A stretch of DNA of 48,689 nucleotides from Clostridia bacterium (GTDB taxonomy: Bacteria > Bacillota > Clostridia > Oscillospirales > CAG-272): the NCBI GenBank assembly GCA_017398145.1, contig JAFQHD010000214.1, positions 1-48,689 of the forward strand, given 5' to 3'. How positions within the stretch are numbered: the stretch's first letter is position 1; every line of letters begins with the position of its first letter. Under the pieces are notes generated by a model. The model saw only the letters and a program-made list of their open reading frames with translations, was not told the DNA's origin and ran no database searches. A program made the position numbers and the translations under genes. Of this stretch, positions 1 through 48,689 are shown piece by piece.

Positions 1-297
1 AGAACCTGTGCTAACTGCGGTGCAACCGAGACTCAGACTATAGCTAAGCTTCCCTCCGACCCCAACGTTAAGCAGGGACTTGTATGGGATGACGATGGCA
101 ATATCCGTTACTATGAAAACGGTGTAGCTGTTTGTAGTAAAGGTCTTGTTGAGTACGAGGGCAATTACTACTACATCAACTCTACTTCAAAGGCGGTTAA
201 GAATTGTACATATACGTTCAGTACAGCAAAGGGTAATGGTTTACTTCCCGGTGGTACTTATCAGTTTGATGCTGAAGGCAGACTTATATTAAAATAA
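1..297 (+). CDS. 3' end of a secreted surface protein (Cys module plus cell-wall-binding-type repeats); 5' partial
   Basis: Frame 1 is open from the window edge to TAA at 295-297. It translates RTCANCGATETQTIAKL, the same RTCxxCGATETQ module as at 41250-41290 and 48520-48560. Aromatic/Gly repeats follow (GNIRYYENGVAV, YEGNYYYINSTSKAVKN, YQFDAEGRL), resembling choline/glucan-binding CW_binding_1 repeats. Confidence 0.6.
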   Translation, partial: RTCANCGATETQTIAKLPSDPNVKQGLVWDDDGNIRYYENGVAVCSKGLVEYEGNYYYINSTSKAVKNCTYTFSTAKGNGLLPGGTYQFDAEGRLILK

Positions 298-298
298 A

Positions 299-326
299 CA
301 CCTAAGGGTGTTCCCCCTTCGGGGGG
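299..326 (+). terminator. two short tetraloop hairpins after the partial CDS (possible terminator, no T-tract)
   Basis: cacc-taag-ggtg at 299-310 and ccccc-ttcg-ggggg at 313-326. No U-run follows. Confidence 0.3.
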
Positions 327-421
327 TGCCGCACAAGATCGATGCCTCCACGGGGCGTGCGGCGGGCAACGTATTATTACGGCAGAATCGGTCATAAAAC
401 AAAATCAGGAGGGAGATATAT

Positions 422-1570
422 ATGAAGTTAGTATTCGTTTCGAATTATTTTAACCATCATCAGAAGCCCTTCTGCGAGGAAATGTATAAGCGCTTGGGTG
501 AAGATTTCAGATTCATTTCCACCTCCGAAATGAGAGAGGAAAGAAAGAAACTGGGCTATAAACAGGGAGAAGATCTCGAATACGTGCTTTTATCTCATAA
601 GAGCGAAGAAGGCAAAAAAGAAGCGTTATCTTTAATTAATAACGCTGATGTTGTTATTGCAGGGGCTGCTCCAAACGAACTGCTCACAGATCGAATCAAG
701 TCCGGAAAGCTGTTGTTTCGCTATTCCGAAAGACCCTTTAAAAAAAGAATATCATTTCTGAAGAAGCTGTATTTCGCTTTTGATTTCCGCAAAAAAGACT
801 TGTTCAAAAAAAAGAATATCTATATGCTCTGTGCCAGTGGATATGCCGCTGCAGACTATGCAAGTGTAGGCGTATATAAGGGACGTACCTATAAATGGGG
901 TTATTTCCCTGAGGTAAAGGAATACGATATTGATGAGCTTCTCTCAAAAAAGAAGCGAAATACCCTTTTGTGGTGCGGACGCTTTCTTGACTGGAAGCAT
1001 CCGGATGATGCATTGAAGCTTGCCGCAAGATTAAAGGAATCGGGATATGATTTCCACTTGAATATCGTAGGCAAAGGAGAAATGGAAGGGGAGCTTAAGC
1101 AGCTCTCTCTTGATCTTGGACTTTTGGATTACGTAACCTTTCTTGGGTCTATGCCACCCGAAAGGGTCAGAGAGTATATGGAGGAGGCCGGTATATATCT
1201 GTTCACCAGCGACCGCAAGGAAGGCTGGGGGGCTGTACTCAATGAGTCTATGAACAGCGGCTGTGCTGTTATTGCAAATCAAGCAGCTGGTTCTGTACCT
1301 TATCTGCTCAAAAATAGAGAAAACGGCTTGGTATATTCCTTGGGCGAAATAGATGCGTTATATGAAAAGGTAAAATATCTGCTTGACGATCCCAGCAAAC
1401 AGGCAGAATACGGCGCAAATGCTTATCGAACTCTTACGGATATGTGGAATGCTGAAACGGTAGTGCAAAGAATACTTGAACTGTCAGCCGTCCTGCTTCG
1501 GGATAAGGAGTCCTTTGGTCTTTTTGACAAGGGCCCCTGCAGTATAGCTGAGATAATCGAGGACAGTTGA
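422..1570 (+). CDS. glycosyltransferase family 4 (GT-B, GT1/GT4 type)
   Basis: 382-aa ORF with AGGAGGGAG RBS upstream. C-terminal EGWGAVLNESMNSGCAVIA matches the EX7E region of GT4 enzymes. Confidence 0.8.
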   Translation: MKLVFVSNYFNHHQKPFCEEMYKRLGEDFRFISTSEMREERKKLGYKQGEDLEYVLLSHKSEEGKKEALSLINNADVVIAGAAPNELLTDRIKSGKLLFRYSERPFKKRISFLKKLYFAFDFRKKDLFKKKNIYMLCASGYAAADYASVGVYKGRTYKWGYFPEVKEYDIDELLSKKKRNTLLWCGRFLDWKHPDDALKLAARLKESGYDFHLNIVGKGEMEGELKQLSLDLGLLDYVTFLGSMPPERVREYMEEAGIYLFTSDRKEGWGAVLNESMNSGCAVIANQAAGSVPYLLKNRENGLVYSLGEIDALYEKVKYLLDDPSKQAEYGANAYRTLTDMWNAETVVQRILELSAVLLRDKESFGLFDKGPCSIAEIIEDS

Positions 1571-1588
1571 TTAAAAGGAATACAGGTA

Positions 1589-2884
1589 ATGAAGTTATTT
1601 GGCAAAAAAACGATACAAAATGCAAGCTGGATAATCGGCGGTAGAATCGGACATATTATACTTTCGTTTGTAATAGGTCTTTTGACAGCTAGATATCTCG
1701 GACCGAGTAATTATGGATTGATCAATTATGCAACGGCATATGCTACATTTTTTACGGCATTTTGTACATTGGGTATCAATTCTCTGATTATCAAGGATTT
1801 TATCGACTATCCCGAGGAAGAGGGAGAGGCGATAGGAACGACTTTGGTACTCAGACTGATATCCAGTATACTTTCCCTGTGTACTATCGTCGGTATAGTT
1901 AGTATTATCGACCGTAATGAGACCGTTACAATAGTTATTGTAGGGTTATATAGTGTAAGCCTCGTTTTTCATATATTCGATACCTTTAATTATTGGTTTC
2001 AGTCAAAGCTCAAATCAAAATATTATGCAATATCAACCCTTGTTTCTTATCTTGTTGCTTCGGCTTACCGTATAGTTCTGCTGATAACTGGTAAGAGCAC
2101 CGAATGGTTTGCTTTGGCAAACTCGGTTGACTATGCCGTAGTTGCGATATTATTATTTATATTTTATAAGCTTAACAACGGTCCAAAGCTCTCTTTTTCG
2201 TTTAGAAAGGCAAAGCAGCTTCTCAGCATCAGCTGTAGCTATATCCTTTCGGGTCTAATGGTAGCGATATACGGTGCTACCGACAAGCTGATGCTCAAAC
2301 AAATGCTTGACGAGGCTTCTGTAGGATATTATGCATTGGCGTCATCCATCAGTGTTATGTGGGTATTCCTTTTATCTGCGATCATAGATTCTCTTAAGCC
2401 CGATATTATGAGATATCATAATGAGGATAAGAAAATGTACGAGGAAGCCAATCGAAAGCTGTATGCAATAATTTTTTATGTTTCTGCTTTTGCATCTCTT
2501 TGCATTGTAATAATAGCTCCCTTATTTATAAAGATCGTATATGGGGAAGAATATTTACCTGCAGTTACTCCGTTAAGAATAGTTGTGTGGTACGTCTCCT
2601 TTTCCTATCTTGGTGTGGCAAGAGATATCTGGATCATATGCGAAAAGAAACAAAAGTATCTTAAGTATATTTATATAGGTTCAGCTCTTATGAATATAGT
2701 ATTGAACTATTTTATGATCCCCGTATTCGGCGCAAGTGGTGCGGCTATAGCAACCGTTGCGACACAGATATCTACAATATTCATTTTTCCTTTATTTATC
2801 AAAGATTTCGTCCCCAATACCAGACTTATGGTTGAGGCAGTAATGCTTAAGGGAATAATAAAATCCCGCAAAAAAGAGAAATAA
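1589..2884 (+). CDS. polysaccharide flippase, Wzx / MOP superfamily
   Basis: 431-aa polytopic membrane protein with about 12 or more hydrophobic segments and a typical 'polysaccharide biosynthesis protein' N-terminus (NASWIIGGRIGHIILSFVIGLLTARYLGPSNYG). Tightly coupled to the glycosyltransferase gene. Confidence 0.75.
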   Translation: MKLFGKKTIQNASWIIGGRIGHIILSFVIGLLTARYLGPSNYGLINYATAYATFFTAFCTLGINSLIIKDFIDYPEEEGEAIGTTLVLRLISSILSLCTIVGIVSIIDRNETVTIVIVGLYSVSLVFHIFDTFNYWFQSKLKSKYYAISTLVSYLVASAYRIVLLITGKSTEWFALANSVDYAVVAILLFIFYKLNNGPKLSFSFRKAKQLLSISCSYILSGLMVAIYGATDKLMLKQMLDEASVGYYALASSISVMWVFLLSAIIDSLKPDIMRYHNEDKKMYEEANRKLYAIIFYVSAFASLCIVIIAPLFIKIVYGEEYLPAVTPLRIVVWYVSFSYLGVARDIWIICEKKQKYLKYIYIGSALMNIVLNYFMIPVFGASGAAIATVATQISTIFIFPLFIKDFVPNTRLMVEAVMLKGIIKSRKKEK

Positions 2885-2885
2885 T

Positions 2886-3818
2886 ATGAGTTTTATTTCT
2901 ACAATCATCACCTCAGGTTCTACATACCTCGACATAGACGCCTATGCCTGCAGTATAGCTCTGGCTGAGCTGCTGAGGCTCAAGGGCGTAGATGCCGTAG
3001 CATATTCGGATGCCCCCTGCAATTACAGCGTGTGCCCCTCCCTTGTGTCAGAGGGTCAGCTTACTGTGTCCCTGCCGGAGGAGCTTATAAATAAAGCCGA
3101 ATACATAATAGTCGACGTGTCCGACCCCGATTATCTGAAGGATAACGTTCCCCTTGCCAATATCGTTGAGGTCTATGACCACCACGTAGGCTTTGAGGAA
3201 TACTGGGCAAGCCGTATAGGAGAAGGGGCGCGTATCGAGTTTATCGGCGCGGCGGCAACTCTTATATACCGCGAGTGGAAAAAGGCGGGACTTGAGGACA
3301 AGATGTCAGAGCATACCGCTGAGCTTCTGGTGGCGGCTATACTTGACAATACCCTTAATCTCACGTCCTCCAACACAACAGCCGAGGATATTGAGGTTTT
3401 CGAGACTCTGTGTAAAAAAGCAGGTATCGGAGAAGAGTGGTGTGACGCATATTTCTCCGAGGTTCAGAAAAGCGTCGAGGCGGATCTGAAAAACGCGTTG
3501 TTCAACGATCTTAAGAGGATCACGGATAATAAGATATTACCGCCCCGTATGGCACAGCTGTGTGTATGGGATGCAGAGAGTATAATAAAAAAGCTGCCTG
3601 AGATAAGGCTGTACTTTGACGGTAAGGACAACTGGTTGATGAACATTATAGATATAAAACACCGTTGCAGTTATTTTGTATCTGACAATTCGGTTTGTCA
3701 GGCAGGACTCGAAGATATTTTCGGTATCCGTTTTGAATCGGGTGTTGCAAGATCACCGGTTCCTTATCTACGTAAAGAGATTATAAAACATATAATTTCA
3801 AAAAATATTGGAGGTTGA
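2886..3818 (+). CDS. DHH/DHHA2 phosphoesterase, divergent family II inorganic pyrophosphatase (PpaC)-like
   Basis: 310 aa, the same length as PpaC. Motifs appear in PpaC order: LDIDAY, IIVDVSD, VYDHH, ILDNTLNLTSS (compare ISDTLLLKSP) and a C-terminal YLRKE. Several metal/PPi residues are replaced. Confidence 0.65.
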   Translation: MSFISTIITSGSTYLDIDAYACSIALAELLRLKGVDAVAYSDAPCNYSVCPSLVSEGQLTVSLPEELINKAEYIIVDVSDPDYLKDNVPLANIVEVYDHHVGFEEYWASRIGEGARIEFIGAAATLIYREWKKAGLEDKMSEHTAELLVAAILDNTLNLTSSNTTAEDIEVFETLCKKAGIGEEWCDAYFSEVQKSVEADLKNALFNDLKRITDNKILPPRMAQLCVWDAESIIKKLPEIRLYFDGKDNWLMNIIDIKHRCSYFVSDNSVCQAGLEDIFGIRFESGVARSPVPYLRKEIIKHIISKNIGG

Positions 3819-3822
3819 AACT

Positions 3823-4374
3823 ATGGTAGAATTAGGATTCATTCATGGCAGATTTCAACTGTTTCACAATGATCACCTGAACTACGCTCTGCTCGCAAAG
3901 GAGCAGTGCAAAAAGCTCATCGTGGGAATAACATCCCCTGAGAACTCGACGCTTATTCGTGAAGATATAGATCCTCACAGAAGCGAAGCTGCATCAAACC
4001 CCTTTACCTATTATGAAAGATTTAATATGGTAAAGCTCGCCCTTTTGGAGGCTGGAATTCCGAGAGAGGATTTTGAGATAACTTCTTATCCTATCGAGCG
4101 TCCTGAGATACTGTATAACTATGTACCTCTCCACGCTACATCCTTCTTCACTATCTATGATGATTGGGGCTATGAAAAGCTTCACAGATTGGGAGAGCTG
4201 GGATACGGTACCCATGTACTTTTCGATAAGAGAGAGAAAGCAATGTGCTCTACCGAGATCAGACAGAAGATCGTAGACGGTGTTGACTGGAGCGATATGG
4301 TACCCAAGGCGGTATATGACTACATCGTTGAAAATAACTTGACAGATAAAGTAATCAAATTATTACAGAAGTAA
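3823..4374 (+). CDS. cytidylyl/adenylyltransferase-family nucleotidyltransferase (NMNAT/NadM-like HxGH fold)
   Basis: N-terminal GFIHGRFQLFHNDH corresponds to the GRFQPFHxGH signature. GGAGG RBS sits 8 nt upstream of the ATG at 3823. The ORF track start at 3808 lacks an RBS. Confidence 0.7.
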   Translation: MVELGFIHGRFQLFHNDHLNYALLAKEQCKKLIVGITSPENSTLIREDIDPHRSEAASNPFTYYERFNMVKLALLEAGIPREDFEITSYPIERPEILYNYVPLHATSFFTIYDDWGYEKLHRLGELGYGTHVLFDKREKAMCSTEIRQKIVDGVDWSDMVPKAVYDYIVENNLTDKVIKLLQK

Positions 4375-4392
4375 AAATCAAGGAGAAAATTA

Positions 4393-5127
4393 ATGAATTT
4401 TGATGTAAACAGCATTCCTGTATCAGAGAGAGTTCATATCACCAAGAATCTTCTCAGATGGGGAATAGATATTGACCAGTACACAGGTAAGATCGACTAT
4501 ATTGAGGGTACCAAGCCTCTCGAGGTGAGAGCTGCATCCATCCACCTTATCCGTCACGCTGAAACTATGGCGGTTGCAAAGCACGAGTTTATGAGCGACA
4601 CATCCGATAACTGCGGCTTTACCGAAAACGGCGAGGCTATCACCCATAAGCAGGCAACAGAGCTCGATCCTTATGATTTTGACGTAGCTCTCTACGGCCC
4701 TATCCCCAGAGTTGTACATACCAAGGAGATCATCATGTCCCATCCTCAGAAGTTTGAGGCTTTCAAGGTACATAAGCTCCACGGTATCGATAACACCGGC
4801 TGGGAATACAAGTCCTTTGAGGAGATCCATCAGACCCCCACATTTATCGCCCGTGAGTTAGAGAACAATATGTTCGCAAGAACAAAGAGCGGTACTTCCT
4901 GGGGTATGGTAATTGCTAACTGCGTTGATGTTATGGACTATATCAACGAAAATTACGCAGGCAAGAAGATACTTCTTATGAGCCAGGGTAGTGTGCTCCG
5001 TGCATTCGAGATACTGCTGCGAAAGAGAAAGCATCCCTGGGATGACTTTACCGTTGAGGGTATGTATCACGTTGGTGATGACACAAACAAGAAGAAGAAT
5101 TACGGTATCATAAGCAAGATCTATTGA
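4393..5127 (+). CDS. histidine phosphatase superfamily (phosphoglycerate-mutase-like) protein
   Basis: LIRHAET matches the RHG/RHAE motif. The region that normally carries the second catalytic His reads MSQGSVLRAF (Q instead of H). Confidence 0.65.
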   Translation: MNFDVNSIPVSERVHITKNLLRWGIDIDQYTGKIDYIEGTKPLEVRAASIHLIRHAETMAVAKHEFMSDTSDNCGFTENGEAITHKQATELDPYDFDVALYGPIPRVVHTKEIIMSHPQKFEAFKVHKLHGIDNTGWEYKSFEEIHQTPTFIARELENNMFARTKSGTSWGMVIANCVDVMDYINENYAGKKILLMSQGSVLRAFEILLRKRKHPWDDFTVEGMYHVGDDTNKKKNYGIISKIY

Positions 5128-5150
5128 TCCTAAAGAGTGGGGGATACGAT

Positions 5151-5663
5151 ATGAAAAAGATTATAGCATTATTGATGATTGCTACAATGCTCTTCTGCAT
5201 CTGCGCTTGTGAAAGCAAAAAGGCCGAGACTCCCGTAGAAACCGACGAGATCGTGGAAACAGGTGAGTCTACAGATAACAGTACGGACTATTACAAGACC
5301 GACGTTGAGACCAACGAGGTGGAAACCCCCTACGGAAATCTCAGCTATCCCGTAGAATGGGTGGGTAATGTAGACGTTACCACAGCCGAGGACGGCGGCA
5401 GCTTCATAGTTATCTTCAAGGCTAAGTACGGTGATACGGTTGTTCCGCTGTACGATATAGTATTCGGAGCAAGCGAGATCGGATTTAAGTTAGGAGACCT
5501 TGATTTTGAGGGAACAAACGTTGAGGTATTCTGTGATGACTATACCCTTGAGGGTATGGAGCAGGTGCCCGAGGAATTTTCCGAGGATTATTCCATAAAG
5601 TGCGAGGACCTTAACGTTATAGTTTCTCATCTCGTATACGACTACGGCATGACAATCAACTAA
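5151..5663 (+). CDS. small secreted lipoprotein, function unknown
   Basis: MKKIIALLMIATMLFCICAC signal/lipobox-like N-terminus followed by an acidic mature region. Start chosen at the internal ATG carrying the signal peptide. Confidence 0.6.
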   Translation: MKKIIALLMIATMLFCICACESKKAETPVETDEIVETGESTDNSTDYYKTDVETNEVETPYGNLSYPVEWVGNVDVTTAEDGGSFIVIFKAKYGDTVVPLYDIVFGASEIGFKLGDLDFEGTNVEVFCDDYTLEGMEQVPEEFSEDYSIKCEDLNVIVSHLVYDYGMTIN

Positions 5664-5665
5664 AT

Positions 5666-5701
5666 AAAAAACCGTTCCCGAGAGAATCTCAAGGGAACGG
5701 T
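5666..5701. terminator. bidirectional hairpin terminator between convergent genes
   Basis: accgttccc (5671-5679) pairs with gggaacggt (5693-5701). An A-run precedes it, which gives a T-run on the minus strand. Confidence 0.6.
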
Positions 5702-6870
5702 CATTGTTTTATTATAAATTTTATTTCATCTTTTACACTTTTGAATTTTACAAAAATTTTAGAGAAAAACCTGTATATCCATAGCACTGGAAGCAATACT
5801 TTATATTTATGGAAGAATGGATAGTTTTCCCTTATATATGGACCTGTGGGAAATAGTCTATTGCATAGATATCTTGTTTTGCTTATTTTGGTGATTTTAC
5901 CTTCTCCATTGGCGAACCGGTCTATCATGCTTTTGTAGAGTACTCCATTATTTCCGAAAGCACCTGAGTCGATAAAGAACAATAACATTGTCTTTTCCTC
6001 ATCGGTTAAGGCATCTGATATATTATTTTTTCTAACGGCATCAATATCAAATATCTTTTTTGCTAATGTGCTTAGGTTTTTCTCAAAGCCGGATAATTTT
6101 ATCTTTTCAAGCTCCGCGTCAAGATAACTTCTATCAAGTATATCACCGTATTTGTTGAGATATACGAAAATATCGGTCAACACCTTTAGCCCTACACCGC
6201 CGGTATAATTAAAATGTTTGTACGCATGAACAAGGAGATGAATATAAAAATCTTCTTTTGAAAAACGAAATTCGTATTTCTTTTCATCCGTTTTTTCAAG
6301 CCGCTGCCAGATATCGAGATAATAATTATAAAAAACAGCGTTTACTGATTCGATTGCCAGATATACGTGCATTTCAAAATTAAATATCGGTGACTTGATA
6401 TAACAATCGTGCATATCCTTGCCATATCCGTCTACGGTGTAACCGTTTTCGACCATATATTCCCGCACAAGGTGACGCTTATTTATATCAATAAGAATAT
6501 CATTATCCACCATCTGTCTCATTCCGAGCTTGGGGTACACGTCCTGCAATATAATACCCTTTAACGGCAGATAAGCAATCTCGTTTTCATCCATAAATCT
6601 GTATAACTTTTCCCGTTCTACCGAATAGAGGAGACTACTTTTAATCGTTTGATTTATAGATAAACGCCATTTTTTTATAAGCTCAGGATCGAGCTTATCC
6701 CAATACGTTCCAATGCCATGCCGGTGATTGAAAGCATTTTATGTCTTTTTGCTTGACTGTGCAGCCTCAAGATCCATTTCTGCTATAGTCTTCTCATCGG
6801 GTACAATACTATGCAACGCACAGGAGGTAAGATATATTACATCAGGACCGCTTTTGAAATTGTCGTCCAT
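5701..6870 (-). pseudogene. PF14907-type 'uncharacterised nucleotidyltransferase' family gene, disrupted near the 5' end
   Basis: ATG at 6870 has an AGGAGG RBS. 43 codons later there is an in-frame TAA (6739-6741). The same frame then continues into the 297-aa ORF 5701-6594. Between about 6690 and 6745 the +1 frame (KRHKMLSITGMALERIG) looks more family-like, which suggests paired frameshifts. Confidence 0.6.
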
Positions 6871-7005
6871 TTCTTATCCTCCTTAATGATAATAATTAAA
6901 ATTGATTATACCGTATACGATATTTATTTTATCACAAATTCTTTTATCAGTCAACATTTGTTATATTAAGAGGATTTCAAAATTCAACACACAACTAATG
7001 TAATA

Positions 7006-7034
7006 TAAAAACCTCCCGGTGAGGGAGGTTTTTG
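7006..7034. terminator. bidirectional rho-independent terminator (downstream of the SASP gene)
   Basis: aaaaacctccc-ggtga-gggaggttttt, with A-run and T-run flanks. Confidence 0.7.
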
Positions 7035-7163
7035 TGTTGGAACGGTTAGTTTAAATCATTTTTTCTGTATAAGACTAATTTCGTACAACGATTTATCCAA
7101 TACAGAAAAATATTTATAACATTATAAAATAAACTTTACCGGGTCATGCCGTGCCGTAGGTGT

Positions 7164-7370
7164 TTACTTGGAGGCAAGGTCTCTTTCGTACTTCTCGATC
7201 ATCTTCTTAACCATCTGACCGCCGATAGAGCCTGCCTGACGGGAAGTGAGATCGCCGTTGTAACCCTTATTGAGTGTTACGCCTACTTCGTTTGCGGATT
7301 CCATCTTGAACTGCTCAAGAGCAGCCTTTGCTTCGGGAACCATTACCTTGTTAGAGGAATTGTTAGCCAT
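7164..7370 (-). CDS. alpha/beta-type small acid-soluble spore protein (SASP)
   Basis: 68 aa. KAALEQFKMESANEVGV...LTSRQAGSIGGQMVKKMIE is the canonical alpha/beta SASP signature. AAGGAG RBS present. Confidence 0.9.
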   Translation of the reverse strand: MANNSSNKVMVPEAKAALEQFKMESANEVGVTLNKGYNGDLTSRQAGSIGGQMVKKMIEKYERDLASK

Positions 7371-7512
7371 TGTTGTTTTCTCCTTACTTGCCCGTATAGG
7401 GCGTTTTTAAAATCTATCTTAAAGAGCATGAGTTGACTCAAGCTCTGCTATTATTATTTTCAATGATAATTTCTTTATGTCTGGCAATTTTTGTTGAATA
7501 ATCAAATAAAAG

Positions 7513-7538
7513 AAAAAAGCCATCTGCAGATGGCTTTT
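7513..7538. repeat. palindromic hairpin aaaagccatctgcagatggctttt, related to the one at 8027-8055
   Basis: Perfect palindrome sharing the CCATCTGCA..GATGG core with 8027-8055. It lies between divergent genes, so it is not an obvious terminator. Confidence 0.5.
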
Positions 7539-7545
7539 ATGCTGT

Positions 7546-7574
7546 TTGACAAATAGAATATTCTGTGATATCAT
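7546..7574 (+). promoter_or_regulatory. sigma-A-type promoter for the 7602 gene
   Basis: TTGACA (7546-7551), 17-nt spacer, TATCAT (7569-7574), with a TGn extended -10. Confidence 0.55.
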
Positions 7575-7601
7575 TTATATATCAACATAGGAGGTAGGAG
7601 T

Positions 7602-7979
7602 ATGAGCAAAAAGATACTTTTGGCGTTAAGAATATTATCGCTTGTTGTTTTCTGTGGGCTGGTGATATGTTTTTATTTTACCGATAATTATGTTGGTGAG
7701 GCGATAAGCTTATTTTCCTTTATGTTCATATCCCTATTATTGAGCGTTATCAAAGACAATATGACAAAAACAAAGGACGGCAATAATAAAAACAGACCTA
7801 TGAGTAAAAAAGAAAAAATAATGTCTATTATAAATATAACTTTTGCTGTTATATTAATTTTATCCGGTTGGTTATACCGACCTCTGCATATTAGCGTAGA
7901 CTATTTATACATGATTATCTTGCCTCTTGTTGTTTTTGGGGCAATTATAAATGAGGTCATCAGTTATAAAAACAAATAG
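7602..7979 (+). CDS. small integral membrane protein, unknown function
   Basis: 125 aa with 4 hydrophobic segments. GGAGGTAGGAG RBS and a consensus promoter upstream. Confidence 0.6.
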   Translation: MSKKILLALRILSLVVFCGLVICFYFTDNYVGEAISLFSFMFISLLLSVIKDNMTKTKDGNNKNRPMSKKEKIMSIINITFAVILILSGWLYRPLHISVDYLYMIILPLVVFGAIINEVISYKNK

Positions 7980-7982
7980 CGA

Positions 7983-8012
7983 AAAACAAGCCTTTTAACT
8001 TAGGCTTGTTTT
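7983..8012 (+). terminator. hairpin terminator for the 7602 gene
   Basis: aaaacaagcc (7983-7992) pairs with ggcttgtttt (8003-8012). Confidence 0.5.
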
Positions 8013-8026
8013 GTATATATAAAGAA

Positions 8027-8055
8027 AAAGCCCATCTGCATTGCAGATGGGCTTT
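8027..8055 (-). terminator. hairpin terminator downstream of oppA
   Basis: aaagcccatctgca / tgcagatgggcttt, with a T-run on the minus strand. Confidence 0.65.
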
Positions 8056-8091
8056 ATAGTTAGTTAAGCTATATCGCTTTGCTGTCTACTA

Positions 8092-9923
8092 TTATTCAGC
8101 AACTTCGCAGTACATGAAGTACTTGTAGCCGAGGGGGTTAGCGAAGAAGCCGGAAACGGAATCATCTACCATGTAGATGTCGGTGTAGTAGTAGAGAGGA
8201 GTGATAGCGCCGGTAGACATGAGGATATCCTCAGCTACGTGCATGAGCTGATAACGAACCTCGTTATCTGTGCAAGCCTTGATCTCAGCGATGAGAACAT
8301 CGTAGGTCTCTGCCCATGTGCCGTCCTCTACCTTGATGTCGTAACCGTAAGCGGTGAGGTCGAGGTCGTACATAGCGAGATCCTTGTGAGCGCCCTTACC
8401 GTACTGAACGTCGTTGTTACCGGAAACGGAGGTCCACATATCGAGGAAGCAGATCGGATCGTTGTAGTCTGCGAGCCAGCCGTTACGAGCTACAGTGTAG
8501 CCGCCGTCCTTACGAGTGTTAAGGAATGTAGCCCATTCCTGGTTCTCGAGCTGCATGTTGATACCAACTGCTGCAAGAGCGGACTGGAGGTACTCACCGA
8601 TGAGCTTGTGAGCATCGGAAGTGTTGTAGAGGTATGTGATGGTGGGGAAGTTAGTGAACTTCTCGCCGTCCCAGTCATAGTACTTCTTGAGGGTTTCGAT
8701 AGCGGAGTTGAAGTTGGACTCGATAGCTTCCTTGGAAACATCGTAGTAACCGTCATACTCTTCGCTTGTACCTGCTGTCTTGTAGAACTCGGTACCGTCG
8801 GGGTTGGTCATACCCATTGCAACGAATGCGGGAGCGGGAACCTGACCTGCCTGACCGATCTCTTCTACGATGTAGTTACGGTCGTAGAGAAGACCGATAG
8901 CGCTTCTGATCTCAGCCATAGCAGCTTCTGCCTCAGCGCCTGTAAGGGTGTTGCCCTCGGGAAGGATGTTCTCGTTTACATTCCAGTTTACATAGTAAGT
9001 ACCGATCTGGCCTGCTACTACGAACTCTTCGGGATATGTTTCCTTAAGGTTAGCGATTTCGTTTGTAGGAACGTCGTCGATAAGGAGCCATGCACCGTTC
9101 TCGAAGTTAGCGAGCATGTTGTTGGAGTCATCGGAGAGGTAGAACTCGATCTTGTCCATCTTAACTGCGTCTGCATCGTGGTAGTTCTCGTTCTTCTCAA
9201 GTACGATTACAGAGTTGTGCTCCCAAGATGTGATCTTGTATGCACCGTTACATACGTATGTAGAAGGATCAGTTGCCCAGTTTTCGTTAGCTACAACATC
9301 CTCACGAACGGGGAAGTAGGTGGGGAATGCAAGGAGCTCGTTCCAGTAGGAAACTGCGTTTGCGAGAGTAACCTCGAGGGTCTTGTCATCCTTAGCTACA
9401 ACATTGAGCTTAGCGTCGGGGTTAACGGGGTTGCCGTCATCATCAACATCCCAAACATCAGCGTAACCGTCAACAACCTCGAACATGTAACCGTAGTCTG
9501 CTGCGAGAGCTACGGAAGCAGCACGCTGCCATGCAAATGCGAAGTCGCCTGCGGTAACTGCCTTACCGTCGGACCAGTTTACACCGTCCTTGATGGTGTA
9601 GGTGTAGGTTACGGTACCGTCCTCGTTTACAACGCCTTCAACGAGCTCTTCGGCTGCGTCAGCTACGATAACGAGCTTGCCATCCTCGTCCTGTGCCCAC
9701 TTAGCGAGGCCGGAGAAAAGATGGAAACCATGGTTGCGCCGTCAACTGCGGAGTTGAGGGCAGGGTCGATTGTGTCAGGCTCAGATGCGAGACATACTGC
9801 CATAGAGGTAGGCTCTGCATTTGCCTGTTCGTCACCCGTAGAGGGATCTTTGGTTGCAGGAGTACATGCTGCAAAAGAGAGAAGCATAACTGCTGCAAGG
9901 AGGAGTGCTAAAAACTTCTTCAT
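8092..9923 (-). pseudogene. oppA: oligopeptide ABC substrate-binding lipoprotein (family 5, OppA-like) with a 1-nt frameshift
   Basis: The signal/lipobox N-terminus (MKKFLALLLAAVMLLSFAAC...EPDTIDPALNSAVDGATMVS) is in one frame from 9923. From about 9723 the family-conserved continuation HLFSGLAKWAQDEDGK... runs in the frame of ORF 8092-9486 (79 codons upstream of its first Met, no stops). Total length is 1832 nt, which is not a multiple of 3. Confidence 0.8.
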
Positions 9924-10014
9924 GAGTTTTTCTTCCTTTCTTAAAAAATTTCTTTTTTAATTTAAGCCTTTCGGCTTAGTTAACATGATTGATGCGTGAT
10001 CTGACAGATCACAT

Positions 10015-11004
10015 TCAGTTAGCCTTGTCTATATTATGACAAGCTACGAAATGACCCTTTTCAACCTCCTTGAACTCGGGCATTTCACACGCACACTGCT
10101 CTGTTGCATAGCGGCAACGGGTACGGAAGGGACATCCGGAGGGAGCGTTGAGGGGGCTGGGGATATCACCCTCGAGGGCGATACGCTGGTTTGCTCTTGC
10201 GATCTTGGGATCGGGCACGGGCACCGCGGAGAGCAGAGACTTAGAGTAGGGGTGCAGAGGTCTGTTGTAGATCTCGTCTGCATCTGCCAGCTCTACCATT
10301 TTACCGAGGTACATAACCGCGATACGGTCACTGATGTGACGAACAACAAGAAGGTCGTGAGCGATAAAGAGATAAGTAAGTCCCTTCTTATCCTGAAGCT
10401 CGTCGAACATATTGATAACCTGTGCCTGAATCGAAACATCAAGTGCGGAAACAGGCTCGTCACATACGATAAAGTCAGGATCAAGAGCGAGAGCACGGGC
10501 GATACCGATACGCTGACGCTGACCGCCTGAGAACTCGTGTGCATATCTGGAGGCGTGCTCGGAGTTAAGTCCGACCTCTGCCATCAGTTCGAGGATACGC
10601 TCTTCTCTTTCTTTTTTGTTGGCATACATCTTGTGAATGTCAAGGGGCTCACCGATGATGTCGGAAACTGTCATTCTGGGATTGAGGGATGAATAGGGGT
10701 CCTGGAAAACCATTGTAGCCTTCTTACGGAACTCCTTTATCTGGGATTTGGTCTTAACGGGATCACCGTTATAAAAGACCTCTCCTCCGGTAGGCTTGTA
10801 GAGGTGGAGCAGAGTTCTGCCGACGGTTGTTTTGCCGCAGCCCGACTCACCAACGAGACCGAGAGTCTCGCCCTTCTTTATAGAGAAGGAAACATCATCG
10901 ACCGCCTTTAAGGGCTTGGTCTTGAAGGCACCTACATTGATATTGAAATATTCTTTTAAATTCTTGACCTCTATCAGCGGAGTTTCAAACTTCTTGTCTT
11001 CCAT
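10015..11004 (-). CDS. oppF: oligopeptide ABC transporter ATP-binding protein
   Basis: Walker [10 protein letters not shown], signature FSGGQRQR, and a C-terminal Cys-containing oligopeptide-ABC extension. Confidence 0.9.
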
Positions 11005-12026
11005 TATTCTTCTCCGCCTTTCTCGGATTCAAGGACAGGCTCTACCTCTCCTGCCTCCATGCCGTTTTTTACATTCATCCAGCATCTTGCCGCGTGGTCG
11101 TCATTTATTTTCATGAAGGGACCGGGATGCTTGATGCAGACCTTCATTGCCGCGTCACAACGGGGTGCAAAGGGGCAACCCTCGGGCATGTTAAGAAGGT
11201 CGATAGGTGTACCCGTGATGGGATGAAGCTTCTTTCCCGCTGTATTCTGTGTGGGGATAGAACGCATAAGACCCTTGGTGTACTCGTGACGGGGATTGTA
11301 GAAGATCTCGTCTGCGGTACCCTGCTCACAGATAGAGCCTGCGTACATTACGATAACCTCGTCGCACATCTGAGCCACAACGCCTAAGTCGTGGGTGATC
11401 ATAATGATAGCCATACCCAGCTCCTTCTGGAGTGACTGCATAAGCTCAAGGATCTGCGCCTGAATGGTTACGTCAAGAGCCGTGGTGGGCTCGTCTGCTA
11501 TAAGGATATCAGGCTCGCACGCCAGAGCCATAGCGATCATTACTCTCTGACGCATACCGCCGGAGAGCTCGTAGGGATACTGCTTCATACGCTTGAGGGG
11601 CTCGTTTACGTTAACCAGCTGAAGCATCTCCACAGCTCTGTCCCACGCCTGCTTTTTATTTCTGTCTGTATGGAGGGTGATCGCCTCCATAAGCTGATGT
11701 CCGATAGTATAGGTAGGGTTAAGGCTGGTCATAGGGTCCTGAAAGATGATAGAGATCTTGTTACCTCTAACCGTTTTCATGACCTTTTCACCTGCTCCGA
11801 CAAGCTCTTCGCCGTCAAGCTTGATAGAGCCGCCGACGATCTTACCCGTGCTTGCAAGGATCTGCATGATGGAATATGCGGTTACCGACTTACCTGAGCC
11901 GGACTCGCCGACTATTCCGAGCACCTTACCTCTCTCGAGGAAGAAGGAAACTCCGTTTACTGCCTTTACTTCACCTGCAGGAGTGAAGAAGGAGGTTCTT
12001 AAATCTTTAACTTCAAGAAGTGACAT
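11004..12026 (-). CDS. oppD: oligopeptide ABC transporter ATP-binding protein
   Basis: Walker A GESGSGKS, signature LSGGMRQR, Walker [13 protein letters not shown]. Confidence 0.9.
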
Positions 12027-12044
12027 TTTTTAACCCCCTTTATA

Positions 12045-13109
12045 CTAATTTTTAAGCTTGGGGTCAAATGCATCGCGCAGACCGTCACCGAAAAGGTTGA
12101 GGGAAAGAACGATAAGAGAAATGACCACTGCGGGTATTACGAGAAGATGAGGATAGGATTTGATACCGTTTAAGGCATCGGATGCAAGAGAGCCCAGAGA
12201 AGGCATGGGTGCGTTAACACCAAGGCCGAGGAAGGAGAGGTAGCTCTCTGTAAAGATAGCACTGGGGATCTGAAGCGCTGTAGAAATTACGATAACGCTG
12301 ATACAGTTGGGAAGAAGGTGCTTACGGATGATCCATCCGCCCTTGGCACCGGTAGCGCGGGAGGAAAGCACATATTCCTGCTCACGAAGGGAAAGTATCT
12401 GTCCGCGGATAAGACGTGACATGGATACCCAGTAGAGTGTACCGAACACTATGAAAAGGCTGATGATGTTGGTACCAAGCTTTTCAAACATTGTACCGGA
12501 GATAGCAGTCTCGAGCGCTGAGTTAAGAACCGCTGCCAACAGGATTACCATCAGCATATCAGGCAGAGAATAGATAATATCGACTATTCTCATTATTACA
12601 AGGTCCACCTTGCCGCCGCAGTAGCCTGCGACAGAGCCGATGGTAACGCCTATAATAAGAACGATAAGACTTGCAAAGAAGCCTACCGCCAGGGAGATAC
12701 GGGTTCCGTATACCACACGGATAAAGTAGTCACGGCCTGCTGAGTCTGTTCCGAAGATGTGGGGGAATACAAACTCTCCGGCTTCCTTTCTCTCAAGCTC
12801 TGTCTCGCCGTATTCAAAGGGAGCCAAATTCTTAAATGAAGCGTCAACAGGCTTACCGGGGGTAATACCAAGCTGCTGCTCGTAGGAATAGGGCCATACA
12901 GCGGGCAGTATGATGGATGAAAGTGCGATTATAATTACGATGAAAAAGCTGACTGTAGCAACCTTGTTTCTGAGAAGACGCTTTACGCCGTCCTTAAAGA
13001 ATGTAGAGGAGGGGCGCATCTTCACCATATATTCTTTTTCTTGTGCCGTTGCGGGGATAAAAGAGTCCATGTTTACATGAAAACTGAACGGCATCTTGAA
13101 CTTTGCCAT
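12045..13109 (-). CDS. oppC: oligopeptide ABC transporter permease
   Basis: Polytopic membrane protein with a binding-protein-dependent transport EAA-type loop (SSRATGAKGGWIIRKHLLPN). Confidence 0.85.
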   Translation of the reverse strand: MAKFKMPFSFHVNMDSFIPATAQEKEYMVKMRPSSTFFKDGVKRLLRNKVATVSFFIVIIIALSSIILPAVWPYSYEQQLGITPGKPVDASFKNLAPFEYGETELERKEAGEFVFPHIFGTDSAGRDYFIRVVYGTRISLAVGFFASLIVLIIGVTIGSVAGYCGGKVDLVIMRIVDIIYSLPDMLMVILLAAVLNSALETAISGTMFEKLGTNIISLFIVFGTLYWVSMSRLIRGQILSLREQEYVLSSRATGAKGGWIIRKHLLPNCISVIVISTALQIPSAIFTESYLSFLGLGVNAPMPSLGSLASDALNGIKSYPHLLVIPAVVISLIVLSLNLFGDGLRDAFDPKLKN

Positions 13110-13128
13110 AATATATTCTTCCTCCTTC

Positions 13129-14058
13129 TTATTCGAATGTGATTCTGGGGTCTACTACCTTATAGAGTATATCGCTGACAAGGTTCATCACAACGATAAG
13201 AGTAGCAAGAACGATGGTCGTACCCATGATGAGGGGGTAGTCACGGCCTGTAATACTGTTTACGAATGCTCTGCCGATACCGGGAACCGCAAAGATCTTT
13301 TCAACTACGAGAGAGCCGGTTACGATATAAGCAAGCATAGGGCCGAAATAGGTGATAACGGGGATAAGGGAGTTCTTGAGAGCGTGTCCGAAGATAATCT
13401 TGAACTTAGAAACACCCTTTGCCTTGGCTGTTCTGATATAGTCCTGACCCAATACATCAAGCATCGAGGATCTGGTAAGTCGGGTTATATAAGCCATGGG
13501 ATAAAGTGCAAGAGTTATAACCGGGAGGATCAGTCCGCCCTGTGCCGCACCGTTCGCCGGGAACCATTGCAGCTTTACCGCAAACCCTAACAGCAGAAGC
13601 GATCCCATAATAAAGGATGGCATCGAAACGAATGCGGTAGTTATTACCATAATTACTCTGTCGATGAACTTGTTTCTGTTAAGAGCGGCTACCGAGCCTA
13701 AGATCGTTCCGGCTATAAGAGCAGAGAACGCAGCTGTAAGACCTAACTTTGCAGAAACCTTCATACCGTCGAAGATAACGTCGATAACGTCACGGCCTCT
13801 CTGCTTAAGGGAGGGACCGAAATCAAACTTAGTCACGACATCCTTAAGATAGGTGACATACTGCTCACCTACAGGCTTGTCAAGTCCGTATTTTGCCTCC
13901 AGAGCCTGCATTGCTGCCGGAGAGATGGCCTTCTCTCCCATAAAGGGTCCGCCGGGAACCAGACGGGTAACGAAGAAGGTTACGGTTATAACCACCCATA
14001 CCGTCAGCAGGGCCAGCAAAACTCTCTTTAATATGTAAACTAAAGTTTTTGTGTTCAT
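13129..14058 (-). CDS. oppB: oligopeptide ABC transporter permease
   Basis: Start set at the MNTKTLVYILKR ATG (14058) with an AGGTGG RBS. Typical OppB/DppB start and EAA loop (IRTAKAKGVSKFKIIFGHALKN). Confidence 0.85.
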   Translation of the reverse strand: MNTKTLVYILKRVLLALLTVWVVITVTFFVTRLVPGGPFMGEKAISPAAMQALEAKYGLDKPVGEQYVTYLKDVVTKFDFGPSLKQRGRDVIDVIFDGMKVSAKLGLTAAFSALIAGTILGSVAALNRNKFIDRVIMVITTAFVSMPSFIMGSLLLLGFAVKLQWFPANGAAQGGLILPVITLALYPMAYITRLTRSSMLDVLGQDYIRTAKAKGVSKFKIIFGHALKNSLIPVITYFGPMLAYIVTGSLVVEKIFAVPGIGRAFVNSITGRDYPLIMGTTIVLATLIVVMNLVSDILYKVVDPRITFE

Positions 14059-14225
14059 TATTTTACCACCTGATATTTTGATAATGCTTGATAAGTATAA
14101 GCCTGATTTTGTCTGTCTGCATATACTTAGCATTATTATAATATATCTTTTATGAAAAATCAATATAATTTTAAACAAAAAGTAAAGGTAAAGTTGAAAA
14201 TTTATGTCAAAATTTGAATTTCAGG

Positions 14226-14253
14226 TTGCCAAATCATAATATTTCGATATAAT
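14226..14253 (+). promoter_or_regulatory. candidate sigma-A promoter for the kinase gene
   Basis: TTGCCA (14226-14231), 16-nt spacer, TATAAT (14248-14253). Confidence 0.4.
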
Positions 14254-14276
14254 AAATATATAAAGGAGGTGTTCAT

Positions 14277-15269
14277 ATGACAAGAATAGACGACTGTCTC
14301 GACGAATACCGTGAGTGGTGCAACAAATTGGGTATAGTTACTGTATCCGATATAAACAGGCTCATAACCGAGGGTAAGGTAAATTGGCTTATAAATGTAA
14401 GCGAGATATGGCAGGAGCAGAAGATATCCGAGATAGCACGGCAGATAAAGGATAATATAGAAAGAAAAAGGATAATCATGATATCCGGCCCCTCCTCCTC
14501 GGGTAAGACCTCTTTTGCCAACCGTCTGGCACTGCATCTCAAGGTGCTGGGTATAAGCTCCTGTGCCATAAGCCTTGACGATTATTATCTTCCCCGTGAG
14601 CGTATACCCTTGGACGAGGACGGAAAATACGATTTTGAGACCATAGAGGCTCTTGATTATGAGCTTTTCAATAAAAACGTATACGACCTTATCGAGGGCA
14701 AAAAAGCGGAGCTTCCTATATTTGATTTTAAAAATTCCGCGCCTAAGACCGAAACAAGAGCTTTGACTCTGTCCGATGATGAGGTGATAATAGTGGAGGG
14801 TATCCACGGACTTAACGACAAGCTGACCTGCAATATTCCCTCGGATAATAAGTACCGTATCTACTGTACCGCTCTGACGGCACTTTGCCGTGACGACGGC
14901 TCAAAGATAAGATCCCGCACCACCCGTCTGATAAGGAGACTTATACGCGACTACAACTTTCGCGGTACGGGTGTGGAGCGTACTCTTGAGCAGTGGCCCC
15001 TTGTGGAAAAGGGAGCGGAAAAATATATATTCCCCTTTACCGACTCGGCGGATATCATCTTCAACTCCTCTATATTATACGAGCATTGTATATATAAGAT
15101 ATATCTCAACGAGCTGCTTTTCGGTATGAGCGAGGAGCATAGCGGATATGAGAGCACGAGGGATCTGTGCTGTCTTATAAACAGCTTCAGACATATCGAC
15201 CGTGAGTTTGTTCCAAAGACCTCGCTTGTACGCGAGTTTGTAGGCGGAAGCACGTTGATAGAACAATAG
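14277..15269 (+). CDS. uridine kinase / phosphoribulokinase-family P-loop nucleoside kinase
   Basis: Walker A ISGPSSSGKTSF, then SLDDYYL and PIFDF motifs typical of the PRK/uridine kinase family. AAGGAGG RBS. Confidence 0.7.
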   Translation: MTRIDDCLDEYREWCNKLGIVTVSDINRLITEGKVNWLINVSEIWQEQKISEIARQIKDNIERKRIIMISGPSSSGKTSFANRLALHLKVLGISSCAISLDDYYLPRERIPLDEDGKYDFETIEALDYELFNKNVYDLIEGKKAELPIFDFKNSAPKTETRALTLSDDEVIIVEGIHGLNDKLTCNIPSDNKYRIYCTALTALCRDDGSKIRSRTTRLIRRLIRDYNFRGTGVERTLEQWPLVEKGAEKYIFPFTDSADIIFNSSILYEHCIYKIYLNELLFGMSEEHSGYESTRDLCCLINSFRHIDREFVPKTSLVREFVGGSTLIEQ

Positions 15270-15317
15270 GATATTGTTCTATCAATGAATAATGAAGAAT
15301 GAATAATTAATAATGTA

Positions 15318-15352
15318 GAAATCCGTTGCCGAAGCAACGGATTTCGTATTTA
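15318..15352 (+). terminator. rho-independent terminator
   Basis: gaaatccgttgc-cgaa-gcaacggatttc followed by a T-rich tail. Confidence 0.7.
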
Positions 15353-15353
15353 T

Positions 15354-15382
15354 TTGACATATAATTCAGAATGTGATATAAT
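15354..15382 (+). promoter_or_regulatory. consensus sigma-A promoter abutting the 15389 start codon
   Basis: TTGACA (15354-15359), 17-nt spacer with TGn, TATAAT (15377-15382). The ATG follows 6 nt later. Confidence 0.55.
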
Positions 15383-15388
15383 TATTAT

Positions 15389-17962
15389 ATGTTTACATTT
15401 AATAATTATATCAAAAAAATCACGGCAATAATGCTTTTATGCGTTATGTTCGTAGGTATTCTCCCTTTGGGGGTAAGTGCCGTAAATACCGACCAGGTCA
15501 CATTGAATATGACCAATCTTAAGGCAGCAACCTATCCCGACGGCTGGTACTGGTGCGGAGGGGATCCCTATAAGAGCATTTCCTACAGCGGCTGTGGAAA
15601 AAAGACGACCTGCTTGTGCAACAACTTCAACAACGCCTATCAGTGCCACGGCTTTGCGCTTATAATGGCACAGAGAACCGTGGGCTCTTTTCCCGCCATT
15701 CGTCTTGCGGGCTACAGACACGGAGTTACCTCTAACGGCTGGACCGTCTATACCTCCGTGGGTATAGGCAAGCCTGCCCTATGTGCTATGGGGCTTCGTC
15801 CGGGTGATATCGTCCGTGCCTCCGCAAGGTCGGATTTTTCGGACGGACATACGGCTATCGTCTGGAAAGTAGAGGACGGCAAGGTTTACTTTGCCGAGTG
15901 CTGGGGTCATGTTTATTCCAAGATACACTGGGGCTCCTTTAACGGAGCACATACCTCTATGGAGAGTATCTGTGCCGCTTATACATATGTAGCTCTTGTC
16001 CGTAACTCTTCGGTTCAGATAGGTACGGGAGCTTGTCCCCACAGCTACAGAGAAGGTCATGAGGGAACACACCCTCACCGAAAATATACAGCCTGCATAT
16101 ACTGTCAGGATACCAAGTATACAGGTGAGTATGCGACGGTTTCAAACTGTGTATGCTGTAAGGGCGTTCACGACTATGCTGTATCAAACGAGGAGGTCCA
16201 TCCCCACAAGGAGACGAAAACCTGCCGTATGTGCGGTTATTTTGCCTATACGGGCAAGACTGCTGTAAAAGCCGACTGTCCGATATGTCAGGGAATACCC
16301 TATGATCTTAATATTTCCTTTGAAAAGGATAGCTATTTTGCAGGTGAAACGGTAAAGCTTGAGTTCTCGGCGCAGAATGCGGCGAGATACAGAGTGGTTG
16401 TAAAAAAAGACGGCGTTAAGCTTGCGGAATATAATAATATCACCGACACCTCAGCCATCTTTGATACGGAGGGAGTGGGTAATTATATCGCTGCCGTTAC
16501 AGCCTATGCCGACGACGGTAAGAGCGTTTCCGCCGACAGTGCCGTGCTTTCGGTCAAGGCTCCCATAACCGATGTTACGGTTGAAGAGAATATATATTAT
16601 ATTACGTACGGCTTACGACTTGATGAGGAGAGTGCTCTTTCCTTCTGCGAGGAGAGAGGACTTGTACTGTCTACGTATACCGATGTCTTCTTTACTGCCG
16701 CCTTTGAGACAGACAAGCTCGAAAGCGAGTATATGTCCGAGAACCTGTATACATATTTCCCTATTCCCCTGTCATATTACGAGGCTGTGGATTTTGCAAA
16801 ATGCATGGGAGGTATCCTTGCCTCCTCTGACAGTCCCGAGACACAAGCCGTGCTTGTAAAGCTTTGTGACGAGACCGTCTCTGACGGAATAATCCTCGGC
16901 TCAAGAGACAGCGCAAGCGAGGGAATATGGATAACCGAGGAGAACAGAGCTCTTGAGTATTTCAACTGGAATATCTCCTATATCGGCGGCGCTGACCGCT
17001 ACAAAAACTGTCTCTTTATGTACCCCGGCGGTACGGTGACCGACAGCTATGAGATGCCTTCGGATCCTCACGGCTTCGTGGTCAAGAGCTACAGCCCCTT
17101 TGAATATATCGATAACGGCGACGACACGCTCACCCTCTTTGTAGTGGAGGCTATCGAGAGCAGTAATCTTGAGATACCCGCAGAGCATAACGGTATGCCT
17201 GTGGTGGCGATACATTCGGACGCCTTTGCAAGGGGTGTCTACGGAGAGATATTTATTCCTTCTTCGATAACCCATATAGATCCCGGAGTTTTTGCCTATG
17301 CAGATATCAGAGGTCTCTGTGTGGAGAGGGATTCCGAAATACATAAGCTTCTCATAGAATATCAGGTAAACGAGGAAATACCCATCCGTTTTGTTTTCCC
17401 GTTCAACGATGTAAGCGAAAAAGCCTGGTATTATGAGGGTGTTCAATATTGCTACGATAATTCTTATATATCGGGTACATCAAAAAATACCTTCTCTCCC
17501 AACAGCAACGTCACCCGCGAACAGTTCGTTATGATGCTTGCTAATATTGCGGGAGCTGACCTCAGCCTCTATGCAGAGACAGAGACGGGTATGACCGACG
17601 TACCTGCGGGCAGATGGTATTCAGCAGCCGTAAGCTGGGCTGTATCAGAGGGATACGTTTCGGGCGTTGCCGAAGGATTGTTCGGCTTAGGTCAGAACAT
17701 CACCCGTGAACAGCTTGCAAGACTTCTTTATCTCTATGCAGAAAAGCAAGGTGTGGATACGGGGTTAAGAGCAGATCTTACAGTTTATACCGATGAATCT
17801 ACAGTTTCGGTTTGGGCTTACGATAACGTAAGCTGGGCGGTTGCCGTAGGACTTATCAGCGGTATGAGTGCCGATACCCTCGGCGCAAGAGGAACTGCCA
17901 CCCGCGCACAGGCGGCAAGGATATTTATGATGTTTGACAGGGTCACGACCCTGTACCCGTAA
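15389..17962 (+). CDS. SLH-anchored multidomain wall protein (CHAP/NlpC-like cysteine peptidase, Cys/His-rich segment, C-type-lectin-like region, BspA-type LRR, 3x SLH)
   Basis: Signal peptide present. QCHGFA and DGHTAIV resemble the CHAP Cys/His motifs. CPHSY...HPHRKYTACIYC...HPHKETKTCRMCG is the Cys/His-rich segment. The C-terminus carries three SLH repeats (FNDVSEKAWYY..., MTDVPAGRWYS..., YTDESTVSVWAY...). Confidence 0.75.
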   Translation: MFTFNNYIKKITAIMLLCVMFVGILPLGVSAVNTDQVTLNMTNLKAATYPDGWYWCGGDPYKSISYSGCGKKTTCLCNNFNNAYQCHGFALIMAQRTVGSFPAIRLAGYRHGVTSNGWTVYTSVGIGKPALCAMGLRPGDIVRASARSDFSDGHTAIVWKVEDGKVYFAECWGHVYSKIHWGSFNGAHTSMESICAAYTYVALVRNSSVQIGTGACPHSYREGHEGTHPHRKYTACIYCQDTKYTGEYATVSNCVCCKGVHDYAVSNEEVHPHKETKTCRMCGYFAYTGKTAVKADCPICQGIPYDLNISFEKDSYFAGETVKLEFSAQNAARYRVVVKKDGVKLAEYNNITDTSAIFDTEGVGNYIAAVTAYADDGKSVSADSAVLSVKAPITDVTVEENIYYITYGLRLDEESALSFCEERGLVLSTYTDVFFTAAFETDKLESEYMSENLYTYFPIPLSYYEAVDFAKCMGGILASSDSPETQAVLVKLCDETVSDGIILGSRDSASEGIWITEENRALEYFNWNISYIGGADRYKNCLFMYPGGTVTDSYEMPSDPHGFVVKSYSPFEYIDNGDDTLTLFVVEAIESSNLEIPAEHNGMPVVAIHSDAFARGVYGEIFIPSSITHIDPGVFAYADIRGLCVERDSEIHKLLIEYQVNEEIPIRFVFPFNDVSEKAWYYEGVQYCYDNSYISGTSKNTFSPNSNVTREQFVMMLANIAGADLSLYAETETGMTDVPAGRWYSAAVSWAVSEGYVSGVAEGLFGLGQNITREQLARLLYLYAEKQGVDTGLRADLTVYTDESTVSVWAYDNVSWAVAVGLISGMSADTLGARGTATRAQAARIFMMFDRVTTLYP

Positions 17963-18010
17963 GCTCACTTAAGGTGCTTATGTTCACACAATAGAAATTA
18001 ATTAAAATGA

Positions 18011-18048
18011 AAAACGACCCATTCTTTTTTTCAGGAACGGGTCGTTTT
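18011..18048. terminator. bidirectional hairpin between convergent genes
   Basis: aaaacgaccc (18011-18020) pairs with gggtcgtttt (18039-18048). Confidence 0.5.
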
Positions 18049-18652
18049 AATTTTGGTTCAAATTTGCGGGAGACATACCATTTATACCTGTCAATGCTTT
18101 AATGTCCTCAAGCAACCAATCCTCGCACTGATCGTAAAAATAATCATCTTTTCTCTTCTTGAAAATTCTGTGCGGGGTAAGTTCGGAGTTATCATAAATA
18201 TGACAGATGTCACATACCGCTACTACTTCCTTTACCAAGGAAAGAGCACGTTTATATCTTTTTACTATTTTATCCTCGGGAACGTCGTGACCGCCTTCGG
18301 CAACTCTTGATTTCACACGGTAGATATTGATCACAGGATCTGCAGTCAGTATATAATAGCACCTGATAAAATATCCTTTTTCCTTTGCTCGCTTTAACAG
18401 ATTTAGGTTTCTATCGGTAGACATAACCGTTTCAAAACAAAATTCCTGCATTTCAGCCAAATGCTTTTCCCGTTGTTTGTCGGCGAGAACCGCTGCTTCC
18501 ATATCGCTGCATTTAAGGGCTTTTTTTATTTCATCCGCGTTGATATAGTCAATAGGCGGTTTCAGAAATTCAGTAAACGTACTTTTGCCCGATCCGTTCG
18601 GTCCGGCAAAAACAACGATTTCAGGCTTTTTTGTCGTTGTTGATGCGTTCAT
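18047..18652 (-). CDS. zeta-toxin-family P-loop kinase (putative type II toxin)
   Basis: About 200 aa. Walker A GPNGSGKSTF lies close to the N-terminus and the overall layout matches PF06414-like ATPases. Start set at MNAST (AGAGG RBS). It overlaps the upstream small ORF by 32 nt. Confidence 0.65.
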   Translation of the reverse strand: MNASTTTKKPEIVVFAGPNGSGKSTFTEFLKPPIDYINADEIKKALKCSDMEAAVLADKQREKHLAEMQEFCFETVMSTDRNLNLLKRAKEKGYFIRCYYILTADPVINIYRVKSRVAEGGHDVPEDKIVKRYKRALSLVKEVVAVCDICHIYDNSELTPHRIFKKRKDDYFYDQCEDWLLEDIKALTGINGMSPANLNQN

Positions 18653-18848
18653 TGTATCGACCTCTGCCTGCACTGGATTTCACCACGGTTTTGCTACCGT
18701 CCGAATTGAGCGTATATATGGTACCGGTTTTTCTGTCATATGCGGTGATAGGAGTATTTGTTATCTTTTTCTTTTCGACCGCAAAACGAACGGCGGCATT
18801 TGCTCTTTCGACAACTTCTTCGTCAGAAATGTAATCCTTTCTGTCCAT
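18621..18848 (-). CDS. 75-aa protein, putative cognate antitoxin (no recognisable family)
   Basis: AAGGAG RBS and translational overlap with the zeta-like gene. A consensus promoter lies immediately upstream. Confidence 0.5.
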   Translation of the reverse strand: MDRKDYISDEEVVERANAAVRFAVEKKKITNTPITAYDRKTGTIYTLNSDGSKTVVKSSAGRGRYNERINNDKKA

Positions 18849-18886
18849 TAGATAACTCCTTTCTTATATTCTGTTTATTATATTAT

Positions 18887-18915
18887 ATTATATCATCTTA
18901 CGTCATTTGTGTCAA
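18887..18915 (-). promoter_or_regulatory. consensus sigma-A promoter for the two-gene toxin pair
   Basis: On the minus strand: TTGACA (18915-18910), 17-nt spacer, TATAAT (18892-18887). The -35 overlaps the PBP stop codon. Confidence 0.6.
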
Positions 18916-21011
18916 TGCCAATTACAATACTCCGTCGGCATATTATCCTCGGTATAGTAGCCCTTGGTTATACGGCTGCCGCAGGAGGAGTTAGCTAATT
19001 TGCCTGTTCCCGAGCAGATGTCCTTTACTATAACGCCCTCGTTCAATTCAAAATCCTTGGGGGTTATTCCCTTAGAAAAAATCTCCTGCTCGTGGAGCTT
19101 AGTCATAAACTTATCCCATACGTCTACGGCGGGACTCTTTATCTCGGAGAAGCCTGCAAGACTTCTTGAATTTTCATATGCGAACCATACGCCTGCCATA
19201 TAGTAGGGAGTATATCCCATAAACCATCTGTCCTTGTCGTAGGAGGTGGTTCCTGTTTTACCTGCACACTGAATGCGGTCATCAAGGGTGATACAGTCTG
19301 CCGTTCCGCTGTCTACAACGCCCTGAAGCATTTTCGTCATGATAGATGCATTGGGAGCGGAAATTACCTGTGAGGGTATACCCTCGTTGTCGATTATAAC
19401 ATTTCCGTAAGCATCCTCTATCTTAAGGATGGTGCGGTTACCTGTAAACACACCCTTGTTATTGAATATCTGATACGCACCGATAAGCTCACGGACGGTG
19501 ATTCCGTGGAGCATTCCGCCAAGGGCAAGAGCAGAGGCGTTTTTGTCGTTGACGGTGTAGCCCTGTGAGGTGGTCTCACTTCCCACAACGCTGTACATAT
19601 TAAGCTTATCGTGAACAAACTCATATGAGTTTTCGGGACCGTACTGCATTAAGAGCCTTACCGCAATAGTATTTACCGAACGGCGGATACCGTCGTATAC
19701 GGGAGTCAGACCTCTGTAGCCCTCGGGCCAGTTGGAGGGCCAAGGTCTGTCGTTAAGCTTAGTGTAATAGTTGTCCTCCACAAGGGTACTGTAGTGGATA
19801 AGTCCGGATTCAAGACAGGGACCGTATACCGCCACGGGCTTGATGGACGAGCCGGGGGAACGGGTACGCTCGGTAGCGTAGTTTGGGAACTCGTTGCTTG
19901 TCTTTTCCCATCTTGAGCCTACCACGGCAAGGATATCGGCGGTTGCGGGGTCGGTTATCACCATTGCCGACTGGGGCTGAGTGCCGTTATCTATACGCAT
20001 AAAGTTACTGCCATCGGCATAGAAGTCCGAAAGTAACGTCTGCACGTCGGGATCAACCACGGTGTATATTTTAAGATTATCCGAATAAAGCTTCTTTTCT
20101 GCTGCCGTAGCATCTATCTCGTATTTCTGAGAGATCAGCTTTATTGCATCGTCTATAACTACCTCTGTGTACCAGTCGTACACGGGGGTGTATTCTGGGT
20201 TGAAGGTAAACTCCTTTACGAGATAAGCGTTGTATTCTTCCTCACTTATCCTGCCCTTTTCCTTAAGAGAAGTAAGGATAGCTTCATAAGCCGCCTTGTT
20301 ACCTTCGGGATCGATACGGGAATCGTCTGCATTAATTATAGCACAGAGCATTGCAATATCCGCAGTATCAAGCTCACTTAAGCTCTTGCCGAAATATCCC
20401 ATAGAAGCGGCGTTGATGCCGTAGAGCTTATCGGAAAAGCGAAGGGTGTTGAGATATATTTCAGTGAGGATCTCTTTTCCGTATTTTTCTTCAAGGGCGG
20501 TTATCTGCCGTGAGTCTACGTTGCCATCACCTGTATATGTCTTTACAAGCTCAAGGGCAATGGGACTCTCTGGTGTTGCATATGCAGAGAAAAGCTCGGT
20601 TATTATTGCAGGAATAGTATCATACGTACTCCAATAGCTTCTGTCGTCGTATATGAGTTTGCCCGTATATGCCACAGGCGTGCCGTTACGTGCGGCTCTG
20701 TTCTCGGGAGTGGCATAATCCATATAGAATATATCCGCTACGGGATTGTCCTTAACGGTTATCAGCTTGTCAAATACCTCTATCCATTCGGGGGGGACGG
20801 TATCGAGGAGATTTGTGGTCTTTACCTCTTTTTCGCCGCAGAACTTACAGCTTCTTTCCTCGTTATATATCAGTCCGTCGGGGCTCTTTACCGTCACCTG
20901 CCATTCACCGTAAGAATGGTTGCAGGGCGGTTCTTCCTTTATTTCTGTTTTACATCCGACAAAAGCTGTCAAGATTGAAAATATACATAAAACGGCAACT
21001 AATCGCTTCAC
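18912..21011 (-). CDS. penicillin-binding protein, class-A-like lipoprotein with apparently degenerate glycosyltransferase module
   Basis: GTG start with AGAGGTG RBS and lipobox LTAFVGC. Transpeptidase motifs GSSIKP (SxxK) and GKTGTT (KTG) are present. From GT51, only KEILTEIYLN and YGINAASMGYFGK were found. Confidence 0.8.
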   Translation of the reverse strand: MKRLVAVLCIFSILTAFVGCKTEIKEEPPCNHSYGEWQVTVKSPDGLIYNEERSCKFCGEKEVKTTNLLDTVPPEWIEVFDKLITVKDNPVADIFYMDYATPENRAARNGTPVAYTGKLIYDDRSYWSTYDTIPAIITELFSAYATPESPIALELVKTYTGDGNVDSRQITALEEKYGKEILTEIYLNTLRFSDKLYGINAASMGYFGKSLSELDTADIAMLCAIINADDSRIDPEGNKAAYEAILTSLKEKGRISEEEYNAYLVKEFTFNPEYTPVYDWYTEVVIDDAIKLISQKYEIDATAAEKKLYSDNLKIYTVVDPDVQTLLSDFYADGSNFMRIDNGTQPQSAMVITDPATADILAVVGSRWEKTSNEFPNYATERTRSPGSSIKPVAVYGPCLESGLIHYSTLVEDNYYTKLNDRPWPSNWPEGYRGLTPVYDGIRRSVNTIAVRLLMQYGPENSYEFVHDKLNMYSVVGSETTSQGYTVNDKNASALALGGMLHGITVRELIGAYQIFNNKGVFTGNRTILKIEDAYGNVIIDNEGIPSQVISAPNASIMTKMLQGVVDSGTADCITLDDRIQCAGKTGTTSYDKDRWFMGYTPYYMAGVWFAYENSRSLAGFSEIKSPAVDVWDKFMTKLHEQEIFSKGITPKDFELNEGVIVKDICSGTGKLANSSCGSRITKGYYTEDNMPTEYCNWH

Positions 21012-21099
21012 TTCGCACCTCTAAAAATATCGTTAAATACAGTATATTCTATATTGTCGATAATTGTCAATATTATTTTAATATATATTATTATAATGC

Positions 21100-21128
21100 T
21101 TGACATTTGTTTTGACGTTCTATATAAT
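21100..21128 (+). promoter_or_regulatory. consensus sigma-A promoter for the 21163 operon
   Basis: TTGACA (21100-21105), 17-nt spacer, TATAAT (21123-21128). Confidence 0.6.
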
Positions 21129-21162
21129 TGTTTTGAATATTTTGCCCGTTTAGGAGAGGATT

Positions 21163-22551
21163 ATGATGACCGAAAGAATGAAGAATACCCTTGAATGCTA
21201 TACCAAGGAATGCACCGAATCTGTATTAAAGACTGATTTTGCGGCACTTTCAGAGATAGCTAAGGTAATAATCGACACAAAAAAGACCGGAGCTAAGATC
21301 TTCACCGCAGGCAACGGCGGCTCTGCGGCAACTGCCTCCCATATCTGCAACGACCTTGCAAAGGGGTGCAGAGTATACGACCGCATAGGCTTCAAGGCGG
21401 AGTGCCTTGCCGATTCTACCGCAGTTGTTACCTGTCTGGCAAACGATTTTTGCTATGACGAAATTTTTGAGATAATGCTCGAGACCAAGGCTAAGGAAGG
21501 CGACGTCCTTCTTATGTTCTCGGGCAGCGGAAACTCTCCCAATGTGGTAAGAGCTGCAGAAAAGGCTCAGCAGATGGGTATTACCACGATAGGCTTTTTA
21601 GGTCGTGACGGCGGTAAATTAAAAGCCTTCTGTGACCATTACGTAATAGCACCCACCGAGTCTATGGAGATGCTTGAGGATATGCATATGCTCTACGTTC
21701 ACGCACTGGTAGTTGCTATCCGTAACGAATTAAAGGATATGTGGGACATGGAGATAAAGAAGCCTCTTAAGAATCCCGCATTCAAAACTGCGCTCTTCGA
21801 CTTTGACGGAACCGTCAGTCTTATCAGAAGCGGCTGGCAGGATATTATGATCCCCTATTTTATAGAGGTACTGATGGCCGTTGCAAAGGACGAGACCGAG
21901 GCGCAGATAACCGAGGTCGTGCGCGACTTTGTTGATACTCTTACAGGCAAGCAGACCATATTCCAGTGTATGCGCCTTGACGAGGAGGTAGTAAAGCGCG
22001 GCGGCGAGCACGTTGATCCGGTTGAGTATAAGCACGAGTATTTAAGAAGACTTGAAATACATATTAAAGAGCGTAAAGAAGGTCTTGTAAACGGAACTAT
22101 CAAGCCCGAGGAGCTTATCGTTCCCGGATGTACCGACTTCGTATATGCACTTAAGGAAAAGGGAATCAAGTGCTACCTTGCCAGCGGCACAGACGAAAAG
22201 GACGTTCTCTACGAGGCAGGACTTCTCGGTCTTGACAAGGTCTTTGACGGACACATCTACGGAGCACACGACTATATGACAGACTGCTCCAAGGAGTTAG
22301 TAATAAAATCTCTTATCAAGGACGGCGGTATCAAGCCCGAAGAATTGATATCCTTTGGTGACGGCTACGTTGAGATAGAGCTGGTGCATGATATCGGCGG
22401 TTATACAGTAGGCGTTGCCACCGACGAGGACAGAAAATGCGGTATCAACTCTTGGAAGCGCAACAGACTTTTAGCGGCAGGCGCATCCATGATAATCCCC
22501 GACTTTGCAGATCATAAGAGACTTATCGAATACATAACCCGTGAGGTGTAA
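21163..22551 (+). CDS. fusion protein: GmhA-like SIS sugar-phosphate isomerase domain plus HAD-family phosphatase domain
   Basis: The N-terminal half has FTAGNGGSAATASHICNDL, SGSGNSPNV and MLEDMHMLYVHAL, collinear with sedoheptulose-7-P isomerase GmhA. The C-terminal half has LFDFDGTVS (DxDGT), ASGTDE and FGDGYVE HAD motifs. Confidence 0.75.
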   Translation: MMTERMKNTLECYTKECTESVLKTDFAALSEIAKVIIDTKKTGAKIFTAGNGGSAATASHICNDLAKGCRVYDRIGFKAECLADSTAVVTCLANDFCYDEIFEIMLETKAKEGDVLLMFSGSGNSPNVVRAAEKAQQMGITTIGFLGRDGGKLKAFCDHYVIAPTESMEMLEDMHMLYVHALVVAIRNELKDMWDMEIKKPLKNPAFKTALFDFDGTVSLIRSGWQDIMIPYFIEVLMAVAKDETEAQITEVVRDFVDTLTGKQTIFQCMRLDEEVVKRGGEHVDPVEYKHEYLRRLEIHIKERKEGLVNGTIKPEELIVPGCTDFVYALKEKGIKCYLASGTDEKDVLYEAGLLGLDKVFDGHIYGAHDYMTDCSKELVIKSLIKDGGIKPEELISFGDGYVEIELVHDIGGYTVGVATDEDRKCGINSWKRNRLLAAGASMIIPDFADHKRLIEYITREV

Positions 22552-22553
22552 AA

Positions 22554-23528
22554 ATGCCCTTTGAAAAATTTGACAGAAGCAAGCTGAATATTCTCCCCTT
22601 GAACGAGAGAATACACGACGTAGACCTTTCTCAGGTCTATAAAGATCCCGCCACCCATATCCCCGATTTTGAAAACAAAAATCTCCCCACCATAGCCAAG
22701 GCTGTCTGGGAGGCGAGAAGAAAATACGACGCTACCGTTCTTATGATGTACGGCGCACACGTTATCCGTACCGGTAACGCAGGCTATATGATAGAGCTGA
22801 TGAAAAAAGGCTTTGTCACCCACTTTGCCACCAACGGCGCAGGCTCTATCCACGATTTTGAGCTTGCTATGATAGGTCATACCTGTGAGAGCGTTGCAAA
22901 GTATATCTCCGAGGGACAGTTCGGTCTCTGGCAGGAGACCGGCATCATAAACGATATCATAAAAGAGGGCGCAAAGGATACTCTCGGCTGGGGCGAGGCT
23001 ATCGGCAGATATATCTGGGAAAACAACTTCCCCTACCGTGAGCAAAGCGTTCTTGCCATGGGATATCACTTAGGAGTTCCCTGTACCGTGCATATCGGTA
23101 TCGGTAACGATATCATCCACGAGCATCCCAACTGCGACGGCGCTGCTATGGGTATATGCTCCTATAACGATTTCCTTATCTACGCCCAGAGCGTGACCAA
23201 GCTGGAGAAAGGAGCTTTCCTTAACTTCGGTTCTGCGGTCGCAGGCCCCGAGGTATATCTGAAGGCTCTTGCTATGGCAAGAAACGTTGCCCATCAGAAC
23301 GGCGAGAAGATAACCGACTTTACCACGGCGGTGTTCGACCTTCTTGAAATAGACGAGGACGCGGATCACTCCTCTGCTCCTCCCAAGAGCGACCCCCGTT
23401 ACTATTTCAGACCTTGGAAGACCATTCTTGCAAGAACTGTTGCCGACGGCGGACAGAGCTTCTACATTAAGGGCGAGCATCAGAAGACAGTGCCGGCACT
23501 TGCTAAGCTGGTTTTAGAAATGAATTGA
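22554..23528 (+). CDS. uncharacterised 324-aa protein; weak by-eye resemblance to deoxyhypusine-synthase-like NAD-binding fold
   Basis: Translationally coupled (2-nt gap) to the SIS-HAD gene. VLMMYGAHVIRTGNAGYMIELMKKGFVTHFATNGAGSIHDFELA has the same pattern as the DHS segment ...SSGLR.II..L.K...VD.IVTT.GGIEED. This is a weak, by-eye comparison. Confidence 0.35.
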   Translation: MPFEKFDRSKLNILPLNERIHDVDLSQVYKDPATHIPDFENKNLPTIAKAVWEARRKYDATVLMMYGAHVIRTGNAGYMIELMKKGFVTHFATNGAGSIHDFELAMIGHTCESVAKYISEGQFGLWQETGIINDIIKEGAKDTLGWGEAIGRYIWENNFPYREQSVLAMGYHLGVPCTVHIGIGNDIIHEHPNCDGAAMGICSYNDFLIYAQSVTKLEKGAFLNFGSAVAGPEVYLKALAMARNVAHQNGEKITDFTTAVFDLLEIDEDADHSSAPPKSDPRYYFRPWKTILARTVADGGQSFYIKGEHQKTVPALAKLVLEMN

Positions 23529-23753
23529 CACTGTAGGTGTCATGAATTATCTTCGATATGAATTGTGCCGAAGGCACATGAATTGAAAGCCAATGGCTTT
23601 CATTAAGGAGGATTTTTGCTAAGGCAAAAATCAATTATGATTAAATACTTTTTGCCCAAAGGCCAAAAGTTACCTTAATGCATCGAAGATGCAATTCATG
23701 GCAAAGCCAATTCATGACCGAAGGTCAATTCATGTGCCTGCGGCACAATTCAT
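23520..23753. repeat. 234-nt dyad-symmetric element: 4x ATGAATT + ATTAAGG mirrored by CCTTAAT + 4x AATTCAT, interleaved with ten local hairpins
   Basis: ATGAATT at 23520, 23542, 23558 and 23578. ATTAAGG at 23602. CCTTAAT at 23673. AATTCAT at 23693, 23709, 23727 and 23747. Hairpins at 23526-42, 23548-58, 23564-78, 23584-602, 23611-32, 23647-70, 23680-92, 23699-709, 23715-27 and 23733-47. Confidence 0.85.
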
Positions 23754-23769
23754 TCCAAAGGAGTTTACT

Positions 23770-24795
23770 ATGGATTTAAATAGAATCATCGACCGTCTCG
23801 GTCACATAAAAGAAAAAAAGATCCTTGTTTTAGGCGATTACTGCCTTGACAAGTACGTATATTCGGATCCCGCAGAGGACGATGTTTCTCTTGAAACGGG
23901 AGTTGCAGCGTGGCAGATATACGGTAAAAAGATGGCTGCAGGTGCTGCAGGCACTATCACCAACAACCTTCGCGCTCTCGGTGCAGAGGTCATCTGCGTA
24001 GGTATCGTAGGTGATGACGGAGAGGGCTATGACCTGCTCAAGTGCTTAAAGCAGATCGGTGCTGACACCCGTTATATCATGGTAAGTGAGGAGATCACCA
24101 CCGCTACTTATCTTAAGAATATGCGTAAGCAGTCTGACGGTGAGTACCGTGAGGACACCCGACTTGATTTCCGTAACCGTTCTATCACAAGCGAATCTAT
24201 GTTTGAGGAGCTTGGATGTAACTTTGAAGAAGCGGTAAAGGAGGCTGACGGTATCATTGTATCCGATCAGTTCTTTGAAAGAAACTCGGGTGTCGTAGGC
24301 GATATTCTCCGTAAAAAGATAAACGAATTTGCAAAAAAATACGATAAACCCTTCCTCGTTGACTCCCGCGCTTTTGCCCGTGAGTATAAGGGAATGTATA
24401 TCAAGTGTAATAACTATGAGCTTATGAAATACTGCGGCGCCAAGGGCGATCCCGAATGTATGGAGGACGTGCTGCGCGGCGGTATGGAGATGAAAAACGA
24501 GGTCGGTCACTCAATATTTATTACCTGCAACAAGGACGGAATCAAGATCTTTGAGGATGAGATAAGCCATGTTCCCACATATCCCGTAGAGGGTGAAATA
24601 GACGTAACGGGTGCGGGAGATGCTTCTAACGCGGGTATCGTGCTTTCTTTGGCTCTCGGTCTTACTCCCACGGAGGCTGCGGCTGTAGCCTGCTGTGTTT
24701 CCTCTATCACCATTCAGCAGTTAGGTACCACGGGTACCGCTACGGTTGAGGGTGTTATAGAAAGACTTTATACTATTGACAAAATGATGAAATAA
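23770..24795 (+). CDS. PfkB/ribokinase-family sugar(-phosphate) kinase, HldE/RfaE kinase-domain-like
   Basis: AAGGAG RBS before the ATG at 23770. KILVLGDYCLDKYVY resembles the RfaE domain I start. DVTGAGDA is the PfkB signature 2. Confidence 0.75.
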   Translation: MDLNRIIDRLGHIKEKKILVLGDYCLDKYVYSDPAEDDVSLETGVAAWQIYGKKMAAGAAGTITNNLRALGAEVICVGIVGDDGEGYDLLKCLKQIGADTRYIMVSEEITTATYLKNMRKQSDGEYREDTRLDFRNRSITSESMFEELGCNFEEAVKEADGIIVSDQFFERNSGVVGDILRKKINEFAKKYDKPFLVDSRAFAREYKGMYIKCNNYELMKYCGAKGDPECMEDVLRGGMEMKNEVGHSIFITCNKDGIKIFEDEISHVPTYPVEGEIDVTGAGDASNAGIVLSLALGLTPTEAAAVACCVSSITIQQLGTTGTATVEGVIERLYTIDKMMK

Positions 24796-24805
24796 GGTGA
24801 AAGAT

Positions 24806-25837
24806 ATGTCAAAAAAACTGAGAATGGCAATAATAGGCTGCGGCGGTATCGCTTGCGGCGCTCATGCTTCAAACTATGATAATATAGACGATATAGAGAT
24901 CGTTGCGGTATGCGACATCAAGCCCGAGCGTATGGAGCTTATCAAGTCAAAATATAAGAGCTGTGCCGGTGCTTGGACGACCGAGGATTATATGGATATC
25001 GTCAACTGTCCCGATATTGATGCAGTTGATATCTGTACTCCCAACTACCTCCACGCACCTATAGCTATTGCCGCATTAAACGCAGGTTAGCACGTGCTTA
25101 CCGAAAAACCTGATGCTATGACCGTATCCGAGGTTGAAGCAATGAAGGAAGCCTCCGAGAAAAACGGCAAAGTCCTTATGGCTATGCGTAACAATCGCTT
25201 TACCCCGGCGGCTATATATGCAAGAAAAGCTATTGCCAATGATGAATACGGCAGATTTTATGCAGGACGCTGCGGATGGATACGCAGACGCGGTGTTCCG
25301 GGTGACGGCTCCTGGTTTGCAGATAAGTCAAAGTCGGGCGGCGGACCTCTTATAGATCTCGGCGTTAATATTATCGACCTTGCTATATTCCTTATGGGAA
25401 GCCCCAAGCCCGTGTCTGTCTCCGGCTCTACCTTCCGTGAGATAGCGGGCAAGAACGAAAAGGGCGGTCTTTTCGACGTAGAAGATCTGGCAATGGGCTT
25501 TATTAAGTTCGATAACGGAGCCTGCCTGCATATAGATTTCAGCTGGGCAACCAATATTGAAAAAGACACAAGATTTGTTGAGCTTCGCGGTACCAAGGCA
25601 GGTATCAAGATAGAAAACGACGAGCTGTCCGTTTACGGTGAAAAGTACGGCGTACAGTATGACGAAAAGCCCCGTCCCCGCGGAGAGTACGGTCACTGTG
25701 TGGCTATCCGCCACTTTGCCGATGTCGTGCTCAACGGTACAGATCCTGTTTTCGTTCCTCAGCAGGGCGTTGATATGATAAAGATACTTAATGCTATCTA
25801 CGAGTCTGCCGAAACGGGCAAGGAAGTTTTGCTTTAG
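24806..25837 (+). pseudogene. Gfo/Idh/MocA-family NAD(P) oxidoreductase interrupted by one in-frame TAG
   Basis: MAIIGCGGIACGAH Rossmann start. ...AALNAG-TAG(25088-25090)-HVLTEKP, where the family consensus is AGKHVLCEKP. The frame is otherwise continuous across ORFs 24797-25090 and 25094-25837. Confidence 0.75.
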
Positions 25838-26020
25838 TTAGGAGTTAGGAGTTACGGTGGAAAACCGCAAGCGGTTTTCTTCGGATAGATCTAATTTTGA
25901 TAACTAAAAATAAAAGTAACCGAAATTCACAAAGAAAATCGGTTACTTTTTTGTATTGAAGATTTTTGTCTTTAGTGACAAAAATCGTCCTTAACTCCTC
26001 ACTCCTCACTCCTAACTTTT
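25838..26020. repeat. long imperfect palindromic intergenic element with heptamer-array arms
   Basis: The left arm is TTAGGAG x2 (25838-25851). The right arm is AACTCCT/CACTCCT/CACTCCT/AACTTTT (25993-26020). Internal hairpins lie at 25860-79, 25912-50 and 25961-86 (gatttttgtc...gacaaaaatc). Confidence 0.7.
25912..25952. terminator. bidirectional rho-independent terminator (oxidoreductase operon / spoIIE)
   Basis: 12-bp stem aaaagtaaccga / tcggttactttt with T-runs on both strands. Confidence 0.7.
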
Positions 26021-28368
26021 ATTATTCCGACGGTCATATCATCCCTTTCATCATTTCTGCGCTTTGCCTCCTCCAATATCAGCTCGCATATATCGGTAAG
26101 CTCTGTGTTCGGCTTTATGCCGTGGGTCAGCAGATCCGCAAGCCAGAGCCCGTCCTCAAAGGATTCGGAGATACCGTCGCTTACCATAACTATCATATCT
26201 CCCGCTTCAAGAGAAAAGTTTACCTCCTCGGCATACAGCTCCTTTGTGATGCCTACGGGCATGGTGTTGGAGGATATCTTGAAAATACTTGTACCTCTTA
26301 ACACATAAGAGGGTGCGGCACCGCTCTTGAGAAATGAAGCGTTGCCTGAGAGAAGGTCTATCTCCAAAAGGTCGATGGTGGTGAAGCTCTCCTGATTTTT
26401 CTGTCTTAAAAATGAATTGAGCATCTTGATAGACTGCTCTTTTTTGTTGCCCGAGCGAAGCATTCGGTCAAGGTAAACGGTAGCCAACCGTGAGGTAAGG
26501 GCGGCGTCCCTTCCGCTTCCCATTCCGTCGCCCAAAAGAGTGTAGAAATAATCCTCGCTGTTTTCGAAAAAGGAGATAGAGTCTCCGTTTATGACCTCGT
26601 TTTCCTTTTGACTTGTCGCCTTGGCGGACTGTACCGAAAAGATGCGGGCAGACTGCATGGTCATGGTTATATAACCCTTCTCCACCGAAAAATCGGGGGA
26701 GGTAAGGGGTGAGCCTACTACCCTTTCAAAGGAACGGCGTATCTCATCCACGCCTAATTTTACTCTTGCAAGATCCACTCCTCCCGCGATGATCTGCTTG
26801 CGGCGCTTGCCGTAGACCGCCATATTGGAGGAGGTAAAGTTAAGGTATCTCGCCGAGCCCTTAAGCTTGGCGGTGAGCTTTTCGTCCACCTCGTATTCCC
26901 TTGCGTTTTCTTTTATGGCATCCTCCAGAAGTGCGGACATAGCGGCATAGTCTATGGCAAATATCTCTGCCTTGTCGCTTTTCATTTCATCCTCAAGGAC
27001 CCTTGCGTAGCTTTGGTTGATGCTTGAGAGTATCCCGTCTATATGAGAGCACCGCTTGGCGAGATATTCGGGGATACGGTCGGTGGTCGCCACCTCTCCC
27101 GAGTATATTCGTGATGCAAGGGCGGTCAGCACCTCGGCTGTATCCTCATATTGGGTGTCCCAGCAGATGACCCTGCGGGTACAGCCCCTGCAATGCTCCT
27201 CAAAGCAGCTCTTACACCTGTCTCTGACCATCGAAAACTCGGGTCGCTTCTGGGCGTTTGACAGATCGTAGAAGGTCCTTGACAGAGAGGTAAAGGCGGA
27301 TGCCATGGTCTTGAAGCGCAGGGTAGAGCCTTCCTCCTTTTTCTTTGCTACGGCGATACGGTCAGCGTAATTGTCGGGCAGAGTTCCGCTGCCCGAATAG
27401 AGTATTGGTCGGGGCAGGATATTAAGCCGAGCCAAAAGGGTGAATATAAGCGAGCCCGCAAGCAGATCGGGAGCAAGAGCCTGAAGAGAGGCAAAGCCGT
27501 CCATATATACTCCGTATATTATTCCGCAGAGAAGTGCAGCACCGGTTGCCGCCATCGTTCCCGTTTTCCAGAACAGCCCCGAGATAAGTCCCGCCACCGA
27601 GAAAAGAGGGGCATAGAAAACATTGTATGCCAAGCCTGCGATCAGTCCCGCAACTCCGCCTCGGAGCATTCCGCATTCTTTTGATATATAGAGTGCTATG
27701 CCGAAGGCTATTATTGCCGATACCGAAAAGCCTAACAGAGTAACATCTCTTACCGAAAAGACACAGCTTGCCATAAGAGCCGCCATACCTATATCGTGAT
27801 ATGAGGTAAAGCGGTGCTTTTTTTCAAAGACCCCGAAATAAAGTAGGGTAAGCGCGGGGGCGGTGAGCATTCCGAGAAGAGTTCCGATAAGATCATACCA
27901 CAGAAATCCACCTGAGATACATCTGTATACTCCCATCATAAACATCATTACCGCAGCACACAGAGCGCGGTATGATACAGGCTCGGCAAAGATAGGACTT
28001 TTCTTCTTTTCCAACAGACAGTAGGAGATGATAAAGCGAAGCAGTATTCCCATACTGTACATAAGAAAGAAGGGAATAGCCATTCCCACCGAAAACAGCG
28101 AGCTTGTGATAAGTCCTATGTAGATAAAGGGAGTGTATTTCCCCGCGGCGGATAACAGTGCCGCGCCGAAGGGAGAAGCCGAAAAGAATATCTCGGTTCT
28201 GCCTAAGAAAAACGCCATCGTTCCGAGAGACAGTCCCTTGGCGGCAAAGTTCAGCCGTCGGTATATGTCCTCCTTGGGCGAGCTTTTGTCTACGGTCATG
28301 TAGAGAGAAAAGAAGCTTTTGAGCTTTTCAAGGAGGCTGTCCTTGAAGGTCTTTAATTTGTTGTCCAT
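25999..28368 (-). CDS. spoIIE: stage II sporulation protein E (membrane PP2C phosphatase)
   Basis: About 790 aa, with around ten N-terminal TM segments and a C-terminal PP2C/SpoIIE domain (GDGMGSG...MVSDGISE...RRNDERDDMTVG). Start set at the ATG MDNKL; the ORF-track start at 28413 is a TTG. Confidence 0.9.
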   Translation of the reverse strand: MDNKLKTFKDSLLEKLKSFFSLYMTVDKSSPKEDIYRRLNFAAKGLSLGTMAFFLGRTEIFFSASPFGAALLSAAGKYTPFIYIGLITSSLFSVGMAIPFFLMYSMGILLRFIISYCLLEKKKSPIFAEPVSYRALCAAVMMFMMGVYRCISGGFLWYDLIGTLLGMLTAPALTLLYFGVFEKKHRFTSYHDIGMAALMASCVFSVRDVTLLGFSVSAIIAFGIALYISKECGMLRGGVAGLIAGLAYNVFYAPLFSVAGLISGLFWKTGTMAATGAALLCGIIYGVYMDGFASLQALAPDLLAGSLIFTLLARLNILPRPILYSGSGTLPDNYADRIAVAKKKEEGSTLRFKTMASAFTSLSRTFYDLSNAQKRPEFSMVRDRCKSCFEEHCRGCTRRVICWDTQYEDTAEVLTALASRIYSGEVATTDRIPEYLAKRCSHIDGILSSINQSYARVLEDEMKSDKAEIFAIDYAAMSALLEDAIKENAREYEVDEKLTAKLKGSARYLNFTSSNMAVYGKRRKQIIAGGVDLARVKLGVDEIRRSFERVVGSPLTSPDFSVEKGYITMTMQSARIFSVQSAKATSQKENEVINGDSISFFENSEDYFYTLLGDGMGSGRDAALTSRLATVYLDRMLRSGNKKEQSIKMLNSFLRQKNQESFTTIDLLEIDLLSGNASFLKSGAAPSYVLRGTSIFKISSNTMPVGITKELYAEEVNFSLEAGDMIVMVSDGISESFEDGLWLADLLTHGIKPNTELTDICELILEEAKRRNDERDDMTVGIIKVRSEE

Positions 28369-28575
28369 CGTTTTTACCTGTCCTTTGTTTTTTGATTTTA
28401 TTATACGCGGCAAATAAACGAATCCTTGTCAGCTTCGGGATGGACAATAATAGAACTTTGCGGTGGGAAATTACGTTTTTTGTTATGACCCTGCCGCAAA
28501 GCCATTGGAAATGGTCAAAAATCTGTTTTCCCTTCGGTTTATGTAGAAAGAAAATTGAAATTTTCCGCTAAGTGC

Positions 28576-28604
28576 TTGATTAATATTAAATTTTAATATA
28601 TAAT
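28576..28604 (+). promoter_or_regulatory. sigma-A promoter for glyA
   Basis: TTGATT (28576-28581), 17-nt spacer, TATAAT (28599-28604). Confidence 0.55.
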
Positions 28605-28643
28605 GTAAGATAGAAAAATATTTGCAATGGGAGATATATAAAA

Positions 28644-29891
28644 ATGATCAAGGAAAATATGGACTTCATCGCCTCCTTCGACCCCGAGGTGGCAGACTCA
28701 ATCAAGGCAGAATACCGGAGAGCTCAGAGAGGTATTGAGCTTATCGCATCCGAGAACGTGGTTTCCCCCGCCGTTCTTGCGGCTATGGGTACGACACTTA
28801 CCAACAAGTACGCAGAGGGCTATCCCGCAAAGAGATATTACGGCGGCTGTGAGTGTGTTGACGTAACAGAGAATATCGCTCGTGAGCGTGCAAAGAAGCT
28901 TTTCGGCGCAGATCACGCCAACGTCCAGCCCCACAGCGGCGCACAGGCTAACCTTGCGGTTTATTTTGCACTCTGTCAGCCCGGTGACACCATCCTCGGC
29001 ATGAATCTTGCCCACGGCGGTCACCTTACCCACGGAAGCCCCGTAAATATGTCGGGTAAGTACTATAACTTTGTTCCTTACGGTGTATCCGACGAGGATC
29101 AGAAGATAGATTACGACGCACTTGAAGCAAAGGCACTTGAGTGTCAGCCCAAGCTCATAGTTGCAGGCGCATCCGCTTACCCCAGAATTATAGATTTTAA
29201 GCGAATTTCCGAAATAGCAAAGAAGGTAAATGCATACTTTATGGTAGATATGGCTCATATCGCAGGTCTTGTTGCTGCAGGAGTGCATCCCAATCCCTGT
29301 GAATATGCAGACGTTGTTACCACCACCACCCATAAGACTCTCCGCGGTCCCAGAGGCGGTATGATCCTCTGCCGTGAGGAGCTTGCAAAAGCCATCGACA
29401 AGGCTATATTCCCCGGCACACAGGGCGGCCCCCTTATGCATATCATTGCCGCAAAGGCAGTTTGCTTCGGTGAGGCTCTCAAGCCCGAGTTTAAGGCTTA
29501 CGGTGAGCAGATAGTCAAGAACGCCGCTGCTTTTGCAGACGAGCTTAAGAAGGAAGGCTTTAATATGGTTTCGGGCGGTACCGACAACCATCTTATCCTC
29601 CTTGATCTGCGCAACTTCGGCATTACCGGCAAGGAGTTTGAGAAGAGACTTGACGAGGTCTATATCACAGTTAATAAGAACGCTATCCCCAATGATCCCG
29701 AATCTCCCTTCGTTACCAGCGGTATCCGTGTAGGAACTCCCGCGGTAACCTCCAGAGGCTTCAAGGAAGAGGATATGAGGGTAGTTGCCCGTATGCTCAA
29801 GCTTGCGGCAACCGACTTTGAAAACTCCGCTGACCTTATCAGGGAGACTATTACAGGTCTTTGTAAGAAATACCCCCTTTACGAAGGTTGA
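28644..29891 (+). CDS. glyA: serine hydroxymethyltransferase
   Basis: 415 aa. [39 protein letters not shown] and the PLP-lysine motif [14 protein letters not shown]. Confidence 0.97.
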
Positions 29892-29922
29892 TGCCTTCGT
29901 CTGACGAAGGCATCAACCTTCG
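29882..29922 (+). terminator. 19-bp perfect hairpin overlapping the glyA stop codon (no T-tract)
   Basis: cgaaggttgatgccttcgt (29882-29900) pairs with acgaaggcatcaaccttcg (29904-29922). The glyA TGA is at 29889-29891. Confidence 0.5.
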
Positions 29923-29924
29923 CA

Positions 29925-30034
29925 GATAAGAGAGAAGAGATAAAAGATAAGAGAAAAGGAAGATTTCTGCCGTTGGGCAGAAATCAACCTTAACTTTTCA
30001 CTTTTCACTTTTCACTCTTCACTTTTCACTTTTT
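29925..30034. repeat. palindromic element: 5 purine heptamers (GAKAARR), central hairpin, 6 tandem ACTTTTC heptamers
   Basis: Purine heptamers gataaga gagaaga gataaaa gataaga gaaaagg at 29925-29959. Hairpin gatttctgcc-gttg-ggcagaaatc at 29962-29985. (ACTTTTC)x6 with two variants at 29993-30034, ending 2 nt before the metA RBS. Confidence 0.8.
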
Positions 30035-30049
30035 CCGGAGGAAAAAATA

Positions 30050-30967
30050 ATGCCAATTAAGATCCCCCAAGGCCTGCCCGCAGGACAGGTGCTTGAAAAC
30101 GAAAATATATTTGTGATGGATCAGCTCCGTGCAGAGCATCAGGACATCCGACCTCTTAAGATAGCGATACTTAACCTGATGCCCACGAAGGAGGCTACCG
30201 AGACACAGCTTATAAGACTTTTGTCAAACACCTCTCTGCAGATAGATCTGACACTTCTGTCTACTGCGACTCATACGCCCAAGCACACCTCCGCCGAGCA
30301 TATGAACGCTTTTTACAAGAGCTATTACGATGTAAAAAACGAAAAATTCGACGGACTTATCATAACGGGTGCGCCCGTTGAGGATATGGCATTTGAAGAG
30401 GTCGACTACTGGCCCGAGATGGTAGATATTCTCGAATGGGCAAAGACCCACGTTTATTCTGTAATGAATATCTGTTGGGCGGCTCAGGCGGCACTTTATT
30501 ATTACTACGGTATACCCAAGTATCCTCTTGATAAGAAGATGTTCGGAGTATTTCCTCATACCGTCAGATTTCCCAGACATCCTTTGGTGCGCGGCTTCGA
30601 TCAGGAGTTTCTTGCACCTCACAGCCGTCATACGGAGGTGCTTTCCTCTGATATCAAGAGAGTCCCCGAACTTTTGCTGCTTTCCGAATCTCCTATGGCG
30701 GGCGCATATCTTGCGGTGACCTCTGATTGCAGAAGGGTGTTTGTAACGGGGCATTGTGAATACGATTATGATACTCTCTCGAAGGAATATTTCCGTGATG
30801 TAAATAAGGGTTTACAAATCGAGGTTCCCTTTAACTATTTCCCTTCGGACGATCCTACGAAGATCCCCCTTAACAGATGGCGTTCCCATGCCAATCTGCT
30901 TTTCTCCAACTGGCTGAACTACTGTATCTATCAGCCTACTCCCTTTGATCTCAACGATATTAAATGA
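30050..30967 (+). CDS. metA: homoserine O-acyltransferase (MetA family)
   Basis: 305 aa. MPIKIP...IRPLKIAILNLMPTK...GLIITGAP is the canonical MetA N-terminus. Confidence 0.95.
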   Translation: MPIKIPQGLPAGQVLENENIFVMDQLRAEHQDIRPLKIAILNLMPTKEATETQLIRLLSNTSLQIDLTLLSTATHTPKHTSAEHMNAFYKSYYDVKNEKFDGLIITGAPVEDMAFEEVDYWPEMVDILEWAKTHVYSVMNICWAAQAALYYYYGIPKYPLDKKMFGVFPHTVRFPRHPLVRGFDQEFLAPHSRHTEVLSSDIKRVPELLLLSESPMAGAYLAVTSDCRRVFVTGHCEYDYDTLSKEYFRDVNKGLQIEVPFNYFPSDDPTKIPLNRWRSHANLLFSNWLNYCIYQPTPFDLNDIK

Positions 30968-30974
30968 GGCTATT

Positions 30975-32249
30975 ATGAACACAAAAGAACTTATAAATTC
31001 GATAAATTCAGGTGAGCTGGACTCCCGTCTTGCTTCTCTTTACGGCGAGGCAAAGGTGGCTCTGCAGAGAGAACGCTACACCGATGCGATAAAGGAGTTT
31101 GAAAGACTTTACGGTGAGACCGAGGTATCTCTTTTCTCTGTTCCCGGCAGAAGTGAAATTTCGGGCAACCATACCGACCACAACAGAGGACGCGTTATAG
31201 CTGCCTCCATCGACCTTGATATCATTGCCGTTGCCGCAAAGCGCGACGATGATATGATAAGCGTTACCAGTAAGGGCTTTACTCCCGACAACGTAAAGCT
31301 CAACAATCTTGTTCCCGATAAGGACGATTTCGGCAAGTCCTATGCCCTTATCGCAGGTGTTGCCGACGGCTTTGTAAAGTCGGGTTATAAGATAGGCGGT
31401 TACAATGCATATACTACCTCCAACGTTTTCAAGGGCTCGGGACTTTCCTCCTCTGCCGCCTTTGAGGTAATGATAGGCAATATACTTAACCATTTCTATA
31501 ACGACGGAGCGGTAAAGAGTCCCCGTATCGCGCAGATAGCTCAGTATGCCGAGAACGTATTCTTCGGAAAGCCCTGCGGTCTTATGGACCAGATGGCTTG
31601 CGCGGTAGGCGGCTTTATCACCATTGACTTTGCCGACAGGGATAACCCTAAGATAGAGGCTCCCGATTTTGACCTTACCGCCCACGGCTACAGCCTTTGC
31701 ATCATCAATACCGGCGGCAACCATACCGACCTTACCGACGATTATGCGGCTATCCCTTCCGAGATGAAGGCGGTAGCAGGCTGTTTCGGCAGAGATGTGT
31801 TAGGCGATATCACCGACACAGAGGTCATAGAGAATATCCCCGTTCTCCGTGAGAAGCTCGGGGATCGAGCGGTACTGCGTGCGCTTCACTTTATCGATGA
31901 AAACAAGAGAGTCGATGCACAGGTCGCCTGCCTTGCAAAGGACGATCTTGAGGGCTTCTTTGAGGGCGTTATGGCTTCGGGAGACAGCAGCTTCAGACTG
32001 CTCCAGAATATTTTTGCTACCAAGAATCCCGCAGAGCAGGGTCTTACCCTTGCGCTTGAAATGACAAAGAGAGCTCTTACCGGCAAGAAGGCTGCGTGGC
32101 GTGTTCACGGCGGCGGCTTTGCAGGAACCATACAGGCGTTCGTTCCCAATTCCGAGGTAGAGGCGTATAAGGCTTATATCGAAAAGGTATTCGGTGATGG
32201 CAGCTGCCATATCCTTATGGTACGCCGTGAGGGTGCTGTCAGAGTATAA
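30975..32249 (+). CDS. galK: GHMP-family sugar kinase, galactokinase family
   Basis: VPGRSEISGNHTDHNRGRV matches the galactokinase signature region. GSGLSSSAA is the GHMP ATP motif. Start set at MNTKEL (GAGG RBS). Confidence 0.7.
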   Translation: MNTKELINSINSGELDSRLASLYGEAKVALQRERYTDAIKEFERLYGETEVSLFSVPGRSEISGNHTDHNRGRVIAASIDLDIIAVAAKRDDDMISVTSKGFTPDNVKLNNLVPDKDDFGKSYALIAGVADGFVKSGYKIGGYNAYTTSNVFKGSGLSSSAAFEVMIGNILNHFYNDGAVKSPRIAQIAQYAENVFFGKPCGLMDQMACAVGGFITIDFADRDNPKIEAPDFDLTAHGYSLCIINTGGNHTDLTDDYAAIPSEMKAVAGCFGRDVLGDITDTEVIENIPVLREKLGDRAVLRALHFIDENKRVDAQVACLAKDDLEGFFEGVMASGDSSFRLLQNIFATKNPAEQGLTLALEMTKRALTGKKAAWRVHGGGFAGTIQAFVPNSEVEAYKAYIEKVFGDGSCHILMVRREGAVRV

Positions 32250-32251
32250 CC

Positions 32252-33028
32252 GTGGACAAAAACTTTGAGGTATACACCCTTTTTTCCAGCTCCAAGGGTA
32301 ACTCGGTATATATAAGGGCGGGTCATACCCGCCTTCTTATAGATATAGGCAGATCCCGCAAGGCAATAAACGATGCTCTTGTCAGCGTCGGAAGTGCTCT
32401 TTCGGAGATAGATGCAATATTCATAACCCACGCCCACAGCGATCATACCTGCGGACTTGCCGCTATCGCCGCAAGGCAGTGGACTCCCATACATACTACC
32501 CGTAATACGGCAGAGCAGTTATTCTGCAAGTGCGCTGAGGAGAGGCTGACCATACACGACGAGCGATTCAGCGTTGAAATAGGCGATGTGACGGTACATT
32601 CCTTTGTCACCCCTCACGACAGTCACGGAAGTGTTGGCTATATCGTGGACTATAAGGGAAGCTACCGCTTCGGTCTCTGCACAGATACGGGATGCATTTC
32701 CCGTGAGATGGCAGAAGAGCTCATTCACTGCGACGGTGTGCTGATAGAAGCAAACTATGATGAGGAAATGCTCCGAAAGGGACCCTATCCTTATTACCTT
32801 AAGCAGCGTATAGCCGCAAACACGGGTCACCTGTCTAACACAAAGGCGGCACAGCTCTGCTGTATCCTTGCCCGCGGTGGAGTTAAGAAGATAATGCTCG
32901 GTCATATCTCTCCCGAGAACAATCTTCCCGAGCTTGCACTCAAGGGCTGCTGTAAGGAGCTTCTTGAAAAGGGCTATGACGATATTGATATAACCGTGGC
33001 GGACAGGTATTCGCCAACGAGGTTTTAA
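32252..33028 (+). CDS. MBL-fold metallo-hydrolase (YycJ/WalJ-like)
   Basis: ITHAHSDHTCG is the HxHxDH motif. GTG start. Located next to rlmH, as in Bacillus. Confidence 0.8.
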   Translation: MDKNFEVYTLFSSSKGNSVYIRAGHTRLLIDIGRSRKAINDALVSVGSALSEIDAIFITHAHSDHTCGLAAIAARQWTPIHTTRNTAEQLFCKCAEERLTIHDERFSVEIGDVTVHSFVTPHDSHGSVGYIVDYKGSYRFGLCTDTGCISREMAEELIHCDGVLIEANYDEEMLRKGPYPYYLKQRIAANTGHLSNTKAAQLCCILARGGVKKIMLGHISPENNLPELALKGCCKELLEKGYDDIDITVADRYSPTRF

Positions 33029-33029
33029 T

Positions 33030-33464
33030 ATGTTAACTGTTAATTTGATCTGCTCCGGCACAGGCAAGGTGAAGGATACATACTACCGCGAGGCTTGGGC
33101 AGAATATGAAAAAAGACTTTGTGCTTACTGTAGGCTTAAAAATATCGAGGTAGGCGAAAGCGACGACGATATAATCAATGCTATACCCAAGCGCTCCTAC
33201 GTTATTGCTCTCTGTATAAACGGCAGACAGCTTTCCAGCGAGGAGCTGGCAAAGAAGATCGAGGATCTTGAGGTACAGGGTAACTCCGAGATAACCCTTA
33301 TTATCGGACCCTCCGAAGGCTTCGGCAAGAGGGTAGAGGACTGTGCCGACTTCAAGCTTTCTTTTTCCAAGATGACTTTTCCTCACAGGCTTATGAGAGT
33401 TATTCTCCTTGAACAGCTTTACCGTGCAATGAATATCAACGCAGGCGGAAAATACCATAAATAA
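33030..33464 (+). CDS. rlmH: 23S rRNA (pseudouridine1915-N3)-methyltransferase
   Basis: 144-aa SPOUT protein. GK.K..Y...EY.KRL start and LIIGPSEGF...LSFSKMTFPHRLMRVILLEQLYRA C-terminus. Confidence 0.9.
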   Translation: MLTVNLICSGTGKVKDTYYREAWAEYEKRLCAYCRLKNIEVGESDDDIINAIPKRSYVIALCINGRQLSSEELAKKIEDLEVQGNSEITLIIGPSEGFGKRVEDCADFKLSFSKMTFPHRLMRVILLEQLYRAMNINAGGKYHK

Positions 33465-33474
33465 AGGAGATCAT

Positions 33475-35292
33475 ATGAACAGAAAAACCAAAACAACATT
33501 AATACAGCTGGCAGGGCTTTTGCTCTGTCTTGTTTGTGCTTGTGTGGGGATTTTCTGGCATATGGCAAAAACAAATGAGACTTCGGATATTCCCGATCCG
33601 CCCTCGGCAGCTGCTCCCGAAAATCAGCTTACGGCGGATACAAAAACAGAATACGATCCTGTAGCTCATATAGAGAATGTAGTAATAAATGACGAGCCCG
33701 AGATAAAGAGCTACGACTATTACGAGTACGCAAAGAACTATAATATGCAATCCGCCCTTAAGTCCAAGGGATATAAGCTTACCGAAAAAAGCTACGATCC
33801 CTCCGATTGTAAGGTAGGTGTGCTTTCGATAAAGATAAAGCTTCCCACAGAGCTTTCTCAGACGAAGAGAAAGGTACAGAAGCCCGTTATAAAGGAAACG
33901 TATCACGGATATGTTTCCGAAAACGAGACCGTCACCGAGGACTGTCCCGTGCTCGTACCCTACTACGGCTATGTTATCTACACAGCCAAGGGTGTGTGCA
34001 AGCTTCTTGACAGCGAGCTTAACACTCTTATGGGTAATTTCAGCGGCTTTACCCCCGCGTATATGACCGACTATGCGGGCAATCCTCTTTTCGAGAAGGA
34101 CGGCAGATATTATTTTTATTACGACGGAAGAAACTACAACGGTACCGTATACACCTCGGTAGAGAACGATACCTTTTCCAAGCTTCCCGTAACCGCTCCC
34201 GAGGCGTATGAATATTTTAATTATGACGTAGATATGCTCCATAACCTCTTTGTTACAAACGATTTTACAAACGAGGCAAATATGAGGGGCATAGCCTATA
34301 TACTCCCCGAGCATTCGGGTATGGTAGAGTTTTCCGTGGATGAAGATCTTCTTTTCGACCTGCGTATCCCCTCGGCGACCAATAACAAAAGCAACGGAAA
34401 GCTTTTCAGATTCCCGTCCTACACGTATACCAAAAAAGAAGAAAAACAGATAGACGGCAATCCCTATTATTCTTACGAGGTCACTGAGATACTCTGGGGC
34501 TATATGGATGCCAAGGGTAATGTCGTCGTCGAGCCTAAATATCATAAGGCTTACGAATTTTCCGAGGACGGCTTTGCGGTAGTCTCCGATAAGGACGGAC
34601 ACCTCTCCGTACTCAACGAGTGGGGAAGCGTTGTCTACAATTATTACAACGATTCCTACGAATTCACCGACTTAGGCATCAGATACGCCCGTGACGGACA
34701 TTTTCTGCCAGATACCTTCGGTGTTGAGAGCACGGGAATGTTATATTTTGACCGTGGCTTTATCCGTATGCGCAGAAAGCTTGTGGACGTGGAAAACGGC
34801 TATATCGACAAGAGGGATTACAGCACTCTTGTGGATACCGAGGGTAAGACCCTCAATATTCCTCTCGACTGCACTATAGAGGGCTACGGCGACGGTGTTG
34901 CCCTTATAAAGCGAGGGGACAAGTACGGCTATATGCGCTCCGACGGAAGCTGGCTCATAGAGCCCGAGCTTGCATATGCCAAGCCATTTTCCGAGGGTCT
35001 TGCGGTAATGGGCTATGCCAAGGATAAGTTAGGTGTTATCGACACTGAGGGAAATATCGTTCTTTATCCCATGTACAGCCATATCGAGAGCTCGTCGGGC
35101 GGTGTTATCACAGCATATTCTCCTGTGGGCGGGTGGAACGTGTTCAATAAGATGAGCACTAATATTGAGAATGAAACAGAGAACCCCATTATTGCTCTTA
35201 AAAAGAGAGCTATAGCAGAGGCCAGAGATAAATATTACAATCAAGAAAAAGAAGAGGTAAAAGAAGATGAGTTATCAGGCGGGCAGGGCTGA
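33475..35292 (+). CDS. membrane-anchored WG-repeat (KWG-type) protein
   Basis: N-terminal TM segment. Repeats such as WGYMDAKGNVVVEPKYHKAYEFSEDGFAVV and KYGYMRSDGSWLIEPELAYAKPFSEGLAVM. Confidence 0.7.
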   Translation: MNRKTKTTLIQLAGLLLCLVCACVGIFWHMAKTNETSDIPDPPSAAAPENQLTADTKTEYDPVAHIENVVINDEPEIKSYDYYEYAKNYNMQSALKSKGYKLTEKSYDPSDCKVGVLSIKIKLPTELSQTKRKVQKPVIKETYHGYVSENETVTEDCPVLVPYYGYVIYTAKGVCKLLDSELNTLMGNFSGFTPAYMTDYAGNPLFEKDGRYYFYYDGRNYNGTVYTSVENDTFSKLPVTAPEAYEYFNYDVDMLHNLFVTNDFTNEANMRGIAYILPEHSGMVEFSVDEDLLFDLRIPSATNNKSNGKLFRFPSYTYTKKEEKQIDGNPYYSYEVTEILWGYMDAKGNVVVEPKYHKAYEFSEDGFAVVSDKDGHLSVLNEWGSVVYNYYNDSYEFTDLGIRYARDGHFLPDTFGVESTGMLYFDRGFIRMRRKLVDVENGYIDKRDYSTLVDTEGKTLNIPLDCTIEGYGDGVALIKRGDKYGYMRSDGSWLIEPELAYAKPFSEGLAVMGYAKDKLGVIDTEGNIVLYPMYSHIESSSGGVITAYSPVGGWNVFNKMSTNIENETENPIIALKKRAIAEARDKYYNQEKEEVKEDELSGGQG

Positions 35293-37144
35293 CGTTGCCG
35301 TAATAGGCGCGGGCCACGCGGGAATAGAGGCAGGGCTTGCCGCGGCGAGGCTTGGTCTTGATACCCTCGTTTTTACCATAAATCTTGATGCGGTGGGCAA
35401 CCTGCCCTGTAATCCATCTATAGGAGGCACGGGCAAGGGTCAGCTTGTCCACGAGATAGACGCTATGGGCGGTGAGATGGGCAGAGCTGCCGATATGGTC
35501 ACACTCCAATCCCGTATTCTCAACAGAGGCAAGGGCCCCGCTGTTCATTCCTCCCGTATACAGGCAGACCGCCGTAAATATCAGGATATAATGAAAAAGA
35601 CCCTTGAGAACACCGAGAATCTAAAGCTCATACAGGCTGAGGTGGTTCGTATCGGCGCAGAGGGAGGTAAGGTCACCGAGGTAGAGACAGCCTTCGGTGC
35701 AATTTGGCAGGTAAAGGCGGTCATCGTCTCTACCGGTACATATCTTAACGGCAAGGTCATAACGGGAGATACCGAGTATACCTCGGGTCCCGACGGAATG
35801 CTTGCAGCAACTCGTCTTACAGAGTCTATGGAGAGGTTGGGAGTTCGCTTTATGCGCTTCAAGACGGGAACTCCCGCAAGAGTACACCGTGACTCTATAG
35901 ATTTTTCAGAGCTTGAGGTACAACAGGGTGACGAGGATATTCACCCGTATTCCTATTACACCGATGCAGAAGATTTTGCAAAAATAAAGCAGATACCCTG
36001 CCACGTAGTCTACACCAATGCAGACACACATAATATAATAAGAAGCAATCTTGACAAAAGCCCCCTTTATTCGGGAAAAATAAAGGGAACAGGCCCCAGA
36101 TACTGTCCTTCTATCGAGGACAAGGTTGTGCGCTTTGCGGATAAGGAGAGACACCAGCTCTTTATCGAGCCTATGGGTGCAGACACCAAGGAGATGTATA
36201 TTCAGGGATTTTCCTCCTCTATGCCCGAGGAGGTACAGATGCAGATGCTCCGTTCCCTTAAGGGATTTTCCAAGGCACAGGTAATGAGAACTGCATATGC
36301 TATAGAATATGACTGCATCGACCCGACACAGCTTTATCCTACACTTGAGTTTAAGGAAATAGAGGGGCTTTACGGTGCGGGACAGTTCAACGGTTCCTCG
36401 GGATACGAGGAGGCGGCGGCACAGGGTCTTGTGGCAGGTATCAACGCCGCACTTAAGATAAAGGGCGAGCCCGAGCTTATACTTCCCCGTTCAAGCTCAT
36501 ATATCGGAACGCTTATCGACGACCTTGTGACCAAGGGAACAAACGAGCCCTACCGCATGATGACCAGCCGCTCCGAATACAGACTGCTGTTGCGTCAGGA
36601 TAACGCAGACCAGAGATTATGCGACTACGGATACCGTGTGGGACTTCTCTCTGAAGAGAGATACAACGTAGTGAAAGAAAAGGAAAGAATGGTCAAAGAA
36701 GAGGTAGAAAGACTTGAGAGTATAAACGTCTCTCCCAAGGACGCCAATCCCCTGCTTGAAAAATACGAAACAACACCTGTAAAGTCGGGTGTGAAATTGG
36801 CAGAGCTTCTCCGCCGTCCTCAGCTTGATTATGAAAGCATTCTTCCCCTTGATCCCAACCGCCCCGAACTGCCCTATAAGGTAAGGGAAACCGCGGCGGT
36901 GGAGATAAAGTACGACGGATATATCCGCCGTCAGATATCCGAGGCAAAAAAGCAACAGGATCTTGAAGCAAAGCTTTTGCCCGAGGATATTGATTATAAT
37001 GAAATAAAGGGGCTTCGTCTTGAGGCAAGACAGAAGCTTAACGAAATAAGACCGAAGAACATCGGACAGGCATCGGGAATCTCGGGTGTCAGCCCTGCCG
37101 ACATTTCGGTGCTTATAATCACACTTTGGGGAGGCAGCAAATGA
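35267..37144 (+). CDS. mnmG: tRNA uridine 5-carboxymethylaminomethyl modification enzyme
   Basis: 625 aa. DVAVIGAGHAGIEA FAD motif, with MnmG/GidA conservation throughout (GPRYCPSIEDK). Confidence 0.97.
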   Translation: MSYQAGRADVAVIGAGHAGIEAGLAAARLGLDTLVFTINLDAVGNLPCNPSIGGTGKGQLVHEIDAMGGEMGRAADMVTLQSRILNRGKGPAVHSSRIQADRRKYQDIMKKTLENTENLKLIQAEVVRIGAEGGKVTEVETAFGAIWQVKAVIVSTGTYLNGKVITGDTEYTSGPDGMLAATRLTESMERLGVRFMRFKTGTPARVHRDSIDFSELEVQQGDEDIHPYSYYTDAEDFAKIKQIPCHVVYTNADTHNIIRSNLDKSPLYSGKIKGTGPRYCPSIEDKVVRFADKERHQLFIEPMGADTKEMYIQGFSSSMPEEVQMQMLRSLKGFSKAQVMRTAYAIEYDCIDPTQLYPTLEFKEIEGLYGAGQFNGSSGYEEAAAQGLVAGINAALKIKGEPELILPRSSSYIGTLIDDLVTKGTNEPYRMMTSRSEYRLLLRQDNADQRLCDYGYRVGLLSEERYNVVKEKERMVKEEVERLESINVSPKDANPLLEKYETTPVKSGVKLAELLRRPQLDYESILPLDPNRPELPYKVRETAAVEIKYDGYIRRQISEAKKQQDLEAKLLPEDIDYNEIKGLRLEARQKLNEIRPKNIGQASGISGVSPADISVLIITLWGGSK

Positions 37145-37857
37145 GCTTTAAAGAGATCTATCTTGAGATAATGACGAAAAACTTCCCCGACGGCAGATAT
37201 AATGAGTTTGCCGATAAGTTTGAAATACTCTATAACGAGCTTGTCAGCTATAACGAAAAGGTCAATCTTACCGCAGTTACCGATATGGCGGGAGCCTGTG
37301 CAAAGCATTTTGCGGATTCGTTGCTTATCGAGGAATATATCCCCCAAGGCTCAACCCTTTGCGACGTAGGCTGCGGCGGAGGTTTTCCAACTCTGCCCTT
37401 GGCTATCGTACGCTCCGACCTTGAGATAACCGCACTTGACTCTACCGAGAAAAAGCTGAAATTCGTTTCGCTTATGGCGGAAAAATTAAATTTGAATGTT
37501 GTTACTCTTGCGGCAAGAGCCGAGGAGGTAGGACAGAAGGCAGAGTATCGCGAGAGCTTTGACTGCGTTTGTGCAAGAGCTGTTGCAAGACTGAACATTC
37601 TCTCGGAATTATGTATTCCCCTTACCCGTGCGGGAGGAAAGTTCATCTCCTGCAAGGCGGCATTGGCGAAGGAGGAATTAAACGAGGCGCTTTCGGGTAT
37701 CGAAAAGTTAGGCGGTACACTTGAAATGGCAAAGGATACCGAGCTTATGACCGAAGGCGGGGAGCAGTCAAGAGCAGTTTTTGTTTTCTCAAAGAATTCT
37801 CCTACGCCTGCACAGTATCCCAGACACTATTCCAAAATTTCCAAAAAGCCCTTATAA
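37141..37857 (+). CDS. rsmG: 16S rRNA (guanine527-N7)-methyltransferase
   Basis: ATGA overlap with the mnmG stop. DVGCGGGFP SAM motif, in the conserved mnmG-rsmG arrangement. Confidence 0.92.
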   Translation: MSFKEIYLEIMTKNFPDGRYNEFADKFEILYNELVSYNEKVNLTAVTDMAGACAKHFADSLLIEEYIPQGSTLCDVGCGGGFPTLPLAIVRSDLEITALDSTEKKLKFVSLMAEKLNLNVVTLAARAEEVGQKAEYRESFDCVCARAVARLNILSELCIPLTRAGGKFISCKAALAKEELNEALSGIEKLGGTLEMAKDTELMTEGGEQSRAVFVFSKNSPTPAQYPRHYSKISKKPL

Positions 37858-37866
37858 AATTCAATC

Positions 37867-37895
37867 TTGAAAAATCAACGGTTTAATGATATAAT
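37867..37895 (+). promoter_or_regulatory. sigma-A promoter for the large surface protein gene
   Basis: TTGAAA (37867-37872), 17-nt spacer with TGn, TATAAT (37890-37895). Confidence 0.55.
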
Positions 37896-37940
37896 ATACT
37901 TACAATAATTAGAAATTAATAAAAGAAAGGATATATCACG

Positions 37941-40900
37941 ATGAAATTTAAGCGAATTTTGGCTATGCTTCTTCTTGTCCTTATGGTAGTTCCCTCCTTC
38001 AATATGTGGAGCTTTGCAGCGGACAGAGAAACAGGTGAAGTTACAGCAGACACGACCGCTGCTTCCACCATAGCCTCCAAGCTCAACGGTGAAACCTCAA
38101 GAACCTCAAGAACTCTTTATAACGGTGTTACCCGCACCACTATAAAGACCTCTTCCTCCTCAAAGTATGAGGTGGAGAGCTTTAACATTGTAGAATTTGA
38201 CCCTGCACAGTCTGATCTGTATGTTGACGTTACAAATACACAGACCTATGCCAACCAGACCAAGTCTACCCTGAATACGGTTACATCCTTTAATTCATCT
38301 AACGGTCAGGGCAAGACTGCTATTGCAGCTATCAACGGTGACCTGTGGATGACAAGCTATGCTCATTCCCGCGTAGAGGGCTCGGGTACCTCCTACGGCG
38401 GCTACTCGGATGCAGTCGTAACAAAGGCTCTCACCCTGCCCCGCGGCTTTAACGTATATAACGGGGAGATCGTATGCTCCGCTTATATGCAGCAGGAAAC
38501 ACCCTTTGAGGGCGAGTTCTGGTCCTTTGGTATGACTAACGACAGCGTTCCTATGATCGGCTGTCCCGAGCTTGACATCTCTATCACCAACAACTCCAGG
38601 GGCAGCACGATAGCGGCTGACGGTCTTAACAGACTTCCCGCCAATAACGCACTGGTTGTATACTCGGATAAGGGCTGTCTCAACAACTATGCACTTTCGG
38701 ATGCGTACGAGGTAGTTATAGATGTTTCTTCCGACTATACCGTTAAGCACGGTGCGTCTATAACAGGTACCGTTACAGGTATTTATTCCTCCTCTACTTC
38801 TACCAATCCTACAATGCAGGCTAACCGCATTATTCTTACCGCAAGAGGCACAAAGACCCTGCTTCTCAACAACTTTGCGGTAGGCAACTCCGTAACACTT
38901 AACTTCTCCGTTACCGAGCGTTACGGCAGAAACACCGCAGGCTGGCAGAACGTATACTGCGCGGTAGGCGGACATATGCCCTTTGTTGTTGACGGCGCAA
39001 AGTGGGAGACGGGTACCACTACCAACTATCCCTCTACCATCGTTGGTATCAAGAACGACGGTAAGGTAGTATTCATTACGGATGATCTGGGTACTACAGG
39101 CAGCCGCGGCGGTATGGATTTCAATGACTATTGGGATTTTGCCGACGATATGGACCTTAACACCGCTTTCATTCTTGACGGCGGCGGATCGACCACTATG
39201 GTTGAACTCGGCTCCTCCGGAAGCTACTCGGTTATCAACAATCCCACAGACGGTTCTGCAAGAAGCGTAGTAAACTCTGTTATTCTTTCCGCAGGTCCCA
39301 AGAAGACCAATATCGGCAAGTATGATCTTAAGTTCCCCGACGATACTATCGACCTTACCAACCTTTACTTTGCAACGGACGATGCGTTTATGCTGCTGAC
39401 AAACTTTGCTGAGAGTAAGATCGAAAAGACCGCTACGGGTGCAAAGATCAAGGTTGAGGATTTTCTTAACGGACCTACGGTATCTATAAGCTACGGTCTT
39501 CCCAACGGCACCAGTGCAAATGCCAATTCTGCACTTTCGGGTGAATATCATTATAATATTCCCACCTCCGACTATCCTTACCTTGTGCTTGATATGTCTT
39601 TAGTTACGGCGGATGCAAGCATAGTGCAGTTCCAGGCACTCTATCATACGTCGGGAAGCCGTAAGGGTGTCAGCACGACTACATTTATTGGCTTTAATAA
39701 TGCTAATAACAATACAGGATTCGGTAAGTATATTATCAATCCCGCTTCCAACACGGCATATACAGGCACGCTTAACACCTTCCGTCTGCAGTATCTGTTC
39801 CCCGCAAACGGAGTAACCGTCAAGAACGGTGACTACGTAATTCTCAGAAGCGCACGTCTTGCCTCCACACTTGACGAGGCAAATACATTAGCGGCGGCAT
39901 CCGCACCCTCTATGCAGACCGTTACCTTCAACGCTAACGGCGGCACCAACACTCAGGCTAAAAAATATGCCGTACGTAACAGCTATTACGGCTCTATGCC
40001 TACCCCTGTTCGTGCAGGCTATACCTTTGACGGATGGTATACCGCGGCAAGCGGCGGAACAAAGATCACCTCCGACAGCGTTGTTACCAACGTGTCCTCA
40101 AGAACGCTTTACGCTCATTGGAGCACCGATTCAAGCACACCGGATACCGGCAGCTATACTGTTACCTTTGACCCCAACGGCGGTACGCTTTCGGGTTCTG
40201 CTTCATACGGTATCTCCGTAGGTCAGACCTACAGCTCGGCTATCGGTTCTATGCCTTCAGCCACCAAGGAGGGCTATACTCTTACAGGCTGGTATAACGA
40301 AAAGTACGGTTATACTCTTAATATGAATGACACCTTCTCGGTAAACGAGAACGTGACCTTTAAAGCAGTATGGACGCTTAATGCAGGTGATTATCCTACG
40401 GGTACGTATTCCACCACCGCAAGCTGGCTTACCCTGCGTGCAGGTCCCGGCACCTCATATTCCTCCCTCGGCTCCGTTGCTCAGGGAACCGTTGTTGAGA
40501 TAACACAGGTAAGCGGCAGATGGGGCAACTGTATCTATAACGGTCAGAGCGTATGGCTCAGCCTCGCTTATGCAGAGCTTATCGAAGAGACCGAAACTGT
40601 ATACACACTTACCTTTAACGTAAACGGCGGTACGATGCCCTCCGGTTATTCCACCACCTACGAATTTCTGGCTGACGAAAAATTCGTTGACGTTATCGGC
40701 GGTTTCCCCGTTCCTACCAAGAGCGGATATGAGTTTGCAGGCTGGAAGAACACTCTTGCGGGAACCTCCGATATTTGGGACGACGGTTGGGGATCTCAGC
40801 CCTACACCTTCGGTGCAGATATAACCCTTAAGGCACAGTGGACTGCACATACTCACAGCTATACATCCTCTGTCACCAAGGCAGCGACCTGTACAGAGGC

Positions 40901-42371
40901 GGGTGTAAGAACATATAAGTGTTCCTGCGGTAACAGCTATACCGAAGCAATAGCAGCTCTCGGTCACAAGTACACCACAACTACAACTGATGCAACCTGT
41001 ACTGCGGCAGGCAAGACCGTAAAGACCTGCTCGAGATGTGGTGATACCGTAACGACTACCCTTCCCGCTCTCGGTCACGATTATAAGTCGGTTACCAAGG
41101 AGCCTACCTGTACCTCTGAGGGCGTAATAACCTATACCTGTCAGAGATGCGGTAACTCTTATACAGAGAGTATTCCCATGGCTGACCACAGCTTCGGTGC
41201 TTGGGTCGAGACCAAGGCTCCCACCACCACCGAGGTTGGTATCGAGACCAGAACCTGTACGGTATGCGGTGCTACCGAGACACAGGAAATTCCTATGCTT
41301 TCCGCAGACGCTCCTCTTATTGCAGGCGTTGATAACTATACCATAACTCTTAACGGTATCAATAATATAAAGGAAATACGCTTTGCCATCGGACACTATA
41401 CCACAGGCTCCGAGGTAAAGGCGGCAGAGAAGAACGTAACTATGGATGCCGCAACAGTAGCAAAGTACACCGCAGACGGTGTAATGACCTACAATCTTCC
41501 CTGGATGGGAGAATACACCTTCTGGGTAAGACTTAACGACGGAAGCTCCTACTTCCTCTATACAGAGATAAACGATATAACTCCTTACGTTGAGTCCTAC
41601 GGTGTTAAGATGACCGTAAAGGACTATGCTGAGAACTACAAGGATATGTGGCTGGCAGAGGGTACCTTTAACAGCTACAGTGAGATCAAGGCATCTACAG
41701 GCTTTAAGTATCAGGCATCCGCAAATAAGCTTGATCTTTATGCAAAGACCACACACGATTTCAGCTATACGATGACTAACCCCGGTCCTTATACCGTACT
41801 TATCAGATATAATGACGGTACTGCCGACGTGATCCACCATACTCTTACCGTTGACTATCCCGAGTTCAAGGAAAACGGATTACAGGTAACCGTAACCAAT
41901 ATTCCCGATATCAAGATCATCCGCACCGCATACGGACACTATGAATCTGTATCAGAGATCAAGGCGGCAACGGGAGTCCGTAACTTCTCCAATAAGAACG
42001 ATATAAAGAACGCAGAATCCTATATGATCCAGTACCGTGACGAGGGCGAGGTAACCCTTATCGTAGAGTACAACAACGGTTATAAGCACTTCTACTATTA
42101 TAATGTAGAGCAGAAGGTGCCTACTTATACTCTTGAGGGCGATACCATTACCTTCGGTGATCTTGACGACCTTTATATCATCAGATACGCTCCGGGCAAG
42201 TATACCACGGCTAACAATATAAAGAACGCACCCGGCTCACAGTACAAGAAGGCAGATTCTATTGATGCCAACGGCGAGATAGTCATCGACGGTCTTACCG
42301 CAGGCAGATGGTCCTTTATGGTACAGTACAACGATGAATCCTATAATTTCTATGTATTGGATATTGAATAA
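37941..42371 (+). CDS. 1476-aa secreted multidomain protein: phosphodiester glycosidase (NAGPA/DUF2233-like), Listeria-Bacteroides (Flg_new) repeats, SH3b, His/Cys modules, four ~88-aa C-terminal repeats
   Basis: Signal peptide present. AIAAINGDLW...AVGGHMPFVVDG...ILDGGGSTTMV matches the phosphodiester glycosidase pattern. VTFNANGGT...GYTFDGWYT type repeats occur three times. LTLRAGPGTSYSSLGSVAQGTVVEI is the SH3b domain. The Cys modules are at 40848-41295. Confidence 0.8.
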   Translation: MKFKRILAMLLLVLMVVPSFNMWSFAADRETGEVTADTTAASTIASKLNGETSRTSRTLYNGVTRTTIKTSSSSKYEVESFNIVEFDPAQSDLYVDVTNTQTYANQTKSTLNTVTSFNSSNGQGKTAIAAINGDLWMTSYAHSRVEGSGTSYGGYSDAVVTKALTLPRGFNVYNGEIVCSAYMQQETPFEGEFWSFGMTNDSVPMIGCPELDISITNNSRGSTIAADGLNRLPANNALVVYSDKGCLNNYALSDAYEVVIDVSSDYTVKHGASITGTVTGIYSSSTSTNPTMQANRIILTARGTKTLLLNNFAVGNSVTLNFSVTERYGRNTAGWQNVYCAVGGHMPFVVDGAKWETGTTTNYPSTIVGIKNDGKVVFITDDLGTTGSRGGMDFNDYWDFADDMDLNTAFILDGGGSTTMVELGSSGSYSVINNPTDGSARSVVNSVILSAGPKKTNIGKYDLKFPDDTIDLTNLYFATDDAFMLLTNFAESKIEKTATGAKIKVEDFLNGPTVSISYGLPNGTSANANSALSGEYHYNIPTSDYPYLVLDMSLVTADASIVQFQALYHTSGSRKGVSTTTFIGFNNANNNTGFGKYIINPASNTAYTGTLNTFRLQYLFPANGVTVKNGDYVILRSARLASTLDEANTLAAASAPSMQTVTFNANGGTNTQAKKYAVRNSYYGSMPTPVRAGYTFDGWYTAASGGTKITSDSVVTNVSSRTLYAHWSTDSSTPDTGSYTVTFDPNGGTLSGSASYGISVGQTYSSAIGSMPSATKEGYTLTGWYNEKYGYTLNMNDTFSVNENVTFKAVWTLNAGDYPTGTYSTTASWLTLRAGPGTSYSSLGSVAQGTVVEITQVSGRWGNCIYNGQSVWLSLAYAELIEETETVYTLTFNVNGGTMPSGYSTTYEFLADEKFVDVIGGFPVPTKSGYEFAGWKNTLAGTSDIWDDGWGSQPYTFGADITLKAQWTAHTHSYTSSVTKAATCTEAGVRTYKCSCGNSYTEAIAALGHKYTTTTTDATCTAAGKTVKTCSRCGDTVTTTLPALGHDYKSVTKEPTCTSEGVITYTCQRCGNSYTESIPMADHSFGAWVETKAPTTTEVGIETRTCTVCGATETQEIPMLSADAPLIAGVDNYTITLNGINNIKEIRFAIGHYTTGSEVKAAEKNVTMDAATVAKYTADGVMTYNLPWMGEYTFWVRLNDGSSYFLYTEINDITPYVESYGVKMTVKDYAENYKDMWLAEGTFNSYSEIKASTGFKYQASANKLDLYAKTTHDFSYTMTNPGPYTVLIRYNDGTADVIHHTLTVDYPEFKENGLQVTVTNIPDIKIIRTAYGHYESVSEIKAATGVRNFSNKNDIKNAESYMIQYRDEGEVTLIVEYNNGYKHFYYYNVEQKVPTYTLEGDTITFGDLDDLYIIRYAPGKYTTANNIKNAPGSQYKKADSIDANGEIVIDGLTAGRWSFMVQYNDESYNFYVLDIE
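41187..41278 (+). repeat. 92-nt tract identical to 48461-48552
   Basis: Base-by-base comparison of cacagcttcggtgcttgggtcgag...ggtgctaccga shows no mismatches, while the flanks diverge. Confidence 0.9.
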
Positions 42372-42392
42372 CTTGAACTAAACAAACATAAG

Positions 42393-42418
42393 AAAAAAGC
42401 ACCGAAAGGTGCTTTTTT
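42393..42418. terminator. bidirectional rho-independent terminator
   Basis: aaaaaagcacc-gaaa-ggtgctttttt. Confidence 0.8.
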
Positions 42419-42423
42419 CTATT

Positions 42424-43686
42424 CTATTTAATGGGCAACTGTACTATGATCCTGAATGAATCGAGTTCATCGGTAACGGCAGAGATCTTTCCGTTATGAG
42501 CGTTAACTATCGCCTTTGCCATAGACAATCCTATACCGTGACCTCCCGTTTCGGAATTACGCGAGATGTCCGTACGGTAAAACCTTTCAAAAATATGTTC
42601 GGTTTCAATTTTTGATATCGGGCAGACAGTCTTGTTTTCAACACTAAAGATCAGATGCTTGCCCTGTTTTGAAAGAGAGACTCGGATAACGCTGTTTTCG
42701 GGAGAGTATTTCAAGGCGTTTTCCATTAGTATCGAGGTTAACTGCTGTATGGAACGGCTGTTACCGGTAAATGAAAGAGAGGGAGTAATGTCGATCTCCG
42801 TTTTTTTATTCTGGGCAGAGGCGGCAGAACAAAAGGGATATACCGCTTCGGATATGATATCGGATACAGGAAATTCCGTTATTGTGAGAGAGCCCTCAGC
42901 CTCCTCCATACGGGACAGATACACAAGGTTGTTCGTCATATCGGTAAGCCGTGCCACCTGATGCTTAATTTCCTCGACAGATTCATATGCATCCGTATCC
43001 ATCTCTATCAACTCGATGTTTGCATTTATTATTGTGAGAGGGGTCTTAAGCTCGTGACCTGCGTTTGTTATAAAGCGCTTTTGTCTGACGTAGCTTTCTG
43101 CTATAGGCTTTGTAAGTCTGTGCGAATAAAAGATTATAGCTATCGAAATCACGATATAGCCGCACAGACCTACGAGCAGGCTTATTAACAGGAATCTGCC
43201 GCAGGCTGAAAGCTCTCTGTCTATATTCATAAGGGTTATGAGAGTACCGTAGTCAGCGTTATCGGTGTGATATCGAAATATTCCAACACTTCCTTTATTC
43301 ATATCCTCTTTATAGGCAAGCAGAGCATATTTTACTGCACTTTCCTCGCTTAGCCAAGGTATATGATCACGGTCGGTTTCCAGCACTTCTCCGTTTGGAG
43401 ATATTATCGCGGAATAGTATTCATCCACCATAAAGGTATCCGGAATCTTTGATTTGTTTCGCTTCTCCTTCTCCCCCCTCGGACGTTTATGCTCGGGAGG
43501 CAATTCAGCGTTTTCTACGGGATCATCAAGCTTGCTTTCGTGCAAAAATATATTAAGCGCCTTGTCTGTATCGGAAATAACGTAGTTATAGTTGACTATA
43601 TTTGCCGTTACGGTTATAAGTGCCAGAAGCAGGAACATAGATATCATCGCAAGGGCGATGAAACGGTTTTTAAGTTTCTTTATCAA
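42424..43686 (-). CDS. sensor histidine kinase (two TM segments, HisKA + HATPase_c)
   Basis: H-box GHELKTPLT and G-box GGHGIGLSMAKAIV. The likely start is TTG at 43686 (GGAGG RBS), overlapping the regulator's 3' end by 17 nt. The start position is uncertain. Confidence 0.8.
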   Translation of the reverse strand: MIKKLKNRFIALAMISMFLLLALITVTANIVNYNYVISDTDKALNIFLHESKLDDPVENAELPPEHKRPRGEKEKRNKSKIPDTFMVDEYYSAIISPNGEVLETDRDHIPWLSEESAVKYALLAYKEDMNKGSVGIFRYHTDNADYGTLITLMNIDRELSACGRFLLISLLVGLCGYIVISIAIIFYSHRLTKPIAESYVRQKRFITNAGHELKTPLTIINANIELIEMDTDAYESVEEIKHQVARLTDMTNNLVYLSRMEEAEGSLTITEFPVSDIISEAVYPFCSAASAQNKKTEIDITPSLSFTGNSRSIQQLTSILMENALKYSPENSVIRVSLSKQGKHLIFSVENKTVCPISKIETEHIFERFYRTDISRNSETGGHGIGLSMAKAIVNAHNGKISAVTDELDSFRIIVQLPIK

Positions 43687-44353
43687 TTTTCTCCTCCAGA
43701 GAATAGCCGGCGTTTCTTGAAGCCTTGATATAGATATCCGCATTAAGAGCAGTTAGTTTTTTTCGCAGATATGAGATATATACCCATACTACGTTTATTT
43801 CCGCATCGCTGTCGAATCCCCATATGCGCTCCATAAACTTTTCGGTGGATACGAGGTGATGAGGGTTGGACATAAGCATTTCCAACATCTGATATTCTTT
43901 ATTTGCCAGTCGGAAGCTTCCGTGAGGTGAGGATAACTCGTAGGTGGCACGGTTGAGTGTAATATTACCTGCTTTTATAAGAGAATCCGTCACGCTGCCG
44001 CTTCTTGTCATTGCTCTTATCCTCGCCATAAGCTCTTTTGAATTAAAGGGCTTGGTGAGATAATCATTTGCACCGCTGTCAAGTCCCCTGACCTTATCGT
44101 CTATCTCGCTTTTTGCACTGAGCAGGAGAACGGGCACTGTGTAACCAAGCTCCCGCATCTTTCTGAGGGTACTCAATCCGTCCATACAGGGCATCATTAT
44201 ATCAAGTATGCAGGCATCGTAATTTTCTGTTTTAAGATAAGTCAGAAAATCCTCACCGTTATAGACCGCATCTACGGAATAATTGTTTTTTTCAAACAGT
44301 TTTACCAAAGCCCTTGTCAGGGCTTTTTCATCTTCTGCCAATAATATCCTCAT
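43670..44353 (-). CDS. OmpR-family response regulator
   Basis: MRILLAEDE start, receiver residues DIMMP and a conserved Lys, and a C-terminal winged helix (VYISYLRKK...RNAGYSL). Start set at the ATG at 44353. Confidence 0.9.
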   Translation of the reverse strand: MRILLAEDEKALTRALVKLFEKNNYSVDAVYNGEDFLTYLKTENYDACILDIMMPCMDGLSTLRKMRELGYTVPVLLLSAKSEIDDKVRGLDSGANDYLTKPFNSKELMARIRAMTRSGSVTDSLIKAGNITLNRATYELSSPHGSFRLANKEYQMLEMLMSNPHHLVSTEKFMERIWGFDSDAEINVVWVYISYLRKKLTALNADIYIKASRNAGYSLEEKIDKET

Positions 44354-44504
44354 AGCAACCTCTTCGTATAATAAGTCCATTATATCATAATTTTCAGTAT
44401 TACGCAAATTATAACACTCAAAGATTAAATCAACTAAAAAATCCACAACATTTATGGTAGGTTTAAGCTATAAATTTTATAATATAACAAAAAGAGGTGA
44501 GCCT

Positions 44505-45236
44505 TTGGCTTTTCAATACGTATTCAAAAGATATGAATTCAAATATCTCATAACGAAAGAACAAAAAGCAAAATTACATACCCTGATGCAAGAATATATG
44601 CAGCCCGACGCTTACGGTAAGACGGTAATAAGAAATCTGTATTACGACACGCCTACGTACCTGTTGATACGGCGGTCGATAGATAAGCCCTTTTATAAGG
44701 AAAAGCTTCGGGTACGCAGCTATGCAAAGGCGGCTCCCGACAGCACGGTCTTTATTGAGCTGAAGAAAAAGTACGACTCGGTCGTTTACAAACGGCGGAT
44801 ATCAATGTCCGAGTCAGATACCTCCTTGTGGCTTACGGAACGTAAGCCTCCTGTCTCGGATTCCCAAATAAAGAGGGAAATATCTTATTTCCTGAACTGC
44901 TACGGAGAGCTTGCGCCTGCGGTTTTTCTTTCATATTCAAGAGAAGCTTTCTTTTCCCGTGACGCAAGTGGACTCCGTATAACCTTTGACGACAGCATTC
45001 TCTGCCGGTGTGAGGACCTATCGCTTCGTTCGGAGGTGTACGGAACGGAGCTTTTGCCGCCGGGTAAGGTGCTTATGGAGATTAAATGTATAGGCGGTAT
45101 GCCTCTGTGGCTGACGGGCTTTCTGTCAAGCGAGAAAATATACAAAACCTCATTTTCAAAATACGGAACGGCATACAGAGAGATTATTTTCCCTCGGCTG
45201 AAAGGAGAAATAAATGAATATTGCAAAAATTTTTAA
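44505..45236 (+). CDS. VTC-domain (polyphosphate-polymerase-like, CYTH/TTM tunnel fold) protein
   Basis: FKRYEFKYLI...IRNLYYDTP...EKLRVRSY...FIELKKK...KRR follows the charged beta-strand pattern of PF09359. A TTG start at 44505 (GAGGTG RBS) is preferred; the ORF could begin at 44454. Confidence 0.7.
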   Translation: MAFQYVFKRYEFKYLITKEQKAKLHTLMQEYMQPDAYGKTVIRNLYYDTPTYLLIRRSIDKPFYKEKLRVRSYAKAAPDSTVFIELKKKYDSVVYKRRISMSESDTSLWLTERKPPVSDSQIKREISYFLNCYGELAPAVFLSYSREAFFSRDASGLRITFDDSILCRCEDLSLRSEVYGTELLPPGKVLMEIKCIGGMPLWLTGFLSSEKIYKTSFSKYGTAYREIIFPRLKGEINEYCKNF

Positions 45237-45909
45237 TGGAATATTCGATCCCACGGCAGCGGTTATAGATATAACGGATTTTATCATATGTATGGCGGTG
45301 TCGGTGATTATCGGTCTTATAATTGCCGGAGCATATATGCTCACAGGCAAGTATACCAAGAGCTTTGTTGTAACTCTTGCGCTTTTGCCCTGCGTGGTAT
45401 GCGTGGTTATAATGATGGTCAACGGAAACGTAGGTGCGGGTGTTGCCGTTGCAGGTGCCTTCAGTCTTGTTCGTTTCAGATCCGTTCCCGGTACGGCAAA
45501 GGAAATATGCACCCTGTTTCTTGCTATGACCTCCGGTCTCATTGCGGGTATGGGTTATCTTGCATACGCCGTATTATTTACCGTTCTGCTGGGAATATTC
45601 TTTATTATATTTAACGTATCGGGCTTCGGTGCTGTGAAAGGCGGCAACAGATATAAGAGCATTCGTATAACCATACCCGAGGACTTGGATTATACCGATA
45701 TATTTGCAGAGATACTTGCTGAATATACTCTGTCCTATGAGCTTTCAATGGTCAAGACTACCAATATGGGCAGTATGTTCAGACTTACATATGATGTAGT
45801 TCTCCGCGACCCTGCAAAGGAAAAGCAGCTTATAGACGAGCTGCGATGCCGCAACGGAAATCTTGAGATACAGATATCAAATCAGATTACCGTAAATGAA
45901 AATTTATAA
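45214..45909 (+). CDS. DUF4956-family membrane protein
   Basis: 231 aa with 4 TM segments. SLVRFRSVPGTAKEI is the motif typical of DUF4956. The gene overlaps the VTC gene by 23 nt. Confidence 0.7.
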   Translation: MNIAKIFNGIFDPTAAVIDITDFIICMAVSVIIGLIIAGAYMLTGKYTKSFVVTLALLPCVVCVVIMMVNGNVGAGVAVAGAFSLVRFRSVPGTAKEICTLFLAMTSGLIAGMGYLAYAVLFTVLLGIFFIIFNVSGFGAVKGGNRYKSIRITIPEDLDYTDIFAEILAEYTLSYELSMVKTTNMGSMFRLTYDVVLRDPAKEKQLIDELRCRNGNLEIQISNQITVNENL

Positions 45910-45931
45910 AAATATATAAGGAGAAAAAATT

Positions 45932-48689
45932 ATGAAAAAGCTAAGACGCGCAATATCTTTATTGTTGATCGCGGTGCTTATGCTCTCTTTGTGCCCTCCG
46001 TTATCGGCGGCAACAAGCGAGGTACGTTGCACCTTGATCGGAAACAGCGGTGCTGTTTTTACTTTACCGGCAGGGGTCACCCTGTCAACCGACAGTGATC
46101 TCGTCGGGATATCTACTGCAAACGGCAAGACCTATGTTACGGCAGTAAGCGGTGCGGTAGGCGTTGCAGAGGTGTCACTTTCCAATGGATGTATTTACGA
46201 GATTCCCGTAGGCTATACTACCTTTGCATTCAACGGAGACTGTCTTACCGTTTACGAGGGCTCTGACACCAAGTACGAGATAGCGGGTATCAATGCAGCA
46301 AACGAGGAATACCTTGAAGGGGATGCCGCATATCCTCTGCCGGTGTATTACGATGCTGACGGTAATGCCGTATATCGTAATTCTGACAGCTACAGCCTGA
46401 ACGTAGCTATTAAGAAAAAGGGCGGTACGTACGTTTTTTACGGAAACAGTGACGATATGTCAATTTGCGTGAAGAAGGAAGCAACCGCAGAGGCACATTT
46501 GTATCTTGCGGGACTGAACCTGACGTCCTCCTTTACATCTCCCGTAACCGTAAAAAAGGATTCAACTACTACCGCATACATCACTTCTCTCGGTGGATTT
46601 TATAATACCCTTTCCGACTGCGAATTCAATAATGGCGATATATACGGTGATACGGCCGACGGCGGTGACGGAACCAACGCAGAGTACGCCGAGTCTGCCT
46701 GTATCAAGGGTAAGGACTACGCTAATGTTGTCGTCAACGGAAAGGGAACTCTTGAACTTAACTGTGTTACCAAAAACGCCGTCAAGGTGAACGAGTACGG
46801 ATCACTTACGATCGAGGACGTTACGCTTGTGGTAAATTCGGTAAAGCACGGTATCTCATCCGATAATACCCTTACCGTAAATTCGGGTAATATGATCGTC
46901 AATGCTGCAGAGGACGGTATCCGTTGCGATCCGACTGCGGTAGATGCGACTCTTGGATGTGCCTCGCTTATGACGGTCAACGGCGGATATATCAACGTAA
47001 ATTCAGGCTACGACGCTATTCAGTCGGCACAGGATATTTATATCAACGGCGGTATATTCAATATTACCGCAGGCGGAGGATATAACAGCTCTGCATTCGA
47101 TAAGGATACGATGAGCTGTAAGGGTATCAAGGCATCCTATAACGGTGAGGACGAGGATACCGTGGACACCTCTACCCTTACTCAGCATATACAGATCACG
47201 GACGGTATATTCAAACTTGATACGGCAGACGATTCGGTACACTCAGACGCTTATATAACCATAACCGGCGGTGATTTTGATATCGCCACGAGCGATGACG
47301 GTATTCATTCGGATACTACCCTTATCTTAGGCGAGGAAGGTGGAGACAACTCTAAGGTAAGAGTAAATATCTCTACCTGCTACGAGGGTATAGAATCAGG
47401 TACGGTAAACTTCTATTCCGGCACCTACGACGTACTGGCAACAAACGACGGCGTCAACTCTGCGGGCGGTTCGGATTCTTCCTCCGATACAGGTACGGGC
47501 GGCGGCTTTAACCCCGGCGGAGGCAGACCCGGACATAACAATAACAATTCGGGCGGCACCGCCTCTGCCGGCAGTTTTGCTCTTAACGTATACGGCGGAG
47601 ATCTTTTCGTCAACGTATCGAACGGCGACGGACTTGACTCCAACGGAACTCTGACTCTGTCGGGCGGTAATATTGAGGTATGGGGCGCACCTACCGGTCA
47701 GGACGGTGAGCCTGTTGACGGTGACGGAACGAAGACCATAAGCGGTGCTACGGTATTCGGCGCGGGCAACTCTATGATGTCAAGCTCATATTCAGGCTCT
47801 CAGACCGTTAAGACAAGTAACACTTCAATTTCTGCCGGTAAGACTATAAACGTCAAGAACGGCTCCACCACCGTTTTCAACAGAACGGCACTTAAGAAAG
47901 TAAGCTACGTTCTTTACAGCTCGCCCGCCACAACGTCAAGCTGGACGATATCGGCAGATTCCTCTGCACTTATAGATTCTCATACACATTCCTATACCAA
48001 GACGGCAGATATATCTGCTACCTGTATTTCAAACGGTATGATTTCATATGCCTGCACCGGCTGTAACGCGGTGTATACGGAGACCGTAGCTGCTTTAGGT
48101 CATAGGATGGGTTCTTATCTCAGTGATGATAATGAAAGTGACTACGTTACTGCTTCTGAGAGTGCATACTGTACAAACGGATGCGGAAAATTCGTAAGCG
48201 TTGCAGGGGAGCTTAAGGAGATCGTAGAAGTTCATACCCACAGCTACACTGCAGTTACTACCGATCCTACCTGTACAGACGATGGTAATATAATATATAC
48301 CTGTTCCTGTGGAGATAGCTATACCGAGTCAATTGCTGCTTTGGGTCATAGCTATACTGCAACTACTACAATTGCTACCTGTACCGAAGCAGGTTATACA
48401 ACCTATACCTGTTCCGTATGTGAGGATACATACATAGCAGATGAGATTGCGGCTCTCGGTCACAGCTTCGGTGCTTGGGTCGAGACCAAGGCTCCCACCA
48501 CCACCGAGGTTGGTATCGAGACCAGAACCTGTACGGTATGCGGTGCTACCGAAACACAGGACATTCCCATGCTTTCGGCAGATGCACCTATAGTTGCAGG
48601 TGTATATAACTACACCGTGACACTTAACGGTATCAACAATATCAAAGAGATCAGATTTGCTCTCGGTACCTACACCACAGGTGCACAGG
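45932..48689 (+). CDS. secreted beta-helix protein with Cthe_2159-type carbohydrate-binding domain plus His/Cys modules; 3' partial
   Basis: AAGGAG RBS and signal peptide MKKLRRAISLLLIAVLMLSL. Repeated rungs HGISSD, EDGIRCD, YDAIQS, DDSVHSD, DDGIHSD, NDGVNS and GDGLDSNG. The frame is open to the window end, and the C-terminal part repeats the HxY..TCT..G....CxxCG modules. Confidence 0.75.
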   Translation, partial: MKKLRRAISLLLIAVLMLSLCPPLSAATSEVRCTLIGNSGAVFTLPAGVTLSTDSDLVGISTANGKTYVTAVSGAVGVAEVSLSNGCIYEIPVGYTTFAFNGDCLTVYEGSDTKYEIAGINAANEEYLEGDAAYPLPVYYDADGNAVYRNSDSYSLNVAIKKKGGTYVFYGNSDDMSICVKKEATAEAHLYLAGLNLTSSFTSPVTVKKDSTTTAYITSLGGFYNTLSDCEFNNGDIYGDTADGGDGTNAEYAESACIKGKDYANVVVNGKGTLELNCVTKNAVKVNEYGSLTIEDVTLVVNSVKHGISSDNTLTVNSGNMIVNAAEDGIRCDPTAVDATLGCASLMTVNGGYINVNSGYDAIQSAQDIYINGGIFNITAGGGYNSSAFDKDTMSCKGIKASYNGEDEDTVDTSTLTQHIQITDGIFKLDTADDSVHSDAYITITGGDFDIATSDDGIHSDTTLILGEEGGDNSKVRVNISTCYEGIESGTVNFYSGTYDVLATNDGVNSAGGSDSSSDTGTGGGFNPGGGRPGHNNNNSGGTASAGSFALNVYGGDLFVNVSNGDGLDSNGTLTLSGGNIEVWGAPTGQDGEPVDGDGTKTISGATVFGAGNSMMSSSYSGSQTVKTSNTSISAGKTINVKNGSTTVFNRTALKKVSYVLYSSPATTSSWTISADSSALIDSHTHSYTKTADISATCISNGMISYACTGCNAVYTETVAALGHRMGSYLSDDNESDYVTASESAYCTNGCGKFVSVAGELKEIVEVHTHSYTAVTTDPTCTDDGNIIYTCSCGDSYTESIAALGHSYTATTTIATCTEAGYTTYTCSVCEDTYIADEIAALGHSFGAWVETKAPTTTEVGIETRTCTVCGATETQDIPMLSADAPIVAGVYNYTVTLNGINNIKEIRFALGTYTTGAQ
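48461..48552 (+). repeat. 92-nt tract identical to 41187-41278
   Basis: See the paired feature at 41187-41278. Confidence 0.9.

Follow-up and report, generated by a model that had tools for sequence, protein, structure and literature searches.

The window (the entire 48.7-kb stretch of DNA analysed here) contains a structured element at the junction between a SIS/HAD gene and a PfkB kinase gene. The genes next to the element are involved in sugar metabolism, the flanking genes include SpoIIE, and the best named PfkB homologues are from Clostridia MAGs. An earlier description of this DNA (the first-pass annotation) gave the gap between the two genes as 241 nt and placed the first linker copy over the upstream stop codon. 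Both are borne out, as the TGA at 23526–28 lies inside the first ATGAATT and the PfkB start codon is at 23770. The element comprises the following features:

23520–23584, forward array: four copies of ATGAATT (23520, 23542, 23558 and 23578, plus strand) with hairpins h1 (23527–41), h2 (23549–57) and h3 (23565–77); its first linker gives the stop codon of the upstream gene
23585–23601, hairpin h4: GAAAGCCA-A-TGGCTTTC, pairing probability 1.0
23601–23680, centre of the element: an 8-bp inverted repeat (arms CATTAAGG at 23601–08 and CCTTAATG at 23673–80) around the AT-rich hairpins h5 (23611–32) and h6 (23647–70)
23680–23753, reverse array: hairpins h7 (23680–92), h8 (23700–08), h9 (23716–26) and h10 (23734–46), each followed by AATTCAT, the complement of the forward linker (23693, 23709, 23727 and 23747)
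23558–23585, plus strand, 5' arm of a predicted long duplex: linker-h3-linker, pairing with 23726–23753
23726–23753, plus strand, 3' arm of the same duplex: linker-h10-linker, pairing with 23558–23585
23754–23772, plus strand, mini-hairpin-like TCCAAAGGA with the Shine-Dalgarno sequence AAGGAG, then the PfkB ATG at 23770

The ladder of 7-mers reported at 23520–23753 is real: four copies of ATGAATT and four of AATTCAT, each interval being occupied by a small hairpin, and the additional pair ATTAAGG (23602) and CCTTAAT (23673) is present as described. All ten intervals between the 7-mers are self-complementary, as had been claimed, although the stems span 3–10 bp and not the proposed 4–10 bp (those of h2 and h8 are 3 bp long). 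The stem said to be common to h3 and h10 was also found (GTGCC/GGCAC); apart from one change, h10 is h3 in reverse complement. The window copy is built of 4+4 units flanking the AT-rich centre, and the description of its linkers as conserved and its hairpins as variable is supported. Eight of the 12 ATGAATT/AATTCAT copies in the whole window fall inside the element. When the window was searched for arrays (any 6-mer repeated at least three times with hairpin spacers), these two arrays were the only matches, and the same search returned zero arrays in 100 shuffles. The element is not an assembly artefact, because three further, independent metagenome assemblies (L001–L003) match the region at every base. 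The h4 stem is also found in the element of L006, and CCTTAAT or TTAAGG in those of L005, L006 and L008. MITEs are marked by terminal inverted repeats and a target-site duplication. Here a terminal inverted repeat of 9–11 bp (AATGAATTG/CAATTCATT) is simply the outer linker pair, and no direct repeats or target-site duplication were seen at the flanks of the window element or of same-genome copies.

The high degree of structure attributed to the element is reflected in its fold z-scores, which are −9.0 (plus strand) and −9.9 (minus strand) for RNA and −10.6 for single-stranded DNA. The proposed architecture of five stacked 7-bp helices separated by four-way junctions, however, is not the predicted fold. 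Under the nearest-neighbour model the five-rung ladder reaches −68.9 kcal/mol, versus −98.0 kcal/mol for the minimum free energy (MFE) structure; the four outer rungs have probabilities near 0, and the inner rung (23601–08/23673–80, p ~0.95) is the only one predicted to form. The predicted fold includes a register-shifted 28-nt duplex (23558–85 with 23726–53), which is part of a 36-nt arm pair with 89% complementarity and appears in both the RNA and DNA MFE structures. An intrinsic terminator or attenuator is a GC-rich hairpin with a U-tract after it. In a simple terminator scan, h5 was the only hairpin flagged, and weakly, with an AT-rich stem and an interrupted T tail; terminator-like sites (8 found, 4.4 ± 1.9 expected) are not clearly enriched in the region.

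The first-pass annotation knew of no described family with this layout, but the Gut-1 motif of Rfam (RF01706) consists of hairpins parted by conserved (G)UGAAAU linkers. Gut-1 was described by Weinberg et al. (2010, Genome Biol 11:R31, PMC2864571), who found it only in the human gut metagenome, graded it as a likely RNA and assigned no function; in the literature searched, no other paper mentions Gut-1 or RF01706. The Rfam check that had been suggested gives a split answer. At the gathering threshold the window has no match, yet with E-value thresholds both halves of the element align over the full length of the Gut-1 model, at 24.7 bits on the plus strand (23518–23589, E=0.0085) and 23 bits on the minus strand (23704–23782), below the 50-bit gathering cut-off. 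The relatives' elements at this locus reach 44.3 and 45.6 bits, other ATGAATT-type arrays at most 38 bits, and the canonical ladders from our pattern scan 50–80 bits. Gut-1 is characterized by at least three hairpins with a (G/A)UGAAAU-type linker, and each half of the window element has four linkers and three hairpins.

Canonical matches are overwhelmingly in Oscillospiraceae, Acutalibacteraceae, Ruminococcus and Christensenellaceae MAGs from gut or rumen, and the window, too, comes from gut-associated Clostridia. The window element thus resembles Gut-1 in its variable hairpins, its conserved 7-nt linker and its occurrence in gut Clostridia and gut metagenomes. It differs in the linker (AUGAAUU, one position off the consensus, versus GUGAAAU), in its position between protein-coding genes and in its long AT-rich centre with two hairpins. 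The published model covers just three hairpins of one array. The flanks of its seed alignment show a mirrored half, with the linker pair GUGAUAU/AUAUCAC; this second half is present in classical Gut-1 copies and was omitted by the Rfam model. To a motif that has stood in Rfam since 2010 as three hairpins known only from metagenomes, these observations add an anatomy, in which Gut-1 would belong to a larger modular repeat that is dispersed and has inverted arrays.

The building block of the family is an oriented unit of ~16–25 nt, composed of a perfectly Watson-Crick mini-hairpin and a 7-nt linker. Units stand in tandem arrays and two inverted arrays form a ladder, so the linkers of a ladder are complementary by construction. 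The mirrored linkers had been taken as the sign of a designed ladder. Many family members, however, are single arrays without a partner, and the mirror symmetry therefore follows from the inversion of two arrays of an oriented unit. Within an element all linkers share one sequence, and this sequence defines the subfamily (GTGAAAT, ATGAATT, ATGAAAT or GTGATAT). The loops follow a strict strand rule, reading G(N)NA on the strand with the reverse-type linker (AATTCAT here, ATTTCAC in classical Gut-1). Canonical loops are mostly TTC, TGC and TTGC in forward arrays and mostly GAA, GCA, GTAA and GCAA in reverse arrays. In the ATGAATT set, forward loops are T..C in 23 cases versus one G..A, and reverse loops are G..A in 34 cases versus no T..C. 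A rule this strict speaks against purely neutral palindromes of double-stranded DNA and for some strand-specific selection or mechanism, and so counts against the dispersed-repeat reading given below.

Stem pairs comprise 1,334 Watson-Crick, 14 G:T and 15 A:C pairs in the canonical set and 435, 4 and 3, respectively, in the ATGAATT set. Both sets pooled, 18 G:T stand against 18 A:C in ~1,770 pairs, with no excess of G:U, and the pairing constraint appears to act on both strands and not on one RNA. The strand rule, the linker-defined subfamilies and this apparent both-strand selection on pairing are all new for Gut-1.

These counts bear on whether Gut-1 elements, the window copy included, are structured non-coding RNAs with a ladder or multi-junction fold, such as a scaffold or protein-binding RNA. 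Rfam and Weinberg et al. class the motif as a likely RNA, pairing is kept in all of the hundreds of distinct stems, and the reverse arrays carry GNRA-type loops (e.g., GTAA, GCAA and GAAA). A long-range helix, GAAAT-X/X'-ATTTC, covaries in canonical copies, and the ladder is the MFE structure for some of them (e.g., L383). This helix was recovered together with two reverse hairpins by MAFFT/RNAalifold from 30 canonical ladders, and no further parts were recovered because the short forward hairpins aligned poorly. Nevertheless, G:T and A:C are equally frequent (~1% each), the loop types are reverse-complementary between the halves, which RNA folding does not require, and rungs are impossible in single arrays. 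Selected RNA hairpins do not typically take the form of perfect, odd-length palindromes with 3-nt loops. Moreover, canonical copies start right where an intrinsic terminator ends, which leaves no space for a promoter, and little transcription of them is therefore expected. On balance, we consider a dedicated structured RNA quite unlikely. The likely-RNA grading and the covarying helix are also observations that sit uneasily with the dispersed-repeat reading that we favour below.

Judged by its distribution among assemblies, the family is a modular repeat that occurs in multiple copies in Clostridia of gut and rumen (Oscillospirales-type MAGs). Several MAGs have canonical matches on more than one contig, and same-genome copies are ~98–99% identical over the unit, with sharp borders and unrelated flanks. 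The position of 26 of 139 elements, no more than 120 nt from a locus end, also counts towards a multi-copy nature, because repeats tend to break assemblies there. Among 120 metagenome matches, ~75% of which are noise, ~30 are real ATGAATT arrays or ladders. All of these are intergenic, 10 of them between co-directional genes, and they share exact 23–27-nt units with the window element; such units of the reverse array (CAATTCAT-GACCGAAGGTC-AATTCAT, AATTCAT-GGCAAAGCC-AATTCAT and GCATCGAAGATGC-AATTCAT) recur in unrelated metagenome contigs. The ATGAATT subfamily occupies mostly 3' or intercistronic regions, generally without a tRNA-terminator context. When canonical and window elements were compared with plasmid and phage records by blastn, no match was obtained, and the matches listed in pattern scans of viral contigs were tandem-repeat or AT-rich noise. 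Arrays may change at the DNA level, by duplication or slippage of units, by swapping of units among copies and by correction that preserves the palindromes, which would put the constraint on both strands and not on one RNA.

At the SIS/HAD-PfkB junction, orthologous loci with 70–87% PfkB identity (L009, L010, L480, L482 and L483) have no element and an intergenic gap of just 1–19 nt, which makes the window copy a recent insertion. The three closest lineages are grossly different: the window has the full ladder, L005 the reverse half and L006 the forward half. This comparison of loci shows the window copy to be a recent, lineage-specific insertion between two formerly abutting genes. The first-pass annotation had envisaged a conserved operon regulator and had itself named a lack of conserved structure in orthologous loci as grounds for abandoning the idea; that lack is what we found.

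A dedicated cis-regulatory RNA of the operon, with a structure selected for processing, stability or the ratio of upstream to downstream expression, would suit the location inside a co-directional gene cluster and the extremely stable fold. It would also suit the Shine-Dalgarno sequence directly after the last linker, which pairs partly with 23551–57 in some alternative registers, and the forward-only arrays that directly precede an RBS and start codon in L006, L534, L543 and L602. However, besides the element-free orthologues and the alternation of full ladder, sense half and antisense half among the closest lineages, the same units turn up in numerous unrelated intergenic settings and the G:U signature of RNA-level selection is absent. 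We therefore regard such a regulator as unlikely. The probable explanation, in our view, is that the element is a dispersed modular palindromic repeat, of which Gut-1 is a part, and that it was recently inserted here with an incidental REP-like effect on the mRNA.

The REP/BIME elements of enterobacteria are multi-copy intergenic palindromes, often in alternating orientation, located in 3' and intercistronic operon regions. REP RNA shields upstream mRNA from 3' exonucleases and makes expression uneven among the genes of an operon, and the presence of the elements varies between strains. The window element is inside the operon and is therefore part of the mRNA; it would be co-transcribed and fold into a very stable branched structure (~−98 kcal/mol). 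By analogy with intercistronic REP, we infer that it may block 3' exonucleases, most likely as an incidental role, and it may also offer a site for a double-strand RNase and end the translational coupling of the upstream genes with PfkB. The anatomy is different: in REP/BIME the palindrome is conserved and the linkers vary, whereas the present family keeps the linker constant and varies the stems. In addition, the hairpins are much shorter (9–17 nt) and the host clade is another one. The conserved ~20–40-nt imperfect palindrome with a 5' tetranucleotide that marks REP/BIME was not found in the element, where only the 7-nt linker is constant.

Pneumococcal BOX (boxA-boxB(n)-boxC), Bacillus cereus bcr1 and MITEs are short non-coding dispersed structured elements. 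Like them, the family has a variable number of internal modules and is transcribed when inside operons; unlike them, it has no conserved terminal modules, and its modules are ~20 nt long versus 45–60 nt or more. CRISPR and neisserial NIME/dRS3 similarly alternate a short conserved repeat with variable segments. They differ from the present repeat, which is 7 nt long, has self-complementary 9–17-mer spacers shared between loci and forms inverted array pairs. CRISPR arrays have repeats of 23–50 nt, unique spacers that are not palindromic, and cas genes next to them. A CRISPR array was rejected on the basis of the 7-nt repeat, the palindromic spacers, the absence of cas genes and the sugar-metabolism neighbours. 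A Rex operator (TTGTGAA-N4-TTCACAA) formed from GTGAAAT and ATTTCAC was considered and rejected because the two half-sites never lie side by side and the ATGAATT subfamily does not match it. Integron attC sites and a type III toxin-antitoxin RNA were rejected on anatomy and neighbour genes, and an internal terminator was considered improbable on the same grounds.

Canonical copies have a recurrent setting. The order tRNA, terminator, forward array was found in all 33 oriented cases with an adjacent upstream tRNA, the terminator being part of the repeat unit; the context statistics are based on crude stop-to-stop ORFs and are too noisy beyond this tRNA result. In many canonical copies the final linker runs directly into a −35/−10 promoter. 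An Avd-like gene for a four-helix-bundle protein (TIGR02436/PF05635) comes directly after ~20% of canonical ladders, at least 16 of which lie 15–76 nt upstream of it. This classical-type order of tRNA, terminator, array and promoter, often then the Avd-like gene, is also new. The fixed orientation and position of canonical copies hint at a function or a targeted insertion mechanism, an observation that runs against a simple dispersed repeat. The window copy is not in the canonical context, in which a tRNA or rRNA operon and then an intrinsic terminator lie immediately on the 5' side: there is no tRNA in the window, no terminator ahead of the array and no PF05635 gene anywhere in the window, and no promoter follows in the 16 nt to the start codon.

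Since linkers are identical within each element and define subfamilies, the arrays might be DNA binding sites in which a regulator, nucleoid protein or recombinase reads the linker, with the hairpins as spacers or extrudable structures. The promoters abutting the last linker and the short distance to the TIGR02436/PF05635 gene would agree with this. Apart from the missing promoter and PF05635 gene in the window, the mostly 3' or intercistronic placement of the ATGAATT subfamily stands against it, and no candidate binding protein was found. Furthermore, short 9–17-nt palindromes are unlikely to be extruded from duplex DNA. Arrays of DNA binding sites are, in our judgement, very improbable.

Clustering of ORFs within 2.5 kb of ~130 element loci revealed no recurrent transposase-like family, nor was an HUH gene seen close to the elements; the neighbour that recurs most often is the PF05635 four-helix-bundle protein. 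This protein matches no PADLOC defence model, and a second ladder downstream of its genes, in the style of REP-RAYT-REP, is not generally present. Gut-1-type ladders could conceivably be the cis half of a protein-repeat system comparable to REP and RAYT. The G(N)NA-loop units would then be recognised as single-stranded DNA or RNA, the TIGR02436/PF05635 protein would be the candidate trans factor, the linker would set the cognate subfamily and the machinery would add, copy and exchange units. We give this scheme a small chance, and we know of no RAYT-type transposase for Gut-1-type repeats.

Alternatively, units may be mobile as single-stranded nucleic acid and inserted at linker-like targets by an enzyme that is perhaps HUH-like or works with the Avd-like bundle. 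Such an enzyme would recognise a mini-hairpin with a G(N)NA loop together with its linker, and arrays would grow one unit at a time. The strand-specific unit rule, the sharp borders of same-genome copies, the identical units shared by unrelated arrays and the adjacent duplicated units in L543 and L547 are consistent with this. The empty site in relatives, moreover, ends with linker-like ATGAATAA or ATGAAAAT. Loops of the types C-GNA-G and C-GNNA-G reportedly form very stable single-stranded DNA mini-hairpins, as Hirao and Yoshizawa are said to have found in the 1990s. However, neither a transposase nor an HUH gene turned up in the vicinity of the elements, the top neighbour is a small non-enzymatic helix bundle, and no target-site duplication was seen. 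The variable stems speak against sequence-specific hairpin recognition, and slippage and gene conversion would give the same patterns without a dedicated enzyme. Mobility of this kind seems rather improbable to us. The dispersed repeat, too, has this against it: neither a transposase nor a target-site duplication nor any other means of mobility came to light.

If the dispersed-repeat reading is true, the family would be a counterpart of REP and BOX for the abundant and poorly studied gut Oscillospirales, with a testable protein partner. The consequence for the operon is more modest: the recent insertion would have separated two genes of a heptose-type sugar pathway that had been translationally coupled, and their relative expression may have changed with it. 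The last unit-like mini-hairpin of the window copy appears to carry the PfkB Shine-Dalgarno sequence, and in L005 the last linker is immediately followed by TTCC-GAA-GGAA, a hairpin resembling a unit, which contains the equivalent Shine-Dalgarno sequence.

The element at 23520-23753 is built from mirrored 7-nt linkers and ten small hairpins, as the first-pass annotation had described. Its linkers are arranged as follows:

23520, 23542, 23558 and 23578: forward linker ATGAATT
23601-08 and 23673-80: inner pair CATTAAGG and CCTTAATG
23693, 23709, 23727 and 23747: reverse linker AATTCAT

This layout accounts for 8 of the 12 occurrences of ATGAATT and AATTCAT in the 48.7-kb window, and all ten linker intervals are self-complementary (stems of 3-10 bp). 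The first linker contains the TGA stop of the upstream ORF, and the PfkB gene starts at 23770. A generic array detector (6-mers of any sequence, three or more copies, hairpins as spacers) picked out these two arrays alone in the window and zero arrays across 100 shuffles. Folding confirmed that both strands are strongly structured (RNA z-scores of -9.0 and -9.9; single-stranded DNA z-score of -10.6), and three further independent assemblies carry the identical element sequence.

The first-pass annotation knew of no described family with a conserved linker and a variable hairpin. This is the logic of Gut-1 (RF01706), whose consensus consists of (G)UGAAAU linkers separating three hairpins. At the gathering threshold Rfam gave zero matches to the window element; under E-value thresholds each half aligns with Gut-1 over the full model length:

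23518-89, + strand: Gut-1 match, 24.7 bits, E=0.0085
23704-82, - strand: Gut-1 match, 23 bits

Gut-1 has 43 published representatives, from human gut metagenomes, and was graded as a likely RNA, not cis-regulatory, with no function assigned (Weinberg et al., PMC2864571); our literature search found no later papers on it. In the raw alignment with flanks, seeds such as BAAZ01000095.1 run on into the mirrored half (GUGAUAU-hairpin repeats, then AUAUCAC-hairpin repeats), so the ladder layout is in the published data, though outside the model. The window element is a divergent, sub-threshold variant of this known but uncharacterised family.

Canonical copies were collected with the pattern GTGAAAT-N9-17-GTGAAAT-N20-50-ATTTCAC in one genome per species (at least 120 matches). 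Those listed are overwhelmingly from gut and rumen Clostridia MAGs (Oscillospiraceae, Acutalibacteraceae, Ruminococcus, Christensenellaceae), several of which have matches on more than one contig. The order is an intrinsic terminator hairpin followed by CA-ACGAAAT and hairpin h1; GTGAAAT and a short hairpin, about three times; a centre repeating the h1 3' arm immediately before ATTTCAT; and a longer hairpin with ATTTCAC, three or four times. These elements score 50-80 bits against Gut-1, and in two loci (L394, L398) the second half matches as well, on the opposite strand. Of the canonical elements listed, about 60% follow 5S/23S rRNA or a tRNA, whatever its anticodon, in the latter case at a distance of 30-90 nt. 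Where an oriented element has a tRNA immediately upstream, the two point the same way in all 33 cases among the matches listed. Pairs of copies within one genome (L373, L381, L454) are about 98-99% identical from the terminator A-tract to just past the last linker; their flanking sequences are unrelated, and no tRNA adjoins the second copy. Judged by sequence, such pairs behave as a dispersed repeat. As expected of repeats, which break assemblies, 26 of 139 elements are found no more than 120 nt from the end of their locus. RNAalifold detects a covarying long-range helix in canonical copies (GAAAT-X with X'-ATTTC), which competes with the local hairpin h1. Four loci (L364, L396, L397, L454) form one ladder subfamily in which a 5' hairpin, GCGCAGTGCCCTTAAGGACACTGCGC, replaces the U-tract terminator and a conserved block of ~60 nt (TATCTGCATTTGTG...AAATGCAGTGCTTGCAAAGAAAAGAGGAC) lies directly 3' of the ladder.

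Clustering of ORFs within 2.5 kb of elements revealed one small protein recurring in 17 element loci, and an HMM built from it detected about 21 canonical loci and had no match in the window. The protein is an Avd-like four-helix bundle (PF05635/TIGR02436, "23S rRNA intervening-sequence protein"). Its gene begins 15-76 nt past the last ATTTCAC, in the same orientation, in 16 loci (L363, L370, L375, L377, L379, L380, L413, L420, L421, L422, L424, L436, L451, L453, L457, L460), and its promoter -35 box directly abuts the ladder. About 20% of the canonical ladders listed directly precede the gene. The tRNAs upstream of these ladders vary (Gly, Ser, Gln, Cys, Arg, Leu), thus the association is not simple synteny, and it is the basis for proposing a protein-repeat system, a reading of low probability. 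Two rival readings, both improbable, touch on it: a DNA array that binds protein, and units that move one by one with a protein partner. The recurrent gene speaks for the first, and its absence from the window against it. Against the second, this most recurrent neighbour is a small non-enzymatic helix bundle. The protein has no PADLOC match, and a second ladder is generally absent 3' of the gene.

Arrays with the window's own linker exist elsewhere, as the first-pass annotation had proposed to search for. A metagenome scan (CAATTCAT three times), mostly noise, yielded about 30 genuine arrays or ladders of the same architecture, including centres of the form X'-AATTC-AATTCAT. Some run forward then reverse, some in the opposite order (L500, L557, L586), and many are single arrays; in L534, L543 and L602 a forward-only array immediately precedes an RBS and start codon, and likewise in L006, a locus orthologous to the window junction. 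All are intergenic (10 between co-directional and 6 between convergent genes), zero of the ~30 lie beside a tRNA, and their Gut-1 scores are at most 38 bits. Unrelated contigs share 23-27-nt units with the window element, exactly in L536, L541, L544 and L546 and with one mismatch in L554 and L575, which makes the window copy a typical representative of a sister subfamily missed by the Rfam model. Some ATGAATT-type ladders carry a full intrinsic terminator or long insert between their arrays (L578, about 3620-3665; L518, centre). The metagenome contig L576 has fifteen tandem AATTCAT linkers with an almost invariant hairpin, GGACTCGTGGAGTC, making a homogeneous 21-nt tandem repeat, whereas arrays elsewhere are heterogeneous. 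On an IMG/VR viral contig (L075, 1413-1905), nine consecutive TGAAAT-array pattern matches over ~500 nt may be a plain tandem repeat or an array of the Gut-1 kind.

Pairs were tallied over distinct hairpins in two independent sets. The canonical set has 1,334 Watson-Crick, 14 G:T, 15 A:C and 37 other pairs; the ATGAATT set has 435, 4, 3 and 7, respectively. Structured RNAs normally tolerate G:U far more than A:C. Here G:T and A:C are equal and rare, so the pairing of the hairpins is maintained on both strands. Loop sequence depends on the strand: TTC, TGC, TCC, TTGC and TGAC in canonical forward arrays, and GAA, GCA, GGA, GTAA, GCAA and GTCA in reverse arrays. In the ATGAATT set, forward arrays have 23 T..C loops versus one G..A, and reverse arrays 34 G..A versus zero T..C. 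One oriented unit therefore makes up the family: stem, G(N)NA loop, stem and then reverse-type linker on one strand. A ladder is two arrays of this unit in opposite orientations. Arm complementarity is thus automatic (for GTGAAAT, ATGAATT, ATGAAAT and GTGATAT linkers) and is not evidence for rung pairing; single arrays are frequent, so rungs are dispensable. The loop rule does indicate some strand-specific selection or mechanism. In single-stranded DNA, loops of the C-GNA-G and C-GNNA-G type make for very stable mini-hairpins; in RNA, it is GNRA loops that are stable. The window's rule-breakers, h3 (GAA, forward array) and h10 (TGC, reverse array), are mutual reverse complements, and the two L381 copies (about 4262-4296 and about 4977-5011) have inverted terminator loops, GCACTTGC-TTAC-GCAAGTGC versus GCACTTGC-GTAA-GCAAGT(T)C. 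Both suggest that loops were inverted at the DNA level. In L543 and L547, duplicated units lie side by side and point to slippage. Together the oriented unit, the both-strand constraint, the tRNA/terminator position and the neighbouring four-helix-bundle gene make the biology of the family moderately interesting.

The five stacked 7-bp helices with four-way junctions proposed at first are not what folding favours. For the window RNA, the exact nested ladder has -68.9 kcal/mol versus an MFE of -98.0, energies from nearest-neighbour models that handle perfect four-way junctions crudely. The four ATGAATT/AATTCAT rungs have an ensemble probability of essentially zero, and ATTAAGG/CCTTAAT is the only rung predicted to form (p ~0.95). 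RNA and DNA folds both use a register-shifted duplex of linker-h3-linker (23558-85) with linker-h10-linker (23726-53), within a 36-nt arm pair that is 89% complementary; a single change separates h10 from the reverse complement of h3, which allows this pairing. The five-rung ladder may still form, as one among several possible registers, but is not the favoured fold. A ladder-forming ncRNA, an improbable rival reading, has in its favour the grading of Gut-1 as a likely RNA and the covarying helix of canonical copies; the equal G:T and A:C counts and the single arrays, which cannot form rungs, speak against it.

Orthologous junctions, collected via PfkB homologues, bear on the idea of a conserved operon regulator (PfkB identity in brackets):

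L005 (95%): single ATGAAAT followed by three or four units of ATTTCAT and hairpin
L006, L007 (89%): four (A/G)TGAAAT-hairpin units, single closing ATTTCAT
L008 (89%, same PfkB as L006): other upstream gene (AzlD), junction within the array
L009 (87%): gap of 1 nt, element absent
L010 (86%): gap of 19 nt, element absent
L480, L482, L483 (70-72%): gaps of 2-9 nt, element absent

The short gaps indicate that the ancestral state was two tightly coupled genes; the empty sites in L009 and L010 terminate in linker-like ATGAATAA or ATGAAAAT. A dedicated regulator, an improbable rival reading, would fit the intercistronic position; the element is missing from five of these junctions and rearranged among close lineages. 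By comparison of these loci, it is a recent, unstable insertion, confined to a shallow clade and grossly rearranged therein. The L006 and L008 elements (44-46 bits against Gut-1) bridge the window copy and canonical members. One PfkB allele follows AzlC/AzlD in L008 but the SIS/HAD operon in L006. Between L008 2159-2260 and L006 2379-2480 the array agrees fully in its 3' part and differs in its 5' part, which places a rearrangement breakpoint within the hairpin array.

Lying inside a gene cluster, the element is transcribed with the operon, and a unit-like mini-hairpin after the last linker appears to carry the PfkB Shine-Dalgarno sequence. An RNA structure of about -98 kcal/mol with a long duplex would abolish translational coupling and would probably behave like an intercistronic REP, as an exonuclease barrier or double-strand RNase site, an effect that would be incidental rather than selected. 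We consider a recent insertion of a family repeat, with an incidental REP-like effect on the operon mRNA, a reasonably probable account.

Nearby, codon 25088-25090 of the GFO/IDH/MocA oxidoreductase gene (24797-25837) reads TAG in frame; in the otherwise identical contig L001 it is AAG and encodes the Lys of the conserved AGKHV..EKP motif. The TAG reflects a nonsense mutation, a pseudogene or an erroneous base in this assembly. The segment at 6001-8000 is low in GC (0.35, versus about 0.42-0.50 in the rest of the window).
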